From: Candidatus Bathyarchaeia archaeon
Lineage (GTDB): Archaea > Thermoproteota > Bathyarchaeia > Bathyarchaeales > Bathycorpusculaceae
Length of the DNA: 64,000 bases
Reading direction: 5' to 3'
NCBI GenBank assembly: GCA_049512935.1
Contig: JBEKWR010000006.1
Location: forward strand, 85,934 to 149,933
Position numbers and translations under genes: made by a program. Each line of letters begins with the position of its first letter. The first letter of the stretch is position 1. Positions 1-64,000 of the stretch are shown here, one piece after another. The notes under the pieces were generated by a model. It did no database searches. It saw nothing but the letters and a program-made list of their open reading frames with translations, and was not told the origin of the DNA.

Positions 1-225
1 ATTGCGAAGCCGCTTGCCAGGGTGCCTGAGAACTACATGAAGCTGGGAGTCGGCGACCTGCTGACGACTTTCGGGTTGTTCTGGATGGGCGAAGGAGTCG
101 GCGTCCAATGGCCCCTCGGCGACGCGTTCCTGCCTGTGCTATTGGCGATAATCTTCCTGACCACAGTGGGGTTAATCGCTTACTTCAGGCGGGTTCACAA
201 GAGAGAAATGGAGGCTGCCGCCTAA
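1..225 (+). CDS. COG4280-like membrane protein, C-terminal part (5' end outside window)
   Basis: Frame is open from the window edge; PENxMKxxVGxLLTTFGxFWxGEGxGVxWP motif typical of COG4280. Confidence 0.65.
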   Translation: MAKPLARVPENYMKLGVGDLLTTFGLFWMGEGVGVQWPLGDAFLPVLLAIIFLTTVGLIAYFRRVHKREMEAAA

Positions 226-470
226 TGTCCACCTACAAAACGTCGAGCAAAATCTGGAAAGCCGTCAAAGGCTTCTTCGGATTTTGGAAGGACTTTCTAG
301 TCGGCGACTCCCCAGTTCTGGCGCTGGGCGCAGTAATCATCTTAGCCGTCGCTTACCTCCTCCGCAGCTCAGCCGTCTTGGCGCCTGCCGTAGCCGTCGT
401 TTTGGTGCTGGTTCTAATCACGTTTACCGTGTGGCAGAAAACTTGGAAACGACGCCGACTGCGACCTTAA
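225..470 (+). CDS. small membrane protein (2 TM)
   Basis: ATG at 225 overlaps the upstream TAA (TAATG); FWKDFLVGD followed by two hydrophobic helices. Confidence 0.65.
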   Translation: MSTYKTSSKIWKAVKGFFGFWKDFLVGDSPVLALGAVIILAVAYLLRSSAVLAPAVAVVLVLVLITFTVWQKTWKRRRLRP

Positions 471-618
471 GTGGCGGGGGTTCAGCCTTCAGGTCTTTCC
501 GTTTCAGGTCCTTTTTCTTGGGCTTTCTGCTGGGTCGTTTTTTCGAGTGTTAACGCCCAGTTGGTGAAGCAGTCCCACAGCAGGCTCGACTCGCTCTGGG
601 TTTCTGTTTCGCCGTTGC

Positions 619-1425
619 TCATATGGTCGCCTTGAGGTACCTGTTGAAGAAGTCTAAAGCCATGGTCCACGCATCTTCAGCTGCGGCTTTGTTGTATGAG
701 GGTCTGTTCTCGTTGAAGAAGGCGTGCTGCGTTCCCTGATAGACCTTCAGTTGAAACGTCTTCTTGTTCGCAATCATGCTTTCAACCAGCGCCGTGACGC
801 CACAAGTTATCCTCTGGTCCTCCCCAGCGTAGATTCCGAACACGGGACCGCTGATTTTAGCGACGGATTCCAACGGTCTAGGGTTCGCGCCGTAGAAAGG
901 AACAGCAGCCTTGAACGGGTACAAAGTTGCAAGCTGGTAAGACAAGCCGCCTCCGAGGCAGAACCCCGTGATTCCAAGCCGCTCGCCGTCCACGACCTTC
1001 AGGCTTTTAGCGTAGTCTACGCAGCACAGAAGGTCCTCCGCCATCGTTTTTTCCGCGGCTTCCCGCCCTGCAAAGAAAAAGTTCATCACTTTTCGGTCGT
1101 TCTCAGGCAGGCTTTCCATGAGCGCTTTCATCGCGGCTGGGTCGTTGCGTTTTTCAGGCGGAACCTGCCACATGCGCATCATCGCCTTCTCGATTGCTTG
1201 CTCGGTCAGGTCTTTTTCTCGGCTGAAAAGGTGCGGAGCGACGGCGACGAAGCCTTGCTGCGCGTACCTGTTCGCGACGCCTTTGATCTGCTCGTTGAGC
1301 CCCCACGCTTCGTGGACAACAATAATCGCGGGGTAAATGCCTTCGGGTTTGGGGATGGCTACGTAAGCCGCCATGTCTGCGCCGTCAGGACACTTGAAGG
1401 TTACAATTTGGTTAGAGAATTCCAT
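619..1425 (-). CDS. dienelactone hydrolase family protein
   Basis: VHEAWGLN, GFCLGG nucleophile elbow, HAFFN catalytic His. Confidence 0.92.
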   Translation of the reverse strand: MEFSNQIVTFKCPDGADMAAYVAIPKPEGIYPAIIVVHEAWGLNEQIKGVANRYAQQGFVAVAPHLFSREKDLTEQAIEKAMMRMWQVPPEKRNDPAAMKALMESLPENDRKVMNFFFAGREAAEKTMAEDLLCCVDYAKSLKVVDGERLGITGFCLGGGLSYQLATLYPFKAAVPFYGANPRPLESVAKISGPVFGIYAGEDQRITCGVTALVESMIANKKTFQLKVYQGTQHAFFNENRPSYNKAAAEDAWTMALDFFNRYLKATI

Positions 1426-1512
1426 AAAGGTCAAACTAAATTTTTAGCAGGTAAATATTTAACTGTTCCTACCTCACGAAGAAGCCCAACGGTCCGCTTC
1501 GAAACGGATTGG

Positions 1513-2082
1513 TCACTTGGCAATCAAGACAGCCACGTAGCACTTCAAATCATCCCTGTCCAAAAAAGAAGCAACCTGCAAAGACGTGCCCTCAAGAAAA
1601 TCCACGAACGTTTCCAGCGGAAAAGCCTTCTTCAACCCAGTCACGACCACGATTCCGCCCGCCGCAACCACCCTTTTCAGTTCGCCCAGCGTTTGCGACG
1701 GGTCAGGCATGTTCTGAAGCACCGTGAACGTGAAAACGGCGTCGAAAAAGCCGTTGCTGAAAGGCAAGTGGTCAGCGTCAGCCTGCAAAACGAAAACGTT
1801 TCCCGCCATCTTCGCCTCACCTCTGGCTTTAAGCAGCAGCCTACGTGAAACGTCAACAGCCACGACCACGCTTGCGCAAGAAGCAACATGGCTGAAAAAC
1901 AGTCCCGAGCCGCATCCGACATCCAAAACGGCGCCGCCTGCCACCGTGACGTTTTCCAGTGCCGCCCTGTACTTTGCCCGCTGCTCCTCCGCGTAGCGCT
2001 CCTCGTACATGTCAGCCGTCAAATCGTACCGCCGCATCACCCTGCGCTTCTCTCTCCAGCCTGCCACGTGGGTTTCCTTCAA
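1513..2082 (-). CDS. class I SAM-dependent methyltransferase
   Basis: VLDVGCGSG motif I; ADADHLPF..FDAV. Confidence 0.9.
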   Translation of the reverse strand: MKETHVAGWREKRRVMRRYDLTADMYEERYAEEQRAKYRAALENVTVAGGAVLDVGCGSGLFFSHVASCASVVVAVDVSRRLLLKARGEAKMAGNVFVLQADADHLPFSNGFFDAVFTFTVLQNMPDPSQTLGELKRVVAAGGIVVVTGLKKAFPLETFVDFLEGTSLQVASFLDRDDLKCYVAVLIAK

Positions 2083-2130
2083 GAAATCTTATGTACCCAA
2101 GCACTGTCTAAAATAGTTGGCTGAAAAACC

Positions 2131-2916
2131 TTGCAACAACCCAACAAACTCAACGTGCTAACCAAACCCACGCTGGCACAAGCGGCAGCGCTGATTGAGC
2201 GGGCGTTCGCTCAGAGAAGAACCCTCATCGTCGCGGGCACTTGCAGCGTACACTACGTCGGCAGAGCAAACAGCACGCTTGAAGCTGGCGAACGCATATT
2301 AATCATCAAATCTGACGGGTCGCTTCTTGTCCACCGCCCAGTCGGGTACGAACCAGTCAACTGGCAGCCCTCGGGAAGCATCTTCCACGTCCAAGCCAAA
2401 GACGAAAGCCACCTTGAAATCCACGGAGTCAGGCAGAAACCCAGAGAAAACGTCAAAGTAACCTTCAGCAACATCCTTATGGTTTCAGCCTTAGCATTAG
2501 AAGATTCAGGCGAGTTTGTTCTAAACGCATCCGAAGACGACATGCACCGCGCCATCCTTCTTAAACCAGAACTTCTCGAAGAAGGCTTCAAACCCATCAG
2601 TTGGGAAAAGAAAGTTGAGCCAGGCTTTGTGGACGTTTACGGCGAAGACAAGAACGGGCGTCTGGTAGTTGTTGAGGTTAAGCGGAAAACTGCGGGAAAA
2701 GAGGCTGTCTTGCAGCTTTCGCGGTACATTGAGGCGATTAAGGGGAAGGCGAATCGTGAACTGCGCGGCGTGCTGGTGGCTCCGAGCCTAGGCAAAGATG
2801 TTCAGAGGATGCTGGCAACGTTGGGGTTGGAGTTTAAGGCGCTTGACCCTAAACAGTGCGCGGAAGTGCTGAAAAAGGCAGAGAACACAAGGTTAGAATC
2901 TTTCTTTAAAAAATAA
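2131..2916 (+). CDS. nucS: mismatch-specific endonuclease NucS/EndoMS
   Basis: CSVHYVGRA, IKSDGSLLVH, PVNWQP, VDVYG..VVVEVKR, QLSRY motifs. Confidence 0.95.
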   Translation: MQQPNKLNVLTKPTLAQAAALIERAFAQRRTLIVAGTCSVHYVGRANSTLEAGERILIIKSDGSLLVHRPVGYEPVNWQPSGSIFHVQAKDESHLEIHGVRQKPRENVKVTFSNILMVSALALEDSGEFVLNASEDDMHRAILLKPELLEEGFKPISWEKKVEPGFVDVYGEDKNGRLVVVEVKRKTAGKEAVLQLSRYIEAIKGKANRELRGVLVAPSLGKDVQRMLATLGLEFKALDPKQCAEVLKKAENTRLESFFKK

Positions 2917-3080
2917 CCATAATTTAATCCGTTTTCAAGAGTTTTTCCCCGCTGTTCAGCCATTTAACAATGTCCACGGTTTACATTGATACGTGAATTC
3001 GTTAGCGTATGCATTAGCTATCAAATTAAGAAAATAGTAACTTGAGCCGCTTAGGCTGAATCCACTGTTGATTTTGCGGG

Positions 3081-3542
3081 TTAAGCCCTTGCTCTGTTAG
3101 ATCCAGTTAACAAACCTGCAAACCCCACAAAAAATACGTAGATGCATGCAATGGAGTAAAAGGCATATGGTATCAATAAATCATAAACAAAGGTGCTGGG
3201 GCTGTAGAAGTTCGAATAAAAGTCTTGATAATATTCAAGGGCTTCAAAGGTTCTCAACCATTCGCCAACAAAGAAACCTGCAAAAAAACCGATGAAGCAT
3301 GAAACAAAAAGAAGAAACACAACTGACTTTAGTTTCGTAGAAGCGCCTGTTGATCGCCCGAAAAACCTGAAGACAAAAAAGGGGAACACGGTTGAAAACA
3401 GAAGCATAAAGGCGCCATACATCATTGCCCATGCTGGAATTGATAAGTTGAATTGCTCTTGAAAATAGTAGGGGTCGACGAAAACGCCAGTTGCAAAGGA
3501 AAACGAGAACCCGGCAATAGCTACTTTCACTGCCAATTTCAT
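3081..3542 (-). CDS. hypothetical membrane protein
   Basis: 153 aa, four hydrophobic helices; ATGA overlap with the upstream gene. Confidence 0.7.
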   Translation of the reverse strand: MKLAVKVAIAGFSFSFATGVFVDPYYFQEQFNLSIPAWAMMYGAFMLLFSTVFPFFVFRFFGRSTGASTKLKSVVFLLFVSCFIGFFAGFFVGEWLRTFEALEYYQDFYSNFYSPSTFVYDLLIPYAFYSIACIYVFFVGFAGLLTGSNRARA

Positions 3543-3934
3543 GTTGACTCGCCGAGACGTTTTCTTGCTGCTAACTCTAAAGCGGAGAATTGTACGAAAA
3601 AGATGAATAGATATGGGAAGAACAAAGGTATGTAAAAGAAGAAGCTAGGCATAAAAGTTGAAAACAAGATTTCTAACATGTTGAATTGGATGGCTGAACC
3701 TGCAAAATAACCACCTACAGTCGAAAGTAACAGAAAAATAATCGTCACCTTGGAGAGGGCAAAAAAAGCAGGATTTTTGCCTAACTGGTAGAAGACTATG
3801 AAGGGGACAACTATGGTGATGACTTCCATCAAAATGCTAAATGGAAAAAAATAAAAAAAGGCAAAATTCGTAACGGAAGTAATGGTAAACGAAAGCAGAA
3901 AAGCGACTAAACAGATTTTTTGGCTAAACTGCAT
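3539..3934 (-). CDS. hypothetical membrane protein, probable paralogue of 3081-3542
   Basis: 131 aa with the same 4-TM layout (PFxVFxxxG, GxFAG). Confidence 0.7.
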   Translation of the reverse strand: MQFSQKICLVAFLLSFTITSVTNFAFFYFFPFSILMEVITIVVPFIVFYQLGKNPAFFALSKVTIIFLLLSTVGGYFAGSAIQFNMLEILFSTFMPSFFFYIPLFFPYLFIFFVQFSALELAARKRLGEST

Positions 3935-4083
3935 GTTTGACCAAGTTATCTTTACTGCCTAATTATTTTTGTGTTTTTCGTCATTTGCCGCCCCGCCAAC
4001 AAGAAAACCTAGCTCGCCTGTGCCTACATCTTAACGAAGAAAGTTGCTGAAAAAGGCGGAGAGCACCAAGCTTGAATCGTTTT

Positions 4084-5787
4084 TTAATGATGAGTAACTG
4101 TCCCATTTTCGATCCACGTGTTCACGGAAGGGGAATCTAAAATTTGAGCTCCCAAATCCCAGAAGTCAGTTGCGCCCAAAAAAATGTTCGAGTCAAAAGT
4201 GTTGTTGTTGAATTTGGATATTTCCGCGGCATGCTCTTGGCTGGTAACAATGTTGTTTGAAAGAGTGTTGTTTGAGGCGTTGTCAAGTTGAAGACCTGTG
4301 AAAAAATTGTTGACTACGTTATTGCTTAGGTTGTTGAAGTAGGATTCGAATAATTCTACTCCGTAGCTTCCGCGCTCTGTGCTAAACGTGTTATTGCTTA
4401 TCTGATTGTAGTTTGATTCATCGTTTATGTTGATTCCCGGCGCGGTTAACCCAAAATCGTTTGATTGCACGAAGTTGTATGATGAATTTTCAAGGTCTAT
4501 TGCGGTTATTGCTCCAACGTTTGCAACCTGAGAATTATTCACGATGTTGCAGTCATTTGATAATTGGAGAAGGATTCCTTTAGGCAAAGAATTGATGAGC
4601 GGGTTTTGTAAAGAATTTCCGTCGATGTTGCAGTTGCTCGAATCTGAAATGCTAATGAAGGTGGAATCATTTTGTTCAATGTTGTTGTTAAGCACAAGGA
4701 TGTTGGTTGACGCCTCAACTGAGATGCCTATGTTGCTGTTTTGTGATACGTCATTGTTGGAAACCGTGCAGCCGCTGGAGAATTGAACCCAGACGCCCTC
4801 GTAGCTGCTGGAAATGATGTTGTTGGTGACGGCTGAGTTAACCGTTTTAACTAAGTGTATGCCGCCGTAGCTGTTGGTTATGTCAAGGTTTTGAACGGTA
4901 ACGTCGTTGCAGTTCACGAGAATTAGTGCGCCCAAGTTTGGGTAAGAAGCTGAGTCTATCGTCAGTTGACTCTTGCCGATCAGGTAGTACACTGATTTGC
5001 CGTTAACGGTGTTCGATGAGTCAACGTTGTTTAAGAATAAGGAGGGATCGTCACCTGTCGCTCCAAAGTTGCACGTGTTATTGTACATGCTGTTGTTCCT
5101 CAAAGTGTTCCCTGTCGAGGATTCAAGCAGCATCCCGTTGTAACCGTTAAACGCCGTGTTTCCAGTGATAAGGTTTTGAGTGGACGAATCTACCAGAACG
5201 CCGTAGTTGTTGCCTGAAAGCTGGTTGTCAAAGACCTGGTTGTCTGAGCCGCCGTAAACCCAAACTCCCTTTCCGCAGTTAACCACCACATTGCCGAAAA
5301 CTTTGCAGCCTTGAACGTTGAGCAGATGAATGCCTGGAAGCTGGTTGAGCGAAGCAGAGGGCGGCGGCGCACCCGCGACATTTCGGACCGTGAAACCCGT
5401 TATTGTAACGTTGTCACTTTCGACAAGAAAAGTTGGACCCATATTGTTTCCGTCAACAATGGTTGTTCCGTTATTTTCGCCCTCTAAAGTTAAGGGCTTG
5501 TCAACGGTTACGCTTTCAACGTAGAGTCCCTGCTTCACGAAAATCACTGCTCCCGCGGTGGCGTTGCCCACGGCAGCGCTGATTGTCGGGTAATCGTCAG
5601 GGACCGTTATGGTGGGCTTTCCGATTGCTGAAGATTCTTGGGGTGCAACGTTGCCGTTGTCGGAGGTGGCTGCGGGCGCGGTCGGGCTCTGAGGGCGGCT
5701 GCCCTCATGGTTTGAAGTTGCCAGCACCGCCACGGCTGAGAGCAACGTGATAACGCAAACGATTAACGCAACAGTTCGCTTATGCAA
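4084..5787 (-). CDS. secreted NosD/CASH right-handed beta-helix protein
   Basis: Signal peptide, ITVPDDYPTISAAV, many GIxLxxSxNNxIxxN repeats, NTVNGKSVYY. Confidence 0.9.
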   Translation of the reverse strand: MHKRTVALIVCVITLLSAVAVLATSNHEGSRPQSPTAPAATSDNGNVAPQESSAIGKPTITVPDDYPTISAAVGNATAGAVIFVKQGLYVESVTVDKPLTLEGENNGTTIVDGNNMGPTFLVESDNVTITGFTVRNVAGAPPPSASLNQLPGIHLLNVQGCKVFGNVVVNCGKGVWVYGGSDNQVFDNQLSGNNYGVLVDSSTQNLITGNTAFNGYNGMLLESSTGNTLRNNSMYNNTCNFGATGDDPSLFLNNVDSSNTVNGKSVYYLIGKSQLTIDSASYPNLGALILVNCNDVTVQNLDITNSYGGIHLVKTVNSAVTNNIISSSYEGVWVQFSSGCTVSNNDVSQNSNIGISVEASTNILVLNNNIEQNDSTFISISDSSNCNIDGNSLQNPLINSLPKGILLQLSNDCNIVNNSQVANVGAITAIDLENSSYNFVQSNDFGLTAPGININDESNYNQISNNTFSTERGSYGVELFESYFNNLSNNVVNNFFTGLQLDNASNNTLSNNIVTSQEHAAEISKFNNNTFDSNIFLGATDFWDLGAQILDSPSVNTWIENGTVTHH

Positions 5788-5836
5788 ACTTGGCTCCTCG
5801 AATACTTTCCTCCATTAATCCGTAAAAAGGGTTTTC

Positions 5837-5890
5837 GTCAAGGTTCCTTGACTAGCAAAAAACAAGACTTAGTCAAGGTTTCTTGACTAA
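5837..5890. promoter_or_regulatory. two palindromic GTCAAG-N4-CTTGAC operator-like sites
   Basis: gtcaaggttccttgac at 5837-5852 and ttagtcaaggtttcttgactaa at 5869-5890, 50-100 bp upstream of the NosD-like gene. Confidence 0.55.
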
Positions 5891-5898
5891 AACTGACC

Positions 5899-6408
5899 CT
5901 AAGGGTTCTTGCCTGGAGCCATGCGCCACGTAGAAACGCTGAATAACGTGAACGCCGAGAGAAAAAGCAACACCATAATTTTGGTCAGGGCGAACGTTTG
6001 GAATGCGGAGATGGCCAGGATCGCGATTGGAAATGGACCGAGCAGCGTGAAAAAGAAGATGGCGACGGCTACGCCGTATGTTTCCTTGTAGTCTTTGATG
6101 CTTCGTTTGCCAAAGTACAACGCTGACAGCCTGCCCATGCCGAAGGTGCATTTTTTGCAGTTGTAGCAGGGTCGCATGCACCCAAGAAACTTGAGTACGC
6201 CGTAGACGCCGATGAGCGCAACAAGAAGGAACACCGCGCCAGCCGCCACGCTGACAAAGAGGAAAGCCGCAGTGTCCAGTGCAATCCAGAGTGCAAGGGC
6301 AAGGTTGCCGATGATGGTGAACGTTTTTGGGAACTCGATTGTCGCCGTTGCTTTTCCCGCTCCGCCGAGAATATGATTGCCCAGCGATATGAAAGTTTCA
6401 CTTAGCAT
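5899..6408 (-). CDS. membrane protein with Cys cluster (CxxPCYNCKKC)
   Basis: 169 aa, four TM helices; start uncertain. Confidence 0.75.
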   Translation of the reverse strand: MLSETFISLGNHILGGAGKATATIEFPKTFTIIGNLALALWIALDTAAFLFVSVAAGAVFLLVALIGVYGVLKFLGCMRPCYNCKKCTFGMGRLSALYFGKRSIKDYKETYGVAVAIFFFTLLGPFPIAILAISAFQTFALTKIMVLLFLSAFTLFSVSTWRMAPGKNP

Positions 6409-6420
6409 ATTCCAGCCAAG

Positions 6421-7739
6421 GATACTGTTAAGTTACCCATTTGACAGAACCTGTTCAACAACTTGTGATTACAACTTGAAATACGCAAAATATATAAAGA
6501 GATACAATCGTTGTAGTAGCTTGAGCATGCCCTTAGACCAAAGGGCTTGTTTCGTGTGTTAATTGATGTATCTATTTAGTTTTTTCTCTTAACTCATCAG
6601 GAGTTATTTTTGTTAAGCTAGTACCACAGTTCTTCAAGTATTGGTATAGTTTTTCGCTATTTTCCCCCAATACTAAGAAATAGTCGCCAGATTTGCCCAA
6701 TCTAACATCAGTATCAGCTCTAAAATACTTGAAACTGCCTTTTGTAGCGAAAAGGAAATTCGATAAGTCATCAAAGATTGGCAGGTCTTCAAACAACGTT
6801 CTTTCCTCTTTTGTAGCCACACCCGCCAAGGACTCGGTGGGAACAAATACTAATGGTCGCGCAATAAATTGGGTCAAATCAATTTCTCGCCTATTGACTG
6901 GGGTCATGAACCTCAATATTGCCGTGTTTCCACCTAGTTCATGTACTAAAACTTTTCTCGACCATGGGAATGCAGAATAAAGTCGTTCAAAGCCTTGTCT
7001 GCCAAAATATTCATGCCTTTCTTTTAGTGCCACAATAGTGACTCTGAGTAATAAATCAGCTACTGAAATCAAACAATTACAGTTTCCACCCTTGTAAACG
7101 ACAGATAAGTTTGAAAGGTGAGATATTGCTTCCCAACATGGCGTATGACATGACTCAAAATGGTCAACGTAAATTTTTTCAATGTCTTTGTTGCCATACT
7201 CATTAAGATAGAAATAGGCAACATTATGTGGGTAACCATTTGTAATTAAGCGTAGAAATTCAACTGGATTCTTTGTCTCTGGCTGATCTTGACCGTATAT
7301 CGATATTGCTGGATTTTTAGCGGGATTGTAGCGAGTAAAATACACGTCAATTCGCTCTATCTCTTCCTTAAGGCAATCGAGTAATGGCATAAGTATTTGA
7401 TTCTCACGTTCAGGTGCTAACCGTGAAATATCGTAGGCTTTTAGTACAACTCGTTTTGTTTTAATTCCGAGTGTATCTAAGGAACTTTTCATACAAGTCG
7501 CATAAGCATCATTGAATTTCTTTTCGTTTTTACATGACACGGCAATACCTAGCAATCCTTCAAAAATGTTGGGTTTATTGCCTAATTCTGCCTTTACTGA
7601 GTCAATGCCTACAGCCACCAAGCAAATGTCATCCACGTTTTAGATTAGTAGGATTTCGCTCTTAATGTTTTTGTTTATGCTATTTTTACTTTCTGTTTGA
7701 TTTTTCTTTTGTACTCCTCTTCACTTAGTTAACAGTATC
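6421..7739. mobile_element. non-autonomous IS6-like cassette (TIR-bounded, one passenger gene)
   Basis: Left end gatactgttaagtta is identical to the first 15 nt of the TIR at 24651; right end ttaacagtatc (7729-7739); AT-rich interior; no transposase and no direct TSD. Confidence 0.6.
6572..7636 (-). CDS. hypothetical protein, putative RNase H-like/DUF3800-like fold
   Basis: 354 aa, AT-rich; N-terminal VAVGIDS, IYVDHFE and ISVADLL acidic motifs; fold is inference. Confidence 0.6.
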   Translation of the reverse strand: MDDICLVAVGIDSVKAELGNKPNIFEGLLGIAVSCKNEKKFNDAYATCMKSSLDTLGIKTKRVVLKAYDISRLAPERENQILMPLLDCLKEEIERIDVYFTRYNPAKNPAISIYGQDQPETKNPVEFLRLITNGYPHNVAYFYLNEYGNKDIEKIYVDHFESCHTPCWEAISHLSNLSVVYKGGNCNCLISVADLLLRVTIVALKERHEYFGRQGFERLYSAFPWSRKVLVHELGGNTAILRFMTPVNRREIDLTQFIARPLVFVPTESLAGVATKEERTLFEDLPIFDDLSNFLFATKGSFKYFRADTDVRLGKSGDYFLVLGENSEKLYQYLKNCGTSLTKITPDELREKTK

Positions 7740-7971
7740 GTATCCTTGGATACCGTTAAGTCTTTTGTGGTGGCAAGTGGGCTGAATTCAAATGCTGGAA
7801 AAACGCCGAAGAAGCAGAGCAAATCGTAACGTCACCCATGAAAAGCTACCAGCAACTCCAACAAAAACAAGCAGGGCTCGCAGAAGCCCCATAACCATTT
7901 TTTTGGTTCAAAGGCAAGCGCTAACTTTTTATCGATTCGTCATTAAATTAACATGCCGCGGGAGAACGCCA

Positions 7972-8577
7972 ATGGATTTCATATCCGATTTAGTCAAAGC
8001 CGTCATAGCCTTATTCATAATTGTCGATCCCTTCGGCAACATACCCATCTTTATAGGTTTAACCGAAAACATTCCCGAAGCACAGATAAAAAAGGTGTAC
8101 AACACTGCAGTGATTGTTGGAATGGCTTTATTACTAGTTTTCGCCTTTGCAGGAACCGCCATTTTAGACATTTTCGGGTTGACGATACCCAGCTTCGAGG
8201 TGGCAGGAGGAATTCTGCTCCTAATTATTGCCGTTAGAATAGTGGTCTCAGGTATTCACGAAACGGTTGAATCTCCAGAAAGTATAGGAGCAGTCCCAAT
8301 AGCTATTCCGCTTCTCGTTGGGCCCGGAGCCATCACCACAACCATAATTACTCTTCAATCTTACAGTACTGAAGGGGCAGCAATTGCAGTTACAATCACA
8401 GTTCTCGCCGTTGTGATAGTGCTGTCTTTAACATGGGTTATTCTTAGGTTCATTAACGGCATCCACAAGGTTTTAGGCAAAACAGGCGCGGTAGTGATAG
8501 CCAGAGTTATGGCGCTTCTTATCGCCGCCATCGCAGTCCAGTACATACTGACCGGCGTAACCCACTTCATAGCCTAA
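7972..8577 (+). CDS. marC: MarC family membrane protein
   Basis: IVDPFGNIPIF, AVPIAIPLLVGPGAIT, ARVMALLIAAIAVQ; start set at ATG 7972. Confidence 0.92.
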   Translation: MDFISDLVKAVIALFIIVDPFGNIPIFIGLTENIPEAQIKKVYNTAVIVGMALLLVFAFAGTAILDIFGLTIPSFEVAGGILLLIIAVRIVVSGIHETVESPESIGAVPIAIPLLVGPGAITTTIITLQSYSTEGAAIAVTITVLAVVIVLSLTWVILRFINGIHKVLGKTGAVVIARVMALLIAAIAVQYILTGVTHFIA

Positions 8578-8934
8578 AACGCAAACTGTACAAAACAAAC
8601 AATTCGCCGGGCGTCGAGCAGGGGCAGTGGGCTGTCTGACATATTACGATTCTTTGCACAACGCTTAAAAGACGTTTCATTGAGAAATGGAAGTTATGCT
8701 CGTTTGGGGATGAGAGAGGGGCTTAAAGTCCACCCGAAGCCGCCCTTAGCTTCCATTCCGCTTCCGTCAGGAGGGGATTCCTTAGGTTTGTCCATGTTTC
8801 GCTTCGGGTTTCTGCGGCTTGGCTTCGGCTTATCCGCTGGACAACCGTGGATAGGGCCTCTTTCCGCCGTGATATACTGTAGAAATCGTAATATTGGCAT
8901 GAGGTAATAATGGATATATTAATACTCGCTACAG

Positions 8935-9777
8935 TTGAAAGTCGGCGAGCAAAATGAGTGGAAAAAACAGCATCAAACAAGCCGCCGTAATGTTCGAAGA
9001 AAAAGCGGATTCACAATTTACGAAGAAGAAAGCGTTGTTTACTTTCAGCAGATTGATGGAGACTTAGACGTTTTGCCGCAGCAGTCAGATGCCCCCGACG
9101 TAAGCGTAATCATACCCGCCTACAACGAAGAGGAGACCATAGCTGAGGTCCTGCGCAGGATGATCAAAGTCAGCTGGTCGCTGGGCAACGTGGAAATCAT
9201 CGTGGTCGACGACGGGTCCTCTGACCGCACCAGAGAAGAGGTCACGGCTTTTCCGCTTGTCAAGTGCTTCAGCCACGCTGTTAACCGCGGCAAAGGCGCC
9301 GCCGTGCGCACCGGCATCGAAAACAGCCATGGCAAAGTCGTTGTAATCAACGACGCGGATTTGGAGTACGAGCCTGAGTACCTGCCTATGCTGGTGAAGC
9401 CGATTTTGGACGGTTCCAGCGACATCGTTTACGGCAGCAGGTTCAAAGGCGACACGGATGGGATGAGCTTTTCCCACTACGTTGGGAACTCGGTGCTGTC
9501 GCTTATGGCGCGGTTCCTCTACAGCCGAGAAATCACCGACATAATGACTGGGCAAAAGGCGTTCCGCCGCTCGATTCTGGACGGCGCCAAGCTGCGGGAA
9601 GACGGCTTCGCGGTTGAGGTTGAAATGACCTGTGCGGGTTTGAACGCCGGGCGAAGGTTCAAGGAGGTCCCGATTCCCTACTTGTACAGGCGCCACGGCT
9701 ACAGCAAAATCGCCAACATGGACGGCGTCAGAAGCTTCATCAAACTAATAACGCTCTTCTTAACGACAAACGGCTAA
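8935..9777 (+). CDS. GT2 glycosyltransferase (DPM1-like)
   Basis: VIIPAYNEE, VVDDGSSD, NRGKGAA, DADLEY, GSRF; start uncertain. Confidence 0.92.
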   Translation: MKVGEQNEWKKQHQTSRRNVRRKSGFTIYEEESVVYFQQIDGDLDVLPQQSDAPDVSVIIPAYNEEETIAEVLRRMIKVSWSLGNVEIIVVDDGSSDRTREEVTAFPLVKCFSHAVNRGKGAAVRTGIENSHGKVVVINDADLEYEPEYLPMLVKPILDGSSDIVYGSRFKGDTDGMSFSHYVGNSVLSLMARFLYSREITDIMTGQKAFRRSILDGAKLREDGFAVEVEMTCAGLNAGRRFKEVPIPYLYRRHGYSKIANMDGVRSFIKLITLFLTTNG

Positions 9778-9882
9778 AACAGGCGCAAAACGGCGCAGCC
9801 CTGTCTTCGTGTTTGGTCGCTCTGTCAAGAAGCCTTCTTGGCGAAGGCGCGTTTTTGAAACGGGTGTCTTCGAGGTCCCACT

Positions 9883-11052
9883 TTGATTCTTTGCTTTACG
9901 AGTCACCGTTACGCTCCGCTGGTCGGCGGCTACGATAACCAGATCAGGCTGCTGGCTGAGAACCTGAGCAGGTTCTTCCCCGTAAAAGTCGTCACGTTCA
10001 ACCTGACAGGCAGCGTGGCGGCGGAGTCCATCGGCAACGTTCAAGTCTACCGCGTGAAGCCTCAGCTGGTTTTTTTCCGCGTGCCCTTCTCCGCGGCGTT
10101 CCTCAGGAAACTCGGCAGCTTGGAGTTCGACATTCTGCACGCGCACGGTTTCGTGCCCGTTGTCTCCGACCTGTGCGTTGCCTACGCCAAGTCCAAGGGG
10201 AAAGCCACGGTTTACACTCACCACTTCGACGGCAACGTCCAAGACGCCCAGGCGTGGAACCTTCTCGCCGACGCCTACAACAGAACCGTCGCGCGCTTCA
10301 GCTTCAAGTACGCGGACGCGTTGGTTGCGACGACCAAGAGCTACGCGGAAACCTCGCCCGCACTGAAACGTGACCTCGGCAGAGTGAAGGTTATCCCGTG
10401 CTTCGTGGATTGCCGCCGCTTCAAGCCCCAGCCTCGGGAGCAGGTGGACGCGTTGAGGAGGCAGCTTGGTCTCGGCGGGGCTAAGACCGTGCTGTTCGTG
10501 GGCAGAATCGTTCCCTACAAGGGCTTGGAGTATCTTGTGCGCGCGGTTGAAGAGGCTAAGCAGCTGCTGGGCGAGGATCTCAGGTTGCTGGTGGTCGGCG
10601 GCGAAGAGGGAAAAAACATAACGGGCAAATCCAGCTACTACGCGCAGATCCGCAGGCAGGCAGAGCAAAGCGGCGTCGGCGGCAGCATCCGTTTCCTTGG
10701 CAGAGTCCCCGACAGCCAACTGGCAACCCTGTACAGCCTTGCCGACGCGTTGGCGCTTCCTTCGGTGATGCGGGGAGAAGCCTTCGGAACCGTGCTGCTT
10801 GAAGCCTTGGCGTGCGGAACACCCGTGGTCGCGTCGGACATAGCTGGCGTGAAGGACGTTTTGATGGGCGACGGCTCGGTTGGCAGCTACGTTCCAGCGA
10901 GGGACGCCGCGGCGTTGGCTAAGGCGCTGGTTCGGATGGCCCACCGAAAAGACGAAGTGTCAGAGAGATGCGTGCAGTTCGCGTTTGACAATTACCGCGT
11001 GGAAAAAATCGTGCAGGAATACGTCAACCTCTACACGTCGCTGAAACGCTGA
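9883..11052 (+). CDS. GT4 glycosyltransferase
   Basis: FVGRIVPYKG, EAFGTVLLEALACGTPVV. Confidence 0.93.
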   Translation: MILCFTSHRYAPLVGGYDNQIRLLAENLSRFFPVKVVTFNLTGSVAAESIGNVQVYRVKPQLVFFRVPFSAAFLRKLGSLEFDILHAHGFVPVVSDLCVAYAKSKGKATVYTHHFDGNVQDAQAWNLLADAYNRTVARFSFKYADALVATTKSYAETSPALKRDLGRVKVIPCFVDCRRFKPQPREQVDALRRQLGLGGAKTVLFVGRIVPYKGLEYLVRAVEEAKQLLGEDLRLLVVGGEEGKNITGKSSYYAQIRRQAEQSGVGGSIRFLGRVPDSQLATLYSLADALALPSVMRGEAFGTVLLEALACGTPVVASDIAGVKDVLMGDGSVGSYVPARDAAALAKALVRMAHRKDEVSERCVQFAFDNYRVEKIVQEYVNLYTSLKR

Positions 11053-11168
11053 CTGGTCTTTTGTGAGGTTTGGTTGCTTTGGCTTTGGTGATGGTTCAGA
11101 TCCCTAAGAAGGTTGTCGGCGGCGAAGTTGTTGTCTTGAGTTTGAAGCCCAGCAGGATGAAGTAGACT

Positions 11169-12311
11169 TTGCGAGTGTTAATGACTGCGCCGTCTTATTA
11201 TCCAAATAAAGGCGGTACGGAGACGATGGTCCGTGAAATCTCCGCTGGACTTAATCGTGTTGGCATTGAAACGGACATTATGACTTTTAATATGACTGAA
11301 AGGTGGAAGCCAAGATGGAGTGGAGCGGTCGAAAGTATCGATCAGTCCACGATCTATAAAATTCCTGGCTTAAACTGGCATCCGATGACCGATTCCATGC
11401 GAATAACCATGGGTGTAAATGTTATTCCTGGTCGATGTACGCAAATAATGAAAAAATATGACATCATACATTATCATGAGCTTGAGTTGAGCTTTCCGCT
11501 ATTCACTTATCAGGTTAAGAAACCTAAGATTTTGCACCTTCACGGATTCGATCCTAATTTCCTTAATAGACATCTCCTGAGCAAGATGATTTTTGAAAGA
11601 ACGGTAGATTACTACGTGGCTATATCTAGAAAAGCAAGAAGCGATTTATCAAGCTTAGGCATTTCTAGCAGCAGAATTCTTTATCTGCCAAACGGCGTTG
11701 ACACGAATGTTTTTCAACCAAGCGGTGAAAAAGAGGAAAATTTGCTGCTATTCGTTGGTAGACTGACAACCCAGAAGGGCTTGCCCGTTTTATTGCGTGC
11801 ATTACGTTATGTAGACACTCCTGTTCGCTTGGTGGTTATAGGTCCTCCTTCATCATCTGCATATTATGACTTTATCAGAGAATTAGCCAGAAAAGAGGTT
11901 TCAAGGGGCAGACATAAGATAGAGATTTTAGGCGACGTGAACGGTTCTATAGTACCCTGGTATCAGAAAGCCTCTATTTTCGTTTTGCCCTCGTTATGGG
12001 AGGGTTTGCCAGTTGTTGCGATAGAAGCACTCGCGTGCGGCACCCCAGTTGTTGCAACATCTGTAGATGGAACACCTGAAGTTGTTACGGATAATGAAAA
12101 TGGTTTTCTTGTGCCTGCAAATGATCCACGAAGATTGGCGGAAAAAATTCAGTATCTGCTGGAAAACCCGTCTTTAAGAGTTAAAATGGGCAAGGAAGGC
12201 AGAAATAGGATGATTGAGGATTTTTCCATGGATGTTCTTTTGAAGAGGCTTCGCAGGTTTTATGAGGAAATCCTTTCTGGAGGAAGGGATAGGATAAGCG
12301 ATATTGCTTGA
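11169..12311 (+). CDS. GT4 glycosyltransferase
   Basis: PNGVD, FVGRLTTQKG, EGLPVVAIEALACG. Confidence 0.93.
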   Translation: MRVLMTAPSYYPNKGGTETMVREISAGLNRVGIETDIMTFNMTERWKPRWSGAVESIDQSTIYKIPGLNWHPMTDSMRITMGVNVIPGRCTQIMKKYDIIHYHELELSFPLFTYQVKKPKILHLHGFDPNFLNRHLLSKMIFERTVDYYVAISRKARSDLSSLGISSSRILYLPNGVDTNVFQPSGEKEENLLLFVGRLTTQKGLPVLLRALRYVDTPVRLVVIGPPSSSAYYDFIRELARKEVSRGRHKIEILGDVNGSIVPWYQKASIFVLPSLWEGLPVVAIEALACGTPVVATSVDGTPEVVTDNENGFLVPANDPRRLAEKIQYLLENPSLRVKMGKEGRNRMIEDFSMDVLLKRLRRFYEEILSGGRDRISDIA

Positions 12312-12420
12312 TTATCTTTAACTGCAGATATTTGAGGTTGGAAGGAATGTTAATGCTAGCGCGCTTTTGGGCAACTAGCATGTAGAAAGGCTTGAAAAAT
12401 GGGACGGCTTAGTCCGCCGT

Positions 12421-13605
12421 TTGCTGTCGGGTGAGGTTATGAGGGTTCTTTTTGTGACGTCTCTGCTGGGCAGGGAGTACGGCGGCGCCGAAATCAGCAC
12501 TGGCCTGCTGCTTGACCGCTTAGCCGACGATGGACACTGGGTCCGCGCCTTGACCACGCGCAAAGCCCGCTCTGACCCGCGCCTCGTCTCAGTCAGCTTC
12601 CCCGTGGAGGTCCCTAAGAGGGTTCTGACTGTCGGCAACGGCAGCGTGGATTTCTTGCTTGCCAGAAAAGTCAGGCGACAGCTTGAAATCTTCAAACCCG
12701 ACGTCGCCCACGTTCAGGACACGTACATTTTGCCCGCCGCGGTCGCCGCAGCCAAGCAGCTGCACGTGCCAGTCGTCGTCACCGTTCGCAACAACGTTTT
12801 AGATTCGGCGTGGGACATGATGTTTGGGTTTCCCTTCGCAGGCATGCTTAAACGCCGCAACAAAACCATCATTGCGGCTCTGCACGGGGCAGACAGGGTC
12901 ATCAGCGTCAGCCGCTACATCAAAGGAGAGCTGGTTACGCGCGGAGTCGACGCCGAGAAAATCGTGCCCATCTACAACCTGCCGCCCACCGTCAAAAACG
13001 CGGATGCGCAGGCAACCTTGGGCGGCGGCGCGGTTCACCTGTTTGCTCCGGGCTTTCTCGCGGGCTTCAAAGGGTTCCGACCGCTGATTCTGGCGATGAA
13101 GAGGGTTTGCGCTTCATGCGCTGACGTTGACTTGACCATTGTAGGCGGCGGTCCGCAGAGGAAGACACTTCAGAAACTCAGCTCGGAGCTGGGTCTTTCG
13201 GGCAAAGTCAGGTTCGTGGGCAAAGTTCCCTTCGCCGATGTTCTGCCGCTTTACGCTGCGTGCGACGTAGTGGTTTTCCCCAGCATCTACCCTGAACCCC
13301 TCGGACGCGTGACTCTTGACGCCATGTACTTCGGCAAACCCGTCGTCGCCAGCAGAGTCGGCGGAATACCTGAAGTCGTAACCGACCAGGAAACAGGCAT
13401 CCTCGTGCCCCCAGACAACCCTGAAGCCCTCGCCAACGCAATCATCACCCTCGCAGAAAACCCCGATTTAAGAGCGTCAATGGGCAGGAAAGGCAAAGAA
13501 GCAGTTCATGAAAAGTTTAACCCGGAAAAAATCGTCGGTCAGCACCTGCAAGTTTACCGCGACGCGATGATGGACTGTGGATGCGGCTCGGAGTGTCAGA
13601 TTTGA
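12421..13605 (+). CDS. GT4 glycosyltransferase
   Basis: YGGAE, EPLGRVTLDAMYFGKPVV; start may be ATG at 12439. Confidence 0.92.
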   Translation: MLSGEVMRVLFVTSLLGREYGGAEISTGLLLDRLADDGHWVRALTTRKARSDPRLVSVSFPVEVPKRVLTVGNGSVDFLLARKVRRQLEIFKPDVAHVQDTYILPAAVAAAKQLHVPVVVTVRNNVLDSAWDMMFGFPFAGMLKRRNKTIIAALHGADRVISVSRYIKGELVTRGVDAEKIVPIYNLPPTVKNADAQATLGGGAVHLFAPGFLAGFKGFRPLILAMKRVCASCADVDLTIVGGGPQRKTLQKLSSELGLSGKVRFVGKVPFADVLPLYAACDVVVFPSIYPEPLGRVTLDAMYFGKPVVASRVGGIPEVVTDQETGILVPPDNPEALANAIITLAENPDLRASMGRKGKEAVHEKFNPEKIVGQHLQVYRDAMMDCGCGSECQI

Positions 13606-14741
13606 AGATCTTTCAAGTTACCCCGTACTACCCGCCTCACGTGGGCGGAGTGGAGTCTTTCGTTCAGCTACTCTCCGAAGGGCTTGCGTCCCGCGGGCAT
13701 GAAGTCACCGTTTTCGCCTCTTCCAACACGTCCGCCCAATCCGTTCGGAGGGTTAACGGCGTCAAGATAATTTCCTTGAAAACGGTTTCTAAAGTTTATA
13801 ATGTTCCCATTGTTCCTTCCCTCTTCAGCAGGCTCCTACGGGAGGGAACGCCTGACGTTATCCACGCTCACCAGTACCCTGTGTTTATGTCCGATGTAGC
13901 GGCGGCTGCCGCCATCGTGAAAAACATCCCGATGCTTTTGCACGTTCACCTTGTCCCAGACTCCAAGTCTGCCTTGTCAGGATGGATAAACAATTTTTAC
14001 TATTCAACCATTGGTCTGTGCACGCTTAAATCCGCCGACGGTGTGGTGGTTCCCAGTTTGGCGTATAAGTCCAAAATCGAAAAAATGCATGTCAACCCAA
14101 GCAAGATACAAGTGGTCCCAATCGGGATTGATTTTGAAAGGTTCCAAACCAAAACCGACAAGGAATCATTTAAAGAGCGTTACCACTGTCAAGGGTCAAA
14201 GGTGATTCTGTCAGTCAGCAGGTTAAACTACCAAAAAGGCTTGCAATACCTAATCAAAGCGATGCCAGCAGTTTTGAAAAAAGTGCCAAATGCCAAGCTC
14301 ATGATTGTCGGCGAAGGGGAAGAACTCTCTTACCTCAAAGGGCTTTCAAAATCGCTCGGAATAAGTCAATCGGTGATTTTTACTGGAGTTTTAAGCCATG
14401 AAGAAATCCCTGTTGCCTACTCTTCTGCTGACGTGTTCGTTTTGCCTTCCCTCTTTGAGAATACGCCTTTAACTCTGATTGAAGCGCAAGCATCTGGAAA
14501 ACCTGTTATTGCCACGCGCGTTGGAGGAGTGCCTGAAGTCTTAGTTGACGGCGAGACAGGGTTTCTAGTTGAATCTCGCAACGTAAAACAACTGGAAGCT
14601 AGAATTGTTGAGCTCTTGTCCGATAATAACTTGGCACGTGAAATGGGCGAAAAAGGAAAAGAGTTCGTTGAGGCACGATTCAGCATCCAATGCGCCGTAA
14701 GCAAAATAACAGACGCCTACAAAAAACTATTACAAAATTAA
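13581..14741 (+). CDS. GT4 glycosyltransferase
   Basis: PPHVGGVE, SRLNYQKG, ENTPLTLIEAQASGKPV; true start probably TTG near 13602. Confidence 0.92.
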   Translation: MRLGVSDLKIFQVTPYYPPHVGGVESFVQLLSEGLASRGHEVTVFASSNTSAQSVRRVNGVKIISLKTVSKVYNVPIVPSLFSRLLREGTPDVIHAHQYPVFMSDVAAAAAIVKNIPMLLHVHLVPDSKSALSGWINNFYYSTIGLCTLKSADGVVVPSLAYKSKIEKMHVNPSKIQVVPIGIDFERFQTKTDKESFKERYHCQGSKVILSVSRLNYQKGLQYLIKAMPAVLKKVPNAKLMIVGEGEELSYLKGLSKSLGISQSVIFTGVLSHEEIPVAYSSADVFVLPSLFENTPLTLIEAQASGKPVIATRVGGVPEVLVDGETGFLVESRNVKQLEARIVELLSDNNLAREMGEKGKEFVEARFSIQCAVSKITDAYKKLLQN

Positions 14742-14944
14742 CGAGGAATTGAAACTAGCTTCTGACGAATAGTCAGATGCTTTTGGGAAAATCTTAAGTA
14801 TGTAGCATGATTCTTAACATCAAATTGAATTGATCTCTTAATCGAAATTCATACGAGCAGATAAAAGCTGATAGTCACGAATATGAGGAGAGGGACCATT
14901 TCCAAATAGAGCAAGCGAAGAAGATCACAGAGCATCCGCTGTTT

Positions 14945-16315
14945 ATGTTAGCAGTGGTAATTGCGGCATTTCTTGTTGCTTTGATCTCTCTCCTTCCCAC
15001 AAAAATCGTGCAAATGGGGACTAGCCCATACTTTATTTTCCAGGTCATACCCCTTCCGTTTTGGATTGCTATCGTCGTAATAGCCTGCACTGTTTTCTTT
15101 ATGATTCCGCGGTTGAAAGAGAACCGTTTCAAGGTCTTATTCATTTTTTCATCGATTTTGCTGATTATCTGTTTCAGAATGGCTTTTCCAATCGAATTCA
15201 CTACCATACCTGCGTACGAACCTGACGCTTCTACATACATGACCGTCGTTAACTCATGGGTTACGCATGGCATCGATTTTGGCGTGCAGGGTAACTACCA
15301 GCACAACTACCCCATGGCTTTTCTGGTAGCCTATGCCTTCGTTAAACTTGGAGTTTCTCTGGAAACTTTCTTCCGCGTTGCGCCTTTCGTCATTTACGCC
15401 TTAGACATGTTGTTCTTGTACTTGATACTCGAAGAAGTGATGCCTGAGGACAAGAAAAAGAGCGCTATTCCGTTTGTGGCAATCTTCTTATTCTCCTTTT
15501 CCAGCCTCGGCTACTGGGTAACCGTTCACTACTGCCCCGAGATATTGGGTTCATTAATGTTTTTTGTCAGCCTATACCTTGGCGTCAGGCTTGCCAAGGC
15601 TAAAAGTTGGAGCGCAGAGAATATGCTGCCCGTTTTTGCCGTCATCTTTATCCTGATTCTTTCACATCATTTAAGCACACTTTATCTCATCATAACCTTC
15701 TTCGGGCTTTCACTTTCAACGTGGTTCTTTAAACCGCAAAAATGGAAGAATGGGGCTCGAACATTCCTAGTTTTGGGAATTTTCGCTGCTGTGGCTTGGT
15801 TCACGTATGGCGAGATCGTTTACCCGTCCTTCTTTAACATTGAATCGTACCTCAAAGGTTTTTCAAACGTGGTTCAACTTTCAAGAACTGCTGGGTTGAT
15901 ACCGAACCTCACCTTTGCTGTTTATCCAGTTTTCATCGTAATACTTTTTGCAATAGAATTCCTAAGGGTTATGCAGATCCAAAACCCAAAGTCTCTATCA
16001 ACAAGCATTAAAGGAAAACTGCGTGAAATTCGAACCCGCGAATCAGGCGACACATTATTCGTGTTTTCTATGGGCTTCATTTTGATATTTGTTCTTTTCT
16101 TAGTAGGTTTACCCGTCCCAGTGCTTTTCGGCAACAGAATCATGGAAGTCCTCTTCATCGGCATGTTTCCGTTGGCGAGCCAAACATTGATTGGTCTTGC
16201 TGGCGAAAAATCTTGGAAAAAGAGGGCTTTGATAATTGCCATTTTAATTGCAGTTGTTTTGGTCGCCGACTACCGCTATTATTCTCAAATTCAAAGAAGA
16301 GTAATTTTCGCTTAG
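14945..16315 (+). CDS. multi-TM protein in glycosylation locus (GT-C/polymerase-like)
   Basis: About 12 TM helices; EPD..Y loop and SHHLS motif; located among GT genes. Confidence 0.65.
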   Translation: MLAVVIAAFLVALISLLPTKIVQMGTSPYFIFQVIPLPFWIAIVVIACTVFFMIPRLKENRFKVLFIFSSILLIICFRMAFPIEFTTIPAYEPDASTYMTVVNSWVTHGIDFGVQGNYQHNYPMAFLVAYAFVKLGVSLETFFRVAPFVIYALDMLFLYLILEEVMPEDKKKSAIPFVAIFLFSFSSLGYWVTVHYCPEILGSLMFFVSLYLGVRLAKAKSWSAENMLPVFAVIFILILSHHLSTLYLIITFFGLSLSTWFFKPQKWKNGARTFLVLGIFAAVAWFTYGEIVYPSFFNIESYLKGFSNVVQLSRTAGLIPNLTFAVYPVFIVILFAIEFLRVMQIQNPKSLSTSIKGKLREIRTRESGDTLFVFSMGFILIFVLFLVGLPVPVLFGNRIMEVLFIGMFPLASQTLIGLAGEKSWKKRALIIAILIAVVLVADYRYYSQIQRRVIFA

Positions 16316-16417
16316 GATAGCGTTTGTAATTGAGATAAAGTTGATTTGTTCATCTATGAGGTCACAAAGAAGCGGTAGTCAAGCCGATTAGAAATTGCCC
16401 TGCAACCAAGGATTTTT

Positions 16418-17584
16418 GTGGAAGCTATGAAAATTTGCATGTATAGCCCTTTTTCATTCTCGATGGAATCGAGTACCCATCGGTTGGTTTCTTTGGCTGA
16501 AGAGTTGGTGAAAAGAGGCAACGAAGTTTCAATAGTTTTGCCGAGTTTTGACAGACATTCAGGTTTTGAGAAACAAAAACTTGACTGTTTTCACGGCGTT
16601 CGCCTCGTTCAGCCGTACCAGCCCAAAATCCGTAAAGTTGAGCTATCAATGATGCCGTACATATTTTCATCTTTCGTGAAAGAATTTGGTGAAACCTACG
16701 ATGTTGTACACATTCTTAAGCCTCTGCCCATTAATTGCGCTCCATATTTGATGAAGCCGTTGAAAAACACGCCGATTGTTCAAGACATGGATGATTTGGA
16801 ACATAACGTCCTGATTATGGAGAAACATCCATCATCAAGCGTTAAGCTCGCAGAGTACTGCGAAAGAGTCTTACCTAGACTTGCAGACCACATCACAACC
16901 TGCTCTTCATCTCTGAAAAAAATTTATGTTAACATGGGGTTTGACGAAGAAAGAATTACTTGGCTTCCAAACGGGGTTAAAACTTCAGAGTTTAATGTTT
17001 CTTCTCAATCTTCACTTAAAGTAAAATTTGGCTTGAAAGACAAAGTCGTTGTTTATTTGGGATGGATGAACAATCGTTTTCAAGTTTACCCTCTAATCAG
17101 AGCGATGGAGTTGGTGACGAAGCAACGAAGCGACGTCTCATGCATGATTATTGGTGACGGCTCGGCTAGACCCTTTTTCGAGCAACTATCCAAAAATTTG
17201 CATTTATCAGACTACATAAAATTTGTGGGATATGTGCCCTACGCTGACGTACCCGAGTACCTCTCAATATGCGACATCGGCTTTGCCTGCTGCCCCCAAC
17301 CTCTTACAAGCACAGGCGGCGCGTTGAAAGTCTTCATGTACATGGCGTCGGGGATGCCTGTCATAGTCGATGAAGCAGGTGACTTGCCATACTACATAGA
17401 TTACGGCAACGCAGGAATAGTATCAAGACTGGATCCAGTTAGCTTGTCGAAGTCGCTTCTTGAACTGGTTGGAAACGGCGAGTTAAGAAGGAAAAAAGGA
17501 GCACATGCAAAAGAGTATGTTAGGCAAAACTTTGATTGGGAAATTTTGACCGACAAATTAGTCAGCGTTTATGAGAGCTTATAA
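16418..17584 (+). CDS. GT4 glycosyltransferase
   Basis: LPNGV, KVFMYMASGMPV, FDWE. Confidence 0.9.
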   Translation: MEAMKICMYSPFSFSMESSTHRLVSLAEELVKRGNEVSIVLPSFDRHSGFEKQKLDCFHGVRLVQPYQPKIRKVELSMMPYIFSSFVKEFGETYDVVHILKPLPINCAPYLMKPLKNTPIVQDMDDLEHNVLIMEKHPSSSVKLAEYCERVLPRLADHITTCSSSLKKIYVNMGFDEERITWLPNGVKTSEFNVSSQSSLKVKFGLKDKVVVYLGWMNNRFQVYPLIRAMELVTKQRSDVSCMIIGDGSARPFFEQLSKNLHLSDYIKFVGYVPYADVPEYLSICDIGFACCPQPLTSTGGALKVFMYMASGMPVIVDEAGDLPYYIDYGNAGIVSRLDPVSLSKSLLELVGNGELRRKKGAHAKEYVRQNFDWEILTDKLVSVYESL

Positions 17585-17610
17585 TTCGTCTGTTTCGTAA
17601 AAAGCTCAAA

Positions 17611-18780
17611 ATGATTCAGAGGGCGAGAACGATCCGAATTGCGATAGTTTCACCAAACGCGCCACCTCTTAATGTTTTCAAGGGACTTCTCGGCGGAGGC
17701 GAAACCTTTGCGGTGAGCATAGCCCGCCAATTGGCTGACTTGAAACATGAAGTCACATTTCTAACCGTATCCAAGAATTCTGGCAGTTATTACGTCAACG
17801 AAAAATTGAATTTTAGATACATGAAGAGCAGCGTTTGGTCAACGGGAAAAGATGACATTAGTTCCCTTCAAATATTTCAAGATTTAAAGAAATACGATGT
17901 TGTTCACGTGCAACAGTTATGCATGAGTCTGACTCTTTCAGCTTGTTTTGCTTCAAAGATGCAGAAAATTCCTACTTTTTTAACGGATCATGCTGGTGGT
18001 TCCCTTTTTCTTTATGCAATGCCTCAGTTTTGTGCAAAATTTCCCAATTACTTCCTGCCTATTTCTGAGTATTCTTCAAGATGGCTGCAGAGTCTTTCTC
18101 CTTCCACGAAGTCAACTGTTGTTTATGGCGGAGTAAACCCCGAAGTATTTCATCCCAACTACGATTATTCAGACATTAACAAAAGGCTTGATCTGGATGG
18201 TTACCGCGTCATCTTGTTCGTTGGCAGAGTTGCGCCCCACAAAGGGATTGAAGTGCTGATTAAGGCTTTTCGTTACCTGCCTCCGAAATCAAAGTTATTA
18301 ATTGTCGGTCCGATTCGAGATTCACGATACATGGCGTTTTTACAAGAAACCGCAAAGAAATTTTGTCCCGGACGAATGCTCGTTTTAGGTGCGGTTCCAG
18401 AAGAAGACCTACCAAAATACTACAACGCCTGCGACGTCTTCGTGCTGCCTTCAGTTTATACAGATTATCTCGGGCATTACCACCGTTTTCCAGAACTGCT
18501 TGGATTGGTCAAGTTTGAGGCAATGGCATGTTCAAAACCCGTGATAGTGTCTAATGTTGGAGGCTTGCCAGAGCAGGTAATAAATGGAGAAAACGGCTTC
18601 GTCGTTGCTTCAGGAAACGAAGAACAATTGGCTTATGCAATAAACAAGGTTCTAGCCGACGATAAACACAAAAGAAGAATGGGGGCTAACGGGTTGAGAC
18701 TTGTCCAAGAAAAGTTCACTTGGAAAATGACTGCTAAAAGAATCCTCCATTCTTACGAGTCAGCGCTAAAAAGCGGGTAA
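17611..18780 (+). CDS. GT4 glycosyltransferase
   Basis: GGGE, FVGRVAPHKG, ELLGLVKFEAMACSKPV. Confidence 0.92.
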   Translation: MIQRARTIRIAIVSPNAPPLNVFKGLLGGGETFAVSIARQLADLKHEVTFLTVSKNSGSYYVNEKLNFRYMKSSVWSTGKDDISSLQIFQDLKKYDVVHVQQLCMSLTLSACFASKMQKIPTFLTDHAGGSLFLYAMPQFCAKFPNYFLPISEYSSRWLQSLSPSTKSTVVYGGVNPEVFHPNYDYSDINKRLDLDGYRVILFVGRVAPHKGIEVLIKAFRYLPPKSKLLIVGPIRDSRYMAFLQETAKKFCPGRMLVLGAVPEEDLPKYYNACDVFVLPSVYTDYLGHYHRFPELLGLVKFEAMACSKPVIVSNVGGLPEQVINGENGFVVASGNEEQLAYAINKVLADDKHKRRMGANGLRLVQEKFTWKMTAKRILHSYESALKSG

Positions 18781-18842
18781 AAATAAACTTCGACTATGGG
18801 CAGATTGCCTGTGTACTTGCTGCTTTTTGAATCCCCATAGTC

Positions 18843-21197
18843 TTACGGGCTAATTATTAGTACATCTGCTCCGCCCGTGAGCGTTACCTGCACATTGCTG
18901 AGGCTTGTTATGTTAATTTGTTGACCGCTGGATGCCCAAGTTGCTGCATGCGACCTATTTGAGCTGAGACCTAACCCTGTTAAGTTAAGCGTTAACGGCA
19001 TGTTCTGACTGAAATTCTGCAAGTTCATTATCGAAACGCCAATCTTCCCATTTGCCAACGTAAAGACCTTCAAATCAGCAAGCGAATTAGAACAACTAAC
19101 CGGGCAATTTGAAGCCCAATATATTGCCCTGTTAAGCATCCCTCTGTCATCAACAATGGAGCTAGCCGATCCCCAGCAATTCCCGTAGACGAACCTCCCT
19201 GAACTGCCACTGTAGTATATTCCCAGTTCAAGCGAGCCATCACTGTATTTTACCAACGGAATCATTCCTGCCGTAGCGCCCATTGAGCCAGCATTGCTAT
19301 AGCCTGAGTAGGCTTGACCGAAAGTGTTGCCTATTATCGCTTTGGCATACGAGTTGGTTACTTGGCTGCTAGACAGGGTTGTTGCGCTGGTAGATGAACC
19401 TAAATCACCAGTTAATTGGAGTGTGCTCATGCACTGAGCGTTGCCTTGCCCCATAAACATCGTGTTCGCAAAATTCGCTTGATAGCGTTCACTGCTGAAG
19501 ATAACGTTCAAACTGCCTTTCGAATAGAGATTGAGCAGGCTTTGGTAGGCGTTTCCGCCGATTGTGCTTCCCGAATTTTCGCATGCGTCAAGAAAAACCG
19601 TGCCCATCCCAGACACGAAGTTGCTGCCCGTGTTGTTCAAGTTCACCGCATCGGTGTACTGTGCAATCGTAAAGTTGACTGAAAACGGACCTGCAGAGTC
19701 AGGGTTCAGGTAAACGGGTTGAACATCAACTGGACCCAGCCACGACGGCGTTATCTGTCCGTTCAGAGTGTTTGCCATAGTGGTAACCCACGTAGCCATC
19801 GCCTGCCCGCTGTACGCTGAGTCACTCCAACTTGTACCCGACGGAGCCCAAACCAGAAGCCAATCGGGATCAACAGCCCTGTACTGGACGCCGTTGACCC
19901 AAACGTAGGTTTCAATCATCGACAAGTACATCTGCTTCCAAGCCCAAGTCGGCATAACTGAGGAGCCGCCGTAGGCTAACGGCAACCCGCAGATGCAGTG
20001 GGCGCTTGGATCTTTGTCCTTGACGAGGGCGGAAACGTAGGCTGAGTATCGTCCAAGCATGCTGAGGTCACCCCACCACTCGCAGTCAATGTAGTAGAGA
20101 CTGAACGAGTTGTACTGCGCGAACATGGTCAGGTTCTCCATCCCCGTGGGATTGTTGATGCCGTTGTCAGCCCACGTGCTCGAAAGGTCTTGCGAGATTA
20201 TGGTTCCAACGTAAAAGCTGCTGGGACGACTGTTAAATATCTGGTTTATTTGGGCGTACAGTTGGGCAAAACGCGTTTGCCAATACTGCCACCACTGCAG
20301 GTTATCGTTAGTTGTTATCCAACTGATTTTTTGAGAAGTCGTGTAGCTTGCCCAGTTCGACGGCAACCCCACGGCGTAGCTTGAACTCGCCCACGAGGCT
20401 ATGCTTTGACCATCACCGTAAAACCAATCTGACAAGCTGCCTGTTCCAATCAATCTTCCAAAAGGTTGATTCGTACTCCAAACCCAATACATTGCTTGAT
20501 TTGTCAACCCATTCCACCCGTCGATGCCGAACCACCCGTCCCACTGGAAACTTCCATCTGAAATCATCTGCGAAAGCCGCTGAACGTAAAGGGTCGCCAA
20601 GCACGCTCCCGCAGGGATGTTTCTTGCAGGGTCAGGAGTCGCGTAATCAGCCCAGAAGTTCACCATCACCGTGCCAGGGTGCAGTTGATCGTACCTGACG
20701 CCGCTGCCTGAAACAGCTATAAGCTCAGGGTGCTGCAAAGTCAGATAATTGTAAATGTATGCGTCACTTGTGGTCGGCGTGTTGCCTGGGGAGTAAATGA
20801 CTTTCCAGCCGAGCCTGTGAAACTCGTCGATGACGGATTTTAACTGGGCGTAAGTTATTTTGCCGTAGGGTCCTTCCCAACTTTGACTCGCATTCCAACC
20901 CGTGTAGCTGATGACGCTAAGTATGCCGCTGGAATAATCAGTCATGATGATGCCTGTTCCCCAAGGGTGAGCGGCAACGTAAGCGTCAACGGCGCTAGGC
21001 GAAGTTAAGCTATCAATCCAGACGCAGCGAATCAAAAACTGCGGTTTGACGGATGCGGCTGGCGAAACGCTCTGGCTTATGGCTCCGCTTGCCTGGACGA
21101 GGGTTTGGGTTTGTGAGGTGGCGGTGCTGACGTCTATGAAGCACGCTGCGGATAGGATGGCGATTATTGCCAAGGCTGCGACTGTTCGGTTTTTCAT
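18843..21197 (-). CDS. large secreted protein, possibly glycoside hydrolase-like
   Basis: Signal peptide MKNRTVAALAIIAILS; Trp/Asn/Ser-rich; FQWDGWFGIDGW and YIDCEWW; function inferred from context. Confidence 0.6.
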   Translation of the reverse strand: MKNRTVAALAIIAILSAACFIDVSTATSQTQTLVQASGAISQSVSPAASVKPQFLIRCVWIDSLTSPSAVDAYVAAHPWGTGIIMTDYSSGILSVISYTGWNASQSWEGPYGKITYAQLKSVIDEFHRLGWKVIYSPGNTPTTSDAYIYNYLTLQHPELIAVSGSGVRYDQLHPGTVMVNFWADYATPDPARNIPAGACLATLYVQRLSQMISDGSFQWDGWFGIDGWNGLTNQAMYWVWSTNQPFGRLIGTGSLSDWFYGDGQSIASWASSSYAVGLPSNWASYTTSQKISWITTNDNLQWWQYWQTRFAQLYAQINQIFNSRPSSFYVGTIISQDLSSTWADNGINNPTGMENLTMFAQYNSFSLYYIDCEWWGDLSMLGRYSAYVSALVKDKDPSAHCICGLPLAYGGSSVMPTWAWKQMYLSMIETYVWVNGVQYRAVDPDWLLVWAPSGTSWSDSAYSGQAMATWVTTMANTLNGQITPSWLGPVDVQPVYLNPDSAGPFSVNFTIAQYTDAVNLNNTGSNFVSGMGTVFLDACENSGSTIGGNAYQSLLNLYSKGSLNVIFSSERYQANFANTMFMGQGNAQCMSTLQLTGDLGSSTSATTLSSSQVTNSYAKAIIGNTFGQAYSGYSNAGSMGATAGMIPLVKYSDGSLELGIYYSGSSGRFVYGNCWGSASSIVDDRGMLNRAIYWASNCPVSCSNSLADLKVFTLANGKIGVSIMNLQNFSQNMPLTLNLTGLGLSSNRSHAATWASSGQQINITSLSNVQVTLTGGADVLIISP

Positions 21198-21861
21198 TTT
21201 TGTAGGTTTCCCCGTTTTTGGGTAGCAGTTTTTTTTGGTGTCAGTCAGCGACAAATGTCTGAAGAATTACGATATAATAATAGTTACGAATCCAGAAACC
21301 ACATCAGACCTCTGAACAACACAAATACATCAGCGCCCAGAAACCAGCATCGCCAAAACAAGCCGAACCAAAACGAAAGCTTTCCAAACGCGCTCCTTTT
21401 CAGGCGTTCACCGTGCGCCGACGGACTCCACGGTTCCTACGGGTTTACGGCTTAAATGGGTTTGTTAGCTCGTCTGGTTCAACAAGAGGCGGCAGGTTGC
21501 TGCCTGCAAAGCCTAAGCCCCTTGGAACCGCGCCCAAACACGCAGCGCCGCGCCGAACGCAGCCACGATTTTTCGGCAAATCAACCATGCGCCAGCGAAA
21601 GCCATGCCGCCAAACCCGCCCACAGTAAGAACCAAAAAGTCGCAACTTTCACCAACCTTGTCAGCGCCAGCCCCACAGGAGCACAAGCAAACATTAACTT
21701 CTGGCTATTGAACGGGCTCTCACCAGCCGACGGAAACAGCGTTGCGGTAGTGATAAAAAGCTTCAACTTTACCCCCCGCAACCTAGCCTTATTTAGCAGC
21801 GATTCGCTCAAGTCAGAAAAAGATGAGTTTATAGGTTCACCATCGCATTATTGTTCCATAC

Positions 21862-22167
21862 GTGGTTGGAATGGCTGAAAACGAGGCAATGGTAGAGAGA
21901 ATTTCCAAAGTCTTAGGGGTTCCGCCGAAGGAACTTGTAAAAAAAGGATTAGAAGAGCTGCTTGAGGCGCAGTTAAGGGCTTGTTTTGCTGAAATAACTG
22001 AAATAAAGAACAGATACGACGTTAAAAGTGCCTCCGAGCTTGAGGGGAAAATTGCAAAAGGAAACGTCGACGAGCACCCAGCTTGGGAAGACCTGATCCT
22101 CTTAGAAAACTTGGAGGAACGCGCCAAGAAGATTAAAAAAGAGTCAGTGGCTCTCAAGCATGCCTAG
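21862..22167 (+). CDS. putative antitoxin partner of DUF6516/TumE-type gene
   Basis: RYDVKSASELEGKI..G...EHPAWEDLI.LENLE pattern; overlaps the next gene. Confidence 0.7.
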   Translation: MVGMAENEAMVERISKVLGVPPKELVKKGLEELLEAQLRACFAEITEIKNRYDVKSASELEGKIAKGNVDEHPAWEDLILLENLEERAKKIKKESVALKHA

Positions 22168-22561
22168 CGATTCTTTGGAAGAGCTGTTCAATCGCCTTAT
22201 CGACCTCATTCTTTCGCAATTTTCAGACTATGGTTGTTGACGTTCAACTTCGTTTTAGTCCTTCGGGCTCAGTTGAAAGGCTGCGGATTTTCCTGATTGA
22301 TGAGACTTTTATTGATGTCTGGCTATCATCGTCTGGAAAATACTCTTACCACTGGGAACAAAGACACGTTAGGGGTCTAATACACGCCATGATAACGCAC
22401 CGCACAGCAAATGGAAAAAGATCAAAACGTTCCCTAAACACTTTCACGAAGGCACAGAAGACAACGTCAAAGAAAGCAGTGTTCCCGACGACCCTACAGA
22501 AGCCATAAGCTACTTTCTAAGCTTCGCAAGAAAATTCCTAAAAAAACAAAACGCCAAATAA
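22160..22561 (+). pseudogene. DUF6516/TumE-family TA gene with two compensating frameshifts
   Basis: MPSDSLEELF.. then a shift to VVDVQLRF..KYSYHWEQ, then a shift back to HDNAPH..TFPKHFH; overall length 402 nt is in frame. Confidence 0.7.
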
Positions 22562-22863
22562 CGTGGTCTCATCACGCTTGGGTCGCTTACCGCGTGGACA
22601 GCACACCTACAACATTAGCCCACGACCTCAACAGCAAAGTCGCAACCCGCAAAAACCTTCAAACCTCCCAAATTGGAAAACCAAAACCCAAGCAAAACCG
22701 AACCTGCCGCCGAAAAAACCCAAAGTCGCAACGCAAAAGCAGAAGCCAAGCCTAAACCAAGAAAGCAACCAGAAACGCAAAGCGCCAAGGCGGAAAGTCG
22801 CAACTTTCACCAAGGCAAAAGTCGCAACTTAAAAACATCTAGAAAAAGCCAACCAAAAAAAAC

Positions 22864-23211
22864 TCACACTTTTCCAAACTGCTTCCTAAGCCTACGCACT
22901 TCCAACGCAAAATTCACAGGCCGCGCACACACAAGCTTCAATCCAAGCCTTTTACAAAGCAACTCAAGAATCGTCTCCTCAAGAATCGAAGCACCACCCA
23001 AAATCTGCCGACGCCCAAAACCAACAATGTTCCGCAACTCCTCAGAAAACAACTCAGGATTACAAGAAACCAAAGCCAAAGGCAAACCCCGCTTCTCCAA
23101 AAAATCCCGAATAATCTCCGCGTTAGTCTCACCCAAACAATAACGAATCGTATCATAAACAGCACCAGCTAAAACAGCATCAAAGTCAACCTGCTGCTTA
23201 ACCAAACCCAA
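22864..23211 (-). CDS. hypothetical protein (small archaeal helical family)
   Basis: 115 aa, LGETNAEII..PELFSEELRNIVGFG..ILEETIL pattern. Confidence 0.65.
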   Translation of the reverse strand: MGLVKQQVDFDAVLAGAVYDTIRYCLGETNAEIIRDFLEKRGLPLALVSCNPELFSEELRNIVGFGRRQILGGASILEETILELLCKRLGLKLVCARPVNFALEVRRLRKQFGKV

Positions 23212-23499
23212 CTCAGCACCCGCCTCGAAACCGAGTTTTAGACCTCACGCAATCCGACAGCGACACCGAACCAACATAGCCGAGAAAAACAATAAAAGAA
23301 TTATGAAGCCCCAATACCAATCACAAATAAGCACGATTCACACAAGCCACAAAAAAACCAGAACCACAAACCCAACCGCAAAAACCCCAAAAACGCCAAA
23401 ACCAAACAGCCCAAAACCAAAAAAACACGCCCAAAACCCATCTTTCCATAAAAGTTAAATGCACAGCCACCGAAATAACCCTATAACACGGAAGGGTCT

Positions 23500-24456
23500 T
23501 TGTTGCCAAAACACCACACAAACCATAACCAAGCGCTAATAAAATTAGCACTTGCACTATTCCTCCTAACCCTACTAACATACGCAGCGTCCACAACGCC
23601 GAACACAAAAGCACAAACAACAGGCGACATATACCTAAGCCCAGCCTCAGGCCCCATAGGATCAACAGTCACCATCAGCGGAGACGGATTCACAGGATCA
23701 ACAACCATCACATTCGGCGGAACCACCGTCGCAACCATCACAACCCAACCAAACCCCATCGACAACTACCCATACCTATCCGGATATTTCACCGTGCCAA
23801 AATCCGCCACCTCAGGCACCAGCGCAACCGTCACCGCCACCGACGCATACGGCGATTCAGCCCAAGCCAGCTTCTCCGTCACATCAGGTTCAGCTTCCAC
23901 GCCGACACCCAGTTCCTCCACGTCAGCCACGCCAACGCCCTACCAACAACAGTCAGGCTCATCAGGCTCAACCACGTCCTACACATTCGCGCCCACAGTG
24001 GCTCCAGTCCAAAGCAGCGGATTCTGGTCTCCACTAGCAATAGGCGCAGTCGTCGCCGTCATCGCACTGATAATAATCATCTCATTGCTCTTCATGCGCA
24101 CAAGCGGCGGCGGTAAACGAGAAAGAGAAAGGATGCTTGAAAGAGAGCCCATGCCTTACCGGTCAGCACCATATGGCCAACCTACCCAGCCTACATCACC
24201 ATACAATCCGCCCGCCTCTCAATACGGGCAGTCCACGTCAGGATACCAGTCCAGGTACAACAGGTACTCATACGCGTCTCGGTACAGCCAATCCCCCTCA
24301 AACCAAAGTTACAGCAGACCCCCAGTTACGAGTCGGTACAGTCAACCTTCTTACGGCGCTCAACAATCGGCGGCTGCCGGGAAAACGTGCCCTCACTGCC
24401 ACCGGGCCGTCAAGGGAGACTACAAAATCTGCCCCTACTGCTACAAGAAGATTTAG
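23500..24456 (+). CDS. membrane protein with IPT/TIG-like domain, S/T linker, TM and C-terminal zinc ribbon
   Basis: LSPASGPIGSTVTISGDGF; TM; CPHC..CPYC. Confidence 0.85.
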   Translation: MLPKHHTNHNQALIKLALALFLLTLLTYAASTTPNTKAQTTGDIYLSPASGPIGSTVTISGDGFTGSTTITFGGTTVATITTQPNPIDNYPYLSGYFTVPKSATSGTSATVTATDAYGDSAQASFSVTSGSASTPTPSSSTSATPTPYQQQSGSSGSTTSYTFAPTVAPVQSSGFWSPLAIGAVVAVIALIIIISLLFMRTSGGGKRERERMLEREPMPYRSAPYGQPTQPTSPYNPPASQYGQSTSGYQSRYNRYSYASRYSQSPSNQSYSRPPVTSRYSQPSYGAQQSAAAGKTCPHCHRAVKGDYKICPYCYKKI

Positions 24457-24662
24457 CGGAAAAACAAGCCTTTGCCCTATTCGTTTTTTCCCTATTGATG
24501 CATGGGACACGCTGCGTTGCTAAGCAATGTTTTTTGCTTTGCGCCTTTCAATAGAAGAAAGATTTTACAAGAGCTTACACTCCAGCGATCTACCAAGCGT
24601 AAGTTCCTTTTAGCATTCGAGGGAGCGTCGATAAGGCAGCTGGTAGGCAGGATACTGTTAAG

Positions 24663-25088
24663 TTATTTGTCATGGTCTGATTTTATTGGTTCTTCCTTCC
24701 TCAATAATTCGCTTGTAGTCATAATACCCAATATGATTAGAAAAAGTGTTACGGCAATTGCAACGCAAGTCAACGCAATCAACTCATTTAACAGAGAAAG
24801 AAGGAAATATAGACTCGCAAAAAACGTTGTAAAGCCAGCAAGAAGCATGCCCACTAAAAGGTTTGAGCCTCTGGCGTCTGAGGCAATGACACAGGATAAT
24901 GCAGCAAAAGTGAGAAAAACAACGGAAAGTGAAAGTGAAAGGGTAAGATAAGTGACTACGCTTCCATCGATAGTATTTTTGAACTGATACAAAAGTAAGA
25001 TTGCAGCAAAGCAGATTCCAGCAATAAATGTGGTTATCCCAGTAATAATTGAACGATTTGCAAGAGTTTCGTCTTTGCTAAGAGGCAA
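24663..25088 (-). CDS. 4-TM passenger membrane protein
   Basis: 141 aa hydrophobic ORF; its stop codon lies inside the left TIR. Confidence 0.75.
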   Translation of the reverse strand: MPLSKDETLANRSIITGITTFIAGICFAAILLLYQFKNTIDGSVVTYLTLSLSLSVVFLTFAALSCVIASDARGSNLLVGMLLAGFTTFFASLYFLLSLLNELIALTCVAIAVTLFLIILGIMTTSELLRKEEPIKSDHDK

Positions 25089-25199
25089 GGGTATTCACCG
25101 AAATCAGATACTGTTTATTTATCCTTACTGCTATTTCTGTTTTACAATAAAAGATTTTACTTAAAAAGAAAAAACAAAAAAAGGGAAAGGGGTTTTGAT

Positions 25200-25934
25200 T
25201 TAGCTTTTCGTCTCTGCTAGTGCTTCACTTGATTTAGTCGTGTCTACTGTTTTTTTCTTCTCTGCCATGAAGTCTATAAATTTCTTGGCTAGGTCGTAAG
25301 CTCCTTGCTCAAATAATCCCTTAAGCAAGTCGCCAGAACTGAGAGTATATGGAGCAGTTTCAGTATATTGAGGTGATTGACCTTGCTTTGGATTTGCTTC
25401 GGAAGTGTTTATTTGGAGTGACTCTTGCATTTGATTAGCCTCATTTTGAGTTCCTTTTAACGAATTAAGGTAATGTATATCATCCAAATAATCGTTTCTG
25501 ACCTTTTGCGAGATTTTTTTTGCGTCGTCAGGTACTATTTCAGCAATTTGCTTTAAGTCTACCCAAAAATCCACATCGGGCAGTTCTACATTCTTACTTG
25601 TATATTTCTCGTAAAATATCTTCCATAAAGGGATATTTACGATAGCTTCTTTGACAGCGCTAAAAGGGTCGTCTGCCTTTGTTGGATGAGCTATTCTTGC
25701 GCCAAGTTCCGATACTTGAACAAATCCTCTTCCAACAATTAAGCCATAAACTCTCATTGCTGCTATTTTGCTTAAATAGCCTCCAGTTATGCCTGTGTGC
25801 CCTAGGAATACAGCCAACATTTTTTTGTCGTCTATTGGATTAGTTCCAAATTTTCCCCACATCTTTTGCAGGTTATCGATTAGAGTAGGCTGGAGTCGCC
25901 AATCGGGGTATTCAAATTTCGTTCCTACTTTCAT
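25200..25934 (-). CDS. passenger protein, putative winged-helix family
   Basis: 244 aa; YP..L, GGYLSKIAAMRVYGLI..VSELGARIAHP..IPLWKIFY pattern; fold is inference. Confidence 0.7.
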   Translation of the reverse strand: MKVGTKFEYPDWRLQPTLIDNLQKMWGKFGTNPIDDKKMLAVFLGHTGITGGYLSKIAAMRVYGLIVGRGFVQVSELGARIAHPTKADDPFSAVKEAIVNIPLWKIFYEKYTSKNVELPDVDFWVDLKQIAEIVPDDAKKISQKVRNDYLDDIHYLNSLKGTQNEANQMQESLQINTSEANPKQGQSPQYTETAPYTLSSGDLLKGLFEQGAYDLAKKFIDFMAEKKKTVDTTKSSEALAETKS

Positions 25935-26010
25935 TTTTACACACGCAACAAATAATACAATATAGATGTAAAATTTAAAGGTTGCGCAATTCTACAAGAT
26001 TTAGGAATGC

Positions 26011-26020
26011 TTATATTTAA
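26011..26020 (+). promoter_or_regulatory. TATA box for the putative ncRNA
   Basis: ttatatttaa lies ~25-30 nt before the first stem of the structured segment. Confidence 0.5.
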
Positions 26021-26042
26021 CTGTGTAGTAATTCCTATTTCA

Positions 26043-26160
26043 GGAGTAGTGAGAGGGTAGCGGTCTGGAAAGACTGACCACGCGAATAATATTGCGACAC
26101 AAGCTTGGTGCAAACAGGCTTGTGAAAAAGGCGTGGATGCCTCTACCCTCTGCTGCTCTC
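26043..26160 (+). ncRNA. putative structured non-coding RNA inside the IS6-like element
   Basis: GC-rich island with four stems: 26044-60/26143-58; 26061-76 with GGAA loop; 26078-83/26131-36; 26098-107/26115-124. The non-Watson-Crick pairs are G-U on the + strand. Confidence 0.65.
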
Positions 26161-26169
26161 GGATTGTCG

Positions 26170-26319
26170 CTATTTTATGACCGTTCGCTCTTTTATGCGT
26201 TTCTCCCATTCCGATTGCGAAACTATGCCTTTTTTATCGAGTAAATCAACTAGGCTTTCAAGCATAGTGCTAAGTAGGTTTATTTCTTCTTTCAAGTCTT
26301 CAATATTGGTTTTCTTCAT
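26170..26319 (-). CDS. 49-aa protein (MKKTNIEDLK..LVDLLDKKGIVSQSEWEKRIKE)
   Basis: Not in the ORF track; AGGTGG RBS-like site, overlaps the RHH gene. Confidence 0.65.
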   Translation of the reverse strand: MKKTNIEDLKEEINLLSTMLESLVDLLDKKGIVSQSEWEKRIKERTVIK

Positions 26320-26473
26320 GTTTCCCACCTTTCGCAAGATAACCTTGTTCGGATAACCAATTCATGATAATGGTGCGGAGAGTGTCTGATCGGGTTTGCC
26401 CGATTTTTCCTAGCAACTCTTTGTCTAAAGTGTTGACAACACCATCAGGTAAGGATACTAAGATTTTTTTCAT
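26300..26473 (-). CDS. 57-aa CopG/ribbon-helix-helix regulator
   Basis: MKKILVSLPDGVVNTLD..TRSDTLRTII; ATGA-coupled to the transposase stop. Confidence 0.8.
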   Translation of the reverse strand: MKKILVSLPDGVVNTLDKELLGKIGQTRSDTLRTIIMNWLSEQGYLAKGGKHEENQY

Positions 26474-27387
26474 TGTGTTACCATCTCTAACGCTTTATCA
26501 TTCGCTTGTTTTGTTTGAACTGCTCTTGATACTGTTTCCGTTTCGTATTTTGTTGCTCGGTCAATTAAGGCTTTCCAGTTGTTGGGTACTTCCATTCTTG
26601 CTGCTTGAGCTGGAGTTTTTCCACCTAAACTTTGGTGTGGTCTAACGTAGTTATAGTGCACCGTGTAACCTTCAAGAATGTCTTTTGTTGATTCAAAAGC
26701 TTTTAGTCCTCTCATGCATCTTGTTCTGTCTTTGAGTGTTCCATGTAACCGTTCTACTATATTGTTGGTCTCTCTTGCTCTTATGCCAACTCTTTGAACT
26801 AACTCTGGTCTTGTGTCTTTTCGCATAGTGTAAAATACCTTGTTAAAGGCTGCATTGTAAACATGACTGCCGTCCACGAATACTGCTCTCGGTCTAACTC
26901 TGCTCTGTTGAACTCCTTTCTTGAAAATAGCTACTGTGTCTTCAAAGGTTCTTGTGTTTGAAATGTGAGACGCCACTAAGAATCGAGTATCCTCATCTAT
27001 CATTTCCCAGAACCAAATGTTCCGTCCTTCGCATGAAAGCATTGTTTCATCTTCATGCCATAAACCTGAAAGTTGCGGTATAACAGTTGTAGTGTATTCT
27101 TTCACTAGTTTGCTGTATTTCTTTAGCCAATTAAGAATCGTGACTTGGCTAATTCTTTCGCCAAAAATTTGCTCCAAGTTTCTCTGTGCTTTACGTAAGC
27201 TTAGACCGTCATAATAGAAGTTTAGGGCTGCTACTATTAGGTTTTTATCGTTTCTCATTTTGGAGAATTTGCCGTTTGAGAAAAAGCGTTTTCCGCATTC
27301 TTTGCATTTGTAGACCTGCGTTCCTTTAATTGAACCGTTTTTGACGATTTTTTCGCTGTTGCAATATTTGCAGTTCATCAGTTTCAC
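26470..27387 (-). CDS. IS6-family (archaeal IS1/IS6-type) DDE transposase with N-terminal zinc finger
   Basis: CKYC..CKEC; WHEDET, FVDG, NNIVERLHGTLKDR..MRGLK, YNYVRPHQSL. Confidence 0.93.
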   Translation of the reverse strand: MKLMNCKYCNSEKIVKNGSIKGTQVYKCKECGKRFFSNGKFSKMRNDKNLIVAALNFYYDGLSLRKAQRNLEQIFGERISQVTILNWLKKYSKLVKEYTTTVIPQLSGLWHEDETMLSCEGRNIWFWEMIDEDTRFLVASHISNTRTFEDTVAIFKKGVQQSRVRPRAVFVDGSHVYNAAFNKVFYTMRKDTRPELVQRVGIRARETNNIVERLHGTLKDRTRCMRGLKAFESTKDILEGYTVHYNYVRPHQSLGGKTPAQAARMEVPNNWKALIDRATKYETETVSRAVQTKQANDKALEMVTQ

Positions 27388-27388
27388 G

Positions 27389-27461
27389 CTCTTACAGGTA
27401 TACTATAGGATACCTTACCGTATTTATATCTTGTGGTATAGCTTTAAGATACCTGTAAGAG
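27389..27461. promoter_or_regulatory. 13-bp inverted repeat bracketing the transposase promoter
   Basis: ctcttacaggtat (27389-27401) / atacctgtaagag (27449-27461) around TATA-like tttatat. Confidence 0.6.
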
Positions 27462-27610
27462 ACTGCTCTCTTTTATGACCTTTACCAATATTAATTTTTT
27501 TATAATAAAACTTATAAGAAGAAGCCATTGCTCTATTATTATTAGTTTATTCTCCCTATCGTTCGTCTAGGACGGTAGGTATTTATTTGCGTTTTCGTCA
27601 TTAGCTAAAC

Positions 27611-28156
27611 ATGGGCAAAGCAGTTGTATTGATTGACGGTGGTTATCTCAACAAAGTTTTAGAGAAGATATATCATAGACCACCGTTTAGTTATGAAAAA
27701 TTTTGCAATAAATTATGCGAGAAAGCTGAATGCCAGCGTGTTAGAACTTACTACTACAACTGCCCACCTTTTCAAAGCAATCCTCCAACCGAGATAGAAA
27801 GCCAAAAAACTGCTGATTATGATTGTTTTATTAAATTCTTGAAAGATACCCCGCGTTTCTTGTATCGACCTGGAAGACTGCAACGCATAGGAGGAGAATT
27901 TAAGCAGAAACATGTTGATGTGCATTTATCTGTTGACCTTGTCAAACTATCCTGTAAACACAGTATCGATAAAGCTATTCTGGTTACAGGAGATAGTGAT
28001 TTTGTTCCTGCCGTAGACGTTGCAAAAGAGGAAGGAGTGGTCACAATTCTCTATTACTCAAACATTCCACCGATGTACATCCATCGCGAGATATTAGAGA
28101 AATGTGATGAAAAATATTTAATTGACGCAGATATTATGGCTACTTCAAGACCCTAA
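27611..28156 (+). CDS. NYN domain (LabA/DUF88, PIN-like) protein
   Basis: LIDGGYL, RTYYY, KQKHVDVHLSVD, LVTGDSDFVPAV. Confidence 0.92.
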   Translation: MGKAVVLIDGGYLNKVLEKIYHRPPFSYEKFCNKLCEKAECQRVRTYYYNCPPFQSNPPTEIESQKTADYDCFIKFLKDTPRFLYRPGRLQRIGGEFKQKHVDVHLSVDLVKLSCKHSIDKAILVTGDSDFVPAVDVAKEEGVVTILYYSNIPPMYIHREILEKCDEKYLIDADIMATSRP

Positions 28157-28277
28157 ACTATTGCCGTTCTAACCGATTTAGGTCATGACAAATAACTTAA
28201 CAGTATCGGTAGGCAGAAAGATTTAATTATCGATGGTTTCTGTTGGTTTCTTGTAAGATAGGAGGAATGAATCAAAT

Positions 28278-28556
28278 ATGCCTACTTGTCCACATTGCGG
28301 CGCCACCGTTCCCGAAGGTGCCGTTTACTGTGGTAACTGTGGAGCTACATTAAACTCCCCGACAACTTCAATGACGACTCAGACCCAAACGTCTTCGCAG
28401 ACATCAGCATGGTCTCAGGATAACACCAGCGGAGACATGCAAGCGCGACTTGAAAAAGCCATGAAGCGTGCAGAACAATTAACTTATGCAGCAGCAATTG
28501 TCGGCGGAATTATCCTTGTACTGATAGTGTTCACTCTACTGCAATATTTGCTTTAA
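28278..28556 (+). CDS. zinc-ribbon protein with C-terminal TM
   Basis: CPHCG..YCGNCG; GGAGG RBS. Confidence 0.85.
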   Translation: MPTCPHCGATVPEGAVYCGNCGATLNSPTTSMTTQTQTSSQTSAWSQDNTSGDMQARLEKAMKRAEQLTYAAAIVGGIILVLIVFTLLQYLL

Positions 28557-28603
28557 AACGAAAGAAAAAGCGTGAAAGACTACACTTGTGAGGTGGTAAA
28601 ACT

Positions 28604-28711
28604 TTGGACAGCGTTCTTGAACAAACTGTTAAGAGAATTGAACGACTAAACAATATCCTCATGGCAGTGCTAATCATCGAGGTTGTCGTTCTTGTACTGA
28701 TTCTCGTGTAA
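28604..28711 (+). CDS. 35-aa membrane peptide
   Basis: GAGGTGG RBS, TTG start, MDSVLEQTVKRIERLNNILMAVLIIEVVVLVLILV. Confidence 0.5.
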   Translation: MDSVLEQTVKRIERLNNILMAVLIIEVVVLVLILV

Positions 28712-28823
28712 ACCCAGTTCTCTTTTCTCTCACTTTTTATTTATTGATTCGATGAATCTGCTTTGCAATATCGATGCCGAATTTGTCTTCTTCTAAAAGA
28801 GCCAAGATCTTCTCTGCTTCTTT

Positions 28824-29186
28824 TCATTGCCCAAGGTATTCGCACCAGCTTCTTGGGCTTTCCCAGACTCTAACTTTCTCCAGCGTGGGTTTTTCAGGCA
28901 GGCTTTTTTGCACGTGAACAAAAATGTACTTTGCGATGTTTTCAGTTGTCGGGTTGCCTATTTCGGTTATTTCGTTGAGGTAGGTGTGATCAAGTTTTTC
29001 AACTACTTTTTCTAAAGATAACTTTAACACTGCGAAGTCAACGACCATCCCGTTAGGTTCTGTTTTTTCGCCTAAAACGAAAAGTTCCACTTTCCAGGTG
29101 TGCCCGTGAAGCCTTTCGCATTTGCCGTTGCTTTCAACGACGTTGTGTGCCGCCGCAAATGTTGTTGCGACCCTAAGCCTGTACAC
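28824..29186 (-). CDS. queD: 6-carboxytetrahydropterin synthase/PTPS family (CERLHGH motif)
   Basis: FAAAH, CERLHGHTW, GMVVDF, LDHTYLN, PTTENIA, VWES. Confidence 0.9.
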   Translation of the reverse strand: MYRLRVATTFAAAHNVVESNGKCERLHGHTWKVELFVLGEKTEPNGMVVDFAVLKLSLEKVVEKLDHTYLNEITEIGNPTTENIAKYIFVHVQKSLPEKPTLEKVRVWESPRSWCEYLGQ

Positions 29187-29200
29187 AGCCTAAACCTCCG

Positions 29201-29983
29201 CTACAAGAGTCCTCGCCATTCTGAACAAACGTTGTGGTCATGGATGGATTCGAAGCTTACGCATTTAACCGTGCAGAATCTTTTGGGGTACTTTTCCTTC
29301 AGCAACTTGACGCATTGCCTTGTAACGTCTTCAACAAACTTGGCGTTCTCATGCATTTTTTCAACCACCTTCTTCTCTTCGGGTCTTTTAAGCAGAGAAA
29401 ACGTTGGGGAACTGAAGCTTTGACTGCAAATTTTGAGGACGTCAAGAAGGTCAGTGTTTTCGGTCACGTCGATTTCCACGCTAAGAGAGCCTCTCTGGTT
29501 ATGGGTCAATCCATGACACATTTCTTTCGAGCACGGACAGGCTAAGGCGCCGTTAACGGTGATGCCAGCAGTTTTCTTCCCCGTCTTGGTTGAGTAGCGT
29601 GCAAACATTTGCGCAATCGAGTTTTCCTTTTTGCCGCTTGGTCTTACCCTGTTGAATGGAAGTTCACCGAAAACTTCTGTTTGGCAGTGGAAGCCATGCT
29701 TCTTAAACGCGCTTTTTGAAATCTGCACAGCTAAATTCTCGATTGAAGCGGCTTCCAACGGTATTTCTTCAATAGACTCAATGAACCTGCTCATGTGTAC
29801 TCCACGCAAATGAGAAGGCAACGTGATGTAGCTGTTTATGTTGACTATGATGTTGAAGGTTCCCTCTGGTCTGTTCAACAAGACAAGTTTCCGAAGGCCT
29901 TCTACACCAACCTTTTCCAGCTCGATTTCATTTTCTGGTTTTTGGTTTTGGACGTCGACGACCAAATTTTTCGTAATCCCCAT
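29201..29983 (-). CDS. folE2: GTP cyclohydrolase IB/IV family (FolE2/MptA)
   Basis: DVQ, RGVHMSRF, ACPCS, THNQR, LLKRPEE, FVED, ESIHDH. Confidence 0.92.
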   Translation of the reverse strand: MGITKNLVVDVQNQKPENEIELEKVGVEGLRKLVLLNRPEGTFNIIVNINSYITLPSHLRGVHMSRFIESIEEIPLEAASIENLAVQISKSAFKKHGFHCQTEVFGELPFNRVRPSGKKENSIAQMFARYSTKTGKKTAGITVNGALACPCSKEMCHGLTHNQRGSLSVEIDVTENTDLLDVLKICSQSFSSPTFSLLKRPEEKKVVEKMHENAKFVEDVTRQCVKLLKEKYPKRFCTVKCVSFESIHDHNVCSEWRGLL

Positions 29984-30169
29984 TTAAATTCTAAACAGGC
30001 ATCATGCCCTTTAATGCCATGCTTTGACGAATTTACGTGAGCACAAAGAACTTGTTGCTTATTATACTTACTTGATTGGAAGCCGATTCTAAATGGATTT
30101 CTTAGGTTGCGAAGATGAAAATTGGCGACTAAACCCTTAACCAACGAAAGCTTCTGTAATTGTTGCGTC

Positions 30170-30424
30170 TTATGATTTTGCATGCTTCTTTTCGATTATG
30201 GCGCGTATTTCATTTTCGGCATCTGCTACAGAATATTTGAGAGAAACATTCCTGTTTCTAAGCTCATCCAAAAAAGCCCAGAGTGAGACATCGGCGATTT
30301 CGGAGGATTTCTTCAAGGAAGTTTTTCCTTTAACGTAACTGTCAACTGCAATATCCATTTTCACTTCAGCAAGCCCCTTATCTAAGAGTTTTCTCAGGAG
30401 GGTTGACTGGTCTTCTCCCGTCAC
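30170..30424 (-). pseudogene. UPF0175-family antitoxin-like gene, apparently 5'-truncated
   Basis: YVKGKTSLKKSSEIADVSLWAFLDEL; the frame runs upstream to a stop at ~30463 with no other start; no toxin partner. Confidence 0.6.
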
Positions 30425-30601
30425 TTCCTGAAGATCTTTTACGGATTTTAAGTTTTCTGGATGTCAAAAACATTACGAGGCAAGAAAAACGTGGCATTAA
30501 CTCTGATAAGGGGTAAAAACGCCTAAGGTTTTGGAAATCCCTACGATAGCTTAACGTTTATTAGTGTCAGATTCCCTAGTCGTCGCGTCAAAATTTAACT
30601 G

Positions 30602-31561
30602 GTGAATCCAATGGAGAAGGTTACTGTTTCGGCTCCAGCCCACTTGCACGCGGGCAATTTTGATTTGACAGGCGATTTGGGAAGGCTTTACGGGACGGTT
30701 GGTTTTGCGATAGATCTTCCTCTTGAAGTTGAAGTTTCTAAGGCAAAAGGGATCAAGGCAGAGGACAAGTCAGCCTACAAGTTTGCTAAACGGCTCGTTG
30801 ACGAGTTCGATTTGGAAGGCGCAGAGGTCAAAATTAAGAATGAAATCCCAAGGTTTGTCGGCGTAGGGTTCCACACGACTCTGGCTCTTTCCATCGGCGT
30901 CGCATTGTCAAAGCTCTACGATTTGAACCTCACCGTTGAGGATGTGTCTTTGATAATGGGCAGGGGAACCATAACCGCGATGGGAGTTTACGCTTTCAAA
31001 ACTGGCGGGTTCATCGTTGAAGGCGGTTTTAAAGTTGAAAGCCGAACAAAAATGGTGCCACCGCTCATATTCCACGGCGCAGTTCCCAAGAACTGGTTTT
31101 TCGTCATCGCTATTCCCAACGAGTCAAGGCAGAAAATCGCCCAGATGAGGGAAAACGAGGATGAAATCTTGGGCAACCTCAAACTTATGCCCAAAGAGCT
31201 TTCTGACGAGCTTTCAAGGATTGTCTTGGTGAAGCTTATGCCTGCCTTCGTCGAGAAAGACCTCAAGTCGTTCGGCGAAGCCTTGACATCGTTCAACCAG
31301 AAGCTCGGCAGGTTCTGGAGAGACTATCAGGAAGGAACCTACTGCAACCAGGTTGTGGAAGAAGGGGTAAGAATCATGCTTCGGGAAGGCTCGATGGCTT
31401 GCCAAACCTCATGGGGCCCAACCTTCTACACCATTGTGAATGGCAAACGCGCCGCGGAAAAATTGGCGAAGGAGTTAACACAGTTTCTGGACAAGCATGG
31501 CGGCGGAGAAATCTATGTCACCCGAGCGAACAATCGTGGAGCGACGGTTCTGAAGGCTTAG
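30602..31561 (+). CDS. mptG: beta-ribofuranosylaminobenzene 5'-phosphate synthase-like (GHMP family), divergent paralogue
   Basis: APAHLHAGNFDL.G.LGRLYG, GGFIVEGG, QTSWGPT; GHMP loop altered to PRFVGVGFHT. Confidence 0.85.
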   Translation: MNPMEKVTVSAPAHLHAGNFDLTGDLGRLYGTVGFAIDLPLEVEVSKAKGIKAEDKSAYKFAKRLVDEFDLEGAEVKIKNEIPRFVGVGFHTTLALSIGVALSKLYDLNLTVEDVSLIMGRGTITAMGVYAFKTGGFIVEGGFKVESRTKMVPPLIFHGAVPKNWFFVIAIPNESRQKIAQMRENEDEILGNLKLMPKELSDELSRIVLVKLMPAFVEKDLKSFGEALTSFNQKLGRFWRDYQEGTYCNQVVEEGVRIMLREGSMACQTSWGPTFYTIVNGKRAAEKLAKELTQFLDKHGGGEIYVTRANNRGATVLKA

Positions 31562-31563
31562 CC

Positions 31564-32715
31564 ATGGTCAAAGCTGTCGGCATCGACTCGGGAACGAAAA
31601 CGATGGACATCTACGGGTTTGACGACCTCAGCGGCAAAGTGTTAGTTGACTGTGCTTTATCCCGAGAAGAAGTTACAAAGAACCCCTGCTTAGTTATTGA
31701 GAAGCTAAGAGAGGTTCAGCAAGCTTGCGGCAAGATCGACGCGATTTCGGGTCCTGCAGGTTATGGCTTGCCGCTTCAAAAAGCTAAAGACGCAAGCATG
31801 GAAGATATTGCGTTGGCAACGTTTGTGACGCAGGCTGATGTTGCAAGGAAACTCAAAATCGTCGGTTTAAGGCAGCTTATGCAGCTTATGAAGAACACGG
31901 AAGACCTTGACATCTGGTTTACTCCGTCAGTTATTCAGTTGCCGACTGTTCCAGAGTACAGGAAGGCCAACAGGGTGGACATGGGCACAAACGATAAGGT
32001 TCCAAGCGCCGTTTTAGCAGTAAAGGATCAGGCGGAAAGGCTAAGCATTGGTTATGACGAAACTGACTTTATCGTTGTTGAGATAGGATTTGCATATACT
32101 TCCGCTATGGCGGTGAAAAGCGGTCAAATAGTTGACGCTATGGCTGGAACAGCTGGGTTTCCTTCATTCCTCGGCATGGGCTTTGTTGACGGAGAACTAG
32201 CATACGCGTTAGCTAATACTGTTGAGGATTTTTCTAAGCTTACTTTGTTCGCTGGCGGCGCAGCGGCGGTTGCGGGGATCGACACCTCAAAACCGATTGA
32301 AGATTTCATCGAAAACGCAAAAGCAAGCGGAAAAATCCGTTCTGGTCTGGACCTGATGCTTGAATCCGTTGTTAAAGATGTCGCGTCGCTTTTGCCTTCG
32401 GTTAAGCCTAAGGAAGTGCTGCTTAGTGGAAGATTCACTAGTATCCCCGGGTTTTATGCGATGGCGGAAAACAGGCTGGCTGCTTTTTTCAGCGAAATCG
32501 GGTCAAAAATTGACGTTGTAAAGATTCAAGGCAGTGCTAAGGTTGCTAAGGGGGCGGCTGAAGGGGCAGCGATAATTGCAAACGGTTTGGCGCATGGAAA
32601 ATATGAGCCGATCGTGGATGTGATGAGGCTTAGGGAAAGCAAAGGCGGAATATTCGATCACATTTACCTAGATGAAAAAACAAGGAAGGAACTTGAAGTC
32701 TTCAAGAAGTATTAG
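31564..32715 (+). CDS. DUF1464 family protein (ASKHA fold)
   Basis: GIDSGTKTMD, GPAGYGLP, LPTVPEYRKANRVDMGT.DK; start at ATG 31564. Confidence 0.88.
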   Translation: MVKAVGIDSGTKTMDIYGFDDLSGKVLVDCALSREEVTKNPCLVIEKLREVQQACGKIDAISGPAGYGLPLQKAKDASMEDIALATFVTQADVARKLKIVGLRQLMQLMKNTEDLDIWFTPSVIQLPTVPEYRKANRVDMGTNDKVPSAVLAVKDQAERLSIGYDETDFIVVEIGFAYTSAMAVKSGQIVDAMAGTAGFPSFLGMGFVDGELAYALANTVEDFSKLTLFAGGAAAVAGIDTSKPIEDFIENAKASGKIRSGLDLMLESVVKDVASLLPSVKPKEVLLSGRFTSIPGFYAMAENRLAAFFSEIGSKIDVVKIQGSAKVAKGAAEGAAIIANGLAHGKYEPIVDVMRLRESKGGIFDHIYLDEKTRKELEVFKKY

Positions 32716-32729
32716 CTTGCCTTTATTGT

Positions 32730-33503
32730 TTAAACGAGCCGTTTCAAGTCTTCAGGCTGGATGCTTCGGAAACCTTTGATTTCTTCCCCGTTCGCCGTCA
32801 AGTTATAGAGTAAAATGTTTTGTTGCATTTTTCGGGCCAGCCACTCCAGCAGTTCTCTGCTAATCTTCAGCTTCTCACGCTTAACAGAGAGGGATTTCAC
32901 CTTCACTTTAGAGTACTTGCCCACCGTCAACCCGAAATCCATTCCGGCTAACACGATAACTTTAGCGTCCATGGTTGCGGCAAGAAAAACAGCTCTGTCC
33001 CCGTCGGTGAATCCAAGGAAATTGTGAACGTTTGGACGCGGCTCAACCTGAGTGCTCCCGACTGCGTTTGAGAAGTCGGGAACGTAGCGTCTTAGCTGCT
33101 CAATGTTGTCGCCATGCGCTTGGATAACTACCGTTGATCCTTGCCGCTGGGCGGTGACAATGTCGCTGACTATCCCGTCCAGGTCAGTTACGATTACGTC
33201 TGGAGCGGCGTTTGCCATGTTTAGAAACGCGGTTGTTGCTCCGTCAGCTACAACAGTCACAAACTTCTGCAGAACCCCTTCCCGCATGATACGTTTAAGG
33301 TCTTCCTCAAGTGAAGGCCCAGCGCCGAAAACCAACACTGGCTGATTTGCCAATCGCTCTCTAAGCTTTGAGGGATCGGCTGCCTTCCCAGCCAACAGTG
33401 TGCTCAGCAGGTCAGCAGCGTATTGGTCTTTAGCTTGGTCGTAACCGAACGTTTGAATAATTCTTCGGTACCACGGCCACCAATCGTCCAATCCAAGCTT
33501 CAT
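32730..33503 (-). CDS. mptE: 6-hydroxymethyl-7,8-dihydropterin pyrophosphokinase MptE
   Basis: VFGAGPSL, VADGA, VTDLDG, AHGDN, GFTDGDRA, GMDFG. Confidence 0.92.
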   Translation of the reverse strand: MKLGLDDWWPWYRRIIQTFGYDQAKDQYAADLLSTLLAGKAADPSKLRERLANQPVLVFGAGPSLEEDLKRIMREGVLQKFVTVVADGATTAFLNMANAAPDVIVTDLDGIVSDIVTAQRQGSTVVIQAHGDNIEQLRRYVPDFSNAVGSTQVEPRPNVHNFLGFTDGDRAVFLAATMDAKVIVLAGMDFGLTVGKYSKVKVKSLSVKREKLKISRELLEWLARKMQQNILLYNLTANGEEIKGFRSIQPEDLKRLV

Positions 33504-33524
33504 GCTTTTTCCCACCTGTTTTGA

Positions 33525-34499
33525 CTACGACGTTGTTTTAATATAAGCCCCTCTGTTGTTCGCGCCCGTCCAGAATACTTGCCCGCCTACGCTTTTTTGC
33601 AAGAACCGCTGCACGTCTAGTGAAAGCTTCTCCGCTTGCTCTTTGCCTTCGACAAGCCCGTAGACTGTTGGTCCCCATGAACTCTGCCCTGCTCCAAAAG
33701 CTCCATGCCTGAGCATGAATTCTATGCATTGGCTTGACGGGGAACTGGAGAATCTTCCGCCTTGAGCCGAGGCAAAGCAGTCGCCGACCAGGTTTTGAAT
33801 CTGGGTTAATGCACCTCCGAAAGTCTTTATGTCTTTCTCTTTGAGCGCTGGCAGAAGAGACATCAGAATCAAGCGGCTTATACGCCCAGCCTGCTCTGCT
33901 GACATAGGCGGCATATCCCTAAAAGCGTGAGCCTCCGCTTCCCCTGACAAACCGCCCTTAACCTGCGGGATGGCCACGGTAAAAAACCAGTTTTTTGGGA
34001 AAGATGATTGAAAAATCACTGGAGGAAAACTGTTCCACGATGCGAGCGGCTTGCCGTTTTGGCTTTTAACACCGCCCTCGGCAACGAAGCCACCTTTTTC
34101 AAAAAGCGCTGTTCCCACGCCAGAGACTGTGCCTCTTCCCATGGTTTTGGAAAGCTCCTGCGTCGAAGCCTCTACATTGAACAGTTTTGCGAGGGCAGCA
34201 GAGGTGGCTAGGGCAAGCTGGGTTCCTGAGCCTAACCCGACATGCTGGGGAATAACCTGCTTAACGCATACGGCTACCTCAGGCTTCAAGTCGTATTTTT
34301 TGAGGAACCCCTCAACCCACGGCTTCACCAGCTCGCTTTTTTCGCCCTCGACAGTGAGGCGTTCTGACTTTTCAGCTTCAACAATCGCGTTCGGCTGGTT
34401 TATGGCGACGCCTACGCCGCCGAAGAAACGTCCTAAGTCGCCTCCTAAATCGATGAGCCCCAAATGAAGCCTAGCTGAAGCCTTAACGTAAACCTTCAT
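33525..34499 (-). CDS. mptG: beta-ribofuranosylaminobenzene 5'-phosphate synthase
   Basis: ARLHLGLIDL, IPQHVGLGSGTQL, GRG..SGVG, GQSSWGPT; start at ATG 34499. Confidence 0.92.
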   Translation of the reverse strand: MKVYVKASARLHLGLIDLGGDLGRFFGGVGVAINQPNAIVEAEKSERLTVEGEKSELVKPWVEGFLKKYDLKPEVAVCVKQVIPQHVGLGSGTQLALATSAALAKLFNVEASTQELSKTMGRGTVSGVGTALFEKGGFVAEGGVKSQNGKPLASWNSFPPVIFQSSFPKNWFFTVAIPQVKGGLSGEAEAHAFRDMPPMSAEQAGRISRLILMSLLPALKEKDIKTFGGALTQIQNLVGDCFASAQGGRFSSSPSSQCIEFMLRHGAFGAGQSSWGPTVYGLVEGKEQAEKLSLDVQRFLQKSVGGQVFWTGANNRGAYIKTTS

Positions 34500-34715
34500 C
34501 TGCTTAACGCCCAACCTATCTTCAATTCTATAATTGCCTAATATGTAAATTGAAGGGTTTCTTAAACCCATTCAGCTAGATAACCCAGTTAAAGTAGGAA
34601 AATCTTTCTTCATCAACAACGATTCGCAAAAAAGATTGAGACAACCATCGCCCTTTTCTGATTCAGCCAAGTCACATGTCCCGCTATCTAATAGCATTGG
34701 TAAATATTTCTTTTA

Positions 34716-35447
34716 TTAGAATGAATCAAGATGTACTTGATCGCTATCAAAGTTAGTTGAACGCAAACTGAACATTACCGCTCTTTTTGCTCTGTACTTA
34801 TCTCTTAAGCTTTCAAGGGAAATATTATCCCATGCTTTTAGATTAGGGTCTCCGATGAAACACATTAAAAACTCTTTGAAAAAACTGGCAGCTGATTTTG
34901 CATATAATTTGTTATTTTTAGAAAGTGAAGCAACGGAAGACGCAGGCACAACCACAAATCCTTTCATACTATATACAATCACAAAACTGGCAGGAGTAAT
35001 TTGCAGCATGTCATTAGCCTGACCCTTCAGTCTGATAAATTCTTGATCGAAACCAAACTTAACTGATGTCGGTCCTCTGAAAAATATTTGTGGCTGGGTT
35101 TTAAGAACCTTAATTGAATCACTTTCTTTCTTAGCTTGGCAAAGAAACCCTTTGGTTAGCTTATATCCCTCGATCTTTATGTCTAAGACCGCTATAAAAT
35201 CAGCCCCGTATTTGTGCTCGGGCGCGTTTGGTCCCATATCTCTAAGGGTGCATACGTCAATCTTTAATCCTTCTTTTTTCCACTTTTCAGAAATAACATG
35301 CTGAAGGACCCCTAAATATCGATCAGTAATACTAGGCTCAGTTTGTATTTTTCCTTGGTCCATGTCTCTAATAATCTCCTCTTCTGTCTGCTTGACGAGT
35401 TGACCAAAATGCCTGACGCCTCCTATAGCGATCAATCGAACACCCAA
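34716..35447 (-). CDS. putative PD-(D/E)xK restriction-endonuclease-fold protein
   Basis: EPSITD..EHKYGADF..GFLCQAKK; AT-rich. Confidence 0.65.
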   Translation of the reverse strand: MGVRLIAIGGVRHFGQLVKQTEEEIIRDMDQGKIQTEPSITDRYLGVLQHVISEKWKKEGLKIDVCTLRDMGPNAPEHKYGADFIAVLDIKIEGYKLTKGFLCQAKKESDSIKVLKTQPQIFFRGPTSVKFGFDQEFIRLKGQANDMLQITPASFVIVYSMKGFVVVPASSVASLSKNNKLYAKSAASFFKEFLMCFIGDPNLKAWDNISLESLRDKYRAKRAVMFSLRSTNFDSDQVHLDSF

Positions 35448-35601
35448 GGTTCGATTATTATCTTTGCCAGCATAAAAGTCCTTTGCTTTTGTGTTCTTTG
35501 AAGAGACTAAGAAAGAACAGAATAAATCTCCTGTTAGCGAGGAAGCGGCAAGCCATCTTTGCCAAGTTTTTTAAGCAACTAATACGAATAAGTGAATCTC
35601 A

Positions 35602-36057
35602 ATGCTAACCCCTGTTAACTGCCAGTATTGTTCTGCGGAGACTAACTTGCAAAACGTTGAAAGCACAACTTCTGACAAAATCACACTGAAACTCTACGAA
35701 CACAATCAATCTCAAAAAATAATTATTCCAAAAAGGACAATCAACTGCCCATTTTGCCATCGGAAATATGAGTTAATAAAATTTCCTGATTTCAATTGGG
35801 TGAAGAGGAAGTTAAAGCCCACCAATACCATGCTTGAAAAGTTTAAAATGACGTTTCCAAATTCTGCGTTCGATCTTTTTTACGAAAATATTTTGGGCAT
35901 AACAAAACCTCAAATTGGTCTCGGAGAAAGAGTTCTTAGACACCGGCACTATCACATTTGTTTCGAGCTTGAAGGAATAAGAGCGTACGTTGATTGCCAA
36001 GAGGCACAACTCGCCGACAACACTATATTGCAAGGGTTAGACATATACGAGGCTTGA
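35602..36057 (+). CDS. hypothetical Zn-finger protein
   Basis: CQYC and CPFC; first gene of an AT-rich three-gene operon. Confidence 0.65.
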   Translation: MLTPVNCQYCSAETNLQNVESTTSDKITLKLYEHNQSQKIIIPKRTINCPFCHRKYELIKFPDFNWVKRKLKPTNTMLEKFKMTFPNSAFDLFYENILGITKPQIGLGERVLRHRHYHICFELEGIRAYVDCQEAQLADNTILQGLDIYEA

Positions 36058-36062
36058 TTAGA

Positions 36063-36644
36063 TTGGCTACAGAAAAAGTGGATTCAAAAGGAATAGAAGC
36101 CTATTCAGATGGTACAGTGGTTTATGATTACGAAGAGGCAAAAAGGATAATTAGTGAACTTAAGCCAAAGAAACATGCCGTTTCTGACTGTATTTTGCTT
36201 ACGCTTTATGCTCAACCAGATAAACCGGTTTTTGGAAGAGTCTTAATGGTAAAGGAAGTATTCCTCTTGATGAAAGAGATTCTCAACCAAAGCGAAATTC
36301 AGGATGCCAAATTTGTTCCCTACCATTTGGGAATGTACAGTTTCACAGTTGGCAATGCATTGACTAATCTCGAGTATTCTGGGTTCATAGAACGCAAAGG
36401 CAAGAAAAATACCAAACTTGAACAATTTGAGCTGACCAAAAAAGGTAAAGAATACACTTCCAAAGTCTGGAGAACGCTTTCACCCCACACTCAAGAAATT
36501 GCGAAAGAGAAAAGAAAGGGATGGGACCAATTAGGGTACGACGGGATATTACGGCTTGTCTACCAGAAATATCCAGAATTCAAAGAAAAATCGTGCCTTA
36601 AAGATCGATACAAAACTATTACATGGGGAAAGGGTGTTGGATGA
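36063..36644 (+). CDS. winged-helix protein (DUF4065/SocA/YwgA-like)
   Basis: ILLTLYA..GRVLMVKEVFLL..FVPYHLGMYS..LTKKGKE..LVYQKYPEF; start set at TTG 36063. Confidence 0.7.
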   Translation: MATEKVDSKGIEAYSDGTVVYDYEEAKRIISELKPKKHAVSDCILLTLYAQPDKPVFGRVLMVKEVFLLMKEILNQSEIQDAKFVPYHLGMYSFTVGNALTNLEYSGFIERKGKKNTKLEQFELTKKGKEYTSKVWRTLSPHTQEIAKEKRKGWDQLGYDGILRLVYQKYPEFKEKSCLKDRYKTITWGKGVG

Positions 36645-37858
36645 GAATTAATGAGGTAAAAGTAAAGTCGATTGATGACAGTTCAAAGTTCCTTTATCCT
36701 AACAGGACGATCGAAATCAAAACCTCAAAACAAGATATCTTGACGCCAATCAGAGCTTCAACCGATTCTGAGTATAGACAAAAAGCACTAATACCCACAG
36801 ACCTTCCCATAGAAAATCCCATCTCGATTGCAATTGAAGAATTAAACGCAAGGCAATTCGACAAGTTTATGAATGAAAATGGGTATTTTGCTAAGCTAAC
36901 TAGCCGTGCTGAACTGAAAAACCGCCTTTCACAATACTCAAACCTTAGTTTGTTTTTGCTCAAACCAACCAAATCCGACATAAAGGACCAGATAACAGGC
37001 GAAATTCGCTTTTCACCGATGACTCTTCTAAAACAAAATCCAATGCTACTCGAACGTTTTTTAAGAGTTAACGTTAGAATGCAACAAGAGGCTGGATTAA
37101 GCCCAATTTCGATCCCGTTCATTGACTTACCGTTTAAGGAATATTCAAATCTGATAATCAAACTTGATAGGGACTTAGAAAAAATAAATGAGCAACCAGT
37201 ATTTTTCATTGATATGAATTACAAAGATTTTGAAAAAGCCCTAAAATTAATTGTTAACACACTGAGACTTAATCTAGTTGGTTTGTATTTTCAATCTTAT
37301 CGACGCGCTCACATTAGCTATGAAGTGCTACGAAATTTTGTAAGGACCGATGTCGCTTTTTTCGCTATACAAGTTGAAAGAGTTGGATTAAATGAGCTTT
37401 CCACAATGCATTATCTTCCATTCTTCGGAAACGATATTTATTCCGTTGAGAAACCAAGAGGTTTTTTGGAGATAGACCCATTAACTGGTAAACCTAAGAA
37501 GTTCATGATTTATAAACCCGAAAACGTTCGATTGTTTGATAAGAAAAGTTTGCAAGTCAGACATATAGCCGCTGACCCTTCTTTGGTTGAAAATTTGTCA
37601 GACGAATATAGGCAAGATCCTTTAATACCGACTGTTTTGCAAAACTATCAAGAAGCGACAACAAAAGAAAAATACGAAATTTTAAATGCTTTTTCAAAAA
37701 TAAGCGAACTCAACGACAGCTCGTTGGAGTTTAAAAATTTCCAAAAATTCATTAAACAAAATTCTACAAAAGACTATATTGATGAAAAGCCTGCTCTGAA
37801 GAAAACTTTGCGGGACGTTACAGGGCACCAGGTAAACGTTAACTGGAACTTCACTTGA
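36641..37858 (+). CDS. hypothetical protein, divergent TGT-like TIM-barrel
   Basis: RTIEIKT..ILTP N-terminus, MQQEAG..ISIP, FFGNDIYS, C-terminal EL..EF..I..Y helix; ATGA-coupled to the wHTH gene; fold is inference. Confidence 0.55.
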   Translation: MRINEVKVKSIDDSSKFLYPNRTIEIKTSKQDILTPIRASTDSEYRQKALIPTDLPIENPISIAIEELNARQFDKFMNENGYFAKLTSRAELKNRLSQYSNLSLFLLKPTKSDIKDQITGEIRFSPMTLLKQNPMLLERFLRVNVRMQQEAGLSPISIPFIDLPFKEYSNLIIKLDRDLEKINEQPVFFIDMNYKDFEKALKLIVNTLRLNLVGLYFQSYRRAHISYEVLRNFVRTDVAFFAIQVERVGLNELSTMHYLPFFGNDIYSVEKPRGFLEIDPLTGKPKKFMIYKPENVRLFDKKSLQVRHIAADPSLVENLSDEYRQDPLIPTVLQNYQEATTKEKYEILNAFSKISELNDSSLEFKNFQKFIKQNSTKDYIDEKPALKKTLRDVTGHQVNVNWNFT

Positions 37859-38019
37859 GGGCCCAAGAAGTGGGCTCGCAAAGTAAGAATTTCGGATAGG
37901 ATTGTTATTGTGGCCCAACTTGGCTTTGTGAGGCACGCAAAGACAAGTATCTAAATTAGACATAAGAGGCACGAGGCAAAAGTTTTAAGTTTAGTAATCT
38001 GTATTTTGGTGGTGTTGTA

Positions 38020-39051
38020 TTGTCTTATTCACGGTTTCTTATTGCCAACATCACATGGAATGATTCAGGTTGGAAGAATATATACGTGAATCCTAAAGCG
38101 GGTCATCTTTATGCAAAGACTCATCCTGGGCATGAAACGCTTAATTTCAAATTTGACAAGAAGGGAATCGATACTTTAGACAAAGTATATGGATATGTTC
38201 AATGGGTCGGCGCTCCGACTAGGCTGGACAAGGAGGCAGTTATCTTCTTCTACACAAAAAACCTTACAAGTTGGACAAATGAAATCGTTGGAGTTTATGG
38301 CAATGTCGAAGTCATAAAGCCTGCACTGGAAACCGCCTGGCTAGGATTTGAGAATGGTAAACTTTTTTCAAACATAGTGGCTGACAAGAATCTATCATTA
38401 CTCTTTCCGGTGCCGCTGGACGCAGACAAGTATTTGAGTGGCAAAAGGCTTGTTCCAGAAGCTGGATTTAGATACGTTAACTTGGGTCTCGCTCGACAGA
38501 TAATAGCAGATGAACTCGAGAAAGCAACATTGTCAGGGATAGCAAGAGAGCATTTTGATAAATTGGTCAGAATATTCGAATTCGTCACTGGGGAGACTTA
38601 TGAAGAGAACTACCCAGCCGATAAATCAGTCACTCAACAAATTGAACTTGAGAAAGAAATTCTGAGGGACCTTACGGGCGAGAAGCGAAAGAAGTTGATC
38701 GAGGAGTTGAAGGCGCTAACTCCTTCAATGTCTCAGCAGGTTGTAATAAATGGCAAGACATATGATAGAGACAACAAAACTATCGTAGCCCTCAAGATTC
38801 TGCGCGACTTCAAATGCCAAATATGTGGAAACTCAATTTTGAAAAAGAACGGTGAGCATTACGTCGAAGCCGCACATATAAGAAGAAAAAGCGAGAAGGG
38901 CCCAGAGACTCCTGACAACATTCTAGTACTATGCCCAAACCATCACAAGGAGTTCGATTTGGGTAACAGGAACTTAATCAATCACTCTGCCGAAAGAATT
39001 GTCTTTGAACTAAATGGTAACAAATATGACATTGACCTTTCTCTCAGCTGA
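38020..39051 (+). CDS. HNH endonuclease with uncharacterised N-terminal domain
   Basis: CQICG..YVEAAHI..DNILVLCPNHHKEFD. Confidence 0.88.
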   Translation: MSYSRFLIANITWNDSGWKNIYVNPKAGHLYAKTHPGHETLNFKFDKKGIDTLDKVYGYVQWVGAPTRLDKEAVIFFYTKNLTSWTNEIVGVYGNVEVIKPALETAWLGFENGKLFSNIVADKNLSLLFPVPLDADKYLSGKRLVPEAGFRYVNLGLARQIIADELEKATLSGIAREHFDKLVRIFEFVTGETYEENYPADKSVTQQIELEKEILRDLTGEKRKKLIEELKALTPSMSQQVVINGKTYDRDNKTIVALKILRDFKCQICGNSILKKNGEHYVEAAHIRRKSEKGPETPDNILVLCPNHHKEFDLGNRNLINHSAERIVFELNGNKYDIDLSLS

Positions 39052-39322
39052 AATGAGCCGACCTGCATTTAAATCCACTAAGAAGATCAGCCTTGGCTGC
39101 TAGCGTCAGCTTTTCTTTATATTCAATCCCTTAGGGTTCGTACCTGTAGTTCATTGAACTTAAAAGATAGATGAACAAACTGCCTACGAAGCGCAGTGTA
39201 GGGGTAAATGAAAGTGAATATCTCCCCTCTAAAAACAAAAGCATTATTAAATTTGGCTGAATTTAATGATAGCAAGAGCTGGAACCAATAAGTTTAAGAA
39301 GCAACCGCTCTGAGAACTTTTT

Positions 39323-39761
39323 GTGGACGCAAACTTAGAACGCTTTAGGACTGAGACGAAACCGTTTGTCGATGATTGGCGGTCGATCGACATTCGAGTA
39401 ATCGCGTCTCAAGTAGCTGACACATGGATGCTGGCGGTAGAATGCACAGAACAGGAGATTGACATAAGCAATAGACTCTCAAAACTTGCCACAAGAACAA
39501 AACTTAGTTGCTGCTATACCAAATATTTCTATCTTACCTGTCATAAAGTTCGCAAGAGCGATGCTCAATGATGCTGATAAAGAAAAAGCAGAAAAAGAAA
39601 AGATAGGCATCCTTACATTAGATAATTTCGAGGGCTTACCTCAATTGGCCATTGAAGGCGGCGATTCAAATAAGGTCCGTGACTTTAGTCTGAGACTTGT
39701 TTTTGAGTTACTGACTGAGAAATCTATTCTATCTTGTCTCTTTTTGCAAGATTGCGCCTAG
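39323..39761 (+). pseudogene. fragmented hypothetical gene
   Basis: Two overlapping protein-like ORF pieces in different frames. Confidence 0.3.
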
Positions 39762-39844
39762 CACAAAGTAGTTGGATATTTTCAGCAATAAGAGAGGACC
39801 CACCTTTGTGATGGCTATCAGTTGTAAATAGCCGATTTTGCAAT

Positions 39845-40090
39845 TATTTGTATGTTGAAAAAGCCTTGTTCCACATGAAAAGTGCGGATGCCGACTGCAT
39901 GTTGAACTATGTTGTTTCAAATTTGGGGCATATTAGAAGCATATTGTTGACCGGAAGGTAGAAGTTGCAAAAATACAAACGGAACGGTCCGAGGCGTGTT
40001 TTTTTTTGTCTATTCAGCTCGCTTAGATACACCTATTTGGATAGTCTAATGGACCGTAGGGGTAGGCGGGACGAAAAATGGAAAACAGGC
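39845..40090 (+). repeat. long inverted repeat, copy 1
   Basis: Reverse-complement match to 45325-45570; near-identical over the outer ~70 nt, diverging inward. Confidence 0.85.
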
Positions 40091-40403
40091 TTTTGCCTTG
40101 TTGTTGATGTTGTTGTTGATGAAACAATTATTTTTGCCGCAAACCGAAAGAACTAGCCTCTCAGACCAGTCGTCGTTGTTGAGGAGATAAAGGGCAATTT
40201 TCCTTCTTTCCAAAAAACATAACCTCTGGTTGGCTCAAACGGAGCAGGGTAGCATATATTGAAAAAATCCACCACAAAAAGCAAAAAAGGTTGTTGTTGA
40301 CGAACTATTTTCTCGCTTTCCAGAAATTAGAACGCACGCTTCAACAAAATGGGCATAATTACCACAACTTCCCTTTGTTACCCTGCAAAAACAGCAGAGG
40401 CAT

Positions 40404-40646
40404 TCAAGACCCAGATAAAACGCCGACTACTTTCATCCGTTCAACGGCTTCTTCACCGTGAGGCGCAATCTCCAGAGCCATCGTTAAATCCTGACCAGCC
40501 TCATGTCCCAAGTGGTCGCCGTCCAGCCACTGGCTCGAACCAGTTACGTCGTAAACCTTGCCCTTATAAGCGATGTAGGCAGGCTGCCCGTTTTTGCCGT
40601 TAAATTTGCTCAGGTCATCCATGGTGAACGTTTGCAGCTTCTCCAA
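40404..40646 (-). CDS. cytochrome b5-like heme/steroid-binding protein
   Basis: FTMDDLSKFNG, AYKGKVYDVT, W..G.H..H.AG.DLT, APHG. Confidence 0.92.
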   Translation of the reverse strand: MEKLQTFTMDDLSKFNGKNGQPAYIAYKGKVYDVTGSSQWLDGDHLGHEAGQDLTMALEIAPHGEEAVERMKVVGVLSGS

Positions 40647-40772
40647 AATCTCAACTCCTTAACTGTATATCTTGACCAAAAGTCAAAAACTCTAGTCGCA
40701 GTTAACAGGTATAACTCTTGCGGTTACGAAGTCCCCTTCGAAAACGCGTCTAAGCGCACATGATTTAGGATT

Positions 40773-41783
40773 TCACTGCCTGCCCTTGACTTGGAGCGTT
40801 TCCGCGGCTTTTTGCGCCCATTTTGAATCTTTCCACAAAGCTCTACCCACCGCTACCAAGTCAACTTTCCCGTCACGGATCAGCCTATCAGCGAATTCAG
40901 CATCGCGAATCCCGCCCACACCGATCACGGGAACCTTAACCGCCGCCTTAATTCGGCTAGCCTGCGGAACAAAATAGCCCACAACCCGCCGAAGCTGCTT
41001 TGGTTCGCTTCCACACATGCCGCCAGACACGTCAATCACATCAACCCCCGCCTGCTCCAGCCGAACGGCAAACGCGACGGAATCTTCAATTTGGGTTCCG
41101 TTAGGAGCCAAATCATCCGCTCCCAGCCTGTAGAGCAGCAACTTGTCGCTGAGGCTTTCTCGAACCTTCTTTACAACTAAAAGTGGAAAACGCATTCTGT
41201 TCTCCAATGAACCGCCGAACTCATCCGTTCGCTCATTTATCAGAGGTGAGAAGAACTGGTTAAGCAGGTACCCGTGCGCTCCGTGAAGTTCAACCCCGTC
41301 GAAACCAGCCTTAACCGCTCGTTCTGCTGCGGAAGCAAACTCCTCGGCGATGGCGTGCATCTCGCTGACTTCCAAGCTTCTGGTTTTGCCTCGTGCAGAA
41401 GGACCCGCGGGCTGGGCGCCGATGACTTTTTTGTTGGCAACTCCGCCTGCATGAGTAATCTGAATCACAGCCGGGGCGCCAACGTAATGAATTGACGTGG
41501 CAAGCTTCTCAAGGCCATTTATCAGCGAGTCATCGTAGATTCCCAACTGCTTTGGCCCGATCTTCCCGAACCGTGAAATGTACGAGTGCTCAATAATCGG
41601 CAACCCCACATAAGCCACGCGCCTCACGTAGAAGCTAATCAGCCTGCTTGTGACTTCTCCCTCAAACGAGGCTCGACCCGACTGCATCGGAGCCATAACA
41701 ATACGATTCCGCAAGGTTACGCTTTTCACGGGCAAAGGATCAAGAAGCCCCAACAGCCAACACCATGTCATTAGGCTTGCCAA
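40773..41783 (-). CDS. NADH:flavin oxidoreductase (OYE family)
   Basis: LRNRIVMAPM, GFDGVELHGAHGYLLNQF.SP..N.RTDEFGGS; start may be ~30 nt downstream. Confidence 0.93.
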   Translation of the reverse strand: MASLMTWCWLLGLLDPLPVKSVTLRNRIVMAPMQSGRASFEGEVTSRLISFYVRRVAYVGLPIIEHSYISRFGKIGPKQLGIYDDSLINGLEKLATSIHYVGAPAVIQITHAGGVANKKVIGAQPAGPSARGKTRSLEVSEMHAIAEEFASAAERAVKAGFDGVELHGAHGYLLNQFFSPLINERTDEFGGSLENRMRFPLLVVKKVRESLSDKLLLYRLGADDLAPNGTQIEDSVAFAVRLEQAGVDVIDVSGGMCGSEPKQLRRVVGYFVPQASRIKAAVKVPVIGVGGIRDAEFADRLIRDGKVDLVAVGRALWKDSKWAQKAAETLQVKGRQ

Positions 41784-42417
41784 GGAACTATAAGAACATA
41801 ATTCAAAGGAAACAAAAACGCGCTCAAGAACCCGCTGACTACCCTGCTTTAAGCCATTAACCAGCTTTCGGGTGCCAAGTGCTTATTTGGGCGGAAGAGG
41901 CGTGCGTGAACACTTGGCAAGGCTTGGAAGCATGGCACGTGAGCTATCCCCCCACATTTAAGCGCTGCATCATCCTTGGCAAACTGCCACTCCGACCAAC
42001 GCTTGTTTAATAGCTCAACAGGCTTTCTTTCAATTTTACCCTTGCCGTATCCACCTGAACCTCCTCCGCCTTAAGGAGTTATGTCAGCTTCGATGGCAAC
42101 TGATGGCTGTTGGCTTTTAGTGCATAGTGGCAAGTGTTAATTCGGTTTCGCATTGTTTTTTAGCGGCTGCCTTCGGCGATGGGCTCATCCTTTTTCACAC
42201 TATCGTGAGAATTACGATAACATATTAAAGGATTGTGTAGCTGCAAATAATACTTCGAACAAACATCAAGCGCTTCGAAATAAGAGCCTAAACGTAAGAT
42301 TTTCTTTCTTGGGTCGTTGTTTTCTTGCTTCTTACCGAGAGTATATCAACTATCAATTCACAATACACAATATTTATTTATCCGTTTTCAAGAATCGAAG
42401 TGTGTTGAGGCGCGGCT

Positions 42418-43440
42418 ATGAGTTATGGGCATCAGGGCTTGAAGGATAAGGCTGAGGCGAGTAGGGTTCAGGAGGTTTCTTCGCATAAGGAGGATAAGTT
42501 TAAGGTTACGGTGTCGTTGGATAAGGAGCGTCCGATGTCGAAGTCGCCGTTGTATGACAAGTATGCTATTCAGAAGTATGATTTGCATCCGAATTTCAGT
42601 TTTGCCAGTTTGGACGATATGATTCCTAAGGGCACGCCTGAGTACCTTGACCACGGGCAGCATTACGTTGAACGCATAGTGCGCGCGCTCTACTATTTCA
42701 AGCAGTGCAGCCTCATCGGGCCTTCAGGAACAGGCAAAACCCACATCGTCTACCTGGTCGCGGAACTCACAGGCCTGCCGATTTGGGAGGTTAACTGCGG
42801 CTTGTCCACGTCCAGTTTCGACTTGATCGGGCGGTTCATCGGACTTGGCAAGGAAAACTGGGTAGATGGCTTGCTGACTCAGTGGCTGCGGAAAGGCGGC
42901 ATCATGTACCTTGACGAGGCTAACATGATGAAGCAGGATGTCGCTACGCGTTTGAACCCCGTGTTGGACACGCGAGGTCACCTTGTTCTGAACGAGAAAG
43001 ACAGCGAGGTGATTGAGCGGCACAAGTACGGGTACATGATCATCAGCATGAACCCTGCCACCGCGGAGTTCTCAGGAACAAAGCCCCTTAACGCTGCGAT
43101 GAGGCGGCGCATGGCTGTGTGGATTAACTTTGACTTCTTAAGCGTCGGCGAAACCATCTCGCCCCATGAAGTAGACATGCTCAAGAAAAGAACAAAGATT
43201 GATCAGGACACGGCTTACAAGATCATTCAGGCAGGCGCTGAACTGCGACGGCAGTACAAGGCTGGAGATTTGCCTTACGGGCCTTCCCTTGGAGACTTGA
43301 TCAACTGGGGCATGCTGGTTTTTGACGGGATGTCTCCGGTTCCAGCAGCTGAAGAAACCATTATTGGGTTAACAAGCGACAACGTAGAAGTGCAGGCGGA
43401 TGTAAGAAGGATCATCGAGGCAGTTTTCAATAAATCGTAG
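42418..43440 (+). CDS. CbbQ/NirQ/NorQ-type MoxR AAA+ ATPase
   Basis: GPSGTGKT Walker A, MYLDEAN Walker B, SMNP, LNAAMRRR. Confidence 0.9.
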   Translation: MSYGHQGLKDKAEASRVQEVSSHKEDKFKVTVSLDKERPMSKSPLYDKYAIQKYDLHPNFSFASLDDMIPKGTPEYLDHGQHYVERIVRALYYFKQCSLIGPSGTGKTHIVYLVAELTGLPIWEVNCGLSTSSFDLIGRFIGLGKENWVDGLLTQWLRKGGIMYLDEANMMKQDVATRLNPVLDTRGHLVLNEKDSEVIERHKYGYMIISMNPATAEFSGTKPLNAAMRRRMAVWINFDFLSVGETISPHEVDMLKKRTKIDQDTAYKIIQAGAELRRQYKAGDLPYGPSLGDLINWGMLVFDGMSPVPAAEETIIGLTSDNVEVQADVRRIIEAVFNKS

Positions 43441-43461
43441 TAATTTGGGAGCCATTTCATT

Positions 43462-45174
43462 TTGGGTTTTATCGATTACGCCTGGGCAATTTCGCTCCAG
43501 AAAGACGATACCAAAGTGAAGATTCTTCCTGACCCCGCCTTAAATCAGCCCGTCCTGAAAAACGACGGGTTCGGCTTCACCATTAAACTTCCACCCGTGC
43601 AGAAGCTAGAAGACGGAAACTTTTCGTTCCTCGGATACACGTTTGACGCAGACAACGAAGGCAAAGCCAGAATAGGCAGACTTTTCAGGGCGTCTGTTTT
43701 GCACTTGACAGCTCACACTTTGGCTCCGTTCTCGAGAGAAAAAGTCGCGCCTAACAGTTCGGACTCGATAGTTGAGTCGTTCACCAGGTCGCTGATAAAC
43801 GACGTTTACGTTAACGCGTACATTCAGACTGAGTACCCTGAGAAACTCTTTGACGTCGCCTACGCAGCCGCGGTTGGCTACCAAAAAACAAAGTCTTTAG
43901 GAAGAATCTTCACGGTTTCAACAAAACTCATGACTGCGCTTCTGACAAAACTCAACGTTGGCTTGACGAAGGGTTCTCCCGGCGTGGAAGAAGAAAAAGC
44001 TTTGAATCAAATATTTGGCATTTTAATGGATCTTAAGGAAAAGTTCTTAACTTCCATGGCTGGCAGCCAAGTTAATCTGGACGGTTTATTCGATGAAAAC
44101 TTCAAGAGCATAAGAAGCTTGCTTGAACCTTTCGGCCCGTTTTTGGAGGCTCCATCGCTGAGGCATACGGAAAGCACTGGGAACTGCAGCATCTACACAG
44201 ACCTGTCTGGAAATGATGATTTTGACCAGTTATTTGTGCAGGCGTTAACGAACCTCGGCGGCACGATGCCCAATGTGAAAAGCGTGGATGAGTGTTGGAG
44301 ACCCGAGCAGGACGTAGAGTCGCTGCAGGCGTTCAACTCGGATTATTACCAGAAGCAAAGAGAAGAAAAAATACTTTCAAAAATCACTCCTTACGTTGCC
44401 TTGACCAAGTTCAACTCGGTTTCTTTCCCAGAGGAAGACTACACGCAGTACCTCAGGGCAAGAACTCTTGTGCAGGGGGCGAGCCGGCGGCTTCTTGACA
44501 TCCTCAGGTCAGCGTTCAACTACCTTGACGAAGACCCAAGGCAGGAGATGGGGCAGCTTGATTTACCCGCTGTAATCCAGGCTATGGCAAGCAACAAGCC
44601 TGCAACCGACGTGTTCGTGCTTGACCAGTATCTTAAGCCAAGTTTCGCCTGGTCGCTGATCTTTGACGTGAGCAACAGCATGCAGGTGAAGGGCGAGTAC
44701 GGTCGTGCGTTGGCGATAGCGGTGGCTGAGGCAGCGAAGGAGCTGATGATTGATGCCACGTCTTGGTCTTTCTTCGCGTTTAACGACAGATTGTACATCA
44801 TTAAGGACGGCACCGAGTCGTATTCGAAAAGGGCGAGAGCCAGAATCGGCGGGTTGAAGTTTGAAGGGCTAACTTTCCTTCCTGACGCGGTTACGATTGC
44901 GGGAAAAATGCTGGCGAAGCGGTTTGAGGAACAGCGGTGCCTCATTGTCGTGTCTGACGGTTGGCCTTACGGGTACCCTGACATGCCAACGCAGCTGAAA
45001 AGTTGCGTTGAGGACCTGCTTAGGAAGGGAGTAATAGTCATCGGGATCGGCGTTGAAACGGAACGCATGGGCAAATTCTTTCAGATACACGCCTCAGTTT
45101 ACACGCAGAAAGACCTCATCAACAAATTCGGGTCAATGTACGCCCACGCCTCAGAAAAAGCGCTTGAAACCTGA
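43462..45174 (+). CDS. vWA-domain partner (NorD/CbbO-like)
   Basis: MIDAS DVSNSM, GLTFL, VVSDGWP; follows the AAA+ gene. Confidence 0.85.
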   Translation: MGFIDYAWAISLQKDDTKVKILPDPALNQPVLKNDGFGFTIKLPPVQKLEDGNFSFLGYTFDADNEGKARIGRLFRASVLHLTAHTLAPFSREKVAPNSSDSIVESFTRSLINDVYVNAYIQTEYPEKLFDVAYAAAVGYQKTKSLGRIFTVSTKLMTALLTKLNVGLTKGSPGVEEEKALNQIFGILMDLKEKFLTSMAGSQVNLDGLFDENFKSIRSLLEPFGPFLEAPSLRHTESTGNCSIYTDLSGNDDFDQLFVQALTNLGGTMPNVKSVDECWRPEQDVESLQAFNSDYYQKQREEKILSKITPYVALTKFNSVSFPEEDYTQYLRARTLVQGASRRLLDILRSAFNYLDEDPRQEMGQLDLPAVIQAMASNKPATDVFVLDQYLKPSFAWSLIFDVSNSMQVKGEYGRALAIAVAEAAKELMIDATSWSFFAFNDRLYIIKDGTESYSKRARARIGGLKFEGLTFLPDAVTIAGKMLAKRFEEQRCLIVVSDGWPYGYPDMPTQLKSCVEDLLRKGVIVIGIGVETERMGKFFQIHASVYTQKDLINKFGSMYAHASEKALET

Positions 45175-45324
45175 GCCCCGAAAGATTTCAATTTTGTTTT
45201 GGTTTTTGGTTGTAAAAATGGGGTACCCCTATCGGGTAGGCGTCTACTAGACGTTATGTCTCCAGAAAAGAAGGAAAAAACTCCTTCATCATCAACAACT
45301 ATCGCGCAGACCGCTTAGCCTTCC

Positions 45325-45570
45325 CGCCAGTTTTTCTTTTTTCGTCCCGGCTACTCCTACGGTTTTCTAGATGAACCAAATAGCTGCCTATAGATGAGCC
45401 AAATAGACAAAAAAAGCACACCTCGGGGCGTTCCGCTTGTGTTTTTGCAACGCCACCCTCCCGGTCAACTATATGCTTCTAATAGGCTCCAAATATGATT
45501 CAACATAGTTCAACATACAGTCGGCATCCGCACTTTTCATGTGGAATAAGGCTTTTTCAACATGCAAATA
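45325..45570 (-). repeat. long inverted repeat, copy 2
   Basis: For example cagtcggcatccgcacttttcatgtggaa is the reverse complement of 39869-39897. Confidence 0.85.
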
Positions 45571-45863
45571 GTTCAATTACGTTTGGTTTAAGACAAGGCT
45601 TTAGCGCTTTCCCAAGATAGGCAGTCGTGAAGCCCAAGCGCCATAAGCAAAACAGGTTTTCTGCCCTCCACAAAAGAGAGCGAACCAAAGAAAGCCCGTG
45701 AAACCCGTCCGTATCAAAAGCAAACCAATTCTGCTGGACAGGGAGCGAGTGGGCAGCGAAGTTTTTGGGTATCAAACCTTTGCGTCCATGCAGGCTGCGA
45801 GTTTGCAGGCGTGTTAGCTTTGAGCGCGCGCGGTTTATCTTTATGAAAGGGAATGGTTATTTT

Positions 45864-46136
45864 TCATTTGGATACTCCTGTTGATTTGCTGTCACTTGGT
45901 GTGCAAGCATCAAATATTATTCCTATTTTAGTTCTGTTAACGTAGGCGATTAATGTAAACTCGATAATTCCGCCATTCAAGCTGACGATGATGTAGGACC
46001 ATTCTCCCAAAAAGGGGAAAATGATTACATAAATAACGATGTTTAATGCGAAAACGGTTAAGCCTATGATATTATATTTTATGTAACGCCAAAGCCATTT
46101 TTTGAATAGTGCTCTAGACTTACTCATCCGCTTCAT
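45864..46136 (-). CDS. small membrane protein (GtrA-like)
   Basis: RYIKYNIIGLTVFALNIVIY. Confidence 0.6.
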   Translation of the reverse strand: MKRMSKSRALFKKWLWRYIKYNIIGLTVFALNIVIYVIIFPFLGEWSYIIVSLNGGIIEFTLIAYVNRTKIGIIFDACTPSDSKSTGVSK

Positions 46137-46771
46137 CTCTCCTTTAAGGAACTATTAGATATTGGATACAGAGTTAATAATTTTTAGCGGAGAACTAGCC
46201 AAAATCAGTCTTTCACTTGATGTCTGGATATTCTACGCTTATGCAGATTTAAGACTTATTGCCATGAGAATTTGACTTAGAGGGTTCACCAAGAGACTGA
46301 GAATAGTTTCCCAGTTCTTGGCTAATAGAGGCTTTCTCTTTTTCCCTCTGCAATTCTGAAGGAGTATGAAATAGAATAAAAGCCATATTCCAAGAAATGC
46401 AATATTTGGTAGCGCGTACCTACCTGAGTTTTTTACTGTGCATCTGCTAATGCTCCATGCTTCAATGTACTCTGGAAACTGTGAAAGGAAAATAGGAAGC
46501 TACGCTATGCAGATTTAAGACTTACCTCTAAGTTTCCAGCTTACTGAGTTCCGCTTTTAAGATGAAAGTTCGTTTCGGGAAAAACTGACAGCGTCAAGTT
46601 TACCCAAAACAGCCTTATCGTTGCGACTTTTCAGATACTCTGCTTTTAATAGAAACATCCAGGCTTAGAAATGCCATCTTAAAGCAAATACGGAATTTCT
46701 CCCTTTGGCTGAGTTTCTAATCGCTTAAACCATTTAGTAAAATTTCGTTGGTAGAATGTCCCAATAAGCTT

Positions 46772-47551
46772 CTAACTCTTGAATGCACTCGGTATTTTCC
46801 TCTTTCTAACTGTAAGTACGATAACAGCGAAAAGCGATAGCACTAAGAATATGGCTAAGACGGCTATGGTTGGAAACTCTGGTATGGTTGGTGTTGGTGT
46901 AGGGAGTGCTAATGCTTGGCTAATATAATTGGATGCAGAGTTAAGGTCATTAACGGCAGATTGCCATTCTCCTTGCCCAGCTAATGTAGTGGCTTGATTA
47001 TACATATTATTAGCTTGTTGGAGCAAAGCCTGAGCATCAGGACTAAGGTTGCTGTTCTGAGCATTATTCAAAGAGTTTTGCACGGTTTGAATTGTTTGGT
47101 CATATACTTTTTCGTAGGCATCAAGAACATTAATCGAACCTCCTGTTCCAGTTGGCGAAATACTAGTCCAGCCTAATAGCTCCTTTTGTTGACCTTGCAT
47201 GGATATTGTGAAACTATGAGAGCCTACGGTTGCATCAGAAGGAATGCTGAAACTGATGGCAGGGAAAGTGTATTGATTGCCAGTTGCAATGTTGGGTGAA
47301 CTTGCTGTCACAGTAGTCGGTGTTGTCATCCAGTCAAATTGAACGCTTAAAGAACTAAATTGTAATTGGTCAGGGCAATTGCTAGTGAAAGTAATAGTGA
47401 CGGTTCCGCTGTCTCCTTGATAATACGTTGTATTATCAAAAGCATATGTCCAGCTCCATTCATTCGAATTTAGGGCATTTACTCTTAGCATACTGCATGA
47501 TAATAAAATTACAGTTAACAGCCCGATAGAGAGCAAAACGGCTTTCTTCAT
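46772..47551 (-). CDS. secreted surface protein with PEF-CTERM sorting signal
   Basis: Signal peptide; PTPTPTIPEFP + TM + RKRK. Confidence 0.88.
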   Translation of the reverse strand: MKKAVLLSIGLLTVILLSCSMLRVNALNSNEWSWTYAFDNTTYYQGDSGTVTITFTSNCPDQLQFSSLSVQFDWMTTPTTVTASSPNIATGNQYTFPAISFSIPSDATVGSHSFTISMQGQQKELLGWTSISPTGTGGSINVLDAYEKVYDQTIQTVQNSLNNAQNSNLSPDAQALLQQANNMYNQATTLAGQGEWQSAVNDLNSASNYISQALALPTPTPTIPEFPTIAVLAIFLVLSLFAVIVLTVRKRKIPSAFKS

Positions 47552-47926
47552 ATGCAGCTTACCCCTCTATTACGTACAGTATTTGACCTTTTAGTATATA
47601 TGATTTGGCATTCAAAAATTTTTAGCAAAATTACTTTCGCATGTGATTCTTCTGTTTCCTTTTTCTACGCTCTGTAGATTTAAGACTTCTCACCAACAGA
47701 ACATTAGAGATAACGCTTTCTCTTTCTATTCTTATTTCTTGGTCGATTAGCTTATCTATGACCTCCACAGTTAGGACACCTGTCGAGAATTTCGTTGTAC
47801 ACGTTTGCGCAGTAGGGGCATCTTACTTTCACAATGACCTGAGTTTCCCTAATTATTTCCACATTGCGTGGAGGTGGTGCTTCTTCATGCCTTGTGCGTC
47901 TCATTTTTAATCAAAACTCAGTTTTC

Positions 47927-48490
47927 TTACAATCCTTTTATTCCAGCCATTTTTGCCCGTTCAAGTCCTCTGAACAGAGCGTCTATATCATTTGTTTTGA
48001 GTTCTACTTCTATGCTCATTCCGCCTACTCCCAAGATTCCACCTTCAGCCCTACCTCCAGCTTGAACATCTTTCTCGAAAGTCAACACAACGGATTTGGA
48101 TATAGTGCCCTGCTTGGTGATACTTATGATTCGGTCAAAAGGATAATCGTTTCCTGCGCAGTAAATGGCTTCATTTGTAACCACAAGGGTTCCTTTTGCT
48201 TTGGACTTCCTGTTTTTATCTCGTCCGAAAGCCAAATAACCGACAGGCCCCAGAGCAAGGCTGGCTACTTTTCTTCCTGCCCCTCTATGTTCGGTTCTTG
48301 TTACTACTAATTCTCCCTCTCCCTTAAAATATGCAGTTTCTCCAGATTCTCTTGAGTTAGTTATCTGAACCGGGGCTGATTGAGTTGTTTGTTGTAGCAA
48401 TGTTTGTTGGGCTGCTCCACAATTCGGGCAGAATTTTACTCCATTTTGTATTTGGCAGCCACAATTACAGCAAAATGGCAATCTGTTCAT
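47927..48490 (-). CDS. zinc-ribbon protein with PH-like C-terminal domain
   Basis: FCCNCG..FCPNCG; GTLVVTNEAIY. Confidence 0.8.
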   Translation of the reverse strand: MNRLPFCCNCGCQIQNGVKFCPNCGAAQQTLLQQTTQSAPVQITNSRESGETAYFKGEGELVVTRTEHRGAGRKVASLALGPVGYLAFGRDKNRKSKAKGTLVVTNEAIYCAGNDYPFDRIISITKQGTISKSVVLTFEKDVQAGGRAEGGILGVGGMSIEVELKTNDIDALFRGLERAKMAGIKGL

Positions 48491-49179
48491 TCTCCGTTAT
48501 TCATCTATAGGTAATACGTGAAAATTTAAGCTTTGTGAATAACCAATAAAATTTCTATGACTCTTTTTTAAACTATTCACAATTAAGCCGTTAGTTGCTA
48601 CCGAGACTTGAGACTTTTCATTGAAGAAAAATTAGGTGAGAACCGTAACCCATTCTTAGTTATCGGTTGTTAGTATTATGCTATGCAGATTTAAGACTTA
48701 TCATCAATGAAAATTTTGATACAACTCAACTTGATTATGAGTAATATTCCTGTTTTTGGAATGCTTGCTTCTCGAAATACGTCTTTTATAGGCTTTTACA
48801 GAATGATGCTTAGGTTGAAGCATGGCGGCGAAAAATGAAGATATCTACATGTTCATAATAAAAGAGGCGTACGCAAGAAAAGAGTAAAACAAGACTTCAG
48901 CACAACCGCCTGTGCGCTTGAAGATATTTTTGAAAATAATCTTAAATTAAAATCATTTTAGAATAACTTTAGCTTCAACTAACCCTTATGGTCAAGCTAA
49001 CTGGAAATGCTGCAGCATCCATTTCTATGTCCTCCCATAGCTTTGGGGGTCTTTGGCCTTTTTCATATGGCTGAAGAAGCAGACCATAGAGCAGGGCTAG
49101 TTGATGGCCTTGCCGTCGCAGGCTGAGGTGCAGGCTGCGCTTGGAAAGTTTTAAGTACTACGCTAGTCCTACTGGGGTA

Positions 49180-49485
49180 ATGGTGAAATTTGCTTTGGAA
49201 GAAGAGGTAAAAGTAACTCGAAAGTATCAAGTTACGATACCCCAAAGCGTTCGCTCCGAGCTCGGCGTTAAAATCGGCGACAAACTCATAGTAAAGTCCG
49301 AAAACAAACGCATAATAATGGAATCCCCCAAACGCCTTTCCAACCCCTCAGATGCGCTCTGGAATCTTTTCGGAAAGCCTCTTGACATGGATGCAACCAA
49401 ACTTGTTGAAGAATCCTGGAAAGAGACCCCCACTTCTGAGCCCAAGAAACAGCACTGTGAAAAGCGGAAGGAAGCCACAGATTGA
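49180..49485 (+). CDS. AbrB/MazE/SpoVT antitoxin
   Basis: VKVTRKYQVTIPQSVRSELGVKIGDKL. Confidence 0.9.
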   Translation: MVKFALEEEVKVTRKYQVTIPQSVRSELGVKIGDKLIVKSENKRIIMESPKRLSNPSDALWNLFGKPLDMDATKLVEESWKETPTSEPKKQHCEKRKEATD

Positions 49486-49910
49486 GCTATTACGTGGACA
49501 CCAACATTTTTGATTACTCTGCTTTGGCTCATCCTGTTTACGGCAAAGCCTGCAAGCAAATAATCGACGACATCCAGAACGAGAAGATTGAAGCGCACTG
49601 CAGTTTTCTAGTTCCTATAGAGATTCTGGGGTCTCTGGCACAGATAGATCCAGAAAAAGCGGCAATCGCAGTCGAGGCGTTTTTCTCGTTGCCGATAAAC
49701 ATGATTCAATTTGATGAGCGCGTCCTCCAAGACGCAGCAGGCATACTTCTTGAATCAAATGTCAGGTATGATTCGATACATGCCGCATGCATGCGAAGAA
49801 AGGGTTTAGACACAATAATAACTGAAGATTTTAAGGACTGGAAGAAAATCAAGCACATCAAAATCATAAGACCCCTCGAATATGAGAAACTAGCTAAAGG
49901 TCCAAAGTGA
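49482..49910 (+). CDS. vapC: VapC PIN-domain toxin
   Basis: YVDTNIF, E, YDSIHAA, IITEDFKD. Confidence 0.9.
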   Translation: MSYYVDTNIFDYSALAHPVYGKACKQIIDDIQNEKIEAHCSFLVPIEILGSLAQIDPEKAAIAVEAFFSLPINMIQFDERVLQDAAGILLESNVRYDSIHAACMRRKGLDTIITEDFKDWKKIKHIKIIRPLEYEKLAKGPK

Positions 49911-50022
49911 AGCGACCCCCAAAGATTTTTTGAATCCATAAAGAATCTTATCGGGGTTTCCATGTGCAGTTGATGGCCTTGCACTCGCAGGCTAAGATGC
50001 ACGGGGTTTTGTTGGTACTTTG

Positions 50023-50367
50023 TTAAGTTGGCTTCTGCCCGAAAGACTTTCCTCGTTTCACAAAGAAGGCAAATGCAACAAAACAAATGATCGCTGCTAG
50101 CAAGCTGCCGCCGAAGGGGATTTCAGGTGCGGGATTAGGGACGTCAGGCACGATGCCGCTTCCTTGCGGGGTTTGCACGTTCGGGACAGCCTGATTTACA
50201 CTGCCTGTGTTGGCTGAATTTTGTGTTGCATGGATGAATGTGATAAGAACAACAGTCGCCAGAAAAACTATGAAAAGCAACACAAGAAGCCTTTTATGAG
50301 AACGAAGAAGCCCATATCTGCTTTTCAAAAGCGACATTGAAAGTTCCATCGAAGAGGATTCTCCCAC
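50023..50367 (-). CDS. small membrane protein with PEF-like C-terminal signal (PEIP)
   Basis: N-terminal TM; PAPEIPF + TM + KRGK; directly downstream of the archaeosortase. Confidence 0.7.
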   Translation of the reverse strand: MGESSSMELSMSLLKSRYGLLRSHKRLLVLLFIVFLATVVLITFIHATQNSANTGSVNQAVPNVQTPQGSGIVPDVPNPAPEIPFGGSLLAAIICFVAFAFFVKRGKSFGQKPT

Positions 50368-50444
50368 CCATACGGGGATGTAAGAGCTATTTATAATTTA
50401 TGTAAAAGTCGCCATTAAAAGCAATTGGAAAGAAACAACAGTGA

Positions 50445-52550
50445 TCAGTAAGTTGTCCACTCTTTGTATATTTCGTCATTCTTGGACGAGATTTTTTCGT
50501 GAAGGATCTGCTCTCGTCGGAGCTGATCTAACTTGCCAAAGTAACTTTTGTCTTCATGCGATGCTTCGCTCAAAACCCGCGATTGATTATCCTTGATGGC
50601 TGCCAAAAACCGTTTATCTTCCTCGGGAAGATCCGCGATTTTCCTTCTTGTCGCCCTGCGCAAACTAAGTTCTTTAACAATTAACGCCAAAACGCAGAAA
50701 GAAAGCAGGACAGTCACCAACACCGTGAAAGCCAGGCTGTTTCTGTATATGTCCACTGCGAAAAGGTAGTTTGAATTCTTGTAGGTGCTCCACGTGTTCT
50801 CTGAGCCTTGGCTTACTGACAGCAACTGATTTGACACAGCAGCCACGTTCGCCGTTTGAGTCGCCGAATCGTTTACGTTTGCGATGAACCTGTAAAGGGT
50901 AACTTTGATGCAGTAGTTAGTTATGGTATTGTTGGTTTCGAGGGCGAGGCTGTCGAACCAGTAGACCAGCACAAGCGTTTGATTCAAAGTTGGAGCGTCC
51001 GCAACGATTGTTTCGCCGTTAACGATACTGCTGCCCTGATCGTATATGGTCACGTAAGTTATTTTTTGAATGTTTATCGGGTAGGATTGATAATGCAGGC
51101 AGCCTTCCCAAGTGTGGAACCCGGATTGCAGGTTTGAAACTTCGAAAATGGCGTCCACCAAGCTCGTGCCGTTGCCTTGAGTAAGCGAGTAGTCTCCTAC
51201 AAAAATTAAGCCTAACTGCTGTTCCGCTGATTTTTCACGCCCAGTGAACGTTGAAGACCAGCCGGTAAGGTTTGTGAAAGCGCCAAGCGCGCCCGTGTTC
51301 GGGTTGAAGTTCACGGCTGCCTGCGGACTCGTCATCACCGCGTTATAGTTTACCGCTGACGCCTGAACGATAAGGTCCGAACAAACCAGCAAGAAGAGCA
51401 GAATGAAGGCGAGGCGTTTCCAGTTCATCGCGATTTTAGGCCACTTGAGAATTCGCCCGCACTTGGCGCAAACCGCTTCCGTTGATGCCTTGCAAAAAGA
51501 GCAGACGTCGGCTTTTGCTTGGACGAAAGAAAGCTTTAGCCCCACGCTTGCCAAGTAAAGAAGGATTAGCGTCCCGATAAACGCGAAGGCTGTCCCGCCG
51601 ACATCATGAAAGAAATCTGTCGCCAACCCGAGACCATAAAAATGCCCCAAAACAACCATGGTGGTTATGCGGAAAACGTTAAGCAGGTAGGCGAAGACGA
51701 TGGCGAGCGTAGCGTAAAAGATTTTCTTGACGGGAGAACCAGATGCAAAATAGCCAAAGACTACTGCGCAGAACAGGAATGCCGTTAGAGAGTAAATTCC
51801 TGAGCATGCGGCAGTTAGGGAAATCTGGATTTGCTGCCCTGACGTTGTGACGGAGCTTAACGTTACAATCGGCTGGTAGGTTATTTTTATCGGCAGAAAG
51901 AGTTTAAGCATGTAACCCGCTGCGGCAGCGTCGGAAGCCATCAGGTTTGCCCCGTAAGCATCCATGAAGATCAACGGGAATGGACTCAGAAAAATCAGCA
52001 GTCCAATGGGGAAAACCAGCAGTTTAAGCACGTCAGCCCCGAAAATAAGCAGGGTGACGCCCGCGAAGAAGATTGGTAGCGCGACAAGATGAAGTTGCAG
52101 CGCGTAGAAAGAGTACGAACCCCAAACGTAAACCAGGAGCGCCAACAAACAGAGACTTACAGCCGTCAAATCATGCAGCCGCGAGTTTTTGCGGGGAAGC
52201 AGAAAGGCTTTTCGGCGCCGGTAAAATAAGTAGGCGGCGACAAACGGGACCAGCAGAACGTACTGCGCTTCCGGATTAAACAAGGCGAGGCTGAACACCT
52301 GCACGAAGTCTTGAAAGAAAGCCGCTATCGGAAACGCAAGAAGCACGAGGAGTTTAATGCCGACTGGCACGAAGTTGGGCGATTTCACCGCTGCCCGCCA
52401 ATTGAACAAAACGTCATTTAACTTGGCTCTGTTCAACCGTTTTGGGCTCCCCTTTTGGATAATTCTTATCAGCCGTGGTTTAATTAAACTTTGGAATTTA
52501 AGAGTCAGATTCTCAATATAACTTTGTTTGCTGAATCGGCGAATAGCCAC
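50445..52550 (-). CDS. exosortase/archaeosortase family protein with Zn-ribbon and extracellular C-terminal domain
   Basis: AACSGIYSL (Cys), NVFRI (Arg), FFHD (His); CSFC..CAKC. Confidence 0.88.
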   Translation of the reverse strand: MAIRRFSKQSYIENLTLKFQSLIKPRLIRIIQKGSPKRLNRAKLNDVLFNWRAAVKSPNFVPVGIKLLVLLAFPIAAFFQDFVQVFSLALFNPEAQYVLLVPFVAAYLFYRRRKAFLLPRKNSRLHDLTAVSLCLLALLVYVWGSYSFYALQLHLVALPIFFAGVTLLIFGADVLKLLVFPIGLLIFLSPFPLIFMDAYGANLMASDAAAAGYMLKLFLPIKITYQPIVTLSSVTTSGQQIQISLTAACSGIYSLTAFLFCAVVFGYFASGSPVKKIFYATLAIVFAYLLNVFRITTMVVLGHFYGLGLATDFFHDVGGTAFAFIGTLILLYLASVGLKLSFVQAKADVCSFCKASTEAVCAKCGRILKWPKIAMNWKRLAFILLFLLVCSDLIVQASAVNYNAVMTSPQAAVNFNPNTGALGAFTNLTGWSSTFTGREKSAEQQLGLIFVGDYSLTQGNGTSLVDAIFEVSNLQSGFHTWEGCLHYQSYPINIQKITYVTIYDQGSSIVNGETIVADAPTLNQTLVLVYWFDSLALETNNTITNYCIKVTLYRFIANVNDSATQTANVAAVSNQLLSVSQGSENTWSTYKNSNYLFAVDIYRNSLAFTVLVTVLLSFCVLALIVKELSLRRATRRKIADLPEEDKRFLAAIKDNQSRVLSEASHEDKSYFGKLDQLRREQILHEKISSKNDEIYKEWTTY

Positions 52551-52705
52551 TAAAAAATGCCTGTTCTTGTTAAAAACTGCGACTACCCCTGCAAGGACTT
52601 GTAGTCACCTGATTGATTCCCATGTGATGTCGGAAAGAAAAAGCTTGTCGTATGGCGCGAGATCGAACCCCCGCGGCTTTTTGACCTCAAACTCTGCCAT
52701 CAGGT

Positions 52706-55700
52706 CTAATTCAGTGGAAATTCCACGGTGAATCGTGTGCCCTTTCCGAGTTCGCTTTCGACAGTTACGTTTCCATTTAATGCTTCGGTCAGCTTCTTAA
52801 CTACTGCTAAGCCGAAGCCTTGACCCTTGGCTTTGGTGGTGAACAGCGGCTTGAAAAGCTTGTCTTTCACATCGTCAGGTATGCCTTCGCCTGTGTCTGC
52901 AACAGTGATGAATATTTTCTTGTCTTTGCGGGTTGCGGTTATGGCTATTTTTCCTCCTTTAGGCATGGCTTGCACGGCGTTTGAAGTCAAGTTCGTAAGT
53001 ACTCTCTTCAGGTACAGCGGGTCAGTGCAGATTTTCGGAAAGCCAGCCTGTATGGTGGTAGAAACCGTTATGTCATCTGGAATATTCACCGTTGACAAGA
53101 CGTCATGTACGGTTTTTTCAAGGTCTGTTTCCTGCAGTTGAGGCTTAGGTGCTTTCGCATAATCTTGGAGGTCTTGAACGATTTTGTTCACATAGAGAAG
53201 CTGTTCCTCAATGTAGCCTATGCTTTCTTTAAGATCTTCTTTAGCGTGGGTATCAGGTAAATCCGCTATGTTGGTTCTTGCCAAGTAAAGTTCGCCCGTG
53301 ATCGACTGGAGCGGATTGCGTATGTCATGCCCAACCATGCCAGCCGTCTCGCCGATGGCTGCCAAACGTTCTGAGTCTCGAAGCTTTTGGGTTCGCTCTT
53401 CAACCAAGGCTTCCAAATGTTCTGAGTACGACTTCAATTGTTCTCCATTTTCTTCCAGCATTTCAAGCATTTTGCTGTTTGCTAAGGCGACTGATGCAAT
53501 TTCTCCAAAAGCCGCTGCCATCTCAGCGTCACGTTTGGTGAATCCACCATGCTTGTTAGCCAACCCGATGACCCCGACCGTTCTCTGCTCAATCGTCAAC
53601 GGCGCAAACATCACGTTCTCAAGTACCACGTGACCTTTGGGTGAAAATTTTTGCCATTCACTTTGAGGAAAATCATTTTCAATGGCAACTTTTCCAGAGT
53701 TGTACACTTCGCCACGGAGTCCTCGAATAGGCATGGGAAGCGATGGATCAACCGTGCAGGGAAGCCCTCCTGAATCCAAGAACAAGACTTCGTTTTCTTT
53801 TCCGTCGTCACTTAAGAGGGCAACATAGCCCGCTGTTGCTCCGATTACTTCTTTGCAGGCGTCAAATATCGCACGCGCCGAATCTGGGAATTCTTTGTGC
53901 TGCAGAACTGCTCTTGATCCCTTCAACAGAGCTGAAATCTCAGATTGGCGCAGCTGCGATTCTTCGAGAGAGTCAGATACCTCTTGCTCCATTTTTTTGC
54001 GCTCGGTAATGTCCTCTAAGACCGCAGCAAAATAGCCTTTTGCGGGACAATAAACTGAAACTTTTAACCATAGGTTTAGAGGTTTAAGGAAATATTCAAG
54101 CTTCTCTTTTTGACCAGTTAGCGCTACTCTTCCATAAATTTCAAAAAGTTCAGGGTTTTCTTCTTTTATTCCATGTACCGCTTGTGTTACTTTCTTTCCA
54201 ATCAAGGCGTCTCTGGGTAAACCTGTTATTCTTTGAAAGGCATCATTAACTTGAAGATAAACCCAGTCAACAGGCTTGCCGGCATCATCAAATATCATTT
54301 GGCAATAAGCAAAGCCATCTATCATGTTAGCGAAAAGGGAACTATATTCTGCCTCACTTTTCCTCAATGCTTCTTCAGTTTTTTTGCGTTCAGTAATATC
54401 GCTGAACAGAGATATGTTAGCTACGTGTTTTCCAGTCTCGTCAAATAATGGTGAAGCATTGCAAGCTGCCCACAGAATAGAGCCGTCTTTGCGGGAAAAC
54501 TCAAATTCCCTGTACTGAACCTGCCCTTTTTCCAAGTCTTTCCTCATCTGCGAAGCTTGTCTTCTTTGTTCTTCTTCAGACAGGAGTTCAAAGCTCGATT
54601 TCCTGAGAAGTTCGTCGGTTGAGTAGCCAAACATTTGCGCCAGCCTGTTATTGACAAAGATGTGGGTGCCATCAGTTTTGGCGATGACTATGCCTTCGGC
54701 TGCAGTCTCAACGATTGTACGGTACTTTTGCTCACTTTCAGCTAACGCTTCTTCAGTTTTCTTTCGTTCGGTAACATCTTTCAACATGGATAATAAAGTC
54801 TCAACGTTACCGTTAACGGAAAACTCTGGAACAATGGCATATTGATAAAATTTCACTCCTTCCCGACTTGGAAATTCAAATTCGCCTTTTTGCTCCTTGC
54901 CAGTTTCAAAAACATTTTGGAGAATCTGAGTCCATGTTTCGGCGAATTTTCGCGGCAGCTGGATTTCCTGGTTTGTTCTTCCTATGAAGTTCTTTAGGGG
55001 TAGCCCTGTTGTTTTTTCAAAAGCCGAGTTGATGTACAAGTAACGTAGGTCTTTGTCAACTCTTGCAATGATATCTGGAGAGTTCTCTGCGAGTGTTCGG
55101 TACTTTTCTTTTTCACCGCGCAATTCAACTTCATGTTTCTTCAATACATCGACATCTATGAAGGATAAAACGGCACCGTCTATTCTGTTATCTTCAGTTA
55201 TGTACGGTCGAACCCGCATTTCATAAGAGCGCCCCTTCTCATCACTGACTTCTTTATCCGCTGCTCCAAGCGTTGCGATTACTGCTAAGATGGTTTTCTC
55301 TAAATCAGGAATTGAAATGCCAAGACGCAAGTTAGATATTGGCAGCCCAGTGTCCGAAGGACTCAGATTAAGAATTCTTTGAGCGGACGGCGTAAAAAGT
55401 CTAATCTTGAGGTTGCCATCAACCATGACCACGGCTGGATCAACATTCCTGTTCAGGTTTGCCAGGTTGTCGTTTAGTCTGGCGAGAGCTTGATTTCGGT
55501 TCTTCAATTCATCATTCAAAGTGGTTAATTCTTCATTGCTTGATTGAAGCTCTTCCTTAGCTGTTTCCAACTCCTCGTTTGTACTCTGCAGTTCCTCATT
55601 GCTTGACTGCACTTCCTCCATAGCCGCCCTGAGCTCTTCATTGGTTGCTTCCTGGTTCTCGATGACCGTCTGCAAATACTGCTTGGAAGATTCCAACTCT

Positions 55701-57814
55701 TCTTTGAGCTCGCGAATTTGATTATTCTTAACGTCCTCGCGCCCCTCCGGTGTAGCAGCAAGCTCGATGGTCTGACGCAGATGCGCAGCAGCCGAACTGA
55801 CATCTTCAAACAATACGAGGAAGAAAGGCTCTGCGTACTCAACGGCGCGTAAGGGGATTACCTGAATATTAATTGTCTTCTGTTGATCCCCATATTGAAA
55901 ACGTATTGCCTCGGCTTTGACAGGTTTGTTCTCTTTTTTTGCCCTATAAACAACTGTTTGGACTTCCGACCTTAACTCCTTGCGAATCAGCTTTGCCAAA
56001 TTCAAACTCGCCTGCCCCGATTCGGGTGAAAGATAGGTCGTTACGTTTCCACGGAAAACAAGAATGTCTAGGTTACTGTTGACCAGCAGCGCCGCGGGAA
56101 CATATTCTGTTATTAGCAGTCGATCAACTTCGTCCCGTAAAAGAGAGACGGGGTCTATTTTCGCATGCTCCTTGAGAACCGTTTTTCTAGAATAGGGAAC
56201 CGCTGATGCAAAGCCGAAATTAGCACGGGGCTCGGCAACTTTTTTCACGTAAATAGACCCTCTTTTGAATACTGGTTCAAAAAGGGCTGTGGATTTGCCG
56301 ATGCTCTCAGATTCTCCTAGAACAAGAAACCCGTTTGGTCGCAATGCATAGTGCAGAATTGACACTATTCTTTCTTGAAGTTGCGAGTCGAAGTAGATGA
56401 GCATGTTCCTGCAGCTGATGAGACTCAAGTTTGAGAAGGGGGGATCAGCCGTTAAGTCTTGTTTAGCAAACACGCATATGTCGCGGATGAATTTCGCAAT
56501 TTGATAGCTTCCGTTGAAGCTTGTGAAGAAGCGTTTCAGGCGACTCTCCGAAACATCGGCTTCTATGCTTTTCGGGTAGATTCCCTGACGGGCTTTATCA
56601 ACGTTCTTTTCGTTCACGTCAGTCCCGAAAATCTGAACCCTCACGTCACCTTTGCCTATTTCCTCAAGGAATTCTTGAAGTGCAATAGCAAAAGAGTAAG
56701 CCTCTTCGCCTGTGGAGCAGCCAGGAATCCAGATTCGCACGGGTTCTTTCGATGCCAAGTTTTTCAAAAGTTCAGGAAACAGTTTTTCCTTCAAAATCGA
56801 AAAGGTGTCGGGTTCCCTGAAGAAGCTTGTAACGCCGATTAACATGTCGTTAAACAATGCTTGCAGTTCAGCGGGGTGTGTTCCTATGTATTCAGCGTAT
56901 TTTGTTATGTTGTCCACGTGGTTAATTACCATGCGGCGAGTGATTCGCCTATTGACGACTGTTTCTTTGTAGTGAGTGAAATCCACGTTGAATGAAGATT
57001 TTAACAATGTGAAGATTCTTCGCAAACCAGTTTCTTTGTTAGCCTTGGGTTCCTGAGGTATTATTTCGGAGCGAACCAGCTGGGGATGTTTAGCAATTCT
57101 TGAAAGCTCTTTAGCAATTTTTTCTGGGAACAGAACGAAATCTACGGTTTCTGCTGATATGGCGCTGTAAGGCATGCCTGAGTACTGGGCGGATTCTGGG
57201 TCCTGCGCGAAAGTGATTCCACCTTCAGCTTTAACAGCTTTGAGCCCTTCAGTTCCGTCCGTACCAGTTCCCGAAAGCACGATCCCTATGGCTTGAGTTT
57301 TGCGTTCCGTGGCAAGGGAACTTAAGAAAGCGTCGATGGGTCGTAGGGATTTGCCTTTTGGGTTGAGCTTCAAAGAGCCATCGGCTAAGGTCATGGTTGA
57401 TCCTGGCGGAATCACATAGACATGATTGGGTTCAACGTGCATGCCATCCTCAACTTGGAGAACAACCATTCCAGTGAATCTTGAAAGAATGTCAGTCAGC
57501 ATGCTTTCTTGACTTGTGGCGAGATGCTGAATTATCACAAAAGCCAAACCTGTGTCAACTGGCAAAGATTCAAGCAGCACCTTAAACGCTTCTAGGCCAC
57601 CTGCAGAGGCGCCAATTCCAACAATCGGAAACTCCTGAGGGACTATGCTTTCAGAAATATGCTTGTTCGACACGCTTTTTTTATGTACACTCACAAACAC
57701 ACGTCCATAACCAATAGCCCTGATATATGCATCCGATGTAAACGCGAATTCCATAAAATAAGCAAGTAGTACAATTAAAACGTTCCCAATATAGGTAAAG
57801 CGTTGTTTTTCCAA
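52706..57814 (-). CDS. CheB/CheR fusion with coiled coil, PAS, GAF, HisKA and HATPase domains
   Basis: GASAGG, QHL, GTDG (CheB); TSFFRE, PGCSTGEE, SCRN (CheR); NEELQS repeats; GHDIRNPL; DTGEG, GQGFGL; start probably near 57700. Confidence 0.93.
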   Translation of the reverse strand: MEKQRFTYIGNVLIVLLAYFMEFAFTSDAYIRAIGYGRVFVSVHKKSVSNKHISESIVPQEFPIVGIGASAGGLEAFKVLLESLPVDTGLAFVIIQHLATSQESMLTDILSRFTGMVVLQVEDGMHVEPNHVYVIPPGSTMTLADGSLKLNPKGKSLRPIDAFLSSLATERKTQAIGIVLSGTGTDGTEGLKAVKAEGGITFAQDPESAQYSGMPYSAISAETVDFVLFPEKIAKELSRIAKHPQLVRSEIIPQEPKANKETGLRRIFTLLKSSFNVDFTHYKETVVNRRITRRMVINHVDNITKYAEYIGTHPAELQALFNDMLIGVTSFFREPDTFSILKEKLFPELLKNLASKEPVRIWIPGCSTGEEAYSFAIALQEFLEEIGKGDVRVQIFGTDVNEKNVDKARQGIYPKSIEADVSESRLKRFFTSFNGSYQIAKFIRDICVFAKQDLTADPPFSNLSLISCRNMLIYFDSQLQERIVSILHYALRPNGFLVLGESESIGKSTALFEPVFKRGSIYVKKVAEPRANFGFASAVPYSRKTVLKEHAKIDPVSLLRDEVDRLLITEYVPAALLVNSNLDILVFRGNVTTYLSPESGQASLNLAKLIRKELRSEVQTVVYRAKKENKPVKAEAIRFQYGDQQKTINIQVIPLRAVEYAEPFFLVLFEDVSSAAAHLRQTIELAATPEGREDVKNNQIRELKEELESSKQYLQTVIENQEATNEELRAAMEEVQSSNEELQSTNEELETAKEELQSSNEELTTLNDELKNRNQALARLNDNLANLNRNVDPAVVMVDGNLKIRLFTPSAQRILNLSPSDTGLPISNLRLGISIPDLEKTILAVIATLGAADKEVSDEKGRSYEMRVRPYITEDNRIDGAVLSFIDVDVLKKHEVELRGEKEKYRTLAENSPDIIARVDKDLRYLYINSAFEKTTGLPLKNFIGRTNQEIQLPRKFAETWTQILQNVFETGKEQKGEFEFPSREGVKFYQYAIVPEFSVNGNVETLLSMLKDVTERKKTEEALAESEQKYRTIVETAAEGIVIAKTDGTHIFVNNRLAQMFGYSTDELLRKSSFELLSEEEQRRQASQMRKDLEKGQVQYREFEFSRKDGSILWAACNASPLFDETGKHVANISLFSDITERKKTEEALRKSEAEYSSLFANMIDGFAYCQMIFDDAGKPVDWVYLQVNDAFQRITGLPRDALIGKKVTQAVHGIKEENPELFEIYGRVALTGQKEKLEYFLKPLNLWLKVSVYCPAKGYFAAVLEDITERKKMEQEVSDSLEESQLRQSEISALLKGSRAVLQHKEFPDSARAIFDACKEVIGATAGYVALLSDDGKENEVLFLDSGGLPCTVDPSLPMPIRGLRGEVYNSGKVAIENDFPQSEWQKFSPKGHVVLENVMFAPLTIEQRTVGVIGLANKHGGFTKRDAEMAAAFGEIASVALANSKMLEMLEENGEQLKSYSEHLEALVEERTQKLRDSERLAAIGETAGMVGHDIRNPLQSITGELYLARTNIADLPDTHAKEDLKESIGYIEEQLLYVNKIVQDLQDYAKAPKPQLQETDLEKTVHDVLSTVNIPDDITVSTTIQAGFPKICTDPLYLKRVLTNLTSNAVQAMPKGGKIAITATRKDKKIFITVADTGEGIPDDVKDKLFKPLFTTKAKGQGFGLAVVKKLTEALNGNVTVESELGKGTRFTVEFPLN

Positions 57815-57910
57815 CTAAAAGTGAACCAACGTTAAACGAAACATTGAGCCAAAAGAAACGCGTTCAACCCAAGCATCACAAATTCTCGAAGCCTGCGTGC
57901 CGCCTAATTT

Positions 57911-58110
57911 TTAGAGAAGCTTTGAGAAGTCAACGTAAACTTTTTTCCTGTGACCAACGAAAAGCACCGTTACTTGGTTTTGGTCTGGGTTTATTTCGTT
58001 GATGGCTCGGTAGTAACCCGACCTTATGTTCCAGTAATCTGAGGGGGGTAGCGGTTTTCCCGCTTTGAACGGGTCCTCCGTAAGTTCTTCAAGCGCCTTG
58101 CGAGTTCGAA
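57911..58110 (-). pseudogene. RelE/ParE toxin remnant
   Basis: RKALEELTEDPFKAGKPL, frameshift, then YWNIRSGYYRAINEI..VTVLFVGHRKKVY; no start codon. Confidence 0.65.
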
Positions 58111-58147
58111 AATGATTATGCTTTTATACTCAGCTTTCGCATAAGCG

Positions 58148-58906
58148 GTGACTAAGGGGAAAGGCAAAGCCATGGGACTTCATGCCAGAGTCCAAGATGC
58201 GATTGAAAAAGTGTTTTTCAAGGGCAAGTCCAGCAGGAAAAGCGTTTATCTGACCTACGTGATTGGCAATGTTATTTTGATGCTTGTGCTTTTTTATTTG
58301 CTGCTGAACACTTTTGCGTATGATTGGACTGGACAATTGTACCCTGCAGGGTCAGGCTTCCGATTGCAAACCCCCTTGGACACCGCAATTCCTTTTGTTC
58401 CACAAATGGTGATCTTTTACCTATACTTGTTTTACGCGTTTGTCATTTTGACAATGCTTTACTTCGCATTCGTCGATTACAGGAAAGGGTATGCTCTAGG
58501 CTGGTCGCTGGTGGCAATCAACGGCATAGCAATCCTCATCTACATCGTCTTTCCCGTTTCAACCTTCTGGTACCGCCAAGAACTGCTGGCGCATCCGATG
58601 GTGGGCAATTTTTGGGCAAGCCAAGTCTACCACATTTTCGCCACCGACACTCCTTTCAACTGCTTCCCCAGCTTGCACGCAGCCGTATCGGCAATATGCT
58701 TCTACACATGGTTCCAATACGCCAAAGTGAAACCCAGCAGAACAACCAAGACCGTGGCGGTTGCAGCATTTGTTATCGCTGCAGGCGTAATTCTGTCCAC
58801 GCTGTTCATTAAACAGCATTACATTGCTGATGAAATCGCTGGAATAGCACTGGCTTGGGTAGTGGGCACCTTACTTTTCAAGAAGCTCTGGAAAAGTTCC
58901 GAATAA
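58148..58906 (+). CDS. PAP2/IPC-synthase-like membrane protein
   Basis: LDTAIPFVP, NCFPSLHAA, STLFIKQHYIAD. Confidence 0.88.
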   Translation: MTKGKGKAMGLHARVQDAIEKVFFKGKSSRKSVYLTYVIGNVILMLVLFYLLLNTFAYDWTGQLYPAGSGFRLQTPLDTAIPFVPQMVIFYLYLFYAFVILTMLYFAFVDYRKGYALGWSLVAINGIAILIYIVFPVSTFWYRQELLAHPMVGNFWASQVYHIFATDTPFNCFPSLHAAVSAICFYTWFQYAKVKPSRTTKTVAVAAFVIAAGVILSTLFIKQHYIADEIAGIALAWVVGTLLFKKLWKSSE

Positions 58907-58918
58907 TTACTGGTGCAT

Positions 58919-60502
58919 TCAAGGCTCAACTACGCTTTCGTCTGTTGCCCAGTTGTAACTTCTCTCTATGGCTCTCTTCCACTGAGAACATAATGCTTCT
59001 CTCGTGGCTTTTTCCATTTTAGGCACGAATACCTTGTCAGTTTTACGGTTTTTCAGCAAATCCTCAGTTGATTTCCAGTAGCCCACTGCAAGTCCAGCTA
59101 AGCATCCTGCACCTATGGCAGTCATCTCCAAAGCTTTTGGTCTTTCAATCTTCATGTTTGTTATGTCAGCGAGGAATTGCGCGATAAAATCGTTTTTTGA
59201 TGCTCCGCCGTCTATCTTAATAGAAGATATCGCAGAGCCGGTGTCTTTCTTCATAACTTCAATTATGTCGTTGCAGCTGTACCCGATGGATTCTAAGGCA
59301 GCCCTGACAATGTGTTCTTTTCTAGCCTTTCTGGTAAGCCCTATGACGGTTCCTCGAGCGTTAGGGTCCCAATAAGGAGCGCCAAGACCTGTGAGAGCCG
59401 GTACACAGTAAACTCCAGCAGTGTCCTCAACGCTCTTGGCTAACACTTCGCTTTCCTCAGGACTTTTGATGAGCTCTATATCTTTTAACCACTGTACCAA
59501 TGAGCCAGTAGTTTGAACAAAGCCTTCCAGCATGTACGTAACTTTATCATTCAGTTTCCATGCAATCAACGGCGTAAGCCCGTGGCCTGACGCAATGGGC
59601 GTATCACCAGTATTAATGTCGATAAACGTGCCCGTTCCATTCGTGCATTTGATGTCTCCGAAGGAGAAGCATGCCTCCCCAAATAACGCCGCCTGCTGAT
59701 CTGCAACAACACTTGTAATGTTAATTGGTGCACCAAAGGCGGTGGTTTGGCCGAAGGCGTCGCTGGTTTGCTTAATCTCTGGGAGCTTAAGCTCTTTTGG
59801 CACGTCAAAGGAGTTCATTATGAACTTACTCCAGCCTAAGGCAAAGGGGTCAAAAATTCCAGTGGATGACGCGTTAGAGTAGTCAGTTGCGTAAACTTGT
59901 CCTTGCGTGTACTTCCATAAAAGCCACGTGTCAACAGTTCCAAAAAGCAAATCGCCTTTCTGCAGGATTTCTTTTGCTTCTTGCACATTGTTGATGAGCC
60001 AGTTTATGCGTGCACCAGCTTGAATGGGTGAGAAATCGAAATGTGAAAGTTGTATCAGCGTTTTCACGCCAGACCTTTTTCTCAAGGGCTTAATCAGCCG
60101 GCATATTTTTTCTGTGGTCTTGCCTAAGCCGTGAAAAAGCTTGATGGTTACCTTGCTGTTTATTTTTTGGCAAAAACCTGCGGACCTGACATCTTGCCAT
60201 GTAATAGCGTTGTAGATTGGTTTTCCAGTTTTTTGGTCCCAGAGAACAGTTGTGCCTCTTTGGGTTACCAAGCCCATGGCTGCGATGTTTTCGACACCAA
60301 CTTTTTGTAAGGCTTTTCTCGACGCATCTAAGCTTTTGTTCCATATCTCGTTTGGGTCTTGCTCGCACCATCCAGGCTTCGGGTATATCTGCGAGATTTC
60401 CTCTGAAGCTTCGGACACAATGTTAGTAAACTCGTCAAGCACAACTGCTTTTAACATTGTGGTTCCTACGTCGTTTACCAAAACATACTTTTTATTGTCC
60501 AA
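58919..60502 (-). CDS. glpK: glycerol kinase (FGGY), GK5-like
   Basis: DVGTT, QRGT, WQDVR, TDYSNASSTG, ADQQAALFG, GLGAPYWD, DGGAS. Confidence 0.88.
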   Translation of the reverse strand: MDNKKYVLVNDVGTTMLKAVVLDEFTNIVSEASEEISQIYPKPGWCEQDPNEIWNKSLDASRKALQKVGVENIAAMGLVTQRGTTVLWDQKTGKPIYNAITWQDVRSAGFCQKINSKVTIKLFHGLGKTTEKICRLIKPLRKRSGVKTLIQLSHFDFSPIQAGARINWLINNVQEAKEILQKGDLLFGTVDTWLLWKYTQGQVYATDYSNASSTGIFDPFALGWSKFIMNSFDVPKELKLPEIKQTSDAFGQTTAFGAPINITSVVADQQAALFGEACFSFGDIKCTNGTGTFIDINTGDTPIASGHGLTPLIAWKLNDKVTYMLEGFVQTTGSLVQWLKDIELIKSPEESEVLAKSVEDTAGVYCVPALTGLGAPYWDPNARGTVIGLTRKARKEHIVRAALESIGYSCNDIIEVMKKDTGSAISSIKIDGGASKNDFIAQFLADITNMKIERPKALEMTAIGAGCLAGLAVGYWKSTEDLLKNRKTDKVFVPKMEKATREALCSQWKRAIERSYNWATDESVVEP

Positions 60503-60872
60503 GACCTTTCCCCTCCAAGCTCCTAGATGCTATTACATTGACATCTGTATTTAGCATGTTTTCATAAACAACGCTGCCTTGCTTTATTGGCGCTTTAACC
60601 TTAACTTTTGCAAGCTCCCGCACGGCTTCCCTGATTAACTTTTTGGGAATCGGCTTTTCGCTCTTTACAGGCAGAACAGGCAAGACGCCGTTCTCAACTC
60701 TGACGGTTGATGTCAGAACTCTCTCGGGAGCCGTGAACTCCTTGATCGCGTATTCTTCACCTATCTTGCATCCACTGCCAGTTACCTCCAGTTTTTTACC
60801 CTCTTCCTCAACTAATTTGAGTTCACAGCTAGACGGACAGCCTATGCAGGTAAATTCATGAACTTTCCTCAT
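60492..60872 (-). CDS. DUF1667 (CxxC) protein
   Basis: TCIGCPSSC..GC..G..Y..E..P.R.LTSTV. Confidence 0.9.
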   Translation of the reverse strand: MRKVHEFTCIGCPSSCELKLVEEEGKKLEVTGSGCKIGEEYAIKEFTAPERVLTSTVRVENGVLPVLPVKSEKPIPKKLIREAVRELAKVKVKAPIKQGSVVYENMLNTDVNVIASRSLEGKGLGQ

Positions 60873-62119
60873 TCTTTCTCCACCACCACTTTAACGACTT
60901 GCGTTTTTTCCAACACTGAAGATGGCAAACTGACCGAAAGCATCTCTGGCGGCCTCACGACCCGTTCCTTCCTTGAGTAGATTTTTTCACCGTCTGAAAA
61001 AACTTTGACAGAAACATTCCGTTGAACTTCCTTGACGCGGAAAAACAGTTTTACGTTTTCTTCAAAACTTTTCTTGCGGATTACTTGTGGCACGACGTAC
61101 CTGACGTTTTCCCCTGCCTCTACCTTCGTTGGGTTTTCCCTCTCTTTCAATTCGCCCATTACGTATCTTGCAGCTGCTTTTCCAGCGACTTCTCCCTCAG
61201 TTGAAACATCATCAACTAAGTCATGCACGTGAACAACATTTCCAGCGGCGAAAACTCCAGCTTCCGAAGTCTCCATAGCCTCATCCACTATCGGACCCCC
61301 AGTCGCTGAATCCATTGCTAAGGGCACCATTTCGGAGAGTTCGTTTTCAGGAATCAAACCTACTGAAACTATTACGGTATCGCAGGGCACAAACCTCTCA
61401 GTACCCTGAATGGGCTTCATTTTAGAATCGACCTTTGCAACGGTCACGCCTTCAACCCGTTCTTTACCTTTTATGTCTACGATCGTCTGCGAAAGATGCA
61501 GAGGTATCTCATAGTCTTGTAGACACTGAACTAGGTTTCTAGTCAAGCCCCCTGGGACAGGCATGATCTCGTACACTCCCTCGACTTCTGCCCCTTCAAG
61601 ACTGAATCTTCTGGCCATTATGAGACCGACATCTCCTGAGCCTAGAATTACAATTTTCTTGCCAGGCATTATTCCCTCTATGTTTATGTATCTTTGAGCG
61701 ACTCCGGCTGTGAATATTCCTGCGGGTCTGTCTCCTGGGATAAGAATTTGCTGGCGAGTCCGCTCTCTGCAGCCCATCGCTAAGATTAAGGTTTTCACTT
61801 GTATGTCAAGCAATCCATCAGCAGGGTTAACGGCGATTACCCGCTTGTCACGGTCTATCTGCAAAACCATTGTTTCCAGCTTTACATCGATTCCCGTTTT
61901 TTTGATTTCTTGGACGTAGCGTTCGGCGTATTCGGGACCCGTTAATCTTTCCTTGAAAATAACGGTTCCAAATCCATCATGTATGCACTGGGGAAGTATT
62001 CCACCGAGCTCAGGACCACGTTCAATAAGCATGACGTTTTTAATTCCGTTCTTGTTTGCGCTTAAGGCGGCTGCTAAACCTGCTGGTCCACCGCCGATAA
62101 CCAATGTGTCAACATCCAT
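60869..62119 (-). CDS. FAD/NAD(P)-dependent oxidoreductase, G3P dehydrogenase partner
   Basis: GGGPAG, GGILPQCIHDGFG, AMGCRER, GSGDVGLIMARR. Confidence 0.9.
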   Translation of the reverse strand: MDVDTLVIGGGPAGLAAALSANKNGIKNVMLIERGPELGGILPQCIHDGFGTVIFKERLTGPEYAERYVQEIKKTGIDVKLETMVLQIDRDKRVIAVNPADGLLDIQVKTLILAMGCRERTRQQILIPGDRPAGIFTAGVAQRYINIEGIMPGKKIVILGSGDVGLIMARRFSLEGAEVEGVYEIMPVPGGLTRNLVQCLQDYEIPLHLSQTIVDIKGKERVEGVTVAKVDSKMKPIQGTERFVPCDTVIVSVGLIPENELSEMVPLAMDSATGGPIVDEAMETSEAGVFAAGNVVHVHDLVDDVSTEGEVAGKAAARYVMGELKERENPTKVEAGENVRYVVPQVIRKKSFEENVKLFFRVKEVQRNVSVKVFSDGEKIYSRKERVVRPPEMLSVSLPSSVLEKTQVVKVVVEKE

Positions 62120-62123
62120 GTTG

Positions 62124-63893
62124 CTAGCCCTCCATCAGAAGCTCCTTTGTTTTACCCACGAAAAGGCGAGAATCACCGCCCTTCTTCGTTACCTCCTCCA
62201 ACGGAATGCCCAACTCCCTGGCAAGTATTCCTGCGACTAGATGCCCGCAGAAGCCGCTTTGGCATCTTCCCATGCCGGCTCTTGTTCGCCTCTTGACTGC
62301 GTCCACTGTGAGGGCTGGGACTGGCGAATGTATGGCTTTGACTATCTCTGCCTCCGTGATGTGCTCGCATCTGCAGACAACGTTTCCATAGAGCCTTTCT
62401 TCCGCCACAATGTTCTTTTTCTCTTCTATGGTGAGTTCCCTGAAGACCGCTGCTCTCTTGCAAATCGGGTCAAAAGCCTCCTTTTCTTTCAAAGGCAATC
62501 CTTCTTGCCTAAGAATCTCTAAAATCATGCCTGCAATTGTCGGGGAGCAAGTTAACCCTGGAGACTGAATCCCGGCTGCATGGATTAGTCCTTTAACGTT
62601 TTTTGAGGGCTTTATCACAAAGTCTTCTTTGTAGGTGCATGCTCTAACGCCGGAGAAATACGCGATTACTAATTTCTTGGGGAAATCGGAAAAGACAGTG
62701 GCGTACTTTTTGAGGATATTATCGATGTCCTCTCTTGATATCGAAGTGTCTTCCCTGTCTGGGACTTCAATGGCGCTTGGTCCAAAGTTTATGTTTTCAT
62801 CTGCCGTCCTAAGCACTCCACCGCCCTTAGTGTATTCGTTTCGAGGAAGCTTAAACTCGTTCAGTTGATGAGCCACGAACTTGTCTGTTTTCTTGTCGAA
62901 AAGTATGATTCCGCCTTTTCTCGGATGAATACTGAATTCTCTTGTTCCAGCCATTTCAGCGATTCTGTCAGCATAAACTCCAGCTGCATTCACGACAAAA
63001 TCAGTTTCAACCGTTCCTCTGGTGGTCACGACCCCGCTGATTTTTTTATCCTCAACATTTATGCCCGTCACTTCCGTGTCGATGAAGATTCTTGCACCAT
63101 TCTTAACGGCGTTTTCAGCGAGCGAAATGGTTAGTCTGAAAGGTTCAATTATCCCATAATTTGGCATGAGAACGCCGATAAGCGCTTTTTCAGTTAGGTC
63201 CGGCTCCATTTTCAGCAGTTTTCCTTTCCTGACAATCTTCGGCTTGTCCTTAGCTCTTCTCGCCGTTATCCAGACGGGTATGGGAATCAAGTACTCGCAC
63301 AAGAATTTCCTGATTGGGCCAGGAATGCTCTTGGGAAGACTGTCCTTCGTTATTACGGTCAACAAACCATTTTTTTCGTAAGGCACGTCAAGTTCACTTG
63401 AGATTTTATCAAAGAGGGGCCAAGAGTTCACGCATAGTTTTTTCTTTAATGTTCCAGATTTTTCGCCGACCCCCGTATGAATCTGCGCACTGTTAGCTTT
63501 AGTTGCGCCGCCGCAGACATCGCTCTCCTTTTCTAAAAGAACAATATCAAGTTTGTACCGTGACAGTTCACGTGCGATGAAACATCCGACTACGCCACCG
63601 CCAACTATGACCACGTCAGCCTTCTTCGGCAAGGTTGGGTCGTAAAGTCTCTTAGACAATTTTGTCCGCGGCTGGGTCACCGCTTTGACTGCGTCTTCAG
63701 AGGTGACGTCGTTTACTATTTCTTCCACGCCCTTTATTTTTCCGATTCCGTGACCTAACTCAACAACTTTTTCCCAATTGTCCAATCGCCCGTTCAAGTA
63801 GGCAATGCCATCTTTAACAGAACAACTAATCTGAAGGTGCCCTTCCTCTGCCAGAAACTGCTTAACTTTCTTCTCGAGCTTTTCGTCCTTCAT
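62124..63893 (-). CDS. FAD-dependent glycerol-3-phosphate dehydrogenase-like protein with N-terminal BON and C-terminal BFD [2Fe-2S] domains
   Basis: GGGVVG, ATKANS, GIQSPGLT, VCRCE..KRRTRAGMGRCQSGFC. Confidence 0.88.
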   Translation of the reverse strand: MKDEKLEKKVKQFLAEEGHLQISCSVKDGIAYLNGRLDNWEKVVELGHGIGKIKGVEEIVNDVTSEDAVKAVTQPRTKLSKRLYDPTLPKKADVVIVGGGVVGCFIARELSRYKLDIVLLEKESDVCGGATKANSAQIHTGVGEKSGTLKKKLCVNSWPLFDKISSELDVPYEKNGLLTVITKDSLPKSIPGPIRKFLCEYLIPIPVWITARRAKDKPKIVRKGKLLKMEPDLTEKALIGVLMPNYGIIEPFRLTISLAENAVKNGARIFIDTEVTGINVEDKKISGVVTTRGTVETDFVVNAAGVYADRIAEMAGTREFSIHPRKGGIILFDKKTDKFVAHQLNEFKLPRNEYTKGGGVLRTADENINFGPSAIEVPDREDTSISREDIDNILKKYATVFSDFPKKLVIAYFSGVRACTYKEDFVIKPSKNVKGLIHAAGIQSPGLTCSPTIAGMILEILRQEGLPLKEKEAFDPICKRAAVFRELTIEEKKNIVAEERLYGNVVCRCEHITEAEIVKAIHSPVPALTVDAVKRRTRAGMGRCQSGFCGHLVAGILARELGIPLEEVTKKGGDSRLFVGKTKELLMEG

Positions 63894-64000
63894 TTTTCAA
63901 AGCCGCCAGAATAATTTCAGACAAATCCACTATCTCAACTGTTTGGTCTGCCTCTTTGAGGGCAAGTTCACATGAGGGGCACGCCGTAACCACGGCGGTT
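63862..64000 (-). CDS. CCG-domain Fe-S oxidoreductase, C-terminal end (partial)
   Basis: VVTACPSCELAL..IVDLSEII translated from the window edge. Confidence 0.75.
   Translation of the reverse strand, partial: TAVVTACPSCELALKEADQTVEIVDLSEIILAALKNEGRKAREES

Follow-up and report, generated by a model that had tools for sequence, protein, structure and literature searches.

The window, the whole stretch of 64,000 nucleotides analysed here (positions 85,934 to 149,933 of contig JBEKWR010000006.1, assembly GCA_049512935.1, from Candidatus Bathyarchaeia archaeon), carries a 3.1 kb transposon of the IS6 family at 25107-28207, bounded by terminal inverted repeats. A passenger gene on the left of the transposon is followed by a structured RNA element on the + strand, a convergent operon of transposase and small-protein genes (the tnp-RHH operon) and a second passenger gene on the right. 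The features, in order along the window, are:

25107-25122 (+): left terminal inverted repeat, starting GATACTGTT and matching 28192-28207 at 14 of 16 positions.
25200-25934 (-): p244, an open reading frame for a 244-aa passenger protein, divergent from the RNA.
26011-26020 (+): TATA-like box TTATATTTAA; pairing begins 23-32 nt downstream of it, at 26043.
26043-26160 (+): structured RNA element, 118 nt here, supported by its fold (z -6.62), by covariation and by a covariance model that matches 18 further distinct copies.
26170-26337 (-): small55, an open reading frame of 55 aa, the last gene of the tnp operon and convergent with the RNA.
26173-26176 (+): TTTT run, 13 nt past the last paired base and within the last small55 codons on the opposite strand.
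26300-26473 (-): 57-aa ribbon-helix-helix-like (RHH) protein, labelled by eye, with no Pfam match and kept in the related loci L019 and L020.
26470-27387 (-): tnp305, an IS6-family DDE transposase with an N-terminal zinc-binding domain (NCBIfam transpos_IS6, 129.6 bits; Pfam DDE_Tnp_IS240, E 4.1e-20).
27611-28156 (+): NYN-domain passenger protein (Pfam NYN, E 4.3e-14).
28192-28207 (-): right terminal inverted repeat, the transposon end at 28207 being set by the repeat match and by contig divergence.

Assignment to the IS6 family is based on the score against the curated model NF033587, for which tnp305 (129.6 bits) and tnp401, the transposase of the related copy G020b (130.8 bits), both pass the cut-off of 125, and on GG-tipped inverted repeats with a CTGT motif, the form that the main text of PMC7986276 gives for IS6 termini. 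The 16-nt GATACTGTT repeats at both ends of the window element are of the same type as the GGWWCTGTWAAG repeats of related copies; contigs from two DNA runs diverge at 28207, and synteny with relatives begins at 28209-28211. The initial annotation, which had placed the RNA inside a transposon, was right about the IS6 element and underestimated its extent, the true ends being these 16-nt repeats at 25107 and 28207. Complete RNA-bearing elements with GGWWCTGTWAAG-type repeats and 8-9 bp target duplications are found at L019, L020, G020b and L017 (the last with one mismatch in its duplication), and both copies in genome G123, which lack the RNA, likewise have repeats of this type and target duplications. 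The target duplication expected of IS6 transposons (8 bp) is thus seen in all of these and not at the window element, whose flanks read CGAAATCA and GGTAGGCA. The transposases of the RNA-bearing element types share only 32% identity.

The accompanying small genes are less readily classified. p244 has no Pfam or NCBIfam match and finds only hypothetical clusters in the Atlas, and small55 has no Pfam or NCBIfam family above cut-off. A p244 homologue nevertheless adjoins the RNA in G046 (70% identity) and in L019 and L020 (37-39%), while small55 is matched by homologues at L019 and L020 and, in G046, by a remnant of its C terminus.

The GC-rich structured island reported by the initial annotation is real. 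GC content is 0.51 over 26050-26149, compared with 0.27 over 25950-26049 and 0.36 over 26200-26299, and 26040-26165 reaches -59.2 kcal/mol when folded as the + strand (z -6.62, equalled by 0 of 200 shuffles) and -40.4 (z -3.47) as the - strand; the relatives and the covariation described below point the same way. The bases described were verified in the window sequence, and all the helices named in that annotation are present, its closing stem corresponding to 26043-26060 paired with 26143-26159. The parts of the element are:

26052-26060 (+): 5' strand of P1, AGAGGGUAG, pairing with 26143-26151 (helix 1, double changes in 5 of 8 pairs).
26061-26076 (+): lineage-specific hairpin CGGUCU-GGAA-AGACUG, found in the window, in variant form in G046, and missing from the other copies.
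26078-26083 (+): 5' strand of P2, CCACGC, pairing with GCGUGG at 26131-26136 (helix 3, double changes in 4 of 6 pairs; also seen in the MAFFT-only alignment).
26084-26097 (+): 5' strand of the internal loop, core AAUAUUGCGA, near-invariant across alignments.
26098-26124 (+): P3 hairpin of 10 bp with loop GUGCAAA (helix 5, double changes in 6 of 8 pairs).
26125-26130 (+): 3' strand of the internal loop, conserved and A-rich in the alignments; its AAAGG end includes the first P2 base.
26143-26151 (+): 3' strand of P1, CUACCCUCU, from the window fold and covariation.

An outer extension of P1 (26043-26050 with 26152-26159) is restricted to the window copy and G046. The minimum-energy fold of the window favours two small local hairpins over the CCACGC/GCGUGG pairing, unlike the relatives, which favour P2.

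BLAST with the element matched only 2 of 41 relatives' genomes, so covariance models were needed to recover the family. These gave 15 matches in 13 of the 120 genomes of the genus, with at most two copies per genome. A first exact-pattern scan of genome contigs returned G020 only, a second exact pattern found six metagenome loci (two of them identical to the window), and the viral contigs scanned with both patterns contained no match. Altogether the family comprises 19 distinct copies at 18 loci, namely the window copy and 18 others at 17 loci, carried by one Bathyarchaeota genus of peat-bog archaea and by metagenome contigs; none of the 150 other genomes searched in a class-wide sample had a match.

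The initial annotation recognised no known RNA family in the element, and the searches agree. Rfam 15 has no match at gathering threshold in the whole window, only chance-level lncRNA matches around the element (E 3.3-8.6) and none at the RNA positions of eight homologous loci. ARAGORN predicts no tRNA or tmRNA gene in the window, and no Rfam tRNA model matches at the element. A box H/ACA guide RNA would show an ACA box after the lower stem, a C/D guide RNA its C/D boxes, and a K-turn a bulge of 3 nt with tandem G-A pairs after it; none of these features was conserved when the family alignment was inspected by eye. Measured against Rfam, the family is previously undescribed, and the cluster tables of preprints could hold the motif.

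In consensus the family is an unbranched rod of about 95-118 nt, built in the order P1, a small asymmetric loop, P2, a large internal loop and P3. P1 is a conserved helix of the GGGUAGCGG/CCGCUACCC type, the large internal loop is near-invariant in its 5' strand (AAUAUUGCGA) and in its 3' strand (GAUAAAGG), and P3 varies in length, other copies having a shorter top with GAAA or GUAA caps. The multi-way junction of the initial annotation is thus peculiar to the window copy and its closest relative, G046, and does not extend to the family, the hairpin at 26061-26076 being an insertion into the rod.

In the alignment of all 19 copies, pairing holds in 94.2% of 450 cells and drops to 35-48% when partners are slid; double-sided changes occur in 16 of 26 pairs, and 0 of 500 shuffles attain such values. 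Because this alignment was fitted to the model and its members are related to one another, the shuffle counts exaggerate the significance. P1 and P2 are also recovered when MAFFT alone makes the alignment, double changes then affecting 8 of 13 pairs, and in the solo copies L035 and L037, which have no neighbouring transposase, P1 is preserved by changes in its two strands. Homologous elements therefore display the covariation to which the initial annotation looked, and P1, P2 and P3 are, judged from these comparisons, maintained by compensatory changes. The G-U pairs of the + strand, in which it saw a sign of selection on RNA, are in excess across the family, with 59 G-U cells against 15 A-C (29 against 14 when the doubtful helix 4 is excluded). 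It is very probable that the element is a real, selected structure at the RNA level on the + strand.

The strong sequence conservation of the P1 arms and loop strands might also reflect a site that acts as DNA, bound by protein or used in recombination, with two inverted GGGTAGCGG arms whose spacer has a palindromic core, CAATATTG. Most copies have this core as a palindrome at the DNA level, the element occurs in either orientation relative to the transposase, and the same elements encode small proteins of DNA-binding type (RHH-like and AbrB-like, by eye). A DNA site would not, however, readily account for compensatory changes in all three helices, the variable P3 with its GNRA-type caps included, for the excess of G-U over A-C cells, or for the lower fold energy of the sense strand in 9 of the 10 copies folded on both strands. 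In addition, the palindrome needs G-U pairs in four copies (CAGUAUUG in L028, L031 and L034, AAUGUU in G079), and no third copy of the P1 arm was found at the transposon ends, left ends included. We consider this explanation distinctly unlikely.

Homology between copies at first appeared to stop at the element, hinting at a transposon end. The idea that the element is an IS terminus or a MITE was nonetheless rejected, as the true terminal repeats and target duplications lie further out. A MITE would be expected in many genomic copies, with ends matching the repeats of its parent IS and a target duplication of its own; here no genome has more than two copies, and the P1 arms are unlike IS terminal repeats.

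The RNA lies just downstream of the IS6 transposase unit, in either orientation, and 15 of 19 copies adjoin this unit or its 3' remnant; with 177 bp to more than 1 kb between element and transposon end, it is internal, not terminal. Thirteen copies start 0-70 nt past the stop codon of a co-oriented gene, which is the transposase in 11 and p244-like in two (L019 and L020), and in several of the copies that we call type A, whose transposase is tnp401, the last transposase codons fall inside the element. Converging genes often flank it. The window RNA itself is convergent with the tnp-RHH operon, as the initial annotation had it. Orientation relative to the transposase is not the same in the two element types, a difference that speaks against an RNA acting solely in cis, within the transposase mRNA.

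The RNA is not found in most related elements. An unfiltered scan of 24 tnp401-type loci left 20 without a match, two with strong matches (the known copies) and two with weak matches (19.7 and 12.3 bits) that do not lie at the transposase end. The tnp305 module also occurs without the RNA, in nine other genomes and once more in the genome to which the window belongs, and the two RNA-less IS6 copies of G123, with their target duplications, are 100% identical. With most related IS6 copies lacking it, the element is optional cargo that transposition does not need, and the RNA is almost certainly a passenger of IS6 transposons.

How the RNA might be made differs among copies. The promoter proposed in the initial annotation has partial support, from two of them: the window has a TATA-like box at the right distance and G046 has TTTAATA at -30 to -24, and neither has a co-oriented gene upstream. 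No such box was seen in the other copies, and the 13 that directly follow a co-oriented stop codon have no evident TATA box. The short T-run also noted at the outset is present at 26173-26176, and at least four T within about 22 nt downstream are found in 13 of 19 copies, compared with 21% of control windows. Upstream, at least four A precede 11 of the 19, making the flanks symmetric, like those of a bidirectional terminator. Contigs from two metatranscriptome runs (of 23 runs) cover 26321-26577 only, at about 200 nt and a depth of 2-5, and a small RNA is undetectable in such contigs.

This two-way terminator layout, together with the site 0-70 nt past stop codons and the frequent converging neighbours, raises the question of whether the element is only a 3'-end device, one that terminates or insulates transcripts or stabilises their 3' ends where units of the transposon converge, with no separate RNA function. 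It does resemble 3'-UTR-derived small RNAs and intrinsic terminators in its post-stop-codon site and in the T-run after its last helix, but is longer than these, with three covarying helices and invariant loop strands. Archaeal termination requires T-runs, not long hairpins, and a rod of about 100 nt whose loops stay near-invariant beside transposases of 32% identity goes far beyond termination needs. Moreover, the window and G046 copies have their TATA-like box and lack a co-oriented gene upstream, and most sister elements do without the RNA. A role confined to 3' ends is, on this evidence, rather unlikely.

The initial annotation had suggested an RNA antitoxin for the NYN nuclease, a claim left unsupported by tblastn, which found an NYN match at none of the 17 other loci (18 other copies), so that among the 18 loci and 19 copies the domain is seen in the window's own sequence only. 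More broadly, the RNA could be an antitoxin or regulator of a toxin-like passenger (NYN, Fic/DOC or PemK): besides the NYN gene of the window element, a Fic/DOC gene converges directly on the RNA in G020a, Fic/DOC is also present within the L020 element, and a PemK-like gene lies 46 nt from the solo G079 copy. No toxin family is common to the loci, however, and the complete elements L017 and L019 have no toxin-like gene at all. Type III toxin-antitoxin RNAs are tandem repeats adjoining one conserved toxin gene, whereas the element here is a single unit without tandem repeats and its toxin-like neighbours differ or are absent. We find a toxin partner very doubtful.

Conserved unpaired strands between helices, borne on a mobile element, would also suit a self-cleaving ribozyme or a transposase guide RNA, and the element overlaps or abuts the transposase 3' end much as sense-overlapping RNAs do at the 3' end of IS1341-type genes (PMC4615843, as described there). 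Nevertheless, no Rfam ribozyme matches, and the internal loops stay nearly invariant across target sites whose duplications differ, which leaves the guide function of the initial annotation unsupported. Most IS6 copies, such as the identical G123 pair, transpose without the RNA, and both a ribozyme and a guide seem to us highly improbable.

Comparison with known RNA systems leads to similar distinctions. Omega RNAs (tnpB, IS200/IS605, IS1341-type) are likewise structured RNAs abutting or overlapping the 3' end of a transposon gene, and are marked by an adjacent TnpB or IscB and a scaffold running into the transposon end; here the locus ORFs include neither protein, there is no variable guide segment, and the RNA is internal and confined to a minority of sister elements. 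Bridge RNAs and seekRNAs (IS110, IS1111) share with it an IS-encoded origin and helix-flanked internal loops. Those RNAs accompany an IS110-type recombinase of DEDD type, upstream of it, and have loops that covary with target and donor, whereas the present RNA is optional, lies downstream of a DDE IS6 transposase and has loops that are invariant across insertion sites. Antisense control RNAs of transposases, e.g. RNA-OUT of IS10, offer a further likeness as small IS-internal RNAs, and the RNA here could similarly restrain the transposase, that of the window running toward the 3' end of the tnp operon. Unlike RNA-OUT it does not overlap the transposase start, and RNAduplex pairing with the transposase 5' region of nine elements was no better than with shuffled targets (z -1.9 to +1.4). 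The carrier elements themselves resemble tIS, i.e. IS6 elements with passenger genes, in their transposase, GG...CTGT repeats and, the window element apart, 8-bp target duplications, and differ in bearing several passengers and an RNA gene. Only one passenger-bearing IS6 member is named in passages of the review PMC7986276, and the word RNA, when searched for, was absent from its main text.

We favour the reading that 26043-26160 (+) of the window is a member of a new family of structured RNAs carried as optional internal passengers by IS6 transposons, and give this scheme as a whole, with the production and role set out below, a probability of about one half. The RNA would be produced by one of two routes: in the window and G046 from a TATA-type promoter of its own, elsewhere as the 3' end of an upstream co-oriented transcript, which would be that of the transposase in type A and of the p244-like gene in L019 and L020; it would most often end at the T-run. 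Because its loop strands are invariant, they may form a site for a protein, and from this pattern of conservation the RNA is probably protein-binding. That it keeps a constant place beside the 3' end of the transposase unit hints at transposon control, in which it may regulate the expression or activity of its carrier. Persistence near dead or absent transposases, together with the compensatory changes, suggests it could act in trans. Binding site, control and action in trans are the least certain steps of this scheme, and that control is exerted through protein binding is a tentative proposal, somewhat short of even odds.

A bolder version, which we think unlikely, would make the RNA a trans-acting partner of IS6 DDE transposases: its invariant loop would bind the transposase or a small protein encoded by the element and so set the level of transposition, and copies retained by the host, through selection on their structure, after transposase decay would provide RNA-based immunity against related IS6 copies. 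If true, this would be the first known RNA component for the IS6 family.

IS6/IS26 elements are among the best studied insertion-sequence families. Here an uncultured archaeal genus has many multi-passenger IS6 elements, a subset of them with a covarying structured RNA. Should this RNA control or assist the transposase, a DDE family regarded as driven by proteins alone would gain an RNA layer; should it be a portable small RNA gene, genes for non-coding RNAs would be among the cargo that archaeal insertion sequences spread. In both cases the RNA motif is new and clean, and varied enough in sequence for bench testing.

Two further candidates within the element were set aside. The 12-nt similarity between 26088-26099 and 27357-27368 is mRNA-sense and falls in zinc-binding-motif codons, and was taken as chance; a 50-aa frame at 26092-26244, considered as a small ORF, has no type A counterpart. 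The element RNA also contains a self-complementary stretch, CAAUAUUG.

The sequence at 26011-26175 matches its description in the initial annotation, and the structured stretch within it (26043-26160, + strand; the RNA element) lies in a GC-rich island, with a GC content of 0.51 at 26050-26149 against 0.27 just upstream and 0.36 downstream. Folding of 26040-26165 gives -59.2 kcal/mol on the + strand (z -6.62; none of 200 dinucleotide shuffles folds as well) and -40.4 kcal/mol on the - strand (z -3.47). The claim that it belongs to no known family also holds: the whole window has 0 Rfam matches at gathering thresholds, around the RNA element Rfam returned lncRNA matches only, at chance level (E 3.3-8.6), no Rfam ribozyme family matches it, and ARAGORN found no tRNA. 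The features of its surroundings are:

25200-25934, - strand, p244 (244-aa passenger protein)
26011-26020, + strand, TATA-like box TTATATTTAA, 23-32 nt ahead of the first paired base (26043)
26170-26337, - strand, small55 (55-aa protein)
26173-26176, + strand, TTTT run downstream of the RNA element
26300-26473, - strand, RHH-like protein (57 aa)
26470-27387, - strand, tnp305, IS6-family transposase (NCBIfam 129.6 bits, cut-off 125; Pfam DDE_Tnp_IS240)
27611-28156, + strand, NYN gene (passenger)

The window's own genome has only one copy of the RNA element, and in 40 other genomes BLAST picked up a single partial relative. Of 120 genomes of the genus, 5 had matches to a covariance model from the single sequence (R1); a second model, from 10 sequences (R2), gave 15 matches, in 13 of the 120. 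A sample of 150 further genomes from across the class gave no R2 match. Pattern searching in metagenome contigs yielded 6 loci, of which 2 are identical to the window, and two such scans of viral contigs found nothing. With 19 distinct copies in all, the distribution is narrow, in one Bathyarchaeota genus.

The consensus fold of this family is a rod without branches. A 3-nt bulge lies between a short outer helix (GAGA/UCUC) and helix P1, of the GGGUAGCGG/CCGCUACCC type, which is followed by an asymmetric loop, helix P2 (6-8 bp), a large internal loop with near-invariant strands (5' AAUAUUGCGA, 3' GAUAAAGG) and the hairpin P3, variable in length and closed by a GUGCAAG-like loop in some copies and by GAAA, GUAA or similar in others. 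The multi-way junction proposed initially is present in the window copy and does not extend to the family; its GGAA-capped hairpin (26061-26076) and long outer stem are confined to the window copy and that of genome G046, making the junction a lineage-specific decoration.

In the main covariation test, on a model-fitted alignment of the 19 copies, 94.2% of 450 cells are standard pairs, compared with 35-48% after a shift of the 3' partners by 1-3 columns, both sides change in 16 of 26 pairs, and 0 of 500 shuffles reached the observed covariation values, in an alignment biased to structure and made of related copies. Because of this bias and kinship, RNAalifold was also run on a plain MAFFT alignment, where it recovered P1 and P2 with double changes in 8 of 13 pairs; P3 is missing from that result only because its length varies. 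G-U cells number 59 and A-C cells 15 (29 and 14 omitting the doubtful helix 4). Of 10 copies folded on each strand, 9 (all except L032) reach a lower minimum free energy on the sense strand. Conserved, covarying structure in homologues, a check named by the initial annotation, is thus present across the 19 copies, and the RNA element is shown to be a selected structure with the strand bias expected of an RNA.

The closest known systems are other transposon-borne structured RNAs, namely omega RNAs, bridge RNAs and antisense control RNAs, and the RNA element belongs to none of these. Within the literature surveyed, work on non-coding RNA and transposases of IS6, archaea or Bathyarchaeota comprised TnpB and IS110 RNA studies only, and that on structured RNA, covariation and transposases in Bathyarchaeia consisted of general motif surveys. 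Two 2026 preprints that mine non-coding elements with language models mention IS110 and omega RNAs in passages that name no IS6 elements, the occurrences of 'IS6' there being IS621. The main text of an IS6 review (PMC7986276) never uses the word RNA, and passages of it name a single IS6 member with a passenger gene. Together these results identify the RNA element, on comparative sequence evidence, as a new structured RNA motif with covarying helices, on a family of transposons without known RNA, a finding that we consider real and worth following up.

In the first comparisons similarity between copies ended at the RNA element, which pointed to a transposon terminus, an idea dropped after the true ends were found further out. 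They were revealed in genome G123 by an RNA-less relative present as two copies of 2,434 bp, 100% identical, which have GGWWCTGTAAAG-type inverted repeats, in agreement with the IS6 terminal repeats described in PMC7986276, and 8-bp target duplications. Complete RNA-bearing transposons are bounded by repeats of this type and 8-9 bp duplications:

L019, 2,274 bp
L020, about 3.0 kb
G020b, 3,410 bp
L017, 2,641 bp, one mismatch in the duplication

In the window, terminal repeats at 25107-25122 and 28192-28207 (14/16 positions identical) define a transposon at 25107-28207 that encloses p244, the RNA, small55, the RHH-like gene, the transposase and the NYN gene. Two independent observations agree with its right end, the start of synteny with relatives (28209-28211) and the divergence point of contigs from two DNA runs; the flanks (25099-25106 and 28208-28216) show no target duplication. 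The RNA was therefore rightly placed inside the transposon, and is internal cargo, not a transposon end.

Contigs of the two DNA runs depart at 28207 and go on as the reverse complement of 28208-28216, which suggests an inversion of the transposon or its flank in other strains, the outcome expected if IS6 copies recombine with each other. A direct repeat (26153-26184 and 27461-27478) flanks the small55-RHH-tnp305 module; the left copy, CTGCTCTC and TTTTATGACC separated by 12 nt, covers the RNA 3' end and the last small55 codons, the right copy, with CTGCTCTC and TTTTATGACC ungapped, lies upstream of the transposase, and the pair may have been left behind by an earlier copy next to it. At L028 (G007), a tRNA gene (686-760, - strand, Rfam 62.9 bits) lies 53 nt outside the terminal repeat (813-824) of the RNA-bearing transposon. 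L014 (G020) carries two IS6 transposons head to tail (6086-9495 and 9504-11818), the 8-bp duplication of the first running straight into GGTT of the second. Both carry an RNA copy; the passengers differ, being small membrane proteins in one case and Fic/DOC in the other, and the transposase of the second is truncated.

The 19 copies comprise 11 of type A, 4 of type B and 4 solo. In type A the RNA element lies directly 3' of, and on the same strand as, tnp401, an IS6 transposase of 380-400 aa (NCBIfam 130.8 bits, weak SWIM match in Pfam) with 32% identity to the window's enzyme. A full-length transposase match accompanies six type A copies (G020b, L017, L022, L028, L029, L032), with in-frame stops flagged in the genomic transposase copies behind L028, L029 and L032, and five have just the last 59-109 residues (G020a, G084, L030, L031, L033). 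Genus-wide, dozens of short matches to the last 60-110 tnp401-type residues are scattered with or without the RNA, and decay of these transposons seems to spare the gene's 3' end. In type B (window, L019, L020) the RNA element is convergent with an operon in which tnp305 is followed on the same strand by the RHH-like protein and small55; in the fourth copy, G046, a C-terminal piece of small55 alone remains of the operon. All four have a p244-type gene on the other side, divergent in the window and G046, co-oriented and ending 0-3 nt ahead of the RNA element in L019 and L020. The solo copies have no transposase within 7 kb each side (G079) or about 1.5 kb (L034, L035, L037).

A partnership with the NYN nuclease, also proposed initially, is not borne out, as the NYN gene is not conserved with the RNA across copies, whose toxin-like neighbours vary (NYN, Fic/DOC or PemK-like). 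By eye, a tnp401-type transposon without the RNA (L058, G061:C1) has an NYN-like ORF ~150 nt past the transposase stop, and IS6 transposons of the genus may repeatedly carry NYN genes, independent of the RNA.

Genes of tnp401 type are abundant, with matches at E 1e-20 or better in 51 of 120 genus genomes (tnp305-type included). When 24 loci around these genes were scanned with filters off, two matched strongly, both of them known copies (G054, G086), two weakly (19.7 and 12.3 bits, at least 475 nt off the transposase ends) and 20 not at all. The tnp305-RHH-small55 module is also present in nine further genomes and has a second copy in the window's genome; similarity there ends at window position 26185-26199, short of the RNA element, and these genomes have no model match there. 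As most related IS6 loci and modules are without it, the RNA is not required for transposition, and is optional cargo of IS6 transposons. A weak second R2 match (L048 76-167, + strand, G070:C207; 19.7 bits, E 0.006), ~1 kb from the known copy L033 on the same contig, may be a decayed copy. A sister transposon without the RNA (L042, G007:C52) has a different small GC-rich, GCAA-capped hairpin in the same place, about 80-130 nt past the transposase stop, and other cargo RNAs may occupy this slot.

The RNA element starts 0-70 nt past the stop codon of a co-oriented gene in 13/19 copies, and in several type A copies the final transposase codons fall within its 5' strand. The window and G046 alone have a TATA-like box (about -27) that would match the promoter of its own proposed initially. 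A run of at least four T follows within about 22 nt in 13/19 copies, compared with 21% of control windows (binomial P about 1e-5, overstated since the copies are kin), and a run of at least four A precedes it in 11/19, so the flanks are also compatible with a two-way terminator. Metatranscriptome contigs (two runs of one study) cover just 26321-26577, the RHH-like gene and transposase gene 3' end, at depth 2-5 without mismatches, with none on the RNA element, and may reflect DNA carry-over.

The position of the RNA on IS6 transposons, where it adjoins the transposase unit at its 3' end, leads us to infer that it would act on the expression or activity of its own transposon, with the near-invariant internal-loop strands forming a putative binding site. 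Action in trans, or independently of the transposase, would fit the occurrence of the RNA element in either orientation relative to the transposase, the 10 of 19 copies beside a dead or absent transposase, and the preservation of P1 in solo copies L035 and L037 by changes on both strands. Loops that stay constant whatever the insertion site count against a role as guide, raised initially, and no pairing of the RNA with the transposase 5' region rose above shuffled controls. The loop stretch CAAUAUUG is self-complementary; its variants CAGUAUUG (L028, L031, L034) and AAUGUU (G079) are so solely via G-U, by eye and in few sequences, which favours recognition of the loop as RNA rather than DNA.
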